Shown here in pieces: positions 1 through 64,000 of a DNA stretch of 64,000 bases (positions are counted from its first letter, which is position 1; each line of letters begins with the position of its first letter). The DNA is from Heptranchias perlo. Taxonomy: Eukaryota. The stretch is from positions 13,144,001-13,208,000 of the forward strand of contig NC_090335.1 in NCBI RefSeq assembly GCF_035084215.1. Direction: 5' to 3'. Position numbers and translations under genes: made by a program. Below the pieces are notes generated by a model. It was not told the DNA's origin, did not search any database, and saw nothing but the letters and a program-made list of their open reading frames with translations.

Positions 1-672
1 AAAGATGCTCTATAAATGCAAGTTCTTTCTTGTTTCTTCCCTTCTTTCTTGTAGCCATCTCCTCGTTATTGCATGACATCCAGTAATCAGGACATGAATG
101 TGGAAACTTCATAACCAGTTCTAATCAATCGTTTAAAGGAATGACTGCTTCATGAATAATGCACAAAAACTCTCTCAATTCTCTAAATAACACAATACAG
201 TCACACGAGTAAAAAAGCCCACCTGCTAGTCCTCCCAGAATATTTTCCAATTTCCAGACTCCCAGAAGTATGGCTTCCTCACAATACATATTGTATCCAC
301 TAAATGTCCTGTGTTAATCCAAAAAAATCTGATGTACAGCGCTGCAAACAAAACATTGTGTCCTGGACCCACTTTGAAGTTCACAGGAATGCAGGATTGT
401 GTGGATTATTGATTTTGTGGAACCAGATTCAAAATTTTAAATTTCCGTAAAGGTGGTATTCAATAAAGTTCCTGGATTGCTGAGAGTTCTTTACACAAAT
501 GCTGGAGGAATAGCGTCCATCCTTGTAACAAATCTCTCAGAACAATGTATGTCCGATAGTTCTGCTGTCTGGGTACTGCTGTATTCCCAGTCAGTCGGTA
601 CAGGAGGGTCTTCTACATCATGTCCTTTACTTCAAACTTGCTTCTAAAAGGTGCATTTTGTTTTCTTGGCAG

Positions 673-817
673 ATCTGTCAAAGAATAGACTGAGTGAAAT
701 TCCACTGGAACTGTGCCACTTTGTCTCCTTGGAGATGTTAAACCTGTATCACAATTGCATCAAAGTCATTCCAGACGCAGTCATCAATTTGCAGACGCTG
801 ACCAATTTAAACTTGAG
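673..817 (+). CDS. LRCH1: LRCH1 exon 2 (LRR): DLSKNRLSEIPLELCHFVSLEMLNLYHNCIKVIPDAVINLQTLTNLNLS
   Basis: ttggcag| acceptor, |gtgagt donor, 145 nt, phase 1 to 2. Confidence 0.95.
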
Positions 818-1587
818 GTGAGTACAATGTGGAAGGGTCATTGCATCTTGTTTGTGTTAGAGAAATAAGCTGGAATTTTTGCATGATGAATTCATATTAT
901 AGTTTTCACATCATACAGTATGGTAACAACCAGGAATTTATTTCTCTCTTGGAATAGTTTAATTGTGGAGAACATTTTCAAACAATTTGTGCTTTTGGGT
1001 GACATGTTATTGTAGGGCTTCTGAGTTTTTATTTTTAGAGTGTTGTCCTCCAGCCCTCTTTGCCATTGATACTTTTGTATTCTTTTTCTGGACCTCCCCA
1101 GTTGGCTTTTTTTTGATCCAACTTGTAGTTTGAGCAAGTTTTTCTTTTAACTTGACTCGTTGTTGGTCTGCCGCTCAGCCTGCCCACAGACACTCTGCTT
1201 CCGACTCCAAAAAGCTCCACCACCACCCCCCCTCGCCCAAAACCCCGACTCGAGCCTGGAAGTATATTCAAGCAAAGTAATAAATATAAATCTCCTGGGC
1301 TGTTGGAGCCTGCCAATTTTTTGTCCTTCTATTTCTGCCTGCCTTACCCTCCAACTGCTTCAGTTATTCACACGTTTTCTGTATTGTTAATGTCTTCAAT
1401 TTTTTTGATTTTTAAATCATTATGCCTTTACTGCCATGTTACTAATATCACTTCAGTCATTTAATCTTCTCCTGTTTTCCACATAAACACTGTGAAGGCT
1501 GTTACTTCTCTCGTGCATGTGTGTGTTTTCCTCCTCTTTCCCTTTGTGCTATTCCATTTTAAATTCCGTTCATCTGTAATACCTTCC

Positions 1588-1690
1588 AGTTCAGATGAAG
1601 GGTCCTCACCTGAAATGTTAACTTATCTATTCTCTTCATTGATGCTGACTTGAGTGGCTGAGTGATTCCCAACATTTTCTGTCTTTGTTC
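1588..1690 (+). mobile_element. Decayed Penelope-like terminal repeat with degenerate hammerhead motif
   Basis: agtt-cagatga-agggt cctc acct-gaaa-tg-tt-aact. Stem I (agtt/aact) and stem II are intact, but the core is mutated from CTGATGA to CAGATGA. Followed by a gatgctg...gctgagt...cattttctgt tail typical of these shark repeats. Confidence 0.55.
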
Positions 1691-1699
1691 CTCCAATTC

Positions 1700-1935
1700 T
1701 GGACTCTTGTGCGTCCCCGACTTCCTTCGCCCCACCATTGGCGTCCGTGCCTTCAGCTCTGGAATTCCTTCCTTAAATCTCTCCGCCTCTCTCCTCCTTT
1801 AAGACGCTCCTTAAAACCTACCTCTTTGACCAAGCTTTTGGTCACCAGTCCTAATGTCTCCTTTTTTGCTAGGTAACGTTCCTGTGAAGCGCCTTGGGAT
1901 GTTTTACTAAGTTGAAGGCGCTATATATATGCAAC
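1700..1935 (+). mobile_element. L2-like LINE 3' end
   Basis: ctctggaattcctt...ccttaaaacctacctctttgaccaagctttt...gtgaagcgccttgggatgttt...ggcgctatata; the reverse complement of the same family is at ~25037-25275. Confidence 0.65.
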
Positions 1936-2296
1936 ATAAGTTGTTATTGTTATAGTATTATGCAACGTCTGGTACCCTCCTACCACTTTGAGTGTCACTC
2001 GCATTCTTTACATATCACTTCCTGTTGCTGCTGATATGACTCATTTTTAGTTGTAAACCCGTTTTATTTGAAAATAAAGCAACCTGTAATGTGCTTTAAT
2101 TACCAAAGTTATTGCTACAAGTTAAAACCCACAGTGCTTGCGCTATAACCATTTCTTATTATCTCCAGTATATCACACATGTTGCCAGTTTAATGGCAAA
2201 CCCTTTTTAATATCCTACTCTATAGTTATATCACTTTCTTTATGATTGCACAGTATCTGCCTGGATGTCAGACCAGTTTCCTTGTGATGCATGCTA

Positions 2297-2470
2297 CGTA
2301 GGAGGAGTATTAGGCCATTCAGTCCTTCGAGCCTGTTCCGCCATTCAGTTGGATCATGGCTGATCTGTACCTCAACTCTACTTACCCATTGTTGATCCAT
2401 ATCCCTTAATAACCTTAACAAAAATCTAACGATTCCAGTCTTGAAAATTTCAATTGACCTAGCATCCAAA
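2297..2470 (-). mobile_element. CR1 LINE 3' end fragment
   Basis: Highly similar to 34336-34510 and 53420-53538 (ggccattcag...cgagcctgtt...gctgatctgtacctcaactc). Confidence 0.75.
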
Positions 2471-5289
2471 TGTAGCACCGCTATCACTGCCCAACTGAGA
2501 TCAGCTAACTCAGCAGGAACTGAACCAGGGACATTCCTGGCGTGTTTGCCTCAGTGCCATACAATGCATGTACCACCTGAGCCATTGGGGAGAGCCATTT
2601 ATATTTAAATGATGGGTTCACTGTTGGTTTCTCCACTTCCCCGCTGTGTTGTCTTTTTCCCCCCCGGTCTCCTTTCTGCAATTCACATCTCAGTCCAACA
2701 TTTTAATCCTTCAAACTTCTGTGTCGAGATTTTAAAAAAAAATCTGTGATAGAGATAAAATAGGCAGCGGAAAACCAGTAAGAATATTCATTATCTTGTT
2801 TCGGAGGTTGTGCACTCCTGACCAGTTAGCACTGCTCACTGGTGCAGTGTGCACATCAATTTCCACAGATATATTGCACCATTCGGTGTCGGGGCACCAA
2901 GCTGGCAGTAACTGTGCAGTATAATGATGCCATTTGCAAAGTTTGGCGTGAGCAGTGATCCCTGTGAAAGATGTTTTCTCAATCTCTAGCAAGCAACAGT
3001 GCCAGCAAACAGCACACAGATTGATAAGATGGGCAGTTCCTATAAATTAGAAATTCCGTTTTCAAAATACACGGTTGCCTTGATGAATCACTACAGTACT
3101 TAGTTTGTTCGCAGTAAAACGCAACTTACTCGCTTCAGTAACTGAAAGGAGTACTCCGGAGGAGAGCTAACAAAAAGCATACTAAATGTAGCCCTAGTAG
3201 CCGCAAAGTCCCTTATATAAAAACTGAAGTTAAAAAGTTATGATGTTTGTTGCAATGGTTCCACTTGTCGAGATCCCATCCTCTGTTAGCTTTCCTCTTT
3301 GGAGGGGAGGGGGAAACGGAGGGTACTGACTACTGAATCTCTGCTTCCTTGATTTCACCTCTGAGTCAGTCAAATAAAAGTGAATTTTATGTGACAGCTT
3401 TGCTGGCGTTCCCATTGGCAGGCTGGTGTATTGTTGAAATTCGAGCTATCTCAGTTCACTGGCCAAATGCTGTAGTGGTGCCCAGTGGTCCAAAGTTATT
3501 TTCAAGCACTGGAATGCTGCCAAAACGGAGACAAGAAGATTTTAATAACTACACTAGATTGACCTCAGGAGAAATCTCTTCACCCAGAGATCTGCTGGAG
3601 CATGCAATGCTTTGCCACAGAGAGTAGTTGAGGCAAAGATCATTGCATCAGATAAGGGGCCAGTACATAAACATTTGAAGCAGAGGAAGATACAGGACTA
3701 TGGGAAGAGAGCAGGGGGATTAGTTTTGGATTGTCTAGCAAAGAGTCGACACAGATACAGGTGGGCCTCCTTCTGGGCTGTAAACTTCTCTGGTTTTATA
3801 CTTGCAGTTACTTAGGGTGAGGATCACAGCTTGGACTTTTGTGACGCACTTAATGCTTTGTTAAATTTCTCCCAACTTTAGAAGTACCCTCATTTTACTG
3901 AATGTTATTTTTCAATGGTCATTTTGGCCCTTATATAAAGCAATATATAGTCTGTTAAATGTATAGTTCACAAAATAGTAAAACTAACTCCATTGCTGCC
4001 TGAAATTTATGAAGCTGTTTCAAAATTAAAAAAGTGCTTAGTGACATTTACCAGCATTGCATCCCAAAGATGTTCACTTGGACTAATGTCATGAAATCTA
4101 AACTATGTTACACTGAGTCACCTTGTATTCATTTGAGTACAATACTGATTCTTCGTTAGTTGTCCCGATTAATTCATTTGATCTAAACACTGACACTTGT
4201 TCTCTAATCATGATGCACTTGGAGGGCGTTTACAATTCAGGGACTGTTTTGGGTTGAGACCTGTAAGAACACTCTTGGATTGCCTTTTACCTTTCAAGAC
4301 ACCGAGAGGCCCACTTTGTATTTCCAGCATTTTCGGGTTTTAGTTAGATGTATAAGACCGACATTGGGGAACATCAATACCATTGCAAGACTAGACAGTA
4401 TTACTAAAGCAATCAGATTAATGATGGGAAAAATAAAACAAAGTACTAGGACAGTTTAGATCTTAAATTGTTCTTTAAAAAAAAAGATACATTATGGTGG
4501 GTGGTTTATGTTTTAACTCCACGTGGCACTGATATAACCTCGGCTATCATTTAGACCCTTGCCTTCACTCTGCCTCCTCAGTCAGCGTGAGATGGTCCAG
4601 CCTGTACACATTTCACTGACACTGCTTCTGTTACTGTGTGGTCAGCCCTTTAGGAAGCATTTCTGAGGGCTGCAAGGAAGGGAAGTCAACATGAAAATGT
4701 TTATCGCAAAAGGCTTTTCCTCTGACCACACCATATTGTTTTGGGATGTATTTTTTTCCTGTTTTAACAGTGCTACTGTTTGGTTTTGAATTAACAACAT
4801 CTTGCTGTCTATGTCTAAATGTTTCCTAATCCTGTCCTGTCCTGTTATATTCTTTTTGCGATGGCTTGGTGACGAGGAATGAAGGGCATTATGGGATAAA
4901 ATGCCGCTGCCTAAAAGCAGAAAAAGCCCAGTGGGGATGACAGATCATGGGTGCAGTATCATGTGATGATGGCACAACGTGTAAGTGCGCACATTGAGTG
5001 GTAGCCTCTTGCTGTATATCTGCCATCTCTACAAGAAGGTTTATTAAAGGAGCAGTTTATTATGTAATGTGGCAAATTAATAAAAGCAGTACTTTTGCAA
5101 ACAAAGGCTCCCACATTGGACAATTGTGACTCTATACTGATATTTCTGTTTTTATATGTGTGGTTTTGTTACGTATGACGGCTGCCATATGTTCCTCCTT
5201 CCCTCTGCTCTCTGGTTACCCATTTCCTTAAGAATTAGTTGTGGGTTGAAACTGGATGAGGGTCAAGTCTAAGCTTTGGGAGTAAAGTC

Positions 5290-5313
5290 GGGGGGGGGGG
5301 GGGTGGGGGGGGG
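5290..5313 (+). repeat. Poly-G tract
   Basis: G14-T-G9. Confidence 0.9.
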
Positions 5314-5760
5314 AAGAAGTTTGCTACGGATTCAATTCATAGAGGATCCTTTTCACTCGAGATTTGGAAAATTGCCATCCGTGGCAATGCAATGGATGCA
5401 GCCTATAAAACGTTAAGTAGTTTAAAGTGCAAGTAATTTTTATATTTTGCAACATGTTTATGTTTTGTGGCTACATCTTAAGTCATTGTCTAAACAGACA
5501 TGAGAAGATGGCTCTCTACCCGATACAAGAAATTGTCGAGACATTTTATTTTTGGAACTAGTTTTTAAATTTTATTGTGCCAGTTCTCAGAAGGAGACAA
5601 TTCTGTTCAAAATCCATCTACTTAACTTCAAGGAGGTGATCGGATTTATAATAAGATACAAACCAGGTTCTGCAGTAAACTAGTGAGTGCAGTTGCAGTG
5701 AAGGTCGTTGTGAAATGTAGCCATTGTATGGCATTCTAAGTGCTTTGTTTTTTGTTCCAG

Positions 5761-5887
5761 TCGAAATCAACTCTCCACATTGCCATCATGCCTCTGTGCC
5801 CTGCCTCTTAAAGTCTTGATAGCCAGTAACAATAAGTTAGTGTCGCTTCCAGAAGAAATTGGACAATTGAAATGTTTAATGGAACTG
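5761..5887 (+). CDS. LRCH1: LRCH1 exon 3 (LRR): RNQLSTLPSCLCALPLKVLIASNNKLVSLPEEIGQLKCLMEL
   Basis: tttgttccag| acceptor, |gtaggt donor, 127 nt, phase 2 to 0; overlaps ORF 5780..5980. Confidence 0.95.
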
Positions 5888-6451
5888 GTAGGTATTCTTT
5901 TTTATTATAAACTGCATTTAATAAGTCTAGTCTGTCTAACTACAAAGTTGCTTAGAGTTTGTCAGCATTCAGTTCTTTAACACTTTAACAGCAATGACCA
6001 ATGGGCAGCAATTGTCACACTTCAGCTTAACTTTCTGAATGGATAAAGTGTGTGTGTCCACATTGTGAAGTAATACACTTGCACAGAAGTACAAATGCAG
6101 AGCAAACTGGTCCAAATTATTTCCAATATTTCATACATTTGGGGGCAGCCTGGTTAAAAATGTGCCTATTTGGACATACACGAGTGCTTTTAAGTATTTT
6201 TCCTGTAAGTTTGATTTGGGTTTCTAGATTCCATTGGAGTGGCCGCTTTCATTAATTAAGAATCCAAGGGGCAGGACCTCAGCCCATACTGTGTGACATT
6301 ACCATGGTTTAAAAGAATTGAAGAGAAGACATAGTAAATCAGGGACTAGTGATTAGGTGACATCAAGCTTGCACTTAAAAGCACTAATGTTATAGAGAGA
6401 TTTGTAAACAATTTTACAACACCAAGTTATAGTCCAGCAATTTTATTTTAA

Positions 6452-6492
6452 ATTCACAAGCTTTCGGAGGCTTCCTCCTTCCTCAGGTGAAC
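6452..6492 (-). ncRNA. Minimal type I hammerhead ribozyme motif (inverted copy)
   Basis: Exact reverse complement of 6506-6546. Confidence 0.72.
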
Positions 6493-6505
6493 GTTTGTTG
6501 GAAAT

Positions 6506-6546
6506 GTTCACCTGAGGAAGGAGGAAGCCTCCGAAAGCTTGTGAAT
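6506..6546 (+). ncRNA. Minimal type I hammerhead ribozyme motif
   Basis: gttcac-CTGAGGA-a-ggagg aag cctcc-GAAA-gc-TT-gtgaat: 6-bp stem I, core, 5-bp stem II, palindromic AGCT in place of helix III. Confidence 0.75.
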
Positions 6547-7090
6547 TTAAAATAAAATTGCTGGACTATAACTTGGTGTTGTAAAATTGTTTACAATTGT
6601 CAACCCCAGTCCATCACCGGCATCTCCACGTTACAGAGAAGGAAAGAACAAGGAAGGTAAATGGTTCCACAGTTTTGAGGTCCTAGGAAAGATTGAGTTG
6701 GTGTAGGAAACTGGAATGAATCTTGATTTCAACACAATGAAGATGTAAGAAGAATTAGTGAGGAAAGTTCAGAAGGATACTGACCCATGTAGGATCAATA
6801 AAGTAGGGACAGGAAAGGTTGCAGTTGAGGGAGAGATAGCAAGAGATTGGATTCTAGAAGTGAGAGACAACAAGTATCCTGTCCAGGATTGCAGAGATAT
6901 GTTAGAGTCCAACTTTCCACCTCCACCCCCCACTCCCCCAGTCGATAAACTGTTTTCAAGTCTTGGACAGACTTGGATTTAAAGAGAGTTTAGAGTTATT
7001 GAGGGAGAAAAAAGTGCTTGGCATTAAAGAGGAAAGTGAACTTCTTGGAGGCAACTTTAGCAATGAAGTAGATAAAGTAAAGGAAGAAGA

Positions 7091-7517
7091 AACTTGTATT
7101 TCTAGCACCTTCCACGATCTCAAGATATCCCAAAGTGCTTCACAGCCAGTTAAGTATTTTTTTAATGTAGTCACTGTTGTAATGTAGGGAATCAAGGCAG
7201 CCAATTTGTGTACAGCTAGGTCCCGCAAACAGTGTTTTAGTGATGTAGGTTGAGGGATAACTGTTGGCCAGGACACTGGGAAAACCTCCCTGCTCTTCTA
7301 CGATTAGTGCTGCGGGATCTTTTACGTTCACCTGAGAGGGCAGACGGGACCTCGGTTTAACGTCTCAGCTGAAAGACGGCACCTCTGACAGTACAGCACT
7401 CCCTCAGTACTGCACTGATGGGTCAGCCTAGATTCTGTGCTCAAGTCTTTGGAATGGGGCTTGAATTCACAACCTTCTGACTCAGAGGCGAGAGTGTTAC
7501 CACTGAGTCATGGCTGA
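7091..7517 (-). mobile_element. tRNA-derived Deu-domain SINE (SacSINE1-like), near full length
   Basis: Deu core gacggcacctctgacagt...cactccctcagtactgcactg; tRNA-like head at the right end; L2-like tail at the left end. Confidence 0.8.
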
Positions 7518-7809
7518 TAATTTGAATTTCATTTGAGGTAGGAGGAAATAGCGAAACATAAAATGTAGGTAGATGAAGAGGGACTAAGGGTGGAACTATC
7601 AATTGCGAGAGGTTGAAGCTGTTGGGTGGATTTACAAGAGGGATGAAGAAATCGCACCCTGCATTAGTCATTATCTACATTGCTCTTGCAGTATGATAAC
7701 CATTGTGTGTTATGGGTTGTGTTTATGTGGTCCAAGAAAATTCACATTTCATGCCATTGACATTCCATTCCACAAATTAATTGCAATGATCTTAATTTTA
7801 AGATTGCAT

Positions 7810-9530
7810 TAAGCAGTACAATGGAATGCTAACTTCTTTACGCAGAGAGCGGTTAGAATGTGGAACTTGCCACCACAAGGAGTAGTTGAGGCGAATAGCA
7901 TAGATGCATTTAAGGGAAGTTAGATAAGTACATGAGGAAGAAGGGAATAGAAGGACATGCTGATAGGGTGAGATGAAGTAGGGTGGGAGGAGGCTCATGT
8001 GGAGCATGAACACCAGCATCGATCATTTGGGCTGAATGGCCTGTCTCTGTGCTGCAAATTCTATGTAATATATACTATGTCATTTGAAGAACGAATATAA
8101 CATATGATTTAGTACGTCAGCATTGTCGTGCACCATGACACAGAGTGGCAGGAGAGATATCTGTGCACTTGCTTCCCTACATGATCATATCTTGATCTCA
8201 GTGTGCTGTTGGGAGGCTGTGCTGGACTGAGGGATTAGGAAAGGAGGAGGAGAAATGGAAAGTTGGTTCAAGATTCTCAACATCGTATCCAGGACTGCTT
8301 TCTAGTTTTAGTCCAACAAGGGAGGAGGTCAGATTTAGTTCTGGGAAATAAAGTGGAGCAAATAGATAATGTAAGGGTTGGGGAACATTCAGGATGCAGT
8401 GAGTTAGCTTTGATATAAAACTTGAAAAGGAGAGGCAACAGTCAGTTAAAGGTACCCAGCTGGAAAAACAGGAAATTTCAAGAGAAAAAAAGAAACCATT
8501 CCAGATAAACTGGAAGTAAAATTTGGCCGATAAGACAGTGGTCAAACACAACAAAAACGACTTGCATTCAGATACAAAAAACACTGCAAAACTTTCAAAT
8601 AGTCACTGTACAATGCTAAGAGAAGTCAGTGAGGAACTAGCAGAGGCTCTGACCACAATCTTTCAAACAGCCATGGATGTGCCAGAGGACTGGAGGGTTG
8701 ACAAAGTGACACCTCTGCTCAAGAAGAGAGAAAGGGATAAACTGGGTCTGGGAGGCAGAATATGAAAATTCACAAATGACACAAAGATAGGGAGCATGGT
8801 TAACTGTGAAAAGACTGTATGCAACTTCAGGAGAACATAGATGAAATAAATGTGCAGTGATAAGTTTTGGGCGGAAGACTAAGGAGTGGAAATATACACT
8901 AAATAGTAAAACTTAAAAAGGAGTAAAGGGACTTAGGGGTTCAGATACACAAATCTTTAAAAGTGAGAGGGGAAGTGTTGTAAATAGGGGCGTTGAGTAC
9001 AAAAGCAAAAAAATTAATGTTAAACCTATACAGATCATTAGTTTGGCTGTGGTTAGATTATTGTGTCCAGTTTTGGGTGCCCTATTTTGGAAGGATGTTC
9101 AGGCTATGGAGAGAATACAGAAGAGATTTGCTAAGAAAAAACAGAGACGCTTTAGATATGTGGAAATACTAGAGGGACTAGGATTCTTGACTATAAAAAG
9201 AGATTCGGAGGGGACCTGATGTTCAAAATAATGAGGGGTTTTGAGAAGGTAAGTAGGGGAACTTATTTTCACAAGTCAGTGAGTTGGTAACTAGAAGGCT
9301 TAAATTTAAAATGATCACCAAAAGAACGAAGGGAAAGGTTAGGAAAGTTTATTTTGTGTAGAGAGTCATTAAACAGTGATGGAAGCAGAATAACTTAAAA
9401 GGGAAGTAGATAAATATTTGAAAAAGGAAAAAAATGTCAAGGGTATGGGAATATGTGGATAGTTTTTTGAGAGCCAGCACAGGCATGATGTGCTGAACTG
9501 CCTCCTTTTTTGCTGCAAGGTTATGTGATT
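7810..9530 (+). mobile_element. Cluster of decayed CR1 LINE fragments
   Basis: Translations include DVPEDWRVDKVTPLLKK (CR1 RT motif VPEDWR); CR1-type 3' tails at ~8010-8070 and ~9470-9530. Confidence 0.75.
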
Positions 9531-9689
9531 CGAATTTAATTTCACTACTTTACCTGGTAAATCATTACAAACCCTTTTGAATAAAGAAACTTTTTCTAAG
9601 ATCTGTTTTAAATGTATATTCTTTTATCCTACTGATCTTAAAATAGTGTTCGAGATGAATTTTATCTTTGCCATTTAATACTTTACATG

Positions 9690-9960
9690 CCTCGCTGAAA
9701 ACGCCCACCCCTTTAACCCTCTCTTTAGAATGTGGAACTTAAGCTTCTCTAATGTTCCTCATTCCACATCCATTTTCCTCTTGAGATTGTTCTTGTTGCT
9801 CTTCTCTACAACCTTTCCAGTGCTGGAATGTCCCTTCTGAAGTGTGGTGACCAGAAATGAAGACTGTTCCAAGTGAACTCCGACCAATGCCTTATAAAGG
9901 CTTAGCATAACCTCTGTACACTTGCACTCCACTCTTCTGGCTATGTATCCAAACATTTAA
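9690..9960 (-). mobile_element. CR1 LINE fragment
   Basis: ORF 9759..9956(-): GYIARRVECKCTEVMLSLYKALVGVHLE, the CR1 ORF2 C-terminal motif. Confidence 0.75.
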
Positions 9961-10359
9961 TTACTTCTCCAAATTGACTAGTTAATTTATGGAGATTAAT
10001 TTGTTTATCTTTAGTTAGATACAGTAATCTTTAAATAAGATGGGTATTAAATTTATACAGAATCGGGCCTGCTTCTGGATGATACCGGAAGCATCTTAAC
10101 CAGCTGGAAGCAGGTGGACTAGGCATTAATACAGCAAATTATCTGAGCAGATTTTTGTGCTGGTTCATGGAGGCACAGTCGTACTAAGGGTGGTACATGG
10201 GCTACAGGGAAAGTACTTTGAAGTAAATAGGAAGGGGGGAAGAACTAGGGGAAAAAAGTAAATTTTTTTAACCAGAAAGACGAGACAAAGTCAGATAACA
10301 GATTTGCGTGAATGGAAGAGGAGCAAGACGTGTAAAAGGATATGGTTATAAAAGGGCTG

Positions 10360-10650
10360 GATGCTCTTAAAGCAGACACAAGTACCTGGTTCAGGCGACT
10401 GGTATCCCCAAGTCTTAATGGTGATGAGAACTAAAATCTATAATGCTTTTAACTGACACTTTGGTAAGTTCAGTAATTCAGGAAAGATTCCTTAGGATTG
10501 GAATGTGACCAATATAAACCCATTATTTTAAGAAAGGGTCGAGACATAACTGGATACTACAGACCAGTATATTTAACATCTGTTGAAGCGAATGTCGTTG
10601 AAATGATCGTCGGAAATCGAGTGGGTGAATACTTGGAAGAGAGTAAATTT
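10360..10650 (+). mobile_element. CR1 LINE RT fragment
   Basis: Translation includes KG...YRPVYLTSV (CR1 motif NYRPVSLTSV). Confidence 0.7.
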
Positions 10651-10876
10651 GTTGAAAGGCAGTCTCGTGCATTCTCTGTATCGTGCGTTCTCTCTCTCGT
10701 GTGTTCTCGTGCATTCTCTCTCACTGTGATAGAGCGATTAGCACTGTGCTTTTTAAGTGCACTTGATTGTAGTTCCTGTATAATTCAGTAGCATATAGCT
10801 CTTTATGGAATCAGATTATAATTTTCAGCAAGAATCCTGTAATGGTTACTTTGTTTTTGCTCCTTTTAATATTCAG

Positions 10877-10982
10877 GATGTAAGCTGCAATGAAATTACA
10901 GCTTTGCCACAACAGATGGGACAACTTCAGTCACTCAGAGAGTTGAACATCAGGCGAAATTATCTGCAGATTTTGCCAGAGG
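10877..10982 (+). CDS. LRCH1: LRCH1 exon 4 (LRR): DVSCNEITALPQQMGQLQSLRELNIRRNYLQILPE
   Basis: attcag| acceptor, |gtgaaa donor, 106 nt, phase 0 to 1. Confidence 0.95.
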
Positions 10983-11085
10983 GTGAAACTGTTTTGCATT
11001 TTTCAATATCTTAATTATTTTTACAACAAGCGGTGAAATAATTTAAAAATAATGTGAAATCCATTGGATGTTTTTTTTCCCACAG

Positions 11086-11222
11086 AGCTAGCAGACCTCC
11101 CTCTTGTGAAATTAAACTTTTCCTGTAATAAGGTTGTGTCAATACCAATCTGCTACAGGAACATGAGGCACCTACAGATAATAGAAATGGATAATAATCC
11201 ACTGCAGTCTCCGCCAGCACAG
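11086..11222 (+). CDS. LRCH1: LRCH1 exon 5 (LRR): ELADLPLVKLNFSCNKVVSIPICYRNMRHLQIIEMDNNPLQSPPAQ
   Basis: ttttcccacag| acceptor after a 103-nt intron, |gtcagt donor, 137 nt, phase 1 to 0. Confidence 0.95.
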
Positions 11223-12339
11223 GTCAGTCACTTTTAAAAGAAAAACTCCCAGAATACAGAATAAGTTCTAAGTTTCCTTTGAAATGGCTTTGGATATAGG
11301 CAGTGTATGTTGCTGAGGCCATTCAGTGCCTGCTTGGAGCTGAAAGGTCATTATTTCATCTGGGAAGAATTTGGTTCCAGCACCTGATGATACTGGAAAT
11401 TGTGTGCCAGTGTCCTGAGCCCTAATGACATCCGCTCCAGTGATTGCATGTACAACGCTGTATCTAAGAGTCTGTGATTTGCATGTACCAAATCTGTTGA
11501 AGTAAGGGTCACAGACCCTATGTATTGAATTCAAAGCTGCTGTTATGTAGTTTATGTTCTATCAGGCACTTAGGGTTGTCCCACAACATGAGCCAACATA
11601 CATGCATCAACATGTCCCTGCGTTAATCAAGTTTAATATACTGTATTTTACTTTGGAAAATGAATAGAAATCTAAATGGCTTGGTTGCATCAGTTCAATT
11701 GGTGCTCTAACCCCAGTTGAATCATCCTTTTCCTTAGTCTGTGTCAGTGCTCAGTTTGAAAATGTGTGCTATTTGTTTGGATTCTTTCCAGTGACAGACG
11801 CCCACGAACATTGCTTGCGTTGTCTGGCAACTATCATCATTTCCAGCTAGTGTTAAGCTCAGCCCAGGGTCTGTCAGGAATGCCAGGTTTACTGCAAAGA
11901 AATGCTCCAAGTTCATATAGACTGTGACGGTCCTACCCACGGACATACCTCCTGTTCCAGCTCTTCAAAGAAATAGAACTCCAATGGCAGGTGAAATTGA
12001 GAATTCATTACTGATTAGGGCTGCTGTGAGATTGTAGAACCAACCGAGTCACATTCCACTCAGAAAGAAAGCGTATTGTTCCGCTTAAGCCACGCAACTA
12101 CTCAATCCAGGAGTGTAATGGTCACTCTGAGGCATGTTGGAAACCTGAAGAATAGTCAGGTTGCCTGAGGCATCAAGGTTGATATGTTCTTTGTGTGAAA
12201 CACGTTAACCAATCACTGCTGACACCACAGTGTAGAGCCAGCCCTTGTACTGGTAGCCGAACCAAAGTTCAGGGAAGAGAGAAGTATGAAGGAAACTGAG
12301 GAGAGCTGAGAGAAACTGCCCTTGATATCGAGGCAGAAC

Positions 12340-13525
12340 TGAAGTAAAAGGGGGGTCAAAGGAAAACCCTCCAGTGATTAGAGTCATACCTGACACAAAG
12401 GAAGATGGTTGTCGTTGTTGGAAGCCAGTTATCACAGCCCCAAGACATCACTGCAGGAGTTCCTCAGGGAAACGTCCTTGGCTTGTCATCTTCAGTTACT
12501 TCGTCAATGACCTTCCTCCATCATAAGGTTAAGAGTAGACCTGTTTGCTGACAAATCAAGAGTGTTCACCTGCAGTCACAACTCCTCCAATAATGAAGCT
12601 TCTCGTGCCAGCCTACTGCTGGACCTAAAATAATGTCCAGGCTTGGGCTGCCAAATGGCAAATAACATTCATGCTATATAAGTAATGACCATCTCAAACA
12701 AGAGAAAGCACAGCTTTCCATGACCTTCAACAGCACCATCATCGGCAGGGTCCCCACCTGCCTGAAAGGGTGGTGGAGGCAGAAACCCTCAACTCATTTA
12801 AAAAGTACTTGGATGTGTATTTGAAGTGCCGTAACCTTTGAGCTACAGACCAGGTGCTGGAAAGTGGGATTAAGCTGGATCGCTCTTTTTCGGACATGAT
12901 GGGCCAAATGGCCTCCTTTTGTGCCATGACTTTCTATGATTCAATGATCAATATCTTGGATTTACCAGAAGCTTAACTGACCAACTATATCAAACCGTGG
13001 CTACAAGAGCAGGGGAGAGGCTGGGCACTCTCCGATGAGTGGCTCACCTCCTGACCCCTCAAAGCCTATCCACCATCTACAAAGCTCAATTCAGGAGTGT
13101 GATGGTATACTTATCACTCACCTGGTCGGATGCAGCTAAATTAACACTTCAGAAATTTGACACCATCCAGGACAGAACGGTTTGCTTGATTGGTGTCCCT
13201 GCCACTGGACTCGGTATCTACCCCCTCCACCGCCTGCACACTATGGCTGCAGTATTTTTCATCTCCAGGATGCCCTGCAGCACCTCCCTTCCCTGTGATC
13301 TCTATCACTGAGAAGTACTTAAGCAATATTGTGGGAGTACCATCACCTCCAAGTTCCCCTCCAAGCCGCATACTGTCCTAGCTTGGACATATATCGCCGC
13401 TGGATCAGTATCCTTGAATTCCCTACCTAACCCCATTGTGAAAGCACCATCGCCACAAGGACTGCAGCATTTCAATAATAAAGCCCATGACTACCTTCTC
13501 GGCAATTATTGTAGTCTTGCCAACA
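12340..13525 (+). mobile_element. Non-LTR retrotransposon 3' portion (CR1/L2-group, family B) with a nested CR1 3' fragment at ~12758-12948
   Basis: GVPQG-like gagttcctcagggaa; ORF HLLTPQSLSTIYKAQFRSVMVY; homologous to 52235-53185, 27830-27978 and 45600-45862(-). The insert matches 53850-54045. Confidence 0.8.
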
Positions 13526-16500
13526 AGAACAAATATAAAACAGTAAACTCAGAACATGGAAAATGTTATGTCTGTCTACATTGGTCTCTTTCAGATCTAA
13601 CAAGTTGTACAAATGTCCTCTTTACTCAAAGGTCCTTATAAACCAGACTGCTAAACTATTACAGCAGTCTTGGCCCCATGCCCTAGAAATGGAGTTGGGC
13701 TAATTCTGCTTCACACACATGCCTGGATGAGAGTTTTAGTTTTTCCTTTACACCTGCAATCAGGTTATTGGATAGTTCCTTCTCTGGGAAGTATCTTCTT
13801 GAAGCATAGGTTGAGAGCTTGCTAAGAGATTTAAAGTTCTGAAGAGATCCTGTCCTGCACAGATGCAGAGGATGCCCTTTTATGGGATGGTCCCAAAGTT
13901 CAGTGGACTAGTTTTCTCAGAACAGTTGCGTTGTGCACCTCCCAAGGAACTTTTGGCCCAAGAAGTGCAGAAGTCTGTGCACTGAAACTAGAGAGTGTTC
14001 CTTTAGCTAAGATAACTTTGCCTTTTTCTCCTGTAACTTTTATCATGCCCAAAATTAAGGGAGCTGCTGACCTATCCAACAACCCAAAGGTCTCAAACCC
14101 AATGAAAAGTTCAAGATGGAACTGCTGCAGGTAATTGAAGCAGTATGGCAGGGAGACTGACTGCTGGCCATCGAACTCCATGACACTTAACTTTGACGTA
14201 GGGATTCAAGAGACCCGGGGATGATTGCACTCTCCCACTTCATGCGTTGTAAAGGAGAGTAGATGTTGGGTCCCACACTGCATTCAATTCCAGTACAGAA
14301 GCTCATTCAGAATATAGCAAATAATCTAATCGCTCTACCTGAAGAATTTGTGATCGTGCGCAGAAATCAGACCAAAAATGCAAAACCAAACTTGGACAAT
14401 GCAAGATATCACACAGTAGACTTTATCTATTGGGATTAACTAGAAATAGATAGTGTAGACATTTTTCAGAAGGAAAGGTCGCTAGATTTCTGCTGCACTA
14501 ATGGTGCTCGAACTGTACCACTGGTGAGGGTCTTTCAATATTCCTGGTGACAAATGCTTCAGAAATTTGCATAATTTCTTCTCCTACTCAGATCCTTAAG
14601 CTCTAGGGAGTGGCAACTACATTGATTCTGCTTCTTCGCTATTGGGCCAGTGAACTGTAAATCATCACTGATTGTCTCATTCACAGAATTGTTTGGAGGG
14701 CCAGATGTGGCTGGATGAATTCTACAACCTACATTTAATAACAGAGTGTCAGTCTGACTTTCCAAGGTTTCTGTCATTTGGTCAAGAATATCCTATCAGC
14801 ATCCAACAAAGCTCCCATTCTTAAGGTTTGCAATGCTAAGTGAAACAACCTGCTTGGATATGATCGTCTTCGCTTTCCCCTCTGATCTACAATATTTGCT
14901 GAAACAAGTGTTATTTGTCTAGGGTTGATCATGTTTCAGCTTTTGGAAGTTTTCCTTGGTGGGAATTTCATGGAATTTCATCACCTGCTGGAATTTAGAT
15001 TTTTGAAAGGCATCTGGAAAATGAAACCATTTGAAAGGCAGACCATGCTTACTGACTCCTACCCTAACTCATTCTCCCCCAGGAACTCAAAACTCTGGAA
15101 CCACTTACCTCCCTCAGTCTTCCTCCGACACAGTGGGCCTTGGTCCTTCACCTCCATTACTCAATTTAAAACAGAGCACCAACCTGGGATTTGGATCTTG
15201 TTTTACACAAGCTGATGTTAGGTCCAGTTAACTTGAAGGTTTCTTGTGATCTTACACTCCTACTTTTAAGACCAAATGTTCTATTATTTTGGCTTATTGG
15301 GTTAGGAAGCTTCATTCTCTGGTGTCACTTTAATTTGTTTAGACTAAGATGAGGCATTCATAAGACCAAATCCAAACCTGTACCTAAATTTTATTAGTTT
15401 AATTTATCTCAGGAAGACTATCTTCCACTACGCGCTTCTCCTTAAAGGAAGGATCACTTTACTGAAGTGCACAGATCCTTAACGTTCTACTCAAATAGAA
15501 CCAAGGAGGTCTGCAAGTCGAAGAATTTTTTTTGTGTGCTAAGAATACATTGGGCAAACCAACTGCAAAATGGCATCTGACTAAATGGGTTGCAGAATTA
15601 ATTTAATTATATGTTGCTTGTTGGCTGGTCAGAGATTATGGGGAAGGGATGAGAGCTGTTTCTACTCCTACTCACTCACGGGCTTGTTCAGAAAGAATTG
15701 TCTTGGTACTACCTGGAAGGTAATTAGAGTAATTTATGAAGCATCACTATTGTCATCTGACAGCTCAATGGAAAGCGCTTTGACCTATCATTCGCTACAG
15801 TGTCAGTGTTTTTTTTAATGTGTAGAGGTTAAACAAATGAGGAAGAGTGTTAGATTACTTTGTAGCTGGTATTCCTTGTACAGTCTAATTCAGTTTCCAT
15901 ATACAAAGCCTCATCTTGCCCTTTAGTTCTCTGTATGACCTGGCTTAGACTCTGCTGCCTTTTTTTGTAATGTTTAATTTCTTCATTATGTCAACTCAGT
16001 CTTGCTGATGCCAACCTTTTTTAATAAAGCTGAGGTACACGGCCAAATAGCAGGACTAGGGGAAGACAGCGTGGCTTCCTAGGACCCTACTGTGACACCA
16101 GGTTGTTAAGAGGACAAAGTTACAATAGTTCCTCCCCCCCCACCCCCAACCAATACAAAACTGTTCCGCACAGGTCAGAGGTGGAACACAGATTCCGTTA
16201 TGTGGATACACACAGCTGTCTCCAGCTCCATTACCAAACTGAAACTTCTGAAAAATCTAATTCTGTATCAGCAAGTAGAGGATTTTTTTTTCATTTGCTA
16301 AGCAAAGATTAGGGCAACCATTGGAAACAAATATTGGACAAATCTGTTGTAAATAAAGAATGCAAAGTGGTCAGTGGAATTGTATTTACTAGTATTACCA
16401 GCTAATAGGGAGAGATTTTGCCTGGTAAGTAAGATTCCTGTTAAACTAACTGAACCTCTTTGTCATTTAGTTGTCCCGATGTTGTCAATACTTCATTCAC

Positions 16501-17415
16501 AACTGATGCTGATACCTCAGTTTTTTTCTGTGATGTTTCTAGCTGGCATTGTTGCTGTATTGATTTTTAAGATTGAATTTTTGTGAATTAAGTTGAAGTC
16601 AAAATAGCCTTGTCTCTTCCACGTTGGTGTATTGACTGTACACCCTGTGCACTGGCCAATATTACTCTGCAGGAATACTTGAATAGTGTATGAAGCAGAA
16701 CTGTTTAGCTCTCAAGCCAGTCCTGAATTTAACTCTTTAAGGTGCTGTATTTTGCTGGAATTTTGAAACACAATTCGTCCTGCTTTTCTGCTATCTGGAA
16801 TAATTAGTGATCAAATCTTAAAAGCAAATTGCTGGCAAATAACGATGTTGTAGTAGATGCAAAAATCTGGTGTTTTATATTTTTTGACATGGTCCAGGAT
16901 TGCTGCTGTAGTATTCAGAATGCCGAGTGTTCTGTTCAGACTTGAAGCCCCTGTTCTTTTGTCAGCTTTTTCTGATTTGCTGTTGTGAGTAGCTGATAGG
17001 CCTGTCTGGAAGTACATGGAAAATGCAAAAGAGGCTGTGAAAGGGTTACAGAGAGTGGTACAATACAACAGATGCTGTTGGTGCTTTCTAGTGTTTCCTT
17101 AATGATGGATTGGGTGCCTTATTTCTGGGCAGTACAATGTGCTTGCTGAAGTTATATTGGATGGTATTGTAGCACCATGTCATTCACTATATAGCAGCAC
17201 CATCATTGTTCAAACCCATTGGTCGCTGAATAACACCATCAAATTATCTCTTCTGCACTATTGTAATTGAAGAAAAGTTAGGAGTAATTTATCTGCAACT
17301 GTTGTGAATTATACCATACTGTAAAACATGGTACTTATGTTGCAGTTAGAAGCATCTGATGTGATTTTTGGAACTACATTCTAAGGATTATAAATAATCT
17401 CTTTTTTATGTTTAG

Positions 17416-17546
17416 ATTTGCATTAAGGGTAAAGTGCACATATTCAAATACCTGAACATAGAGGCCTGTAGAATAGACAAGACTGCAGAATCCCTTTACC
17501 ACCAGCCTACAGAGAAGACCCATGTCCCACAACCTGTTGGTGGGAG
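17416..17546 (+). CDS. LRCH1: LRCH1 exon 6 (LRR cap): ICIKGKVHIFKYLNIEACRIDKTAESLYHQPTEKTHVPQPVGG
   Basis: tgtttag| acceptor, |gtaagt donor, 131 nt, phase 0 to 2; KGKVHIFKYL family motif. Confidence 0.95.
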
Positions 17547-17861
17547 GTAAGTTTCAAAAGCATTCTTTGTCTTCATGAGGCCTGTGCTTTGATGTGAAAT
17601 CGATAATGAGTCACTACTCTGCAGAATCCTTACAATGTTTTTAAAATCTTATTGTTAGAGTAATTGTATCACTCATTTATACTGCAAAATAGGGTGTTTA
17701 ATTTGTTCCCCGTGTGCCTTGAGCAAGCCATGATTACACAGATTCTCCATCTGAATTACTGTCATTTACTTCCTAAATAATTGGAGCTCAACGTTGGTAA
17801 AGACACGCACACATTCATGTGCACTCTCTCTCACTGTCACGTGCACACATTTATTCACATG

Positions 17862-17863
<2 letters not shown>

Positions 17864-17910
<47 letters not shown>
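17864..17910 (+). repeat. (CG)n(CA)n microsatellite
   Basis: cgcgcgcg followed by about 19 CA units. Confidence 0.95.
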
Positions 17911-17914
<4 letters not shown>

Positions 17915-17934
17915 TCTCTCCCATTCACACAAAT

Positions 17935-18375
17935 ATACAGAAGTCACAACAAGGAAAGAGGCCGTTTGGCCAACCAGTCTGTGTCGGTGTTTACCCTCCA
18001 CATGAGCAAATTGACCAAATCACATTTACCAGTCCTGTTCCCATACCCCTTCTTCCGCCTATCCGGCCTATCCTTAAATCTTGACATAGTTTCTGCGTCA
18101 ACCACTAACTCTGGAAGTGAATTCCACAGCCTCGTAACTTTCTGTGCAAAGAGGTTTCTCTTCCTCTCTATTTTAAATCTCTTCCATTTAATTTGTATCT
18201 ATGGCAGTTTGTTCATGACCCCTCAACAACTGGAAACAGACAGCTTCAATCTACTCTGTCCCGTCATTTCATAATATTAAACACGTGTATCATTATGCCC
18301 TGTAATCTGCGTTGTTATAATGAAAGATGCCCCAATTTTTCAAGTCTTTCTTCGTATTTATATTTTCTCATACCA
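17935..18375 (-). mobile_element. CR1 LINE 3' end
   Basis: Minus-strand translation YKYEERLEKLGHLSL; aaagaggccgtttggcc tail signature. Confidence 0.7.
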
Positions 18376-18619
18376 GATGGGGTAACATTCTGTGTCTCAC
18401 ACAGCGCTCTCTCTCGCATGCTCCCTCTCTCGCTTTCGGGCTCTCGCTCTTTCTCCACCACTCTGCTGCTCCACCTCTCCCACCCACCTCTCCGCCGCTC
18501 CACCTCTCCCACTCCCCTCTCCCACTCCCCTCTCTGCCGCTCCCTCTCTCATGCCCTCTATCATTATGCCCTCTAACAGATGCAATCTCACACTCAATCT
18601 GTCCCCCACACAGTCTTGT

Positions 18620-18935
18620 TGTCAGTCTTGGCTCAATGGTAGCACTCTTGCCTCTGAGTCAGAAGTTTGTGGGTTCAAGCCCACTCCAGAGTCTCGAGTA
18701 CAAAATTTAGGCTGACATTTCAGTACAGTACTGAGGGTGCTGCATTGTCTGAGGTGCCGTCTTTCAGATGAGACATTAAGCTATGTCTGCCCACTCAGGT
18801 GGATGTAAAATATCCCATGGCACCATTTAAAGGGGAGCAGCAGAGTTCTCCCAGTGTCCTAGCCAATATTTATCCCTCAATTACCTGGTTATTTATCTCA
18901 TTCATGGCTGTTTGTGGGACCTTGCTATGCCTATT
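18620..18935 (+). mobile_element. Deu-domain SINE (SacSINE1-like)
   Basis: ggctcaatggtagcactcttgcctctgagtcagaag...gggttcaagccc tRNA-like head plus Deu core; opposite orientation to 7091-7517. Confidence 0.8.
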
Positions 18936-18939
18936 CCTA

Positions 18940-19200
18940 GTTGCCCTGAGAAGCTGGTGGTGGGCCTTCTATCATATGTAGCAGGGGACTGGAGTCACTT
19001 GTACCAGACTGCATAGGGGTGAAGGCTCCCTTCCTCAAAGGACACTAGTAAACCAGTTGGGTTTTTACAACAAACTAGCAACTTTTATGGTCAAAACTTA
19101 TCAGATTTCTTCGATGAAGTTTTCCAACTTGTCGTGGTGGGATTTGAACTGTCAATCCCTGGGCTGTTGGTCCAGTGCCAGAACCACCAGGCTACTGCTC
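18940..19200 (-). mobile_element. tRNA-derived SINE (family C)
   Basis: gtggtgggatttgaact...ggtccagt...aaccaccaggctac reversed tRNA-like head; related copies at ~22400-22650 and ~28480-28640. Confidence 0.6.
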
Positions 19201-21014
19201 CCATGGATTTTTCATGCAACGGTTCATTAAATCAGGGTTCTGTTTGTTGGTACAGTAGCTTAAAGACTTGCAGTGTGGAACTTTGGTGCCTCCTAGTGGA
19301 AAATGTTGCTGATAATTTTATTTGAAACCAACAAGATTTTCTTACATTGAGTTGTATTGTATCAAATAGCCTGACATGCAGGATTTGCTTGTACAACATT
19401 TAGACCTGAAAACAGGCTGCTTTTATATTATTATTTCCCCAGCATGCACATTCTGACTTGTAGGTTGCTCTTAGTTTATGTACTTAGGATGAGAAAAGGC
19501 CATGAGGCCCACATGTCCGTTTTCTGCCGGACTCATCCCCACGTTCATACCCTTCCTTTCCCATTCCCACCTCCTGGAAGAGGCAAAACACAGAGCCCCA
19601 TAACAATTCAGGAATCCTCCGTCAAAAATTTTTCTCCATCCCTTCAGTGGGGATCAGGGGGCCTCAAAAGCGTCAATATCAAAATCTTACCTTCCTTCTG
19701 CCCTGGTTATGTAGTTCTCAAAAACGTGTTGAACGTTCTTGGCAGAGACATTCTATGGCAATAAAGCCTCTTATTGAGATGTCAGAGATCGAGGCTGCAA
19801 GAAAGCTCCAGAAAACTTAAACATAGGTTGAAAATAGCAGATACGCTTGTTTTATTGATTTAGTGTCTGCCAGTAACCTTGTACTATCTAGGAGTTTATG
19901 GATGAACCTATTCGGAGGAACCTATGGTCCCCTCTTCTTCACTGTACCTATTAAGGCTTTAGTACAGTAGGATGATATTGAAACTTTCTTGGCTAGGTGT
20001 TAATGCTGAGTTGATTTAGATTACACCCTCTGATGAGATAGGATTACAGATGGTTTGTAAAAGACACTGGGGGAAAATGTATTACTTGAAATGATATGTG
20101 AAGTAAATGTAAAACACTGCTCTTCACTTTTTAAAAAAAAGTTTAATGAAATAGGGAGAAGTATGTGGGTTTCTCCAGAAGTTACGGTAGGAGCTTGGGG
20201 GAACGCCTGTGGAAATTCCACCTCCTAATATTATAATTCATGTTAAATGATTCAGAAGTGCTTGATGATATTACGAGACAAATACTTGGTGGCCCAATGC
20301 ATTAGTGCACAACTTGTTCCCACCCAGCAAGCAGATTTGGTAATAGCCCAGGAACAGGTTCCACTGTTGCTTGCATAGCTGGTGTGAAGTGAGAGCATCT
20401 CATTTTATTTTTAATCCAATTTTTTGAGGCCTTGGTTCCAGTCCAAGTCCAAGAAGTTTGGTAAGAACCTCAACTCTGTGAAGGATCCAAGTGTAATGAG
20501 TTTATCCTCACTGGGAATTGGAGACTGACGCAGAAAGGCCCAAATCTGTCCTCGTATTCAGTATTGCTCTGACAGAGCGATCTGTGTGGGGTCCAAAATA
20601 GAATAATCTGCTCTTTAGCACAGTCATTGTTCACCTTGACCCATATTTCATACAATTAAATGAAAATAATTGGGTGAAAGAGGCATAAATGTACGTAATT
20701 ACTAGAAAACCAAAAAGTAAATGAACCGTTCTTTAAATGTCAAATGGATGATCAGCTATTCCCAGAGTTATAAATGCTGTTCATTAGTGAAATTAATGTT
20801 GGATTCTTACTGAATCTGTGCCAAATGGGACAGTTTTGGGTTATGCAGTGTGTTCACTGGGAATTCCTAACTGCGTGTACTTATTATACTAATGGTCTTC
20901 AGAGAGTTGAGACTTTGCTCCTTTTTTGCAGGAGCAGTAGTTTAGAAAGTACTATGTGGTGATAGTGACGGCTTCAGTTATTTCATTTTGGATGTTCTTT
21001 CCTTTTTTTTTAAG

Positions 21015-21102
21015 CATTGAAGATATTTATCCTGACAAAAAGCAAGATTTTGACTCCGGAATTGGGAGTGACAATGGGGATAAACGCCTGTCTGCGACTG
21101 AA
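21015..21102 (+). CDS. LRCH1: LRCH1 exon 7: SIEDIYPDKKQDFDSGIGSDNGDKRLSATE
   Basis: tttttaag| acceptor, |gtgagt donor, 88 nt, phase 2 to 0. Confidence 0.93.
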
Positions 21103-24100
21103 GTGAGTATTTCCGACGTCTTAATGTATCCATTTGACAGGCGAAACTCCTAAAGCAACGGGAACTCTAACAGTATAATTGGTGGCTTAACTAGTCGTCA
21201 TTGTTCTTAACTGAGCATGCAAGGAATGAAGACAGCCTACGCCTGTTCTGAACTATCTCGTGTAGCTCACATCTCCATTCCTGTGTTATCAGTTCTGCAA
21301 CTATATTTCACTATAAAAAGCGCATGAAACATTTGACACCTAATGTGCAGTTTATTTTTATAGCAGAATATCCAGTCACTGCTCCAGCTGAGCCATATGT
21401 AGATTCAGAAAACCCCTAAATTTTTCAGTAGTCAGTACGTTGGACTCTGCATCATCTTATCACAAAAGAGGTAACTGGCAGTTTGATGCAAGAACTGCTC
21501 CCTCTTCTATGCATTTCTTGTGATATTCAGCAGTATTGTGCTTTTCTGGCTTAGCACTGAGACTCGACTGCTGTCCAAGGTATAAATGGAAAGCCATGTA
21601 TTTGGCTGGGCTGCCGTGCTTTGCCTTGCCATAGAAGGTTTTTGTCAGTTGAATATTAGTTTGATTTTCATAAATTGAAGCCACAGAAATTAAATCTGCT
21701 TTTGTTAAATAAATTGTAAATTCATACTGAGCTTCAAGAATTAACTCAGGGACAGATATCCGATAATTGGCACTTTATGGATAGCTGAAAGCAGCCTTTG
21801 GTTGATTGGTTAATTGGACTACAGTGCATTATCTCAGGGGCAGGTAGAAAGAGATTTAAAAGAAAAATCACTATTTATAGAGAATAATAGCAATTTAGGA
21901 ATATGTTGTATGATCTGAACCCCAGCGATTATTGTTAAGAACACATGGATCTTCTGTGGCACTGTTTGGTTTTGTATCTTCCGCAGTTGCATATTTGTGT
22001 TCACATCTTCGGCAGTTGTCCATCCTTTAGTACACAGCTGTTTAATACAGCAACTAAGGCTACACAGGAAGTGGAGTGTAAATCTAATTGAGCATATAAC
22101 TTCTGCTTGCGTTTATCTGTTTGTTTACTTGGAATGTCCTTTATTTATGCACGAAATAAATAAGCCTCTTGTGGTTTAGTAACAGAAGGAGTGTGTCTAA
22201 AATATCCCATCTCAAACCTCTGCTGGTTTTTTAGGTTGCGAAGAGATGTGAAGTCTTTTTTGGCTGGAGTGGGGGGGTGGGGAAGGGAGAAATTTCGTGA
22301 GGAAATAAAGAAGTTTTCCTGTCAAATCGTAAGAAATAATGCAAAAACTTGAAACATAAAATCTGGGCGTACACATTCTTATTTGCCCTGAGGGCATGAA
22401 ATCGCAACCATGTAGAGTGGGACTGGACCCTCATGTAGGCCAGACCAGGAGGGGTGGCAGATTCCCTTTCCTGAAGGAGAATATAGAACCACTTGGATTC
22501 TAATGATGAGCTTTCATGGTCATTTCCTGGTACAAGCGCACATATCAGCAGATTTATTTTATTCAGTTTCACAAGTTACACTTGCCATGGTGAGACTGGA
22601 ACTCACAACTTCTGGGTTGCTCGTCCAGTACTATAACCATCAGGCTACCATGTATGCTAAAAGAGAAGAACTTACATTCATATAGCGTATTATCACATCT
22701 CGGAATATCCCAAAGTGATTCATAGCCAAAGTTGGGAGTATGTCAAACTTCAATCCCATGTGATTTGAGTAGCAATGAAGTTTTTTGCGAAACCCCAGCT
22801 ATTTTTCTTTCTGGATTCTGTGAAGTACAAGAGGAGTGTCTTTGTTGCCCTTGACTTTCATATGTCCAGGCAAAAAGAAATCAACCGTAAAACAGGCAGA
22901 AAAAAGCTTCTCTCATTGTTACTGGATTATTCATTTGATACCAATATGTGGAACAAAAGTCAGTAATAAAGCGAGAACTAAGAGTTGAAAGAAATAATTT
23001 TATTTTTTTAATAAAATGTGATTGCCTCTTTCAGTTAGTTTATATATGGTCACATCAGAACCTTGTGTTGAGTATTAATACCTCTGATGCTGAGCGATAC
23101 AGCTAACAAGGTCTACACTTGACATTGTACATTTTAGAAGCCATTAGAGAAAAACAGATAAAACCAGGTTAATTTAAAAAGGAAAAACCTATTATCTGTA
23201 ATTCCCTGGCCGTTTTGCTCTAATCTAATCCTAGATAGTTTTTCACTTATTTAGGTCAATCATATGAAGGACAGCAGTACTGTGATACTTATCTGCCTCC
23301 TATCCCATAGCTTTTGAATTTAATGGATTTCAACCATTTCAGAATAATCTGTAGTTCAAAGATTTTTCTCCGGCTAATTAGTTTTTTCAACCCAATTGGT
23401 CTCACCCAACATTTATTGTGAGCTGTTATTTTTTTAAAAAGAACAGCCTGTTATGATTGGGCAGTAAAAGAACGATCAAATCAGAAGTCTGTGGTCTTTA
23501 GTTAGTAGTCAGTGAGGATAGCAGCACCAGACTTCAGAGGAACACGTCCACTTCACTTCCACCTGACTGGCATCCAACAATGCCTCAGATCTGTTAGACA
23601 CAAAGGGATAGGTGGTTAACTTGGACAGATATTCTACATGCACATGTATGATAGAATAACTCCATAGTGATACTATACATATACACACACATGCATGGCT
23701 ACTAACAGTACTTCCTTCTCCCTGTACTCCCCCAAAGTCATATACATACTTAAGGAGACAAGTTAATAGGAAAGCATGTTGCACAAAAAAAATTGATTAG
23801 CCCAACAAGCCAGTTCTTTCCATAGTATGTATACAATTTATCCTTTCATGGATTGTAATACGCTTACTCTTCTACAGAGTTTTTCCCTGACCTCCAGAGA
23901 TGCACAGAACTCCACAACATTTATTTACTTGTACACCTTCATCTGGCTAGTTGCTTTCCAGAGATAATATTTCCTGTGCACTTCCAAACAACTTACCACC
24001 ATGTGGCCTCCTACTAAAGCTATGGTCATGGCTGCCATATTTTGCCCCCGTTGCTCATTTTTCATTCCTCTGACTTTTTCCAGGGTTTCTCGGGATTGCT

Positions 24101-25659
24101 GTTGTCTCCTTCACTGCTCCTCCTTCAAATCGATGATCTCCTCCGTTTATCATTCAACCCTTTCCACTCTGTTCCTGATGATTCCATGCTTTATTTAACA
24201 TCTTCCTTCAGATCGCACACTCTGGGTGTACACAACCTCCAGTCCCCAGCACAATGGCTGCACCTTGATCTCCATGCCCTTAATGGGGCAGTGAAAATGT
24301 TGTTTTTCAGCTTTTCAAACGCATAGCTTCTTCATGGTTCTAACTAGCAGCCATCTCCTCTTAACCCTTGGCTCCACCCTTCATCCTCCAGCAATCACCA
24401 TTTTTGGGCTCACTACCTTCTCTGTTCTCACATGGAGCTTCCATGTCTCCTTCGTTGCCAGAACTGCCTCCACAAAGCTTAGTTTGCTCTTTCATGCCAA
24501 ACACTTATTTTCCCTCTCAACGGCTGTTACTCTCTAGTTGGTTTAGAAGGAGTTTTCACTCCCCTCTGTGTGTAACAGATTATCTTGGCTGATTATTGCT
24601 GATTTTATAGTGTTATGACAATTTGATCATAGAAGGACTCACAAGTGCCTAGTCATATCCATATAAAGAAGTCCGCAGAAGTAGCATCCCATTAATGTAA
24701 GGTAGTGATTATTTATTGGTCTGCTCATTAATAATATTGATAGATTTGATTGTACATTCCAAAATTGGATTATACAGCAGATTACTCCAGCATTCAGCCA
24801 TGAATACTTTTGGACATGGATAGTCAAGGCATATTATGTTGTTTATGTTCACCCTAGTTTCCACCTGAATTACTCAACAGGTTATTAGCTCTGCTATTTA
24901 CATGGAATAGATTGTTGTAGAACAGTCCAAAGCTAATCTTGGTGATTATAAACAACAGCAATAGATTTTTAGAACCAGACACTATTCATTCTTGGGCCGA
25001 CCTGACCATTCAAGACGTTAGCCGTTAACGGTAAACAACAACAACTTGCATTTATATAGCATATTTAAGGTGGAAAAAAGCCCTAAGACGCTTCACAGAG
25101 GTGTAATCAGATAAAAATGGAGTCCGAGCCAAAGAAGGGGGAATTAGCTGAGGTGACCAAAAGCTTTATTAAACAGTTGGATTTCAAGGAGAGTCTTAAA
25201 AGAAGAGAGAGAGATGGAGAGTAGGAGGGGTTTAGTGAGGGAATTCCGGAACTTGAGGCCTAGATGGCTGAAGGTGGGGCAAAGGGTGGGGGCAATGCAC
25301 GAGAGGTGGATTTGTGCTTGGGGTCATGCTTTTGCCTGTTTCTTCTCTTCCCCCCCCCCCCCCCCATCCATGCCTTTATTCAGATGCACAGTATATCCAA
25401 TTTGTGTGTGCCAATTATACAATATATGGAGAAAGGGGAAAACTACACCAGAGGCGATCGCATTCCTAACCAGATGTTTAACCAGCAACTTTTAGATAGA
25501 ATTAATTGGCACCGTGTTGGGACTCTTGCACGTGTCCATTACTCTGTGGGGAAGGAAGATTCTTCTAATTTGCAGGAAACCTGTTAATTTAGTACTTATG
25601 ACCCCGATTACTGCAAGTACAATAGTCTGCTTTTATATGTTATATATGCCTCTTAGCGC

Positions 25660-26340
25660 TTAAACGACTTTCATCATGTCCCCCTGCAATCTTTGCAAGG
25701 AGAATAAGTTCAGCTCTGAGTCTTAGATAACTAACTCCCAAAATTGTCATTGTTGCTGTTCTCTGAATTGCCTTCACTGCATCAAATACCCATTGAAGGT
25801 AGGCTGCTCAGAGTTGAATACAACATTCCAAGTCTGTCCTCACCAATGGCCTTTACAGTGTTACCATAACTTGTACAATCTACAATCAAGTCCATAAGAT
25901 GCACTCCATCATTTGCTTAGCCTAGTGAACAGCCCATAATTATATTGAATCCCTTTATTTTTTCACCTTTTCTAATGGATTGCATTCAGTCTAAATACTT
26001 TTCCCCTCCTCGTTTCCATTGTTTGTTGTCTTACTTTTATCTGTTAAAATCTATCTGCCATTCTTTAGTCCCCTTGCACAAACAGTCCAGATTGCTTTGA
26101 ATGTTTTAACCACACTTATGCTTGTCACCTGACCAGATAACTTTGGCATCAGCAAACCTTGTTGTGTCACAAGATTCAGTCTGCTCCTTATCATGTATGA
26201 ATAGCACAGACAACGATGGACCAAGAAGAGTTCCGTCTGAAACTCTACTAGTCCCTGCTCCCCAGGCGGAGCATTTTCCATTGATCACCACCTTCTACTT
26301 CCCCTTTCAGACCCGACTTTCAATCTCGCTAAATTACTTC
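25660..26340 (-). mobile_element. Old CR1 LINE fragment
   Basis: Minus-strand translation GTLLGPSLSVLFIHD...TRFADA (RT motifs GSVLGP and KFADD). Confidence 0.7.
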
Positions 26341-26700
26341 AGTACTTCACAGCATGATCATGTTCTTTGTGCGCACTCATACACACAAAAAGGGGCTTAG
26401 TACTTCAGTGATGTTAGCTTCAGGTTTTATTTGCATTGTACTTCTATTTTAGATTCAATCAGAACTTCATATACTCTAACTTAATTACTACCTGGATTAA
26501 ACAATATCTACTAGAATAATTAACATTTTATGGCAAAAATTTCATTAAAAAAAAAAGTTAACGTCCTTTTTCAGCAATCAATATAAACCTGTTGGAGTAG
26601 GAGAAAATGGTTGCTTAGTGTTTGCAAAGTCTTCTGTACTGCTCTGAAATGATGTATTTGCATTTGTTCACTGCATTTAATGTGGGATTTCCACCATCAG

Positions 26701-26806
26701 CCCTCAGACGAAGATACAGGCAGTCTGATCCTTCAGATGGCGCATATCTCCGAAGAAGATCAGTTGAATAAACAGGAGGAATATTTGAACGTTAGATCAA
26801 TGAAAG
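26701..26806 (+). CDS. LRCH1: LRCH1 exon 8: PSDEDTGSLILQMAHISEEDQLNKQEEYLNVRSMK
   Basis: ccatcag| acceptor, |gtacgc donor, 106 nt, phase 0 to 1; continues the SATE-PSDEDT motif. Confidence 0.9.
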
Positions 26807-26859
26807 GTACGCTGTTTATGATTTACAACATGCCTGTTGGTTTATCTAGGCTGAAGTTC

Positions 26860-27620
26860 AACAAATCTGACTAGTTCCAAACAGTTTACTCAACAAAGAT
26901 AAATGTGAAGTGGTACATTTTGGGAAAAGGAACCAAGATTGGAAATATACGCTAAATGGTAACATTCTGAATGGCCTCGGTGTACAGATATATGGATCTT
27001 TAAATACAGCATTGTAGGAGGAAAAGAGCAAATGGTTTTTATATGCAGGGGTACTGAATACAAAAGCAAGGAGGTGATGGTGACTCTGTGTACAAGACAT
27101 TGATCAGGTCACAGATGGAGTAGAGTACAGTTTTGGGCACCCCTCTATAGAAAGAATATTGAAACATGGGAAAGATTCAATGTAGGGTTCACTGGGATAA
27201 TACTAGAGTGAGGAATATAGTTATGAAGAGACACTTGAAAATTGGGACTGTATTCACTGGAGCAGAGCAGGTTAAGGGAAGATTGAAAGTGTTCAAAATT
27301 AGGAAAAAGTTTGAGAGGGTAAATAGTGTAAAATTATCTCCATGGTCAGTGAATCTATAACAAGGGGACATACATTTAGGATTCTTGCTGGAACCTTAAA
27401 GGATAAGGGGGTTAGAAGACATTTTTAATGCAATAGGTTATTAGAGTATACAATACATGCGAGGATATTGAAGCCATTTCAATGACTACTTTTTAGAGAG
27501 AATTAGATAAACACTTAAAGAAAAATATTGAAGAGTATGGGGAAAGAGCAGGAAAATGGGACTATGTTGGATAGCTCCAGTGTGGAGCTAGTTTTCGCAT
27601 AGGCCCGATGGGCCAAAATA
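26860..27620 (+). mobile_element. Old CR1 LINE 3' portion starting ~55 nt after exon 8
   Basis: aaatgtgaagtggtacattttggg (KCEVVHFG), cagttttgggcacc, CR1-type tail. Confidence 0.75.
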
Positions 27621-30010
27621 CATCATTATATTTAAACGTCAATAATTTTGTGACTATTTTGGCTGTACCTGAACTATTAAGATCAGATGCATAGTGTTAT
27701 ATAACTTTATAATGCAAAACAGAGATATTCCTGTTTGGGGCTGTTGGCTGACTTCTGTAGTAATCTTGCTGTCTGCATGTTGTCCAATACAGTTTGGGCT
27801 GTTCATAGATATTTGAGCTCTGGAGGTCAAAATCCTGGAACTCCCTTCCTAATACCACACGGACTGCAGCGGTTCAAGAAGGCGGCTCACCACCACCTTC
27901 TCAAGGGCAATTAGGGATGGGCAAAAATGCTGGCCTCGCCAGCGACCCCCTAATCCCATGAACGAGTAAAAAAAAAAGGTAGCTGTGTTTTCATGTGTTT
28001 GTTCTTTAATGGAGAGAGCGGAGAGTAACTCCAGGTCTCCCATAGATACACACACACTGGAAGCAATCACATCAGAGCATTGGGACATAGATAGGTTTCA
28101 CTGTAAATTTGGTATTCATTCCAAAAACAACATTTAATAAATAAAAGTAACCACTCGACGAGTGTGTTTATAGTTTAGTACCAAAATGAACAGGTTAACA
28201 ATTTTCAGTTTAATTGTAAACATTGATGCTTGGTCCTAAGTTTCTTTTATTGAATGATGGAAAATTTGCGTACACAATGCATGGTCATGGTCAAGTCATC
28301 ATATATGATGACACAGTATCTGTACTTAAGAGCTGGGATTTTCTGCTTCTGTACTCACCAGCCCTCAGTTTTCAAGCTATTAAAATGAATGGACAGAAAA
28401 TTGCTGGTGCAGAAGTGGCAAACCAGTGTATTCATATATTAAAGTCCTCTATAGTGGTTTGATTGTACATATATAATGTTCCCCATTCCTAGTCAGCCGC
28501 AATAGTGAACCCGTTGTGTTTTTTGCACAATCCAACAGCTTTCCATGGTCATTTTTCTGGTGTCAGCCCACAGATTAATTGGATTTAGTTTCACAACTTA
28601 GTCGGTTGCTAATCCAGTAACGTAACCACTAGGCTGCTGTACCACTAAGGATGGACTGTTGGTGAGGTCTGGAGTGAGATCAGGGTTGACTTTACTATCT
28701 TGTCCCTCCTCCTTCATGATCACTCCACTCTCCTCTCCCTATCCTGCCCCAAGAAAGAAGCAGGAAGTTGGTGGTGTATGAAGCTGATTGGAACAGGTGG
28801 GCTGACATAAAAGGGACATTTCCAGTGAGTGTCGGTTTGGGCGTTTCTTGATGATTTTGTGGAGTTGTAATTGAAGTTGCTTGCTGATGGAAGAGCAGTT
28901 GGAGTATCTTGTTCCTTTGTGAGGGGAGGGAGTGAGGGTTTCTGGTTATACTCTCAGATCCCTTGCACAATTATTTGAAGTGGGGTAGGCATAATTAATA
29001 AGCTAAACATTTAAAACAATCCCCACTAACATGGTGGTATCAGAGCATGATGGTATGTGTTATCAGCACTCCCAGCTAGCCACTGGGCTTATAACATTGG
29101 TGGGGCATAATATTCCAGCACTAGATTCTACCGACGTAAAAGTGGAGTATTGAGCTACGACTTACATTGGACCACAGATAACAGCTGGGCATTATGGCCA
29201 GGTTTATCCAGATTTAAATGGAAACTGTAGGAGCCCAGCTCATCTATTACTTCTGATTGGAGAATGAACTCCATTACAATATCTTTACCCAGATTCTATT
29301 TAAGGTCCTGGTATTATGGACATGTCTGACTGTTCAATCCACACAGAGGCCTGTTTTAGATGGTGTAGGAGATTGGCAGGACTTAAAGCCAGGCTGTTTA
29401 TAACAGGGTTGTAGATAACTCTTTTTTTCTGAGGGCATGTTGTCATGTGCTTACTTAGCTGTGGGCCACAGTTATAAAACCACATGTGGCCAGTGCGTTT
29501 CCATTGGCAGGAGTACATTTGGAGCAAGAACATTTTTAGCACGATAGTGCAAAAGGGGATTTAGAGATGAAGTCTTGCAGCTAAATTAAAACTTAAGCTA
29601 ACTGCAACCCTCTCCTCCTCTTCCTCCCCCCCAATAAATTGAGTTCAATAAATCTATGATATATTAAAAGTGTTGCGTATAGCATGCACTTGCTGTAAGC
29701 GCCGAACTTTCTTCTTGTCACGCTTCAGATGTCACACTTCAAAATACTCTGATTCACCATGAGCAATGGCACGGGAAGTCTGCTAGTTGCCTTAGGGCTG
29801 GCCACTTTATCAGTGAATGAATAGTTAGAGGTTGACTACTTCAGCATCAAGTACTGGATTAGGGCAAAAAGGATACTTAATATTATCAAAATACCTCATA
29901 GATGACTGATCTATAATGGTAGATTTTCTTTCAACATGATCTAAAAAAAATTTATAAAGTGGAGTAGCTTTATTTATATATTTTCAGCTTTTTTGATACT
30001 TTTTCTTCAG

Positions 30011-30114
30011 TGGCATCTGACCAGGAGCCGAAGGAGCTGCTGCAAAATAACGTGGGAGAGAGGTTGTCCGGCCGAAATGATGGCTTGAGTTCTGAGTTCA
30101 GGACTTACATGAAG
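30011..30114 (+). CDS. LRCH1: LRCH1 exon 9: VASDQEPKELLQNNVGERLSGRNDGLSSEFRTYMK (GC donor)
   Basis: ttttcttcag| acceptor; ends AAG|GCAAGT; 104 nt, phase 1 to 0; DGLSSEF resembles DGLHSEF of mammalian LRCH1. Confidence 0.85.
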
Positions 30115-31885
30115 GCAAGTGTAGAACACAAAATGCTTCTTGAGGCTATCTGTATATGAACATGCTCATTTAGGATATAGCATTTGCTAATGCCCACTAC
30201 ATTCATAGAATGATAGTTCTGTCTCTACACAATGCATTCTGTCCTTCACGGTCAAGGAGATTCATGCTGCGCCAATACTCCCCTATTTGGGAGAATCAGA
30301 GGTTGTCACCTGTGGCCTATCATGATCACCTCCCAGCACCCACCTGACAACTTAAAGTCTTTGAAGTTCAAATCCTTGGAATAAAAATTCTTCCCACACT
30401 AGGGTCTCACTGGATCACCTTGAGGTATGGTCCAGACATACAAATGCTGAGGATTCAGGTTAGAAGTGTTCAATTGCTAGTTATAAAGGCCACCTGGTCA
30501 CCTAGATTGCAGGCAAAGCAATTTGTGTAAAGTTTCTCTGTTTCCTCATTTGTATATAGAGTTAGCAGCTGCAGTACAAGTCAAAACAAGGGGGAGAAAC
30601 TAATTGAAATCAGCACCTTATTCACTTCATTTTAAATGTAATTGTTGCAGTGCAAAACAGTGCAAAATAATTTTATTACACAGAATAGATAGAAAAACAT
30701 TCTGTTACATAGCTTGATGACCTTGCAATAATAGATGGAAAGCTTTTACTGGAATTTTTGTATTTTCAGGACTTCGATCAGAAATCATACTTTGGGTCTG
30801 ATTGCACTTTCAACTGATTTCTTAAGTGGCAGCTGTTGAAGCTAATTTTAAATTAATACCCACTTGGGAAACAATGCTTTGCATAACATGTTATCTGTAT
30901 CAGAGTTGCTAGCTTAATATTGCTTTCATCAGTCAGTCCACCCACAGCTACCTATCTCAGGTGTGCAAATAAAGAATGCCCTTTGCATCATAATCACTTT
31001 TTTAAAAAGCTTTGGACTTAAAGGGAAACTTGAGGAAAAATGCCCCAAATACAGCTTAATGGAAATCCCTGTCCGGTTATAAAAATAAACTCAATAATGG
31101 TTTTACCACAGATTGACACTTTCTCTATCCTCAGAAGCCTGAAGGTGTCATTTTTCAAATGATTGCCCTGCTACTTTATTAGTTGGATGGAAGCTTTTAA
31201 ATATCAATCAAAGTATTAAGTGGCTGCTGTAAAACCCCAAACTGTGGGCTGAGCCTTTAGCATGTTGGCACTGTCACGAGAGCATGTCCTCATCTTGTAC
31301 ATCTTCTCTGAGCTGGATGGAGCAGAAGTCTCGCTGTCTCCCACAATATGTAGTGCTGTCTCTCCAACCCATTCCTTTGTGTCTCTGTCTTCTCTTCTCC
31401 TGCTCTTGTCCTACACACATTTACATTCGTTCGTCCTTCAACATGGAAGAAGACAGCCAAAATATCATCTCCTTTTCGTGTCCTATACACTCAATGTAAA
31501 TAGCAGCCTAGGTTATTATATGAGTACCCCAGTTAATTTTTAACAATTGTCTCCATGGTATCTGCTAAAACTGGCTCCATAGCTGCTGTAATGCAATGAA
31601 AGAGACAGTGGCTCATTTATATTTCACATGTAAATGATTTCTGTAACAGTTATTAATTCTACCTAATTCTGTTCCAAAAATTGCTGCTCACAATTAATGT
31701 GGAGGAGGTCATACTCCCACTGATTAGGTACTTTAATTAGATACCCAAGATTAGGAGGGTTTTTATGTATAATTTAGGTTGGTACGCATAACTGTTTAAG
31801 ACTATCAATCACTGTAACTATGTCCCTAGGGCATGCAACTGATTCAGTTTTAATGATGCTTGTTACTTTGATGATGCTTGTTACT

Positions 31886-31973
31886 CCTGAGGAAGGAGGA
31901 AGCCTCCGAAAGCTTGTGAATTTAAAATAAAATTGCTGGACTATAACTTGGTGTTGTAAAATTGTTTACAATT
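31886..31973 (+). mobile_element. Penelope-like pseudo-LTR fragment with hammerhead core, inserted in the exon 10 acceptor region
   Basis: 88 nt identical to 6511-6598; ends 6 nt before the exon start; preceded by a duplicated atgatgcttgttact (31853-31867 and 31871-31885). Confidence 0.85.
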
Positions 31974-31979
31974 ACACAG

Positions 31980-32047
31980 GGAAGAGTGACGGAGCCTGAG
32001 GAACCGCTGAGAATTGAGGAAGATGCAAGTTGGACATTGGAACAGAT
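31980..32047 (+). CDS. LRCH1: LRCH1 exon 10: GRVTEPEEPLRIEEDASWTLEQ
   Basis: acacag| acceptor, |gttagt donor, 68 nt, phase 0 to 2; LRIEED motif. Confidence 0.88.
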
Positions 32048-32594
32048 GTTAGTAATTTTTATATTTTGATTCTTGTTCAGAAATACAGTGAAACTTGTAA
32101 GTTAGGGACACCTAAGCGACTTGCAGCGGGTGTCCTTTATTTGCAGATGTCCTTATTTTCAAAATGGTCATTGTATGAACCGGAGGAGCAAAATATCCCT
32201 GGATTGTCTGTATCTCCTGTGGCGTTCCTTCTTTCTTTTGCCTGCACCTGGGATCATGCCTAATTCTGGAGCCCTGCCAGTGGGATGTGATTTCAGTTCA
32301 TTTTCTGTTCGTTGGGTTTTCCAGTTCATTGCCATTCTGGGGTCCTTTTCCATTGGGAGAGGGATGGCCTGATCCTGGGATCTGCTTCGTTGGCAGCCTG
32401 CACAATGCAGCTGCTGTAGGGCCCAAGTGCCTGGGAGATCCCAGCCATATGTGGGGGGGCAGGGGGGGAATTAATGTCCTACAGATCCCTGCCTGGGAAC
32501 CCCTCCCACCGTGTGCTGCAGCTGCTAATATTTGAAGTGCTGGGAGGTGGGTAGGGGGCTGTTAGCAGCTGATGTACTGGTAGAGTGAGATGTC

Positions 32595-32760
32595 TAGGGT
32601 TGCCAACTCTGGCTGGAGGCATTCCTAGAGGTTTGATCACGTGATGATTTGACCCCGGGCCCCCTTTCCCCATCCGCTGCCCGGGCCCCCTTTCCCCGGC
32701 CGCTGCCCGGGCCCCCTTTCCCGACTCCTGAACCTCGATTGTTCCCGACACCAGCCAGTC
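32595..32760 (+). mobile_element. TAGGGTTGCCA-terminated repeat (probable non-autonomous DNA transposon end) with three internal copies of cccgggccccctttccc
   Basis: Begins tagggttgccaactctgg; ~27-nt GC-rich unit in 3 copies at ~32653-32722; opposite terminus not found. Confidence 0.5.
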
Positions 32761-34335
32761 CTGGCTCTCTGCGGTGGTGGGAGTACCTCACCGGGCAGAG
32801 GCGGGAAATTACACAGTGGAGCCCCGTGCAATGGGCACCTGAATGTAAACTGAAGATGAGGTAGAACAGTGTCCCAGAGTTCGTTCACCCTGCACAGGGA
32901 CAGACTTCAGCACCATGCGCACACTTGCGGTACAACAAACTTTTCTTCAGAGTTGCCAGCTGCAGCGCATGGTGAAGGAACCGCCGATTTCGGGAGACTC
33001 CAGCCGAAACCGGAAGGGATGGGATCCCTCAATGTTGCCCGGTGCAGTTCCCAGCGTTTGTGGAATGCAGAGTTCTTTACCCAGCATCCATAGCGGCAGA
33101 GAAACCACTCCATCCCTGGGATAGAGCCGTGCAAGAATTCAAACCCATAGATAGAGCGGTTTCTCAGCCGCTCTGGATGCTGGGTGAAGGGATCTCAATT
33201 CTACAAAAGCCCTTTCTTTCACCTGCTTCTGCTATGCAATTACTTGCGTGTTTTGTGTTTCAAAATGTAATCGGACTTGGTGCATTGAAGGCTGTCCGTA
33301 GATCGTAATTTGCGTGTGCCCATGGTTTCCAAATGCAGCTTGTATCTATTACAATGGGAGTTATTTGGGACTGTCAATAATTGCCGTTTTTTTGCCAGTG
33401 TCCGTTTGTACAGATTTCACTGCATTCAATTAGTATTTCTGCCCTTACTCCCAAGGCATAGACTCATGCTAGAGTACAGTGCCATGCGCTCTATCGAGTA
33501 CCTCACCCAAGTGGCTCTTCCTCTGTGCAAACAGCTGGTGGGCCATTTTTCCATTAGGGTCAAAACACACCAGCTACGGTCAGCCAACCCAGCACAGATC
33601 AGGGATTTAACCAGGGAACATCCTGGTCTACATGGCTGAGCTACACACTAGACAGTATTTATTTTGCTATTTTTCTGTCTTATGAGGAAATTGCCCTAGA
33701 GTGGTAAGCAGGACCATCCCCCTGACTACTGCCTTTTTCTGCAGTACTTTCATTTTGCCAGCCATTGAATAGGAGGATGCAGTGTTGTGCATTTATTGTG
33801 CTAGCCACTTTGTTTTGCCAGGTTGAAATGTACATTAAAAATATTAACAGCCTTTGTAATTGCTACCAGAATTTTTACCTCCATATGCAACCACTTACCA
33901 TCAAGTGGCTACACCCCTTTTAAACTTGCCCAGCTGCACCCTTGCAAGCAGCCCTTTATGATCTGTTTACAAGAGTCTTAATGCTCCCCTTCCCCAGCGA
34001 GCTCCCAATGTCAGAGCCCAGTCTGGACCAGGAGCATCCAGACTCCATAAAATCAAGCGAGGTCAGCATAACGAGAGTCAGGCTGATGCTGTTAACACAC
34101 CCTATGACTAGCAAGTCCAAATACTACCCTAGTGTCTCCTTGTTAGGATCATTTTCCTGCTGTACTAAGCTCCCTGCTTTTTAACTGAGCCAGAGAGCCA
34201 GTGAAATATTTAGATATTGCTTGATGTAGACGTTGATATGCTTGTGATCTTTACTCTTTCAAGAGCCTGGTCCAAGGCAACAGATCTGCCAGGCCTTTAA
34301 ATGCTGGCATCTGGCGAGAAGACAACATTCTTAGT

Positions 34336-35050
34336 AGGAACATAGGAACAGGAGTAGGCCATTCAGCCCCTCGAGCCTGTTCTGCCGTTCAATTGCTGAT
34401 CTGTACCTCAACTCCATTTGCCCACCTTGGTTCCATATCCCTTGATACCCTTACCTAACAAAAATCTATTGATCTCAGTCTTGAAATTTTCAATTGACCC
34501 AGCCTCAACAGCTTTTTGAGGGGGAGAGTTCCAGATTTCCACTAACCTTGAGTGAAGAACTGCTTCCTGACAGCACCCCTGAACGGCCTATCTCTAAGTT
34601 TAAGGTTTTTCCCCCTTGTTCTGGACTCCCCCACCAGAGAAAGTAGTTTCTCTCTGTCTACCCTATCAAATCCTTTAATCATCTTAAACACCTCAATTAT
34701 ATTACCCCTTAATTTTCTACACTCAATGGAATACAATGCATCCTGTCCTCATAATTTAACCCTTTTAGTGAATCTGTGCTGCACTCCTTCCAAGGCCAAT
34801 ATATCCACCCTGAGGTACAGTGCCCAGAACTGAATGCAGTACTGCTGATGTGGTCTAACCAGAGCTTTATACAACTGTAGCATAACTTCTACCTCTTTGT
34901 ATTCCAGCCCCCTTGGGATAAAGGCTAACATTTCATTAGCCTTTTTAATTATTTTCTGTACCTGTCCGCTAACTTTCAGTGATTTCTGTACATGGACCCA
35001 TAAATCTCCCTGCTCCTCTACAGTTCCAAGCTTCTCACCATTTGGAAAAT
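34336..35050 (-). mobile_element. CR1 LINE 3' portion
   Basis: ORFs MLAFIPRGLEYKEVEVMLQLYKALVRPH and LRGNIIEVFKMIKGFDRVDREKL. Confidence 0.9.
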
Positions 35051-35324
35051 AAGCAGGTTTTTAAGACTCCTCCCCATCCCCCGACCCCAGCCGACAGATG
35101 TTGGGTAGCAAACTGCGTGTTAGATTTACTGTGTGGGTGGATGAATAATTAAATCTACATTAATCACTTGAAGTGTATTATCTAATCACTATTATCAGAC
35201 CAGGGTAAATGCCTGGAAAGTTGAATTAGCTCAGAAATGTGGGATCATTGTCTCATTGCTTCACATCATGTGAAGAACATTTCAGGTCAACATGGCTAGT
35301 TGTCTTACATTTTTTTCCTCAGAG

Positions 35325-36080
35325 GGAGGCCATTTGGCCCATTGCACCTGTATTGGTGCTAACTTCTAATCTAATTTTCTTGCCCTATCCCCATATCCTT
35401 TTATATTCTTTCTTTTCAACTATTTATCCAATTCCCTTTTAAATGATGTAGTAGTCTCTGTCTAAGTAGCCATAGTAATAGAGCATTCCATGTTCAAATA
35501 ACCCTCTGTGAAGAAAGAAAATTCTTCTAAATTGTCCTTTTGTTCTTCTCATAATCCTGAGTCCGTGCCCTCTTGTTATTAATTCCCCAAGCAGTGGAAA
35601 CACTCTTTCACTATTTACCTCCTCAAAACCTGTCATAATTTTGTTGTTAAATTTCTTTTAAAATTAAAGGATGACGAAGTAGGAAAAAATGGCAGAAGAC
35701 AGTGACAGTTTTACCAGGGGGTTAGATAGGTGGCAGATGCAGTTTAATGCTGAGAAATGTGAAGCAGTGCATTTTGGGAAAAAGCACAGCATACACAAAA
35801 TGTTAAGATTTTTAACAGTGGAGAAACAGATCTAGAGGTGCAGATACATAGATCTTTAAAGATCAGTGTGTAATTGGAGACATAAAGATGCAAATAGTAT
35901 TCTGGGTTTTACAGATGGTGGAAGTGAATATAAAAGGAAGTGATGTTGAACTTATACAAGACATTGGTTAGGACACAGTTAGGACTAATGCAGTTCTGGG
36001 CATCCCATTTTAGCAAGGATATTCACAGGAATGATACCAGAAGAATAGGTCAAAAAACTGGGTCTGTGTTTTTACTGGAA
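35325..36080. mobile_element. Two divergent old CR1 fragments (minus strand 35325-35640, plus strand 35710-36080)
   Basis: Minus: GFEEVNSERVFPLLGELITRGH; plus: WQMQFNAEKCEAVHFG. Confidence 0.7.
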
Positions 36081-36664
36081 CATAACTGAGACACTTCACT
36101 ACACATATCCCACCAATCCAAAAACATCCATTTACACCCTACTTTTTGTTTTCTGACCCTACCCATTAATACCATGTGACTTAATTTTCATAACAAGTTC
36201 CTTATGTGGCCATCTGTATATATAACATCCACCACATTCTCTTTATACACTGTGATTTCCTCAAAAAGTTCAATTCAATTAGTTGAACATTTTTCTTTGT
36301 GTTGTTGTTGCATATACATGGCATTACTCCTGTGGTTTGTTGACTGTACACATTGTACTGATTTTTCTTTCATGTGTACTTTGTGTGCATTCCATGTGCA
36401 TTAAAAAAAAGTATTTAACGCTCGTCATCAAAGTTTCTCATAGAAAGGAGCTAGACTAGCCCGTCCCAGAACTTGTAGTAGAGTGCCAAAAATATCTCCT
36501 TATTGTAATCATTTGTATGACCCGAGGAGACCCTTTGGGAGGAGCTGTGCATTCTTTCCAATGGAATTAAAACAAAATACATTTGTGAAAAGCTACTGTT
36601 TTCAGTCTAATCTTGCTAATCATAAAGTGAATTTTTCACTTATAATATCATTATTTTGTTGCAG

Positions 36665-36751
36665 ACAAAACACAGATCAGCATCTGGACACGGAACCAGA
36701 CGTGTCAGGAAACATGAGTTCACCAGAAAGAGCAGTCCAGGAACAGCAGAG
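36665..36751 (+). CDS. LRCH1: LRCH1 exon 11: IQNTDQHLDTEPDVSGNMSSPERAVQEQQ
   Basis: ttttgttgcag| acceptor, AG|gtactg donor, 87 nt, phase 2 to 2, open frame; weak protein conservation. Confidence 0.7.
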
Positions 36752-37246
36752 GTACTGCTTTGTATACCTTGTGGGGTTCTGCCTTCATTTACTTCCTGGT
36801 TTATGGTATTCCTTCCTTTCCCTTGCCCACCTTTCAATTTCAGCTTATCAAGGTTAGTCTTATCCCTCCCACCTCCTTTCATTTAGTTCAAAGAACCTCA
36901 TTTCCTCCTTATATTTTGCTAGCTTGTTTTTTCTGATCCTGTCCTGTTTAAATGCAGCCCTTCTCTCCTCCACTGACCAAGTCTACCTCCTAACAGTTTC
37001 AGTTACTTATAAACTCAATTCCATTTGACTACCCCCAATTCACCCCATAATTCTGGTTATGAAATTTCTATGTCTACCAAAGATTGGCGGTAATCCAGAA
37101 AACACAAATTTTACAGCCCTTATCTTTAATCTCCAGGCAATATCTTAAATGTGCCTTTGAAAGCTTCATCCTTATCTTGTTAATTCTCCCATGAACAACC
37201 ACCACCTGTCCATTTCTCACTCAATGCACTCCATCCTTTGTATCTG

Positions 37247-37420
37247 TAACCTTAACCCACAGGAGACTAATCAATGTCTGTCTATAAATCGAACCGTAAC
37301 CCCCTAGGAGACTAATCATTATCCATCTATATGTGTTATCTTCACCTGCAGTAAACTAATTATTGCCCATCCATAAATCTAACCTTAACCCAGTAGACTA
37401 ATCACTGCCCTATTAAATTT
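37247..37420 (+). repeat. Degenerate minisatellite, ~44-nt unit, 4 copies
   Basis: Unit approx. taaccttaaccc..aggagACTAATca.tg.ccatctataaatc; ACTAAT recurs at 37266, 37311, 37355 and 37397. Confidence 0.75.
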
Positions 37421-39233
37421 ATCTTTACCACAAAAGTAAGTATCCACAAACTGTAACCTTCCATTTTCTCCTCACTCCTTTTATGTCTTGTTCCTCTAGG
37501 ATGCTCTGAGCTTTCCTTCATTTTCACTTCCTTTTCTATAATGCCATTGGGTTTCAAATGCTGAATAATACTATTTGACACTGTTATTTTCTGTGCTACT
37601 TCTCTATTCTTTTGCCCCACTTTGCTGTACCCCAATCTCTCTCTCTTACCACTCCCTCTCTCACATGTCCAATACCAACCACTTATCAGCTATAGCCTAA
37701 TACTGCACTTAAACTGTACTATCCTATTCCACTATCCTCTCCTTTAGCCCTTTGAATACCAAACTTTGCTCACAGCAATAGTAGTTTCTGAACATCCTCC
37801 ACTATTACAGTTGTATATGTAACACAGTACACAAACCACTGCAGTTAATTCCATTCCCTTTTGCAAGTGATGCTTGATCTTCAGTATATTTACAAACTAC
37901 TTTCGGCCCTAAATTATCTTTGACTCAGTTAAGAAAAATCTTCCAGATGATTTAACCAGACAAGAACACTTAGCTAATTTATCCTTTAGGCAACTTGAAA
38001 TATGCTTTTTACCCTTCAATATCCTGCCAACAGTTGAAGCAACTTTCCTTATCCTTTAAACAGCCTTAAAACAACTTAAAATATCTATTACTTAACATAA
38101 AATTATATTCCACTGTTCCTGCCAAAACAGGAACTTACAGTAATCCACCTCTTACAATTGTAAATTTCATTCTTGATTTTTTTTTTAATGTTCATATGTA
38201 CTTAGATTTTCACTGACAGTTTGCTCGCTTTTCCCTCATTTGATTAGTACTTTACCTACCTCTACAGTTGCGATTTGTGGTTGTTATAGAAATTATGAAC
38301 TTTCAGCCAATCAGTTGAAAGTGTGGTGCGTATAGAAAAGTGTGACAAACAAAATGCATGCATACAAAATAAACTTGCATTTATATAGCATCTTTCACGA
38401 CCTCAGGATGTCCCAAAGCACTTTACAGCCAATTAAATACTTTTTGTAGTGTAGTCACTGTTACACTGAAATATATACATGGATACATTATATGTGTGTG
38501 TTAGTGCTGCGTTTTTGGGTTTTATGCTGCTACATATGTTACCCAAGTTAATTGGCCACTCCCTTAAGCGGACCTCCATCCTCTTTGATCTGGAGTGCAC
38601 TTTTATTGCCCAATATCAAGGTAAATGATAGCGCGACCCAGGGATCGAATAGAGAACCCTTGGCACCGTACAGTGAGTTACTGGTATGTATCACATGCCA
38701 CATTGTGGTACATTATCCTTATCTTCAATAGGTGGATTGAACAAACACTTAATCTGCCTGAGGCTCATACTACAAAATAGACAAATTTATTAACACGGAC
38801 CAGGTGAATGGACAGTACTAAGTGTAAACAATGTGTTTATGTTAATTTACAAACTTTGCTATTATTCACAATACATCAAAACAATAAAGATGCTTCCCCA
38901 GTTATCTTTCAACATAACTAGATGCCTGAAAATGGTTACTCATTTCTTACATGGAAGAACACTACCACAGAGTCAAACTAGCCTGGACACTGACTGTAGA
39001 CACTCTGACTGTGGACTGACTAGTTGGACGTAAGCAACCGCAGATATATCCCCAGTCAGAGGTTTCTGGCTACAGGACTGTCCATCAAAATGATGACAGC
39101 CAATCATTAACCCTACCCCTTCTCACCGCCCTGAGACACAAGTGCCAATCAAAATCATCACCCCCCCCCCCCCCAAACTAGTTGGTTTGATTCTTTCTGT
39201 GTCAGGAGCCTTGATCGACCCGTTTCAAGCCAC

Positions 39234-39614
39234 TGTGTGAGAATGTCCTCCATTTGGAGTGTGAGCTGCGTGAGAATGCCCTCCATTTGGAGTATGAGCT
39301 GCGTGAGAATGCCCTCCATTTGGAGTATGAGCTGCGTGAGAATGCCCTCCATTTGGAGTGTGAGCTGCGTGAGAATGCCCTCCATTTGGAGTGTGAGCTG
39401 TGTGAGAGAATGCCCTCCATTTGGAGTGTGAGCTGTGTGAGAGAATGCCCTCCATTTGGAGTGTGAGCTGTGTGAGAGAATGCCCTCCATTTGGTGCGTG
39501 GGAGTGCCCTCCATTTGGTGCGTGGGAGTGCCCTCCATTTGGTGCGTGGGAGTGCCCTCCATTTGGTGTGTGGGCTGCGTGAGAGTGCCCTCCATTTGGA
39601 GTCTGAGCTGCGTG
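39234..39614 (+). repeat. Minisatellite, 12 units of 33, 35 or 24 nt
   Basis: Core gaatgccctccatttgg(agtgtgagctgcgtga) repeated; explains the repetitive ORFs at 39158-39755. Confidence 0.95.
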
Positions 39615-39885
39615 TTCCTTAGAGGTGAAACTGGTTCCATAAAAGAGCAGCTCCCCTACTCTGAGGACACCCGAGATTGTGGTATGTTGAAGATCTTTTT
39701 CAAGAGATTACTGTCTACCAATAATTTTCAGTCAGATTTGTTGATGAATATTTAAAAACAACCCAATTTAAATTTTTAAAATCAAATTGACTTCTAAATT
39801 TGATGAAGCAACTCGCAAATTGTTCTGGCGAATTAAAGCAACTGTTCACTTATTTAAAATGTTTTGCTATTTCTTTGCCACTCAG

Positions 39886-39981
39886 ATTAAACCTGCATTG
39901 TGAGGACAGCAGTGGAGTGCATCTATATCCTTTGCAAATGGAAACATCAGCCTGTTTAGAACTTCAAACATCTACAGTGAA
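39886..39981 (+). CDS. LRCH1: LRCH1 exon 12: RLNLHCEDSSGVHLYPLQMETSACLELQTSTV
   Basis: ccactcag| acceptor, |gtaagt donor, 96 nt, phase 2 to 2; LYP...LELQ matches mammalian LRCH1. Confidence 0.85.
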
Positions 39982-41508
39982 GTAAGTTCTATTTTCTTTT
40001 CATTAATTCCAATTTTTGTTTGGACAGAAAGAAAGGAACAAAGTTTTTTTATTTATTATCTAATGAATTTTCTTCCATCCCTGCCTCTCCTAAAGGTGTT
40101 TTTTTTTTCCTTTGCTGAATTAAATTCTACATGTGCACTTCAGTATCTTAGCCTAGTTACCACTCTTCATATGTGAACATTCTTTCTGAGACTATTCAAC
40201 TATGGGGGTGCCACAGGAGCACTACAATGAACCTGATCCCGTCCTTACCTGGTGAACATTCGTACACTTCTGGTAGGGGGTTACTGGATAGTAATTGGGA
40301 ACAGGAACACCGGCTGATTTTCCCTTGCCTAACCCAGGGACCCTGAGGCCAATTGTGACAACTATGCTACCACCAATGGCTGAAATCAGCTAAATCAGCA
40401 TAGATGCTGGAGCCTTCCTGTGACATTAAATAATCCAAAACACCTGGGGAACCCGAAATAAAGTGTTCCAATGCAAAGTAAAAGGGAAGAAAATAGGGAA
40501 AAAAATAAACTCACCAAATGAAAAGAACAGACCAAATCTCTCATGTCTCTTAGGAAAATGACAGACAGGTAAAGACCTCTTGGTCCATCCAGCTTTTCCC
40601 ATACAATTGTGATGCCTTATTCATCACAATACAGACACTCCCCACTCAGAGCCATGGAATCTCCTCGGAGAGGCAAGAAAACAGATATAAACCCAGACCA
40701 AACTGGAACGTTCTTCTTCAACCCCCGTAGGTGATTAAAACTAATTCAGGAGATCACGTTGGCCCTGATTTATATTACAGAATTCCTGCCTCTTGCATGA
40801 GGTGATCTCTGCCCCAGCCAGAAACAGTTTGTCGTTGGACATGACCTGTCAGCCACATTGACTTCCTACCACACTCCCTCTTTTTGAATTTGGGGATGTA
40901 CAAGGCTTTAGTGTTTTAGTTTGTTATTATGCGTCTTAGAATTTTAGCCCTAATTCTTCGTCAGAACTTGTTTTGTTTTGCTGGGGTTTGTACAAATGTC
41001 TGACGTTAATCGTTTGAAATATTTATTTTTAACCGTGAAGTATTCCCTTGAGTTTCTGCTTGTTTTTGTTCTGGAATTGGCCATCTGGCTGCTGTGGCTT
41101 GGCTGGATGTAACTGTAGTACGGGAACTGTGTTGTGTAAGTCAGTGATGTCTGGGCATAGCTCTTTGCTAGCATTGAAGAGGCTGGGGTCCAATGTGATA
41201 CCATCAAGTTATTAAGGCTTGTTTTAAGTTTTATCTGCTTGAATTAAATTTAATTTTCAATTAGATTGCCTTGGTGAGAACACGGTTATTTTTCTTGAAG
41301 TATAAATGAGTATGTTGATGTCCACTATCTAGTGATGATTAGCTCTGGAATTTGATTGCTTTTCACTCCTTTTATGTTGATACAATGTAATATCTATCAT
41401 TTTGCTTCTCCGTATCCTCTGTTCGGAGAGTAATTGGGCTCCCCGTCTTAAATCACAAGCTTTGGCTGACACTATTGCTAAATTTGCTTCCTCTTCTGTT
41501 CATTCCAG

Positions 41509-41557
41509 TGGGCAGACACCAAAAATCACCCCCACACTGAAGTTCTCCAGTTACCAG
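41509..41557 (+). CDS. LRCH1: LRCH1 exon 13: NGQTPKITPTLKFSSYQ
   Basis: cattccag| acceptor with strong pyrimidine tract, CAG|gtgagg donor, 49 nt, phase 2 to 0; required to restore phase. Confidence 0.8.
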
Positions 41558-41714
41558 GTGAGGAAGAAGAATGTAGGCTACCTATTGACAGGTAAAAGGA
41601 GTTGATAAGTTTGTAATATTCAGAATGAACAAGGAGCAATAACATGAACAGCAAATCTGTACAAGTAAGACTGGAATAATTCAACAGTACATGTGGAAGT
41701 CAAAACCATCGTGC

Positions 41715-42075
41715 TTCTCTGCTGGCTCAGTTTCCCCAGTGAGAAGCTTAACCATAATCACTGGGAAGGTTCCAGGTCTGTGCTAGGTTAGTGGACCTCA
41801 GTATGGGTGGCTGTCGGGGGCACTACAGTTGGAATTAGTATATCTGGGTTAGGAAGGGAAAATCATCCAGAGTTCCCGCTCTTAATTGCTGTCCAGCATT
41901 AAGACCTGGAAGTCCGCATCTATGGGTGTTGAATGAGGATGAGATCTGGTGCCGCTGTGATGCTCATCGCGGTAAAATTGTCTGTTGACAGTTGCTGCCA
42001 AAATTATTAATGGCCACTTGGGTGATTCTTGCCTGTGGAGCCACAACTGAGGAAGGGGCTAATGTCTCCAGAAGA
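41715..42075 (+). mobile_element. tRNA-derived SINE (family B)
   Basis: ctggctcagt...ggaaggttccaggtctgtgct...ctacagttgg...; reversed copies at ~2478-2595, ~33450-33650, ~40120-40420 and ~61140-61460. Confidence 0.55.
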
Positions 42076-44383
42076 GAGAAAATATTAGCAGGGGGGCTGA
42101 GTGTAGTTTTATAATTAAAATATCATCAGATTCAGTAAAGGTACTAGACACAGTGATGAAAGTGAAGTTAAGCGTTCAAACAGTGCATTGTATTTTTTTA
42201 AACTGCATATTACTATCATGAATCTAATTATCACGCATCAGTCATGTTCGGTAATGGATTTATCTCCACTTTAAATGGGTGCAGTGTAATTCTGATTTTA
42301 TTTTTCATGCTAAAGCAGCTTTCTTCTGTTCTCATTTTTAGGCTCTTGCTCCATTTTGTGTAGATGAGGATTCTTCATCTGAGGTCATTCATTCTCTTTC
42401 ATCTGGTTCTGTAAATAATTTTTAACCTCATTAACCTTTATTCATCTGTTTCTCTACATCATTAACCCTTGCTGAAGGGAACTACTAGCACTGTATGAAA
42501 TTAGGTGCAAAGTAGTTAGTATAGTGATGACATTTCTCCCCCAGTTGCTTTATTTGGCAGCTTCAGAAGACTATAGGATAAAAATTATTGTGAATAATAT
42601 TATCATATGATCGTTTAATACACTGATTAAATGCCTCTCTTTGCTATTTAATGGCATTGTAAATTCATTGCACTGATTAACAGCAGAGAGGGGAACTTGA
42701 TACAAGCAAGTTAAGCAGTGGCACAATGATGTCGTTAACAGTAATTTCCATCTTTTTATATTTGAAAACTTTTCTCTCTTTACTGTACCAAGTGGGCACG
42801 AATTTAAGATAAAGAATTAACGGAGAGGTGAGAAAAGATTTCTTTAAACAGGGTGGTTAGAATGTGGAGTTTGCTGCCACAACCCATTGTTAAAGCACGG
42901 TCTATAAATTATTTTAAAAGAAAATTAATTGCTTGAAAAAGAAAAGTATTAAATGCATTGGGGTGTGAATAGTGAAGTGGGACTATATTCATGTTGATAA
43001 AGGTACCAGCACACACACAATGGGCTGAATGACCCATTTCTGTGCTGTAATTTCTATGATTCATATCCTAAGAAGCCCTTCAGGCATCTCAATATTTTTA
43101 GAAATGTATTTTAGAATTCCAATGCATTCAACATACTTTTTATACTTGTAAGTGTTGCACAATTTTAAGAGCCTTTTACATTTTATAATGAAAGAACAGT
43201 TGATGGAAAAATCAGTGTAGGGTTTTGTAAAATATAATCTGCAGTGGGTTAGTACCGTGAACTTTAAAGGGGACACTAAAGGAACTTATAAAAATGGGTT
43301 AGTCTGTGGGGAAATGTGGCTCAATAATGGATCGATTTGCCAGTATACTTACTGTGCTTGGTTCAAAACACTGTCCTATGGTAGATGTTCTGCACCCCAT
43401 TGCTCTGGATATTGTGTGCAACTTTAAAACTGAAACATGTCAACTATTGAGGCACAAGGTACTACTGGAAGAAGGAATATTACTAGTACCTACCCATAAT
43501 ATTTTAAAAATCATATGTCTGTGTGCACTTCTTGTTGACTTTCAGCCTCCAGTGGGGGCAGGTTTTAACCACAGTGTGATAAGCAATTACCATTATAGAT
43601 GTGCACAGCAGAATTTATAATGGTGGTAGAAAAATAAAGACAGAATGTATAGCTTTAAAACTGGAACTGAATGACATCACCACATCCTAGTCCAATTATT
43701 CCCTGGCCTCTTAACTCCACTTTACCTGAAAACTAAACTTGGTCTTCACTCTCAGTGAGCAACAGCACAGGAGATCGACTAATTGTGGTGAAAAATGTTA
43801 CATATTGAATTTCTCCACATTTATACAACAGGTGGTAGATTATGTTGGTGAGTAAGTTATTCCATTCAATAGATATTCAGTTTACTGTGTTTCTTTGCAC
43901 AGTATCCCTTTAGCTGAAAAGATTTTCTCAGCATAACTGTTCATGTAGATGTTAACAAGTAAATTAGTTAAATTGAATTTATTTGTGAATTTTTGTGTCC
44001 ATTGTGGGTAAAGATGGCACCTCCAAAGAAGAGTTTTCCACTTAATGTACCACACATACAACACGACGTGTCTTCATCTAAATCTCAAACCAGCACCCTT
44101 GTACCAGTATGAATTCTGTTTCCGCCATGCATTCTAATCTCCGAGTGAAAATGCCAAGCAATTGCAGTTGTACTGGAGGTGCCCCTCATGAGGAACGAGA
44201 TGGAAATGCCCAATGTCAATGCAGACAGCAGGGAGAGGAGACTTTTATTTTGGTCCGAGGGCTGAGAAGATGATGTGCTAATCCTTTATACCATTTGACC
44301 CAATGAAATTGAACTTTTAACCAAAGTGATATATTTCTAGGATTGAAATATGTTTTAATGGTGAGTATTCCCTTTAATTACAG

Positions 44384-44500
44384 ACGGAAAGCTCCACAGC
44401 AGAGCTAGAGTTTCAGAGGAAACGTGAAATCATGCTGGAGAAAGCAAGGCACGAAGCTCAGGTGGCGTCACAACGGTTGGAATGGCAGAAGTCCAAGCAG
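44384..44500 (+). CDS. LRCH1: LRCH1 exon 14 (coiled-coil-like): TESSTAELEFQRKREIMLEKARHEAQVASQRLEWQKSKQ
   Basis: aattacag| acceptor, CAG|gtgcta donor, 117 nt, phase 0 to 0, open frame; resembles the LRCH3 segment RREQLVERTRREAQLA. Confidence 0.75.
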
Positions 44501-44529
44501 GTGCTAAAGTGATTTGATGCCTATATGTG

Positions 44530-45520
44530 ATCAAAACTTTCATATAAGAATACGAAGAAAGGCCATTCAATCCATCAGGCCTGATCCATCCAGTGTCCAT
44601 GTATGATTATTCTATTACATATTCCCTCCCCCAACCTATCAACCCCATGTGTTCATCCCCTACTTCCCGTACCTCCTTCCCACTCCCTCCAAAAAAATCA
44701 AGCAGTGCTGTTAGTGTCCATTTGTTTTAATCCCCTTCTCAACAGAAATCAAATTCAGCTTCCTTTTAAAGGTGTTAGTTGACACCAAATAACTACTTTT
44801 GCCAGAATTCTAATGCATTATCCTCTCTAACTTTGCTTGAGACTTGTTAATTTTGTGCTTGCGTTCTCCAGTCCTATACTCATTGTCCAAGTTGAATAAC
44901 TTGCTTACTGCAACCACATCCAAATCTTTCATTATTTTAAAGACCGGCATCATGTCTCCCCTCAGTCAGCTTTTTTCCAACTAAAATAAATTTAGTCACT
45001 TGAGCCTTTTTTTATATCTTAGGCTGCAAAGGCCTAGAATCAGCCTGATCACTTAATTGCATAAAGCATCCTTTCTGAGATAGGGTAACCAAAAGTGCAT
45101 GATATACTCCACAATTGACCATTGACCTGTAAAATATCAGTAAAACTTGTTCTGACTTGTAATCCATTGTAATCTCAGTACCCAGTTAGCCTGATTGATA
45201 ACTGCTTTGTATTGACCAACAATCGCTTCCAAATCCTTCTCCTTTCTAGCCTCTCTCAGTGGAGTTTTATAAGTCGGATCCCTCCCTGTTGTTCATGTTT
45301 CTTGTTACCTGTTCCTATATGTCCTAGATTTATATATCTTCATTTAGATTCCTCTGCTGTATCTCAGCCCACCTGCATAATTGGTCCAAGTCTCTTTGCA
45401 GATAATCAAATTCTTAGTATAAACAATTGTTTATGTAAAGATTTATTTATTAACCAGCTGTGGGTAAGGGAAATATTCATTATACATTTTCCAGAAACCA
45501 ATCGATAAAAAACACCTGCT
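44530..45520 (-). mobile_element. Old CR1-like LINE fragment starting ~30 nt after exon 14
   Basis: gaagaaaggccattcaatccatc tail signature and decayed ORF2 C-terminal sequence. Confidence 0.55.
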
Positions 45521-46491
45521 GAAGTCTCTGCAGAACTCTTGGAAACTTCTTCCCAAATTGTTTCGCTGGAGTTGTGTAACCCAACCCAATTTTTAAAAAA
45601 ATTAATTCTTGAGTTATGGGTGTCACTAGTATGGCCAACATTTATTGCCCTTCCCTAGTTGCCCTTGAGATGGTGGTGGTGGGCCGCTGCCTTGAACCGT
45701 TGCAGTCTGTGTGGTGAAAGTGCTCTCACATTGCTGTTAGGTAGGGTGTCCAGGATTTTGTCCCACTGACAATGAAGGAATGGCGATATATGTCCAAGTC
45801 AGGATGGTGTGTGACTTAGAGGGGAACTTGGAGGTGATGGTGTTCCCATGCACCTGCTGCCTTAGCAACCCCTCCCACACACACAGTGTAAACTGTGACT
45901 CACATGAGCAACATGAGATCTGCTAGTAGAATATAAAATTGGAACATCTAGCGTGCATGTCTTGTCCATTATACTTAAAGATATATCATTGCAAAAAAAA
46001 GCTGTTTTTCCCGTTTTAGTTGTGTGCTTGTTCTCATTCCCACGCTCCCCTCCTTTACCCATTCCAGTCTACAACACAAATCAGTGCACCCTACGGACTT
46101 CAAAACATGTTCCTGATGCAGCTTGTTGGTCAAGCACTGGAGCAATTAGGAAGGACTCCCCCCCCGCCCCCTTAATGATAACTGCCATGTTGGAAAGATC
46201 TGAATGCAAGTACTGGGAATTGAATCCTGGCCTCCAAGTCCAGAAGTATTTGTTGTAATTACTGAAACATCCTGCTCATCTTGAGAGAGAAAAGCTAAAG
46301 TCAGAATGTTCTCTTTCGAATGTTAACTTATTTTTGACAAAGCTCAGTGTGCTTTGTGCAGACTATGTATTTCAATAGATTTGATTTTGTCTTTTTTTCC
46401 CCAATTCAAGATAATTTATCAAATTATTATCTGTGTAATGAAATGTTCTAAATATTTTGCCTTATTTTTACATGTATTGAAATCCACCCAG

Positions 46492-46533
46492 AATACTAAT
46501 GAGAGTATAGAGAAGAATGACTCTCAAAATGAG
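46492..46533 (+). CDS. LRCH1: LRCH1 exon 15 (short): NTNESIEKNDSQNE
   Basis: cacccag| acceptor, GAG|gtgagt donor, 42 nt, phase 0 to 0; ends SQNE like mammalian SPNE. Confidence 0.7.
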
Positions 46534-48665
46534 GTGAGTGTCACAAGGGAAGCCTGTGTCAGAGATTCCCTCCTCAATGAACTGTGCAGCCCATACATCC
46601 CAGCAGAGGTCAGAATTATAGACCAGCAGTATGGAATAAATTGGTGAAATGAAAGAAAACTGTGCCTGAGCATCACCGCCCCCACCACCCCCCCACCCAG
46701 AAAAAAGCCAGTATGGATACTTATAGCATCTGTTCATACGTTGTGATGCCAGACTGCATTTATTTGGTTGAGGTAGCTGTTCTAGCCTGGTCATTTCCCA
46801 GCAGTAGTTCTTAACCTCATGGCTGGGCAGCAGTGGTTTTATAAACAGACCAAGTCTCCTATGAGCCAAGACCTGGATCCAGATTCGCACCATGTACCGT
46901 TTAGCATGCATTAGCGTGCGATTATGGCTTATTGCACATCGTAGAACAAGTTGGGTGCCCACCATCTTCTTTTTACACTAATGGAGAAACATGTCCAGTC
47001 ACCAGGTCAATGCTTTACAGCCCAAAGCTACTTGGTCAGATATGTTTCAAAGAAGCAAAAGAACACAGCGAGGTACTAAAAGTGCAATAACTAGACTTGC
47101 ACAATATGTAAACTGTTTCAAAACGGAAATGCCACAAATATTTGTAGTACTTTTCAATAGCTAATGAACGAGAGTCCTTGACAGGACGTGTGTGTGGGGG
47201 GGTGGGGTGAGCCTCAGGGAGCCTCTCTCAGCTGCATCACATGTAGACGCAGAGCGAAGCAGGGAACTGAAAACGCCCAGAAAGTTTAGCTTTTAAAAAC
47301 AACTTTCCCTTTGGAACAAGCGGACCATTTTGACTATCAACAGCCCACGCACATCAGGCTACACGTTAATAGTCCATTATATAAGTATCATCCTGTGATG
47401 TTCACAGCTTGCCAGTAATGGTTTTCAATGCTCAATGGAAGAGATTATATTATGAGACAGCCATCACCAAGAGGAACTCACATACAGTACTAATGCAGAG
47501 AATCCCAAAGGGCACAAATAATTGACTGTGTAAATAATTTCTGTGTAAAGCTAGAATGCATTGAATCATTTAAAAAAAAACATTTGCGACATTTTGATTC
47601 CTATAAAATAAAATGTTTAGGTCTAATTGTTTGCAGCCAGCTACATGTATTAGTCACCTACATAACAACTTTTCCACAGAACAATGGGATCCTCACAGAT
47701 CTCCAAGACAAATGGCTGGCTGAAGTTGTCTATATAATTTATTAAAAATCTTAACATTTACTTGCACCTCCTGTCAACCTTCTGCATTATACATTCCTAT
47801 ATCACATTCATAATGGAAACTGCTTACATAAACTTGTCACGATCTAATTACACCCTCCTGCCAATGGAGGTGCTGCAGCGCCACCAACAGTTCCCATTAT
47901 AAATATGGACATGGGAATTTATAATGGAAATGTAAAAATAACAGAATGTATAACTTTAAAATGGGGTCCGAATTACACCTTCATGCCCTCGTCCAATTAT
48001 CTCTCAGCATCCATCCCTGTTTCACCTGAAGATTACACTTGGCCTTATCTCCCCCTGTGCAGCATAATGGGAAATGGGCTAGTTTTGTATGGAAAGAATG
48101 GATCTAAAATCACATAAAATAATCAAAAATCTCAGCTCCCATTTAATTTGGAGACCATTGGTGCAAATGACCAGCTCTAGTGAGATCAGAATTAGGAGCA
48201 CAATCTTTCAGACCAGATTGTTGAAATTAGCTTTACCATATTTCTGTTACAATAAGTGATCTAGAGACTTAAATTACTTTTGACTGAATATTATATTGTT
48301 GAATATTTTTTAATTTAATGGCATTATTAAGAGGAAGATCAAATTTCAAAATGAATCTTCCCATATGTAGAAATCAGTACTGCTGTATCCCAAAACCAAG
48401 AAAGATTCAATTTTAGAAGAAAGCATCCTTGGAAGGGATATTACTTCACTTGTAAAATGCAGTAATTTGTTTATTGACACAGTAATGTCAGTAAATCACT
48501 GAACATATCTGCTGTTAGAAATTGTTCCAATTCAATGTAGAATTTTAAAAACAAATCAGAATTTCACGTCAAAACATTTGCTGTAGTGGGAAATCAAGGT
48601 ACCAGCTGTCACGGTGATAACTGAGCTGAGTTTTTTTTTAAAGCTAACTATTTAAAATCCTATAG

Positions 48666-48750
48666 GATGAAGAGAAGACTCCCACAGTGACTCCCACATT
48701 GTCTCCTATAACATCTCCCACAGCTCCCTTTGGACTGAAGCCACGATCTG
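48666..48750 (+). CDS. LRCH1: LRCH1 exon 16: DEEKTPTVTPTLSPITSPTAPFGLKPRS
   Basis: cctatag| acceptor, |gtaagc donor, 85 nt, phase 0 to 1; APFGLKPRS motif. Confidence 0.93.
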
Positions 48751-51385
48751 GTAAGCAAATCTTTTAAGCTGGCTCACAATAAGAGGCAGCTATCCTCTTA
48801 CTCCATGGCAATGTATAGTGAGATTAAAAGGGTTTCTCGAAGAATGACCATCTATTATTTAGACATGACTCTCAAAAAGAAACCTTTGAGGTGACGGTGG
48901 GAATTGTGAAGGAACTCTCTTCAATGGGAAAGACGAAAGCTTCAGGGAATTCTTTCAGTAGGAGTAAGGTAAAAAGATCACTGCCCTTTGCAAAGCATAC
49001 AATGACATATTAGCATGAAATCCATCTGCATAACATCTTAGCATGGTTACTAGCACGGTACCTGTTTACTGTGCAACGGTATTAAGTTTAAGTGCATTGG
49101 GACCATTTTTAAGAGTTTTCCACCAGTTTGCTAGGGTCTATGCAGATTTTTTTCGAAGTTGTGTATTCAAATTTTGATCAGGTTGCTATTGTGGGTATCA
49201 CTGTGTAAAATCTTGCCCAAAACAACATTGTAAACTTGCATGGACAGTTCAGGCCCATCTGCCACGTTGGCTATGATTTCTGTCAATAGATTGAGTGACC
49301 TTAAAAACAGGTCACTGTGGGCACCAAAATGGCGGCAATATCGAGTACGCTTATTTGTAAATTAGCTTGCAATAATTTGCACTTAAAAACATTAAGGTTA
49401 GAGTTTGTTAGATTGTGTGTAGAGGCCAAAGTTTGCTGTTTCTGAAGATGTCTGATTTGAAGTAAATGGGAAGAATGGATGTGTGGATATATGTTTAAGT
49501 TGTTTTGCCTGCTGTCCAAGTTCCTCAGTAGCCTGTGGGATACAGTTCCCTAACCATCACAGATAAAACCTTCACTTGGGCGTGCATGTTCATGTGGCAT
49601 AGATCTATTGATCAATATTATTTTCTTTTAGATTTGTTTTGTCTTGCCATTGTAAGAGTGACAGCGATTTGAACATCTCACATTTACACGAACCATGCTT
49701 GTCTCACTCCTGTATAGACCATTAAAGCTGTACCGTGTGTTTCAATTTGTGGCTGCTATGCCTGTTGATTGATAAATACCAATCCAGTGAATAGTGACTT
49801 AATTAGAAATCATTGAGCCAGAAATTTCCTTATAGGAATATGACATCATTTATTTTGACTACTCACTAGTCACACAATTTCATTTAAAAATGTGTTCATC
49901 ACTGATGTCCTTTTTAGGGCAATGAGGGAAGGAAAGGCAGCTTAAGGTTAGCTTTATCTGTCCCCTATATCAAAAGGTCCCATTAGCAGGAGGTCTAATT
50001 TTGAAATGTAAAATATCTATTGTTATTACCCACTGTTAGACCTCCTTCAATTCTGGATTTACACTTTTAGCAATGGCTCACTGATGGTGCATTTCTCTAT
50101 AGAATCCATATTGGCATAAGGATGAATATTGTTATTGAATTGTTTGCAATCTGATAACTTGGTGCTGAATGCAGTGCTTCATTAAAGAAAGTAAAATGAT
50201 AATTACAGTCTGGCATGGCCCAGAAGCTATCTCCCAGTTAAATTCTTCTGCTTTGAATTTTGTGAAACTTGTTATTAATGATTAGCCGTCATCTCCAGCA
50301 TGTTTTGGAAAAGTAAGGGAATATCATCGGGATTTTTGGCACTTTTAACTGTTTTCGATCAATTCAAGTAGAGGGAACAAATCTGCAAATTGCACATTAG
50401 AAATGCTCATGATGAGTACTGAACATACAGGGGAAAAAAAACTAGAAATGAGATGGTAACATTCTAGGTACCAGCTTGCCTTTGCAGTTTAAGTGGATTT
50501 GTTTTCCGTTGTTGTCTTCAAGGTGGGAGTTTAGGAGCTGGGGAATGAACTACTTTACATTCTGATATGCAATGTAGCATAGGCCGTGTCTGTGGACAGC
50601 AAAGACTCCCTCTAATCTACCCCAAACTGTGTTCTAACCCAGTCTCAGAAAAGCATTTTCTGCTGCACCAGTATCCATTTCCCACACCAGTCATTCTTGT
50701 AGCCTCTCTGAACGAAATTATGGCTAGTTTTGTGCTGTGGACCCTTGACCTCTAGGAACTTAATTTAGATTGGCCAAGCGCAGTTGAGTAGAGGGTCAAA
50801 CTCTCATCCCATCAGTCTAGGCTGTATTCAGATAAGTTCCCAGAGGTGAATGGACAGTGTGGAAATACGCCATTGAGTCTTCGAAATGTGGGAGTGACTT
50901 GTACATTGACGTTCCTTTAAATTAAAGAAACAGTCATATGTAGCACAGAATATTTGGTTGTAGGACTCTCCAGACAATGAGATTACAAATCTCTGCATTG
51001 CCAGCGGGGAGAGGCCAGGGTAAAATATCAGTGTGTCTGAGCCAGGTTGCTTTTGTGCACCTTCTAGCTGCTTAATAAAGAGCACAACATTGGAAGAGGG
51101 GAAGGGAAGAAAGTGGAAAAAGTGACAGACATGAAAGTAGGAGAGTAAATTGTCTACAAGTATGATGGTCTGAATTTACCGCAATTGTTAATGAATGAGT
51201 AACTGTAAGGAATTCTCCAAATGGAAGAGTGGAATGGACCAGGTAGAGGGAGGTTAATTTTCTAATGCACCCTGTTGAATATTTGTCATTAGGTAAGTAA
51301 TTCATTTTTTGAAATATTTTTCGAGCTAGTTATGATCATGGCGCTTATCATAATTTCCCTGTTAAAGCAACAGGGACTGAGTACG

Positions 51386-51650
51386 CTGGCCTTTCATCTG
51401 AGACCCGAGTTTGATTTCAGCCCGGACTGGGTCAAAGTTGCCTTTTCCCCGTGGCTATGTGAATGAGTTTGACCGGTCTTAATCAGTTCTTAGTGAACGT
51501 GTGCCACAAAACTAGCCCTAATTAGGCAATAATTTATATTGCCCATTGAGAGAGAATGCAGAATGGCTGGCTTAAGACTGATGCAGTAGAAGGTGCTTTC
51601 TGAGGTTAGGATCAAGGCCCATTTGTTTTGGTCAGCTGGGTATCTAACAC
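51386..51650 (+). mobile_element. LF-SINE-related element
   Basis: Colinear blocks gcctttcatct..gacc..gtt.gat.tcagccc, gtggctatgtgaatgagtt, cagttcttagtg, cacaaaac, aattaggcaataatt, ggttaggatcaaggcccatt resemble the LF-SINE consensus as I recall it. Confidence 0.6.
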
Positions 51651-52234
51651 CATGCTTGAGTCTCAAACCAAATGACTGAGAAATCAACAGAGATGGAATT
51701 TCTGTTTGACTGAAATGAGATGTACGCTTTCTTCAGTGGGGATGCATCCCACTCACCTAAACCAGAAAGTATAGTCACAGGTTGGTGGAACCTAAGCTTA
51801 GGCACCCCCAGTTATGTGTTAAATCACAAAGCCTTTCTGCATGGAGAGCACTGGTAAACTTCCTGCTACTTGCCCAGCGAGGACCTCCCAACCTATTAGT
51901 GATTTGCCTTGCAGTTATCTAGAGCTGAGTGGGAGGAATCCCTTCACCGATGATGGTTAACCCCTTCAGGATCCATTAGTAAGCCAGACTGGCTTGTCAG
52001 TGATCAGCAGTGTCCTGAAGTGCTGTAGATATGGCTGGCTCAGGTATTAGATTAGCAAGTTTGCCACAGAAAAAAATGACTCGGTTCTGAACTTCCATTG
52101 AGGGGTGAGTCATCTTGAAGCCACCTCAATCCCAAAGAGACTCTGCTTACTTCCTCTTCCTCCTCGCCACCCCCCCTGCCCCTCCCAAAAGAGGATAGTT
52201 ACTAGTTGATCAAGGCACTTCCAGTGTCTGGGTT

Positions 52235-53185
52235 TATGCCTGACGCACAGAAAGATGGCCATGGTTATCAGAGACCAATCAGTCATCGCAGTTCCAGGAA
52301 TTCCTCAGGGAGCCGCCCTCTGCATAACCGTTTTAAGTTACTTCATCAGTGATCTTTCCTCCATCATAAGGCCAGGAGTGCGGTGTTCATTCATGATTCC
52401 ACAGTGGCAATCTTCATTCACAACTCCTATGATAATGAAGCAAGTCCTGGACGGCATCCAGGCTTGGGCTGATGTGTCAAGTAACATTGGTATCACGTTA
52501 TCAGCAACAAGAAAAGCCCAACCACTTCCCCTGACCTTCAGTGGTACCACCAATACTGAGTCCTTCACCATCAATATCTTGGCAGTTTCTGTTGACTGGA
52601 AGCTTAACCAGACCAACCTTATCAATGCTGTGGCTGCAAAAGCAGGGCAGTGACTGGGCACTCTGCAATGAGTGGCTCATCTGATTCCTCAAAGCAATTC
52701 TACCATCTACAAGGCTCGGGTAAGGAGGGTAATGGAGTAGACACCACTCACCTGGATTGCTACAGCCCTGACAACACTCAAGAAGATCGACACCATCCAG
52801 GACATAGCTGCTTGCTTGATTGGCAACCCCACCATTAGACTTAATATCTACTTCCTCCACCAGAAGCACACTGTGAATGCAGTATGTACTACCTATAGGA
52901 TGGCCTGCATCAACTCATCAAGCTTACTGCAACAGCACCTCCCAGCCCCAGTGAGAATGTCAAGATCAGCAGGATCATGAGCACACCATTACTTCACGGT
53001 TCCCCGCCAAGTCACACACCTTCAAAATGTTGCAATTCCTGCCCTAACACCATTTTAGGAGCACCATCACCACAAGGACTGCAGCATTTCGAGGAAAAGG
53101 CCAACTGCTACCTTCTCGGGGCACTAGGGATGGGCAACAAATGCGGCCTTGTCAGTGTCACCCACATCCCGAGAACAAAAAAGAA
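52235..53185 (+). mobile_element. Non-LTR retrotransposon 3' portion (family B)
   Basis: ORF with GIPQGAAL...FISDL; tail ggactgcagc...ccttctc...agggatgggcaacaaatgc...cccacatccc followed by an A-rich end. Confidence 0.8.
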
Positions 53186-53419
53186 GCAGCGCATTGTCAT
53201 GGCAGGATGAAGATAGAATTACTGTGCATCTAATAATACTTCAGTTGGCCTGGAAGTGGTTGATGCAACACCGGGTGCCTAAAATGGAAATATGTAATTT
53301 TGCAGTAGTGACATCCCTCAGCTTGATTAGAAGCAAAAAAAAAATGTTGGGACTGGGTGTGCAAGTCAAAACCTTTTTCTCAAAAGGTCTCTTTCTCTCC
53401 TTTTGCACTCCTACGTTTT

Positions 53420-54047
53420 AGAAACATAGGAACAGGAGTAGGCCATTTAGCCCCTCGAGCCTGTTCCACCATTCTATTAGATCATGGCTGATCTGCATCG
53501 TAACTCCATTTACCCGCCATTTCTCCATATCCCTTGATATTACAGGAAAGATTGTATTGTACTGGAGAGGGTGCCAGGACTGGAGAATTTTAGCTATGAG
53601 GAAAGATTGGATAGGCTGGGGTTGTTTTCTTTGGAACAGAGGCGGCAGAGGGGAGATTTAATTGAGGTGTGTAAAATTATGTGTAAAATTATGAGGGGCC
53701 TAGATAGAGTGGATAGGAAGGACCTATTTCCCTTAGCAGAGAGGTCAGTGACCAGGGGGCATAGACTTAAAGTAATTGGTAGAAGGATTAGAGGGGAGTT
53801 GAGGAGAACTTTTTTCACCCAGAGGGTGGTGGGGGTCTGGAACTCACTGCCTGAAAGGGTGGTAGAGGCAGAAACTATTTTTACATTTAAAAAGTACTTG
53901 GATGTGCTCTTGAAGTGCTGTGACCTACAAGGCTATGGACCAAGAGCTTGAAAGTGAGATTAAGCTGGATAGCTCTTTTTTGGGCAGCACAGACACGATG
54001 GGCCGAATGGCCTCCTTCTGTGCTGTAAATTTTTGTGATTCTATGAT
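53420..54047 (+). mobile_element. Young CR1 3' end (53540-54047, +) fused back-to-back with a minus-strand CR1 tail (53420-53538)
   Basis: ORF 53571..53951 PGLENFSYEERLDRLGLFSLEQRRQRGDLIEV...FFTQRVVGVWNSLP; ends in ttctatgatt-type repeats. Confidence 0.9.
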
Positions 54048-54398
54048 TAGCACGTTAGCACACAGCAGGCTTTGGGTAGCTTTTCTCATATTTGCATTGT
54101 GCGACAATGTAGTAATTGGTAGTGGCAGAAAGTTAACTGCATGATTTGATTTGTATTTTTCAACAGCTAACAATTTTTTTTCTTCCATCTGTTTTGTGTT
54201 GTGTGTGCTCCTTCACGTTTTTTTTTGTCCTTTTTAATCTTGAATTTCCCGGTACGATCTTGTATCGATTCACATTAAACTCACAATGGCTGCCACTGGT
54301 GCTTAAATTCTGATCTTTGACTTTCCTGATCCACTTGGCATTTGTCCAATGCTTCTTGGACCTGCTTTGAATCTACTTTATGCCCTTGCCACTTTCAG

Positions 54399-54515
54399 TC
54401 CGAGCCAACTCTCTTTCTTTGGACTCCCCTCCTCCCTCCTTCAGAAAGTTGACACAGGCACACATAGAGGAACGCAACATCGTAACTACCCCAAAGGAAG
54501 AAGACAAAAGTGATG
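54399..54515 (+). CDS. LRCH1: LRCH1 exon 17 (probable cassette): VRANSLSLDSPPPSFRKLTQAHIEERNIVTTPKEEDKSD
   Basis: actttcag| acceptor, |gtatgt donor, 117 nt, phase 1 to 1; PPPSFRKLTQA resembles the optional mammalian segment PPISFNTLTQA. Confidence 0.8.
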
Positions 54516-57500
54516 GTATGTGTGTTGGCAGTCAATGTCTAAGATTATGTATTGGTACTTTTACTTTAATGAAGTAACTCCATTTTTATATAAAATAAAA
54601 AAATACACGCACACACATACACTGCATTCAAGCACATAATCAAGATAATTCTAGAATGAAACTTGGTTCCAAAGTAGTTTAGGCTTAAATTCACTCCTAT
54701 TGGACTCTGTGTGTAGGGGGAGCCGACAGAGCTTCTGTTTTCAAGTGATGTGATCTGCCCATTGGTTGATGGATTGAAGTAGGCGGTGTAAAACTATTGA
54801 CCCACTTCCACTTCAAAATGTATCGAACAGTTTAAAGTTGCCGATGTTTCAGGGAAGCCCACAGCATGTTTACAGATTGGCTTATAAAACGGAGCCTGTG
54901 TAAAAGGTTAGTTGTGAAACTGAGCACAGCGAGACCTTTCTTAAAGTTGGGTGGGTGCCAGGTAATTTTAACTTTCTGCCGCATTTAATTCAATTATTGT
55001 GGGATTACATGAGGGATGATAGTTATTTTGACTGTTATTGGAGCAGAGAAAAATATAGCCATACACAGGGATGGGTATTGTTATTGAATGGATTGTCTTA
55101 AAGAGGAACAAGGAAGTCTGCCCAGGGTTGGGGTCTGTCATTCCAATCCAAGAAAATTTTTACTCTTCTTGATCATGGAAGCTAGGGAAGCAAACCTTTA
55201 GGGCATCTAGAAATGTCAGACGTGGTATTTATCTTTAGAGTTAGTGATGGTGTTCCTAGTACATATTTAGATGGTTTAATATGTTGCAGAAGAGATTTTG
55301 GCTTGCCTTTTGTATTGGATGGGAATGTCTGAAGTTTGATGGATGAATTTGTTGTTTCTTTCTGCTGTGATCCACAATTTGAATGCGTAATGTTCCAATG
55401 ACCTTTCCTTGTACTCTGTGTTTCCATTTATTTGCTGATACAACTTTAAAATGATCACCTGTGAATGAAAGGATAACATTTATATGTAGAATATGTGAAA
55501 TGTATATGTGTGACAATAAAGGCCTTTGTGCGTAGGGATTACTGTTGAAGGAAATGTTCTGTTTTTCATTTTATATTTTAAGGGAAAAGCAGATAAATAT
55601 TTGAAGCATAGTATGTTACAGGGAGAGAACAGGCCAATGGGATTAGTTTAGGATTGCTATAGCACATCATGCTGAATGGCCTACTCCTGTTCCTATGTGC
55701 CTACCCTTCAGCAGTCCCTTGCTAGGTTCACATGAAGTGTGGCCTTCTTTGATAATGTGCTAGAGAACTGCTGGTGTCCTCTGGACAGTGTCAGTCACCC
55801 TGTCCAGAAAAGAAGTGCAGGAAATTATAAAAACAACCTTCTTTCCAGCCAGAAACTATAAGAACATTTGGTTCCTTTAGATTCAGATGGACCTTCTCCC
55901 TTGTGTTCCCTGGATGATCTGTCGTCCTGTGCCATACCCTCGTGTTGCTGACGTCCCTGCCTTTTGTGCCCCTTCACTTTCTCGAGGTTTCAGAATTTAC
56001 TGCAGCTACTGAACACTTTCAGCTTATAGGGAGTGGATCAGAGCAAGTTTCCACTCACCATCACAGAACTTTGATCTTTCACTAAGTTATCAGCATGACC
56101 TGGGCAGTTTCCGTTCAATAGATATTATTCTTCCTCTTGGTCGTTTCAAGTTTAAGCCTGTGATCTGTTGCCTCGAGTATTTAAAAGGATGCTGTGGAGG
56201 GCAGCTATTAAAGCCAGGTTTTGACACTTGAGACCTATGAAATTTCAAAATTGTCAACAATTATCTTCACAAATTGCGATACCTCTGCCTTCATTGATTT
56301 TCCCACCCTAAGCATTATTTCTGTAGGTCTTTAATTGTCGATACATGGTTTGACTGTGAAAGTTAATGTTTCAACACATTGTGCATTTCAACCAGCTTTC
56401 AAAGTTTTACTGGCTATGTTCTAATGAGCCACTTTTGTAGAAAACCGATTGTTCCCTTTGACTACCTGTTCTAGTTCATCGTAAGTAATATTGAGTTTGC
56501 TGTTTCCATTTCCCTCAACATTCTCCTTCCCTTCATGGAGCTAGTCAGAGGCAAGTAATAGTAGAGAAGTTAGCCTCGGGATAGCATGGCTACCTTCAGG
56601 TTTCTAGGCCTGAAACTTTCCTGCCGATTGTATTTTTGGCTGTGACTTGAAAGTGTGTGCAGGCCAAGAGTCATTGAGAAGCATGATGTTAAGAACTAAA
56701 GAGGGGTGCAAAAATCCTTCACTGTAGACCTTTTTAACTAATACTTAGGTGGATTGTAGCATTTGGGAATCTCTTCCTTTGATGCACCACATTGCCTCTT
56801 AAATACATATCATTTAGACAGACTGTTTTTCTTCATTTTCCCTTCTGATTGATTCAGTTGTTCTATGTCCCACCCATCCTGACCTCCAGATGTGCTAGAC
56901 TGTCAGAAGCTCCTCCTGGTAACACTCTCAGAGGAGGGGTATAGCTAAGATGCAGGACTATCGTAATTGCCCAGCCTGTTCTCTATGTAGGGTACAGAGT
57001 TTTTCAAGCATGGGGGAAGGCTCGGATAGCCCCAACTTGTGTCCCCCTCCTTCGTACAAGTTTGCGTTCTGGTGTGTCTAGATCCATGACTGTAATTCCT
57101 GCAGTTTGAAATTATTAAAAGCTTTGAACAGAGATGTAGGATTGTGGAGAGTGACTAATCAGGAGCAGATGGAGAGATGTGGGATCAGAAAGTGCAGCGT
57201 CAGGAACAAAAATGGGAAGGACACTGTGAACTGGAGCAAGGGTATACCTACAACCTAGAAAATAGACTCAAAGAAGCTAACCACTTGAAAACAGCCCTAT
57301 GTGTATGTCTATCCCTGGGTCGTCTTTTAAAAGGGAAGTGGATGAATATTTGAAAAGAGAAAGGGCGGGGGATTGGGAATAATGGATAGTTCTCTCAGAG
57401 AGATGGCACAGACACAATGGGCCGAACAGCTTCCTGTGCTATCTGATTCTGTGATTCGTTGGGTTCCAGCTGATGCTGTTCTTTTAGAGTAATACATGAG

Positions 57501-57904
57501 CAGATGAGATTTCACAACTCACTTATTAAGCTTCCTTAGGGTTAAAATCGAACTTGTAACTGAAAGGGGAAAAATTATACCACACCCCTCATCTTGTTTT
57601 AAAACCGATCAAGACCTTCTGGAGCTTATTGTCCTTTCTCCCTCTCCAGCGTGAGCCTTGATTGGTCCTATCCTGCTGAGGGGATGCCACATGACTTGTC
57701 GCACACGTGACCATGTTTAAAGCTGAGCCATGGGTGGTCCCATAGGGTGCAAGAACTTGTTAGTTTGATGAGGGACTGCTCAGATCTAACTCCATACTGA
57801 AATTGAAACAAAGAGGACGCTGGGTCCAAAAGTTAACCTCGTAAAATGTGGAATAGTTGACGCGTAGAAATAACATTTTATTAGTGGCTGATTCAGCTGA
57901 ATTG

Positions 57905-58328
57905 ACTTGCATTTATATCGTGCCTTTCACGACCTCAGGACATCCCATAGTGCTTTACGGCCAATGAAGTACTTTTGTAGTGTAGTCACTGTTGTAATGT
58001 AGGAAGCGTGGCAACCATTTTGCGCACAGCAAGCTCCCACAATGTAATGTGACAATGACAAGATAATCTGTTTTTGTGATGTTGGTTGAGGGCACTGGGG
58101 AGAACTCCCCTGCTTTTCTTCTAAATAATGCCATGGAATCTTTTACGTCCACCTGAGCGGGCAGATGGGGCCTCGGTTTAAGGTCTTATCCGAAAGGCGG
58201 CACCTCTGACAGTGCAGCACTCCACTGGAGTGTCAGCCTAGATTTTGTGCTCAAGTCCCTGGAGTGGGACTTGAACTCACAACCTTGTGACTCAGAGGCA
58301 AGAGTGCTACCACTGAGCCATGGCTGAC
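57905..58328 (-). mobile_element. Deu-domain SINE (SacSINE1-like), near full length
   Basis: Colinear with 7091-7517. Confidence 0.8.
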
Positions 58329-58590
58329 TTCCACCGCCTGCTTGGTAAGACAGAAATATATTTAGCTTTTTAAGGTGGAAGGGATCTAACGGAGAAAGCT
58401 CATTGTGTGCTGGCTGTTGTACAGGATGTCTTCTGACTGATGAATGAGGAGCCACTCTAGTGGGATACTTGTTGGTAAATTGCACTCGACGGAGAGCATC
58501 TAAAGTGAAATACAGGAATTAGTAGGAAAGGCGGATTGTGGCAGATCATCTTCATAACTTGTGAAGTTTTATGTCCTTTGTTTTCAACAG

Positions 58591-58700
58591 TTTTCTTCCG
58601 GTCAGCGCGGCATTTCGACTCCGTGGATCCTCAATTTACAATCCGGAGAAAAATGGAACAAATGAGAGAGGAAAAAGAACATATAGAACAACTCCGGGAG
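58591..58700 (+). CDS. LRCH1: LRCH1 exon 18: VFFRSARHFDSVDPQFTIRRKMEQMREEKEHIEQLRE
   Basis: ttttcaacag| acceptor, GAG|gtgaga donor, 110 nt, phase 1 to 0. Confidence 0.95.
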
Positions 58701-59242
58701 GTGAGATGATAACATGGCTGCGTATACAAATATTTTGGCTCAAGATATGGGGCTCTATTTTAGCACCCATCGGGTGCGTTCCTGGCGGGGGGGCTCCGAA
58801 AATCGGGGAATCCCGGAGCGGGTCGGGAGCCCGGCTCCAACCCGCCCACTTCCGGGTTCCCCACAGACGCGCCGACGTGGGCGCGCAGCCCCCGCACGTG
58901 GGAATCCCGCAGGCAATTAAAGCCAGCGGTGTGCCACTTAAAAGTATTTATTGTGCTATTTCAGGTCATTAACAGACCTGATTAAGGGAATATGTGAGGA
59001 GGGGTGGGATTTTAGAAACAACTGGGACTGTTTCCCGTACTGGGGGAAACACTCCCAGTTCAAATGGACGTGTTGCAGCCATCAACCTGTGGCAGCTGCA
59101 AAGGTCCATTTGACAGGTGGTGGGGAGACCCTCACTCATTGCAGGAGGCCACTCTGTCACTTTGGACAAAGTTTGGCCTCCACCACCCTCCTCCTGACAA
59201 TCAAATTCACCAACTTGCACACTTACCCCGGGGTCCAGACAC

Positions 59243-59752
59243 ATGTACCTACCTTGCGGACCCCCTCAGATGTACATCTTCCGGATGGGAGCCGCCGTAG
59301 CTGCAGTCAACACCTCCTCGGAGGGCGAACAGTATCACCGGCCAAGCCATCCACCTCTGACACGTGGAGCTCCACAACAGAGTGCTGTGACACATCCACC
59401 TGCACAGCAGGAGGGAGGGCAATGGCAGAGAGAGATGCGTCGCAGGGGGCACTACCCTTGCCACAGGGTCCACAGACCGAGGCTCAGCTTCCTGGACCTC
59501 TCTGAGCAGCAGTGCACACGGAGGCTCAGAGTCACTCGACATGTAATCGTGGACATCTGCAGCCTCCTTCATGCTGAGCTGCTCCCGGCTGGCCCGAGCA
59601 CCATCTTCTTACCTGTCGCTGTCAACGTCACCACTGCCCTCAACAACTTCTCCTCCGCATCCTTCCAGGGTGCCACCGGGGACATCGCCGACGTCTCTCA
59701 GTCGTCTGCACAAAAGAGCCCTGCAAATACACCTACACCCACTTTACAGTGA
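59243..59752 (+). pseudogene. Harbinger (HARBI1-like) transposase, N-terminal part only
   Basis: RVHRPRLSFLDLSEQQCTRRLRV...LPVAVNVTTALNNFSSASFQGATGDIADVSQSSA matches the HARBI1-type N-terminal/HTH region; stops before the DDE catalytic domain. Confidence 0.85.
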
Positions 59753-60263
59753 CACAATGGGTGGCATCAGGTGTGGGTCTTCATTGTGATCCTCAGGAAA
59801 GGGCATTATTGCACAAACCAGACATGATTCGCAAAGACGTGGCAGTAGTGGTGCCAATATAATATGTGATGTGAGTTGATCAGAAATTAAATATAAGAAA
59901 AAACCATGACAAACCCTCAAACACCCTTGTGCATCCCCTTCATGCTCACAACACGTTTGCCTTCTGCTTCCTACTGCACATATGTGATGCATGCCCTTTG
60001 GCAGGTTGAGTGAGGCTGACTGTGAAAGAGATGCATGAGAGGGTGAGTATGAGATAGAGCCATGAGATTGTATGAGGATTGGGTTGAGTGGTAGTGGCGG
60101 GATGAGTACTGGCGAGGTGAGTAAGTGCAGGTAAGATGAGGATGAGGTTTGAGTGGGTGTGAGGGGTGATGTGACAGAGTAGTGTTGGCAGTGCAGAAGG
60201 AGATGTGGGGTGGGGGCGGTGATGTGGCAGACGGAGTGTAGGGGAATGAGTAAGTGTACTCAC

Positions 60264-60503
60264 TTTGTCTGACCTACTTAGCTCATTGCAGCGCCTCCTG
60301 CACTGTATGCAGGTGGGCGATATGTTGGTGGTGCAGGTGACCTCCTCTGCCACCTCGAGCCAGGCCTTCCTGGTGGCAGAGGCAGGCCGCTTCCTCCCAC
60401 CCGCCGGGGGGGAGATCTCTGTCCTCCCCCTCACCCCATCTAATGATACCTGGAGTGAGGCATCATTAAACCTGGGAGCAGCCTTCCCCCTGGGCTGCTC
60501 CAT
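60264..60503 (-). pseudogene. Harbinger Myb/SANT (trihelix) DNA-binding protein, exon 1
   Basis: MEQPRGKAAPRFNDASLQVSLDGV...KAWLEVAEEV...QCRRRCNEL, followed by a minus-strand donor |gtgagt at 60263. Confidence 0.82.
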
Positions 60504-61637
60504 GCCGTATTTTTTCCTATTTCTTGCAGCATCTGTCAGTGGAGGACTGCCCCTTTAAATAGAGCTCCTCCAGCTGACAGATCTTACTGCGCATGCGCAG
60601 TCCGCCCGACGCGCAGATCAGCAGCGGGGAACCCGGAGGACCAGGTAAGTGGATCCAATTAGGCTGCGATCGCGCGCGGGGCAGACTGATTTCACTGGAC
60701 GCGTTACCCACGCGCCCAATAGCCCCCCTGCCGTGAACCCGCAGCCCTGGCAATATCGAGCCCATGAAGGCACAGTTTATGTAGATGGTAAGATCTTAAC
60801 ATAGGTTAATTTGAAAAACAAATCAATCTACGTTGTGTGCATGCTTTGAAATGTAAAATATAGCTTAGCACACCATTACCATCGTATTATGCTTTAGAAA
60901 AGAAAATTCTCAAAACGCTAATGCATGAACTTAGTAGTCACCTTATTTGTATTGGATTGTTCTTCCATGCCATCACTTTGATGGAAAATAAGGCATTAGT
61001 TTATTATGTGCCAAAATGTCTAGTCAGAGGACCCACAATCGTATCTTGGGCCAGGCCTGCTATAACACCATGCGTGTAATAAGCTTAGTGTACTAAAAGG
61101 ATTAGTTAAGTATCCATTAAGGTTATCATAGGCATGGGAAAAGTGTATTTTTTGCCAGTTTTCTCCCCTCCTCTCTGAAAGCATAAAGCTCAACAGTGAG
61201 TGTCGTCAGCTATTTGATTGTGAGGGCATTGTAGCTGATTCAGAACGTGTCCTCACCCAATGTTTGCGCATGCAGCAGGAATCGTTGGGAGAGCATTCAG
61301 GAAAAGTGACCGTGGCCAACTTTCCCTTCTGTAATCCAGTGGTGCTGAGGCTTTTTGTAGCCTTTGCCTCTGCCCCGCCTGAGATTTAGCACTTAGCAGG
61401 ACGGAGGTGGGACCCTTTCGGTCAGTATGGCCCAGCTGCTCTAGATAAGCTTGCTGACCCACGAGGAAGCTGCTAGCAACATAATTCTTTTCAGATAAAA
61501 TGCTATTCAGTCATGGTGAAATGCGAGGTGTGATATCTTTGGACATCTGAAAAGAAGTCAATGGTGCACGCATCTTCACTTTGCATTAAATTTGAGCCAG
61601 GTGTTTCCAATAAATCTAACCGAATCTTATTCAACAG

Positions 61638-61775
61638 AATATTGAAACAAGACTAAAGGTTAATCTGCCAGAAGAAATCGGAGCAGCTTTGATGGACGGA
61701 GTGGTGCTGTGCCATTTAGTCAATCACATCCGTCCGCGATCAGTACTCAGTATACATGTACCATCACCGGCAGTG
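61638..61775 (+). CDS. LRCH1: LRCH1 exon 19 (CH domain N-terminal half): NIETRLKVNLPEEIGAALMDGVVLCHLVNHIRPRSVLSIHVPSPAV
   Basis: ttcaacag| acceptor, |gtaagt donor, 138 nt, phase 0 to 0. Confidence 0.96.
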
Positions 61776-62479
61776 GTAAGTCTTTCACTTTGAGTAAGAG
61801 AACAGTTTTTGGGTTGAGGTCTTTGTTGCAGGCAGCACTGTAAGGTCATGATCTGCAACAGCTGACCAGGTAACCTGGTTTTATTAATGTCCTCCTCTTG
61901 CTTAGTGAAAGATCAAATAATATGGAATAATGAGAACCCAGATTTCCACTTTTGTGCCTTTATTTGTGTTTCCTATACCAAGTACCATTCCTAGTCAAAA
62001 TAAAGGTTGATGGCCTTTTTGGAACATAAGGCTTGACCGATGAAGAAAGACCAACGTCCATCTCGTTCAGCTTCTACCATCCTAGTAGTTAGATGATACA
62101 ACGATAATGGAGTTGTTGACTAATCATAGCAATCAATCTCTATCAATTAGTCTACAACAGGCCCAGACATGAGGTGAGGAAAACCCCAATGGTGGAGAGC
62201 TTTGGGAACCATAGGTCCAAAGTCACCTGCATGCTACACTCAAATGACTCATATACTGTATTCCCAAATGTTTTTCTAGGATTCTCAACAGAACCAGTGG
62301 TAGAGTGGCCCAGTTCGGTTTGACGTCTCCCATGAGCCTGGAGGGCATCGCAATCACTCAGCACCAACCTAGATAACATAGCTGAGATTGGGAGCTCAGC
62401 TTATGTAAAACCACATCTGCAGTTTACTGGTGCCAAACTTCACACAGCGTGTTCCTGATCTCAACTGTAAAGAAAGAAA

Positions 62480-62905
62480 TAACCTGCGTTTATATAACGC
62501 CTTTCCCATCCTCAGGACGTCCCATGGTGTTCCACAACCAATAAATTACTTTAGAAGTGTAGTCACTGTTTTGTGAGCAATTCACACATTGCAAGATCCC
62601 ACAAACAACAGAGAGATGAATTACCAGCTAATCTGCTTTGCTGTTGGTTGAGGGAGGAGTTTTACCTTGGACACCAGGAAATCTCTACGTTCTTTGAGTA
62701 GTTCCATGGGATCTTTTATATCCACCTGACCAAGCAGACGGGGGTCTCGGTGTAACGTCTCATCCAGAGGACGGCACCTTAGACAGTGCAGCACTCCTTC
62801 ACTACTGCACTGAAGTGTCAACCTAGATTTTGTGCTCAAGTCACGCAGTAGGGCATGAACCCACAGCCTTCTAATTAAGAGGTAAGAGTGCCACTACTGA
62901 GCTAC
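62480..62905 (-). mobile_element. Deu-domain SINE (SacSINE1-like)
   Basis: Colinear with 7091-7517 and 57905-58328. Confidence 0.78.
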
Positions 62906-63154
62906 GCTGGCACACAACAACATGAGGAGGAAGGACAATCAAAACCAGGTGTTCCCCCACAAGAAGGGTAGGAATATTAGAGCGGGTGTCTGCTGGCTGC
63001 TCTCGCTGAACTCTTTGTGCCCAGAGAGAGCGAGAATTTGCCAGAGACTTGAGGTGCTTGGCTGCCAACATCCTTGGCGGAATATGGTAGATGGTAGATG
63101 ACATAATGCAAGGTCAAGGGATCCACCATTTTGAAACAAAAATGTCACCCTCAT

Positions 63155-64000
63155 AAGGCAAAGGAGAATCCAAAGAGCTTCTACAAATACATAAAGGGCA
63201 AAAGAGTAACTAGGGAGAGAGTAGGGCCTCTTAAGGATCAACAAGGTCATCTATGTGCGGAACCACAAGAGATGGGTGAGATCCTAAATGAATATTTCAC
63301 ATCGGTATTTACGGTTGAGAAAGGCATGGATGTTAGGGAACTTGGGGAAATAAATAGTGATGTCTTGAGGAGTGTACATATTACAGAGAGGGAGGTGCTG
63401 GAAGTCTTAACGCGCATCAAGGTAGATAAATCTCCGGGACCTGATGAAATGTATCCCAGGACGTTATGGGAGATTAGGGAGGAAATTGCGGGTCCCCTAG
63501 CAGAGATATTTGAATCATCGACAGCGACAGGTGAGGTGCCTGAAGATTGGAGGGTAGCAAATGTTGTGCCCTTGTTTAAGAAGGGCAGCAGGGAAAAGCC
63601 TGGGAACTACAGACCGGTGAGCCTGACATCTGTAGTGGGTAAGTTGTTAGAGGGTATTCTGAGAGACAGGATCTACAGGCATTTGGAGAGGCAGGGACTG
63701 ATTAGGAACAGTCAGCATGGTTTTGTGAGAGGAAAATCATGTCTCACGAATTTGATTGAGTTTTTTGAAGGGGTAACCAAGAAGATAGATGAGGGCTGTG
63801 CAGTAGACGTGGTCTACATGGACTTTAGCAAAGCCTTTGACAAGGTACCGCATGGTAGGTTGTTACATAAGGTTAAATCTCACGGGATCCAAGGTGAGGT
63901 AGCCAATTGGATACAAAATTGGATTGACGACAGAAGACAGAGGGTGGTTGTAGAGGGTTGTGTTTCAAACTGGAGGCCTGTGACCAGCGGTGTGCTTCAG
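63155..64000 (+). mobile_element. Very young CR1 LINE, 5'-truncated ORF2 (reverse transcriptase), running off the window
   Basis: Stop-free 282 codons: KENPKSFYKYIK...KSPGPDEMYPRTL...VPEDWRVANVVPLFKKG...NYRPVSLTSVVGKLLE...QHGFVRGKSCLTNLIEFF...YMDFSKAFDKVPH. Confidence 0.95.

What the first reader, a model, noticed from the sequence alone, without database searches (positions are those of the whole stretch)
6389..6639. Back-to-back minimal hammerhead ribozymes in a perfect 91-bp palindrome inside LRCH1 intron 3
Seen: arms 6402-6492 and 6506-6596 are exact reverse complements with a 13-nt spacer. Each arm holds gttcac-CTGAGGA-a-ggagg aag cctcc-GAAA-gc-TT-gtgaat. A ~33-nt tail and a 10-bp near-identical target duplication flank the insertion. 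Known: Penelope-like retroelements carry minimal type I hammerheads lacking a stable helix III, which cleave as dimers through a palindromic loop (here AGCU), and they leave inverted pseudo-LTRs with a short 3' extension. Inference: the sense copy (predicted cut 6540/6541) is in the LRCH1 pre-mRNA but would be masked by the upstream antisense arm. That makes a self-silenced ribozyme that is also a ~90-bp dsRNA substrate for ADAR or Dicer.
Basis: partly seen in the sequence, partly recalled or inferred. Interest (0 to 1): 0.7.

Follow-up and report, generated by a model that had tools for sequence, protein, structure and literature searches.

The report
Penelope retrotransposon stub with masked hammerheads
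This mirror-image DNA in an intron of a shark's LRCH1 gene is one of at least 3,900 similar head-to-head scraps of a young Penelope-type jumping gene, and the tiny self-cutting RNA motif in each arm is predicted to be inactive here, so it is likely an ordinary by-product of how the element inserts rather than a gene switch.

Summary
In detail: exact 91-bp inverted arms, 13-nt spacer, 33-nt tail, a 9/10 target duplication, and a minimal type I hammerhead motif in each arm, in a spliced intron of shark LRCH1. The parent is found: a very young, abundant Penelope-like element (918-aa RT + GIY-YIG frame, Neptune/Nematis-type linker) with this hammerhead in both terminal repeats; the long arm matches a parent's leader plus tail at 117 of 118 bases. 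The genome holds 27,386 exact copies of this hammerhead and 3,904 back-to-back pairs; 25 of 44 sampled long-armed pairs are also perfect. Inverted repeat, tail, target duplication and minimal hammerhead are all published Penelope features. Masking is predicted strongly (57-70 kcal/mol), but 'self-silenced ribozyme' overstates it: published lone minimal hammerheads did not cleave, one needed the element's protein, and no intact partner lies on this strand in the window. The geometry best fits two reverse transcripts primed on opposite strands and joined head to head (inferred). ADAR or Dicer use could not be tested. This scan found the same family and reading many times on other DNA of this genome. 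Ordinary; interest low.

The parts
6389..6398 (+). left target-site duplication (imperfect, 9 of 10)
   Evidence: family norm is a perfect 12-14 bp (39 of 50)
6399..6401 (.). three bases that fit neither the element nor the right-hand duplication
   Evidence: unexplained
6402..6506 (-). short (tail-less) arm: antisense copy of the element's leader, from the putative transcription start (about 29 nt after the TATAAA of the parent) to the upstream reverse-transcription start site; includes the 13-nt 'spacer'
   Evidence: parent 3' pLTRs end at the same place in 4 of 5 long copies
6452..6492 (-). minimal type I hammerhead motif, minus-strand copy (predicted cut 6458/6457)
   Evidence: exact complement of 6506-6546
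6502..6506 (.). junction: 5-nt overlap of the two arms (likely annealing point of two cDNA ends)
   Evidence: overlap 5; similar junction in L002-L005
6506..6546 (+). minimal type I hammerhead motif, sense to LRCH1 (stem I 6 bp, stem II 5 bp, no helix III, palindrome AGCU, predicted cut 6540/6541)
   Evidence: no Rfam hit
6506..6596 (+). long arm: sense copy of the pseudo-LTR end
   Evidence: 6512-6629 matches the 5' pLTR + tail of parent L053 at 117 of 118
6597..6629 (+). 33-nt Penelope 'tail', ending 3 nt before the parent's start codon
   Evidence: tail concept from PMC8557442, PMC11167929
6630..6639 (+). right target-site duplication
5759..5887 (+). LRCH1 exon upstream of the insertion (exon 3 if one exon precedes the window)
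10877..10981 (+). LRCH1 exon downstream of the insertion

Best explanation
This is a short head-to-head insertion of a young, abundant Penelope-like retrotransposon in an LRCH1 intron, likely made by two reverse transcripts of the element's RNA leader primed on opposite strands of the cut target and annealed at their ends, and its two hammerhead motifs are predicted to be inert passengers. Shown: family membership, parent ORF, copy numbers, arm ends, host splicing across it. Inferred: one cDNA began at the upstream start site and ran to the RNA 5' end (short arm), the other began at the tail end (long arm), and the two joined through a 5-nt overlap. Because both copies point outward, a polymerase on either strand makes the antisense arm first, so the hammerhead is predicted to be trapped in a 91-bp duplex; even free, a lone minimal hammerhead is not expected to cut.
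For: Parent: L011/L012/L017/L027 continue upstream into a GIY-YIG frame; 918-aa open frames with RT (Pfam RVT_1 3e-9), DKG, YIDD, CX4CxxC linker and GIY-YIG sit between two copies of this hammerhead in L053 and L054. Copy number: 27,386 exact hammerhead matches, 3,904 back-to-back pairs, controls 0; 150 of 150 scored endonuclease matches 95-100% identical. Of the first 50 pairs on contig C1: 47 have exactly one tail, 39 a perfect 12-14-bp duplication, 25 of 44 long-armed pairs are perfect. 28 of 100 arms end at +29/+30 from TATAAA and only 8 of 100 go further upstream; this copy's short arm ends there. The longer leader is on the short arm in 13 and on the tail arm in 13 (21 equal, 3 without tail); here it is on the short arm, which fold-back from the tail arm cannot give, and fold-back from the short arm cannot give the tail. 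6 of 50 pairs differ between arms at the G/C subfamily site N7, which a copy of a copy would not give. The Anolis element nicks and extends both strands, models as a dimer, and starts RT at two sites that bound the tail (PMC11167929). Masking: stem I pair probability 0.98 without, below 1e-40 with the antisense arm; forcing the hammerhead costs 57-70 kcal/mol.
Against: Only 6 of 50 pairs are discordant at N7 against about 20 expected from independent draws, so most pairs share a source RNA or one arm is partly copied from the other. The target duplication here is imperfect and three bases are unexplained. The 50-copy sample is the first 50 on one contig, holds one duplicated pair (L084/L085), is limited by the pattern to gaps of at most 30 nt, and several copies belong to subfamilies missing from my 26 reference leaders, so their 5' ends are underestimated. 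The transcription start is inferred from a TATA-like box and an initiator-like sequence only. No cleavage assay exists for this family; clade (Neptune versus Nematis) was not resolved by a tree.
Confidence: 0.8

Rival explanations
1. Same Penelope insertion, but the palindrome arose by fold-back self-priming of one cDNA (or of an antisense template), one arm being copied from the other.
For: Arkhipova et al. 2013 read palindromes at inverted junctions as self-priming (PMC3846280 passages). The leader end can form a 5-bp near-hairpin at this junction (sequence). 44 of 50 pairs agree at N7, more than independent templates would give.
Against: In this copy the unpaired leader lies on the tail-less arm, and across 50 copies it lies on either arm equally (13 versus 13); a single fold-back cannot supply both the tail and this loop. 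6 of 50 pairs carry different subfamily letters in the two arms.
Confidence: 0.2
2. The palindrome acts on LRCH1: the 91-bp duplex in the pre-mRNA is edited by ADAR or diced, or the hammerhead is conditionally unmasked and cuts the intron.
For: LRCH1 is spliced across this intron in 2 of 2 runs laid (one sample, RNA is a guess), so the intron is likely transcribed; a perfect 91-bp duplex is predicted; long intronic duplexes are ADAR substrates in general (recalled).
Against: The insertion is very young (arms identical, 100% to other copies) and one of thousands; it lies about 500 nt from the nearest exon and normal GT..AG joints skip it. Lone minimal hammerheads did not cleave (PMC4209133) or needed the element's protein (PMC11167929); the only other same-strand core in the window has lost stem I. 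Unmasking costs 57-70 kcal/mol.
Confidence: 0.07
3. A separate non-autonomous mini-element (MITE-like or retrozyme) that moves as a pre-formed palindrome.
For: Similar total length in many copies, and the same junction recurs in L001-L005.
Against: Centres differ from copy to copy among the 50 sampled; arms track the subfamily letters of the autonomous element; not a head-to-tail array as animal retrozymes are (bioRxiv 10.64898/2026.07.22.740005). The recurring junction is explained by the 5-nt overlap.
Confidence: 0.05

Closest known systems
Endonuclease-bearing Penelope-like elements of the Neptune/Nematis type, with inverted 5'-truncated copy, 30-40-bp tail and TSD (Craig et al. 2021, PMC8557442, passages; Arkhipova et al. 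2013, PMC3846280, passages)
   Same: RT + C-terminal GIY-YIG, DKG, CX2-5CxxC linker, cysteines between GIY and YIG, pseudo-LTRs, head-to-head inverted copy, one tail, TSD
   Different: Here both copies are cut down to the leader alone (about 105 and 125 nt), no ORF sequence; such stubs number in the thousands in this genome
[quoted passage not shown]
   Same: Core boxes, extra nucleotide between 9 and 10.1, G10.1-C11.1 pair, no helix III, palindromic 15.2-16.2; that paper also notes pairs on opposite strands 100-700 bp apart
   Different: Cores here are only 25 nt apart inside one perfect duplex; U at the cleavage site; sharks not named in the parts read
PAc Poseidon element of Anolis carolinensis (Frangieh et al. 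2024, PMC11167929; main text read)
   Same: Hammerhead near the pLTR-ORF junction, two RT start sites bounding the tail, both strands nicked and extended
   Different: Different clade; in PAc the ORF starts inside the hammerhead and the tail lies within the ORF, here the tail ends just before the start codon; activity of this family untested
Non-LTR retrozymes of animals (bioRxiv 10.64898/2026.07.22.740005; abstract, introduction, methods, first results read)
   Same: Non-coding, type I hammerhead, PLE-derived
   Different: Retrozymes are head-to-tail tandem arrays; this is a head-to-head pair with a TSD

Membership tests
EN+ Penelope-like element (parent family) | Single ORF with RT and C-terminal GIY-YIG endonuclease linked to this sequence | tested here: met
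   918-aa frames in L053, L054; RVT_1 3.3e-9; GIY-YIG recognised by motif (VVYLIRC...WYIGET...RMNGH), Pfam gave no GIY-YIG hit
EN+ Penelope-like element (parent family) | Pseudo-LTRs flanking the ORF, each with a hammerhead | tested here: met
   Sense hammerheads 3,067 and 3,071 nt apart in L053 and L054
EN+ Penelope-like element (parent family) | Inverted 5'-truncated copy and a single 30-40-bp tail | tested here: met
   33-nt tail here; exactly one tail in 47 of 50 pairs
EN+ Penelope-like element (parent family) | Target-site duplication | tested here: inconclusive
   9 of 10 match here against perfect 12-14 bp in 39 of 50 others; no empty site found
Neptune/Nematis clades | CX2-5CxxC linker before GIY-YIG plus CCHH motif | tested here: met
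   CHGNLCKTC and CRKGC in P0001; definition from PMC8557442
Neptune/Nematis clades | Placement in an RT phylogeny | not tested
   No reference RT set fetched
Minimal type I hammerhead | CUGANGA and GAAA..UH boxes with helices I and II, extra base after A9, G10.1-C11.1 | tested here: met
   Sequence; isolated arm folds into both helices, z -2.0 to -2.2
Minimal type I hammerhead | Covariation in helices among relatives | tested here: inconclusive
   Fifth pair of helix II is G-C here, A-U in 6, C-G in 4, unpaired A/C in 20 of 30 related-subfamily loci; outer pairs of helix I are not kept; inner pairs were fixed by the search pattern
Minimal type I hammerhead | Palindromic 15.2-16.2 allowing a dimeric helix III | tested here: inconclusive
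   AGCU present and kept in 30 of 30 related loci (partly fixed by the pattern); duplex only -2.5 to -4.3 kcal/mol, and the predicted best dimer swaps helices I and II instead
Minimal type I hammerhead | Self-cleavage | not testable with these tools
   Needs an assay
Rfam hammerhead families | Match to a covariance model | tested here: not met
   0 matches at E<=10 on 6498-6570; only sub-threshold hairpin families on 6200-6900
Non-LTR retrozyme | Head-to-tail tandem units each with a hammerhead | tested here: not met
   Two copies, head to head

The most novel reading that the evidence does not exclude
A dimeric Penelope protein twin-primes two leader RNAs at each landing, so thousands of head-to-head stubs cannot cut their host transcripts and instead make perfect 85-105-bp duplexes of the element's own leader; read through from host introns such as LRCH1, they would feed a copy-number-sensing small-RNA or editing response against the active family, an automatic brake built by the transposition mechanism itself.
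Probability: 0.12. Interest if true: 0.65.

Novelty: new member of a known kind. Interest (0 to 1): 0.18.

Why it matters
The single locus matters little. As a population, the 3,904 head-to-head stubs of a still-young family are a natural record of how Penelope elements make inverted repeats and tails, a step that published work leaves open (PMC8557442, PMC11167929), and their fixed 5' wall points to the RNA start. If the duplexes are edited or diced in bulk, they would be a large source of endogenous double-stranded RNA in this shark. Earlier notes of this scan already raise the mechanism for the same family.

Tried and rejected
Rfam scans gave no hammerhead hit; the miRNA-family matches (all under their thresholds) only reflect a long hairpin. 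Pfam did not recognise the endonuclease (0 families for P0001). Empty site: a search with the right flank found no second copy of the locus, only an older repeat at 75-86%, and the two relatives examined (L059, L060) did not align across the insertion point, so the TSD mismatch is unresolved. Expression: no RNA holder listed; four contig sets of one sample (RNA a guess) pile up on the element because it is multi-copy; no listed piece bridges this locus's flank and the element by 31 or more letters, and the A>G differences at 6568 and 6571 cannot be told from paralogues (a genomic pair differs A/G at the first site, L080), so editing is untested. Contigs cannot show small RNAs or cut ends. Literature: 'Penelope + inverted + shark + hammerhead ribozyme' gave 0 papers; 'Penelope-like + twin priming' gave 3, none on this by title or abstract start (listing only); the ADAR search gave general papers (listing only); subscription journals and Repbase are not covered, and supplements were not opened. 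Rejected: assembly artefact (arm ends asymmetric, tail and TSD, thousands of like copies with different centres); miRNA precursor; separate MITE. LRCH1 intron 1 (outside the window) was not searched for a dimer partner.

Full report
Observation. The arms 6402-6492 and 6506-6596 are exact reverse complements with a 13-nt spacer; a 33-nt tail (6597-6629) follows, and 6389-6398 matches 6630-6639 at 9 of 10 bases. The region folds into one hairpin at -171 kcal/mol, z -29.8. Each arm holds a type I hammerhead motif without helix III: stem I 6506-6511/6541-6546, CUGAGGA, one extra A, stem II 6520-6524/6528-6532, GAAA-GC-UU, predicted cut 6540/6541. Taken alone the arm folds into both stems (z about -2). 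Rfam has no matching hammerhead model, so the assignment rests on the descriptor of Cervera and De la Pena 2014 (PMC4209133; abstract, results, discussion read), whose extra base after A9, G10.1-C11.1 pair and palindromic 15.2-16.2 are all present.

Host gene. The exon at 669-817 hits proteins named LRCH1, best in sharks at 96-100%; six shark LRCH1 proteins map exon by exon across the window; an esterase exon lies 32 kb beyond the window end (the LRCH1-ESD neighbourhood is recalled). Contigs of 2 of 2 runs laid (one sample, RNA a guess) join 5887 to 10877 over a GT..AG intron. The element is intronic and the + copy is sense. 'Intron 3' assumes a single exon upstream of the window, recalled from the human gene.

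Parent. A DNA search of the own genome gave 1,074 candidates; the 40 scored were 97-100% identical. Four of 30 loci run upstream into a GIY-YIG frame. That peptide found 40,057 candidates, the 150 scored at 95-100% identity. Of five long copies fetched, L053 and L054 carry 918-aa open frames between two sense copies of the hammerhead about 3.07 kb apart, with RT, DKG, YIDD, a CX4CxxC linker and cysteines inside GIY-YIG; by Craig et al. 2021 (PMC8557442, passages) this is the Neptune/Nematis type. No tree was built. Window 6512-6629 matches the 5' pLTR plus tail of L053 at 117 of 118 bases, and the tail ends 3 nt before the start codon.

How common. 27,386 exact matches to this hammerhead, 12,397 to sister subfamilies and 3,904 back-to-back pairs with at most 30 nt between the motifs; reversed-pattern controls 0. 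I examined the first 50 pairs on contig C1 (50 of 3,904; one duplicated pair, L084/L085, left in): 47 have exactly one tail, 39 a perfect 12-14-bp duplication, and 25 of the 44 with long arms are perfect palindromes. This locus is typical, except that its duplication is imperfect. The architecture (inverted 5'-truncated copy, 30-40-bp tail, TSD) is described in PMC8557442 and PMC3846280 (passages), and opposite-strand hammerhead pairs in PMC4209133.

Mechanism. The spacer is element sequence: the short arm continues antisense into the leader and stops about 29 nt after the parent's TATAAA, in an initiator-like TCATTTC. 28 of 100 sampled arms end at +29/+30 and 8 go further upstream, which suggests run-off at the RNA 5' end (inferred; the pattern's gap limit trims the distribution, and some subfamily leaders were missing from my 26 references). 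The outer ends are two fixed sites 33 nt apart; in the Anolis element the tail is the stretch between two RT start sites, both strands are nicked and extended, and the protein models as a dimer (PMC11167929, main text read). Here the arms overlap by 5 nt at 6502-6506. The longer leader is on the short arm in 13 pairs, on the tail arm in 13, equal in 21. In this copy it is on the short arm: fold-back from the tail arm cannot give that, and fold-back from the short arm cannot give the tail. Six of 50 pairs carry different G/C letters at N7 in the two arms, which needs two templates; but independent draws would give about 20, so most pairs share a source. I therefore favour two cDNAs primed on opposite strands and annealed head to head (about 0.65 for this step), over fold-back self-priming as proposed in PMC3846280 (about 0.2). 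I took this reading from earlier notes of the scan and tested it on my own sample.

Ribozyme. Both copies point outward, so on either strand the antisense arm is made first. Stem I pair probability falls from 0.98 to below 1e-40, and forcing the hammerhead costs 57-70 kcal/mol. Masking is well predicted but probably moot: a lone Schistosoma minimal hammerhead showed no cleavage and dimers little (PMC4209133); the Anolis motif cut only with the element's protein, was not needed for insertion in vitro, and no RNA-seq reads ended at its site (PMC11167929). A transcript of this locus has only one sense copy; the only other same-strand core in the window (31886) lacks the 5' strand of stem I; the helix III palindrome is worth only -2.5 to -4.3 kcal/mol. 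Covariation is weak: the fifth pair of stem II is A-U in 6, C-G in 4 and unpaired in 20 of 30 sister loci.

Double-stranded RNA. A 91-bp intronic duplex is a plausible ADAR substrate (recalled), but the only runs were contigs of one sample, swamped by paralogues; nothing locus-specific could be read.

Novelty and verdict. A new member of a known kind. Searches found no paper on shark Penelope palindromes with hammerheads and none on twin priming in these elements by listing, within the library's limits; the 2026 retrozyme preprint (parts 1-2 of 5 read) treats tandem arrays. The scan's look-up returned 241 fitting notes in this genome, the 8 shown all on this kind of element. The locus is a neutral young insertion; the population is a useful record of an open step in Penelope transposition. 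Interest 0.18.

Noticed in passing
window 31886-31973 (+): A second stub of the same family (88 bp, 100% identical, sense, starts at the C of the hammerhead core, no tail, stem I 5' strand lost) ends 4-6 nt upstream of the AG acceptor (31978-31979) of an LRCH1 exon (31980-32048, mapped). It separates the acceptor from its upstream pyrimidine-rich tract and is preceded by a roughly 15-nt local duplication; it could alter inclusion of that exon, a more likely host effect than the palindrome. Inclusion not tested.
   Followed up: partly
G000:C21:33756000-33765000 (L053) and G000:C6:68573600-68582600 (L054): Copies with 918-aa open frames and both pLTRs; in L054 the 5' and 3' pLTRs belong to different subfamilies (92% identical over 1,036 nt), a sign of template switching.
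   Followed up: partly
L061-L110: 6 of 50 palindromes have arms from different subfamilies at N7, against about 20 expected if templates were drawn independently.
   Followed up: partly
L111-L140: Sister subfamilies (12,397 exact matches) differ in stem II loop and closing pair and in the outer pairs of stem I, but keep the core and the GC-UU segment.
   Followed up: partly
window 7070-7540: An older, abundant interspersed repeat, heavily covered by contigs of all four runs at 90-95% identity; looks like a shark SINE (recalled), with a chance 13-nt match to the hammerhead start.
   Followed up: no
window, whole: Five further groups of exact inverted 20-mers besides this palindrome; at least one is the 31886 stub pairing with the minus arm.
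   Followed up: no
window 63107-64000 (+): 298-aa open frame of a CR1/L2-type LINE endonuclease-RT region (family name recalled).
   Followed up: no
window 39160-39710: Tandem repeat of 21-42-nt units giving long open frames on the minus strand.
   Followed up: no
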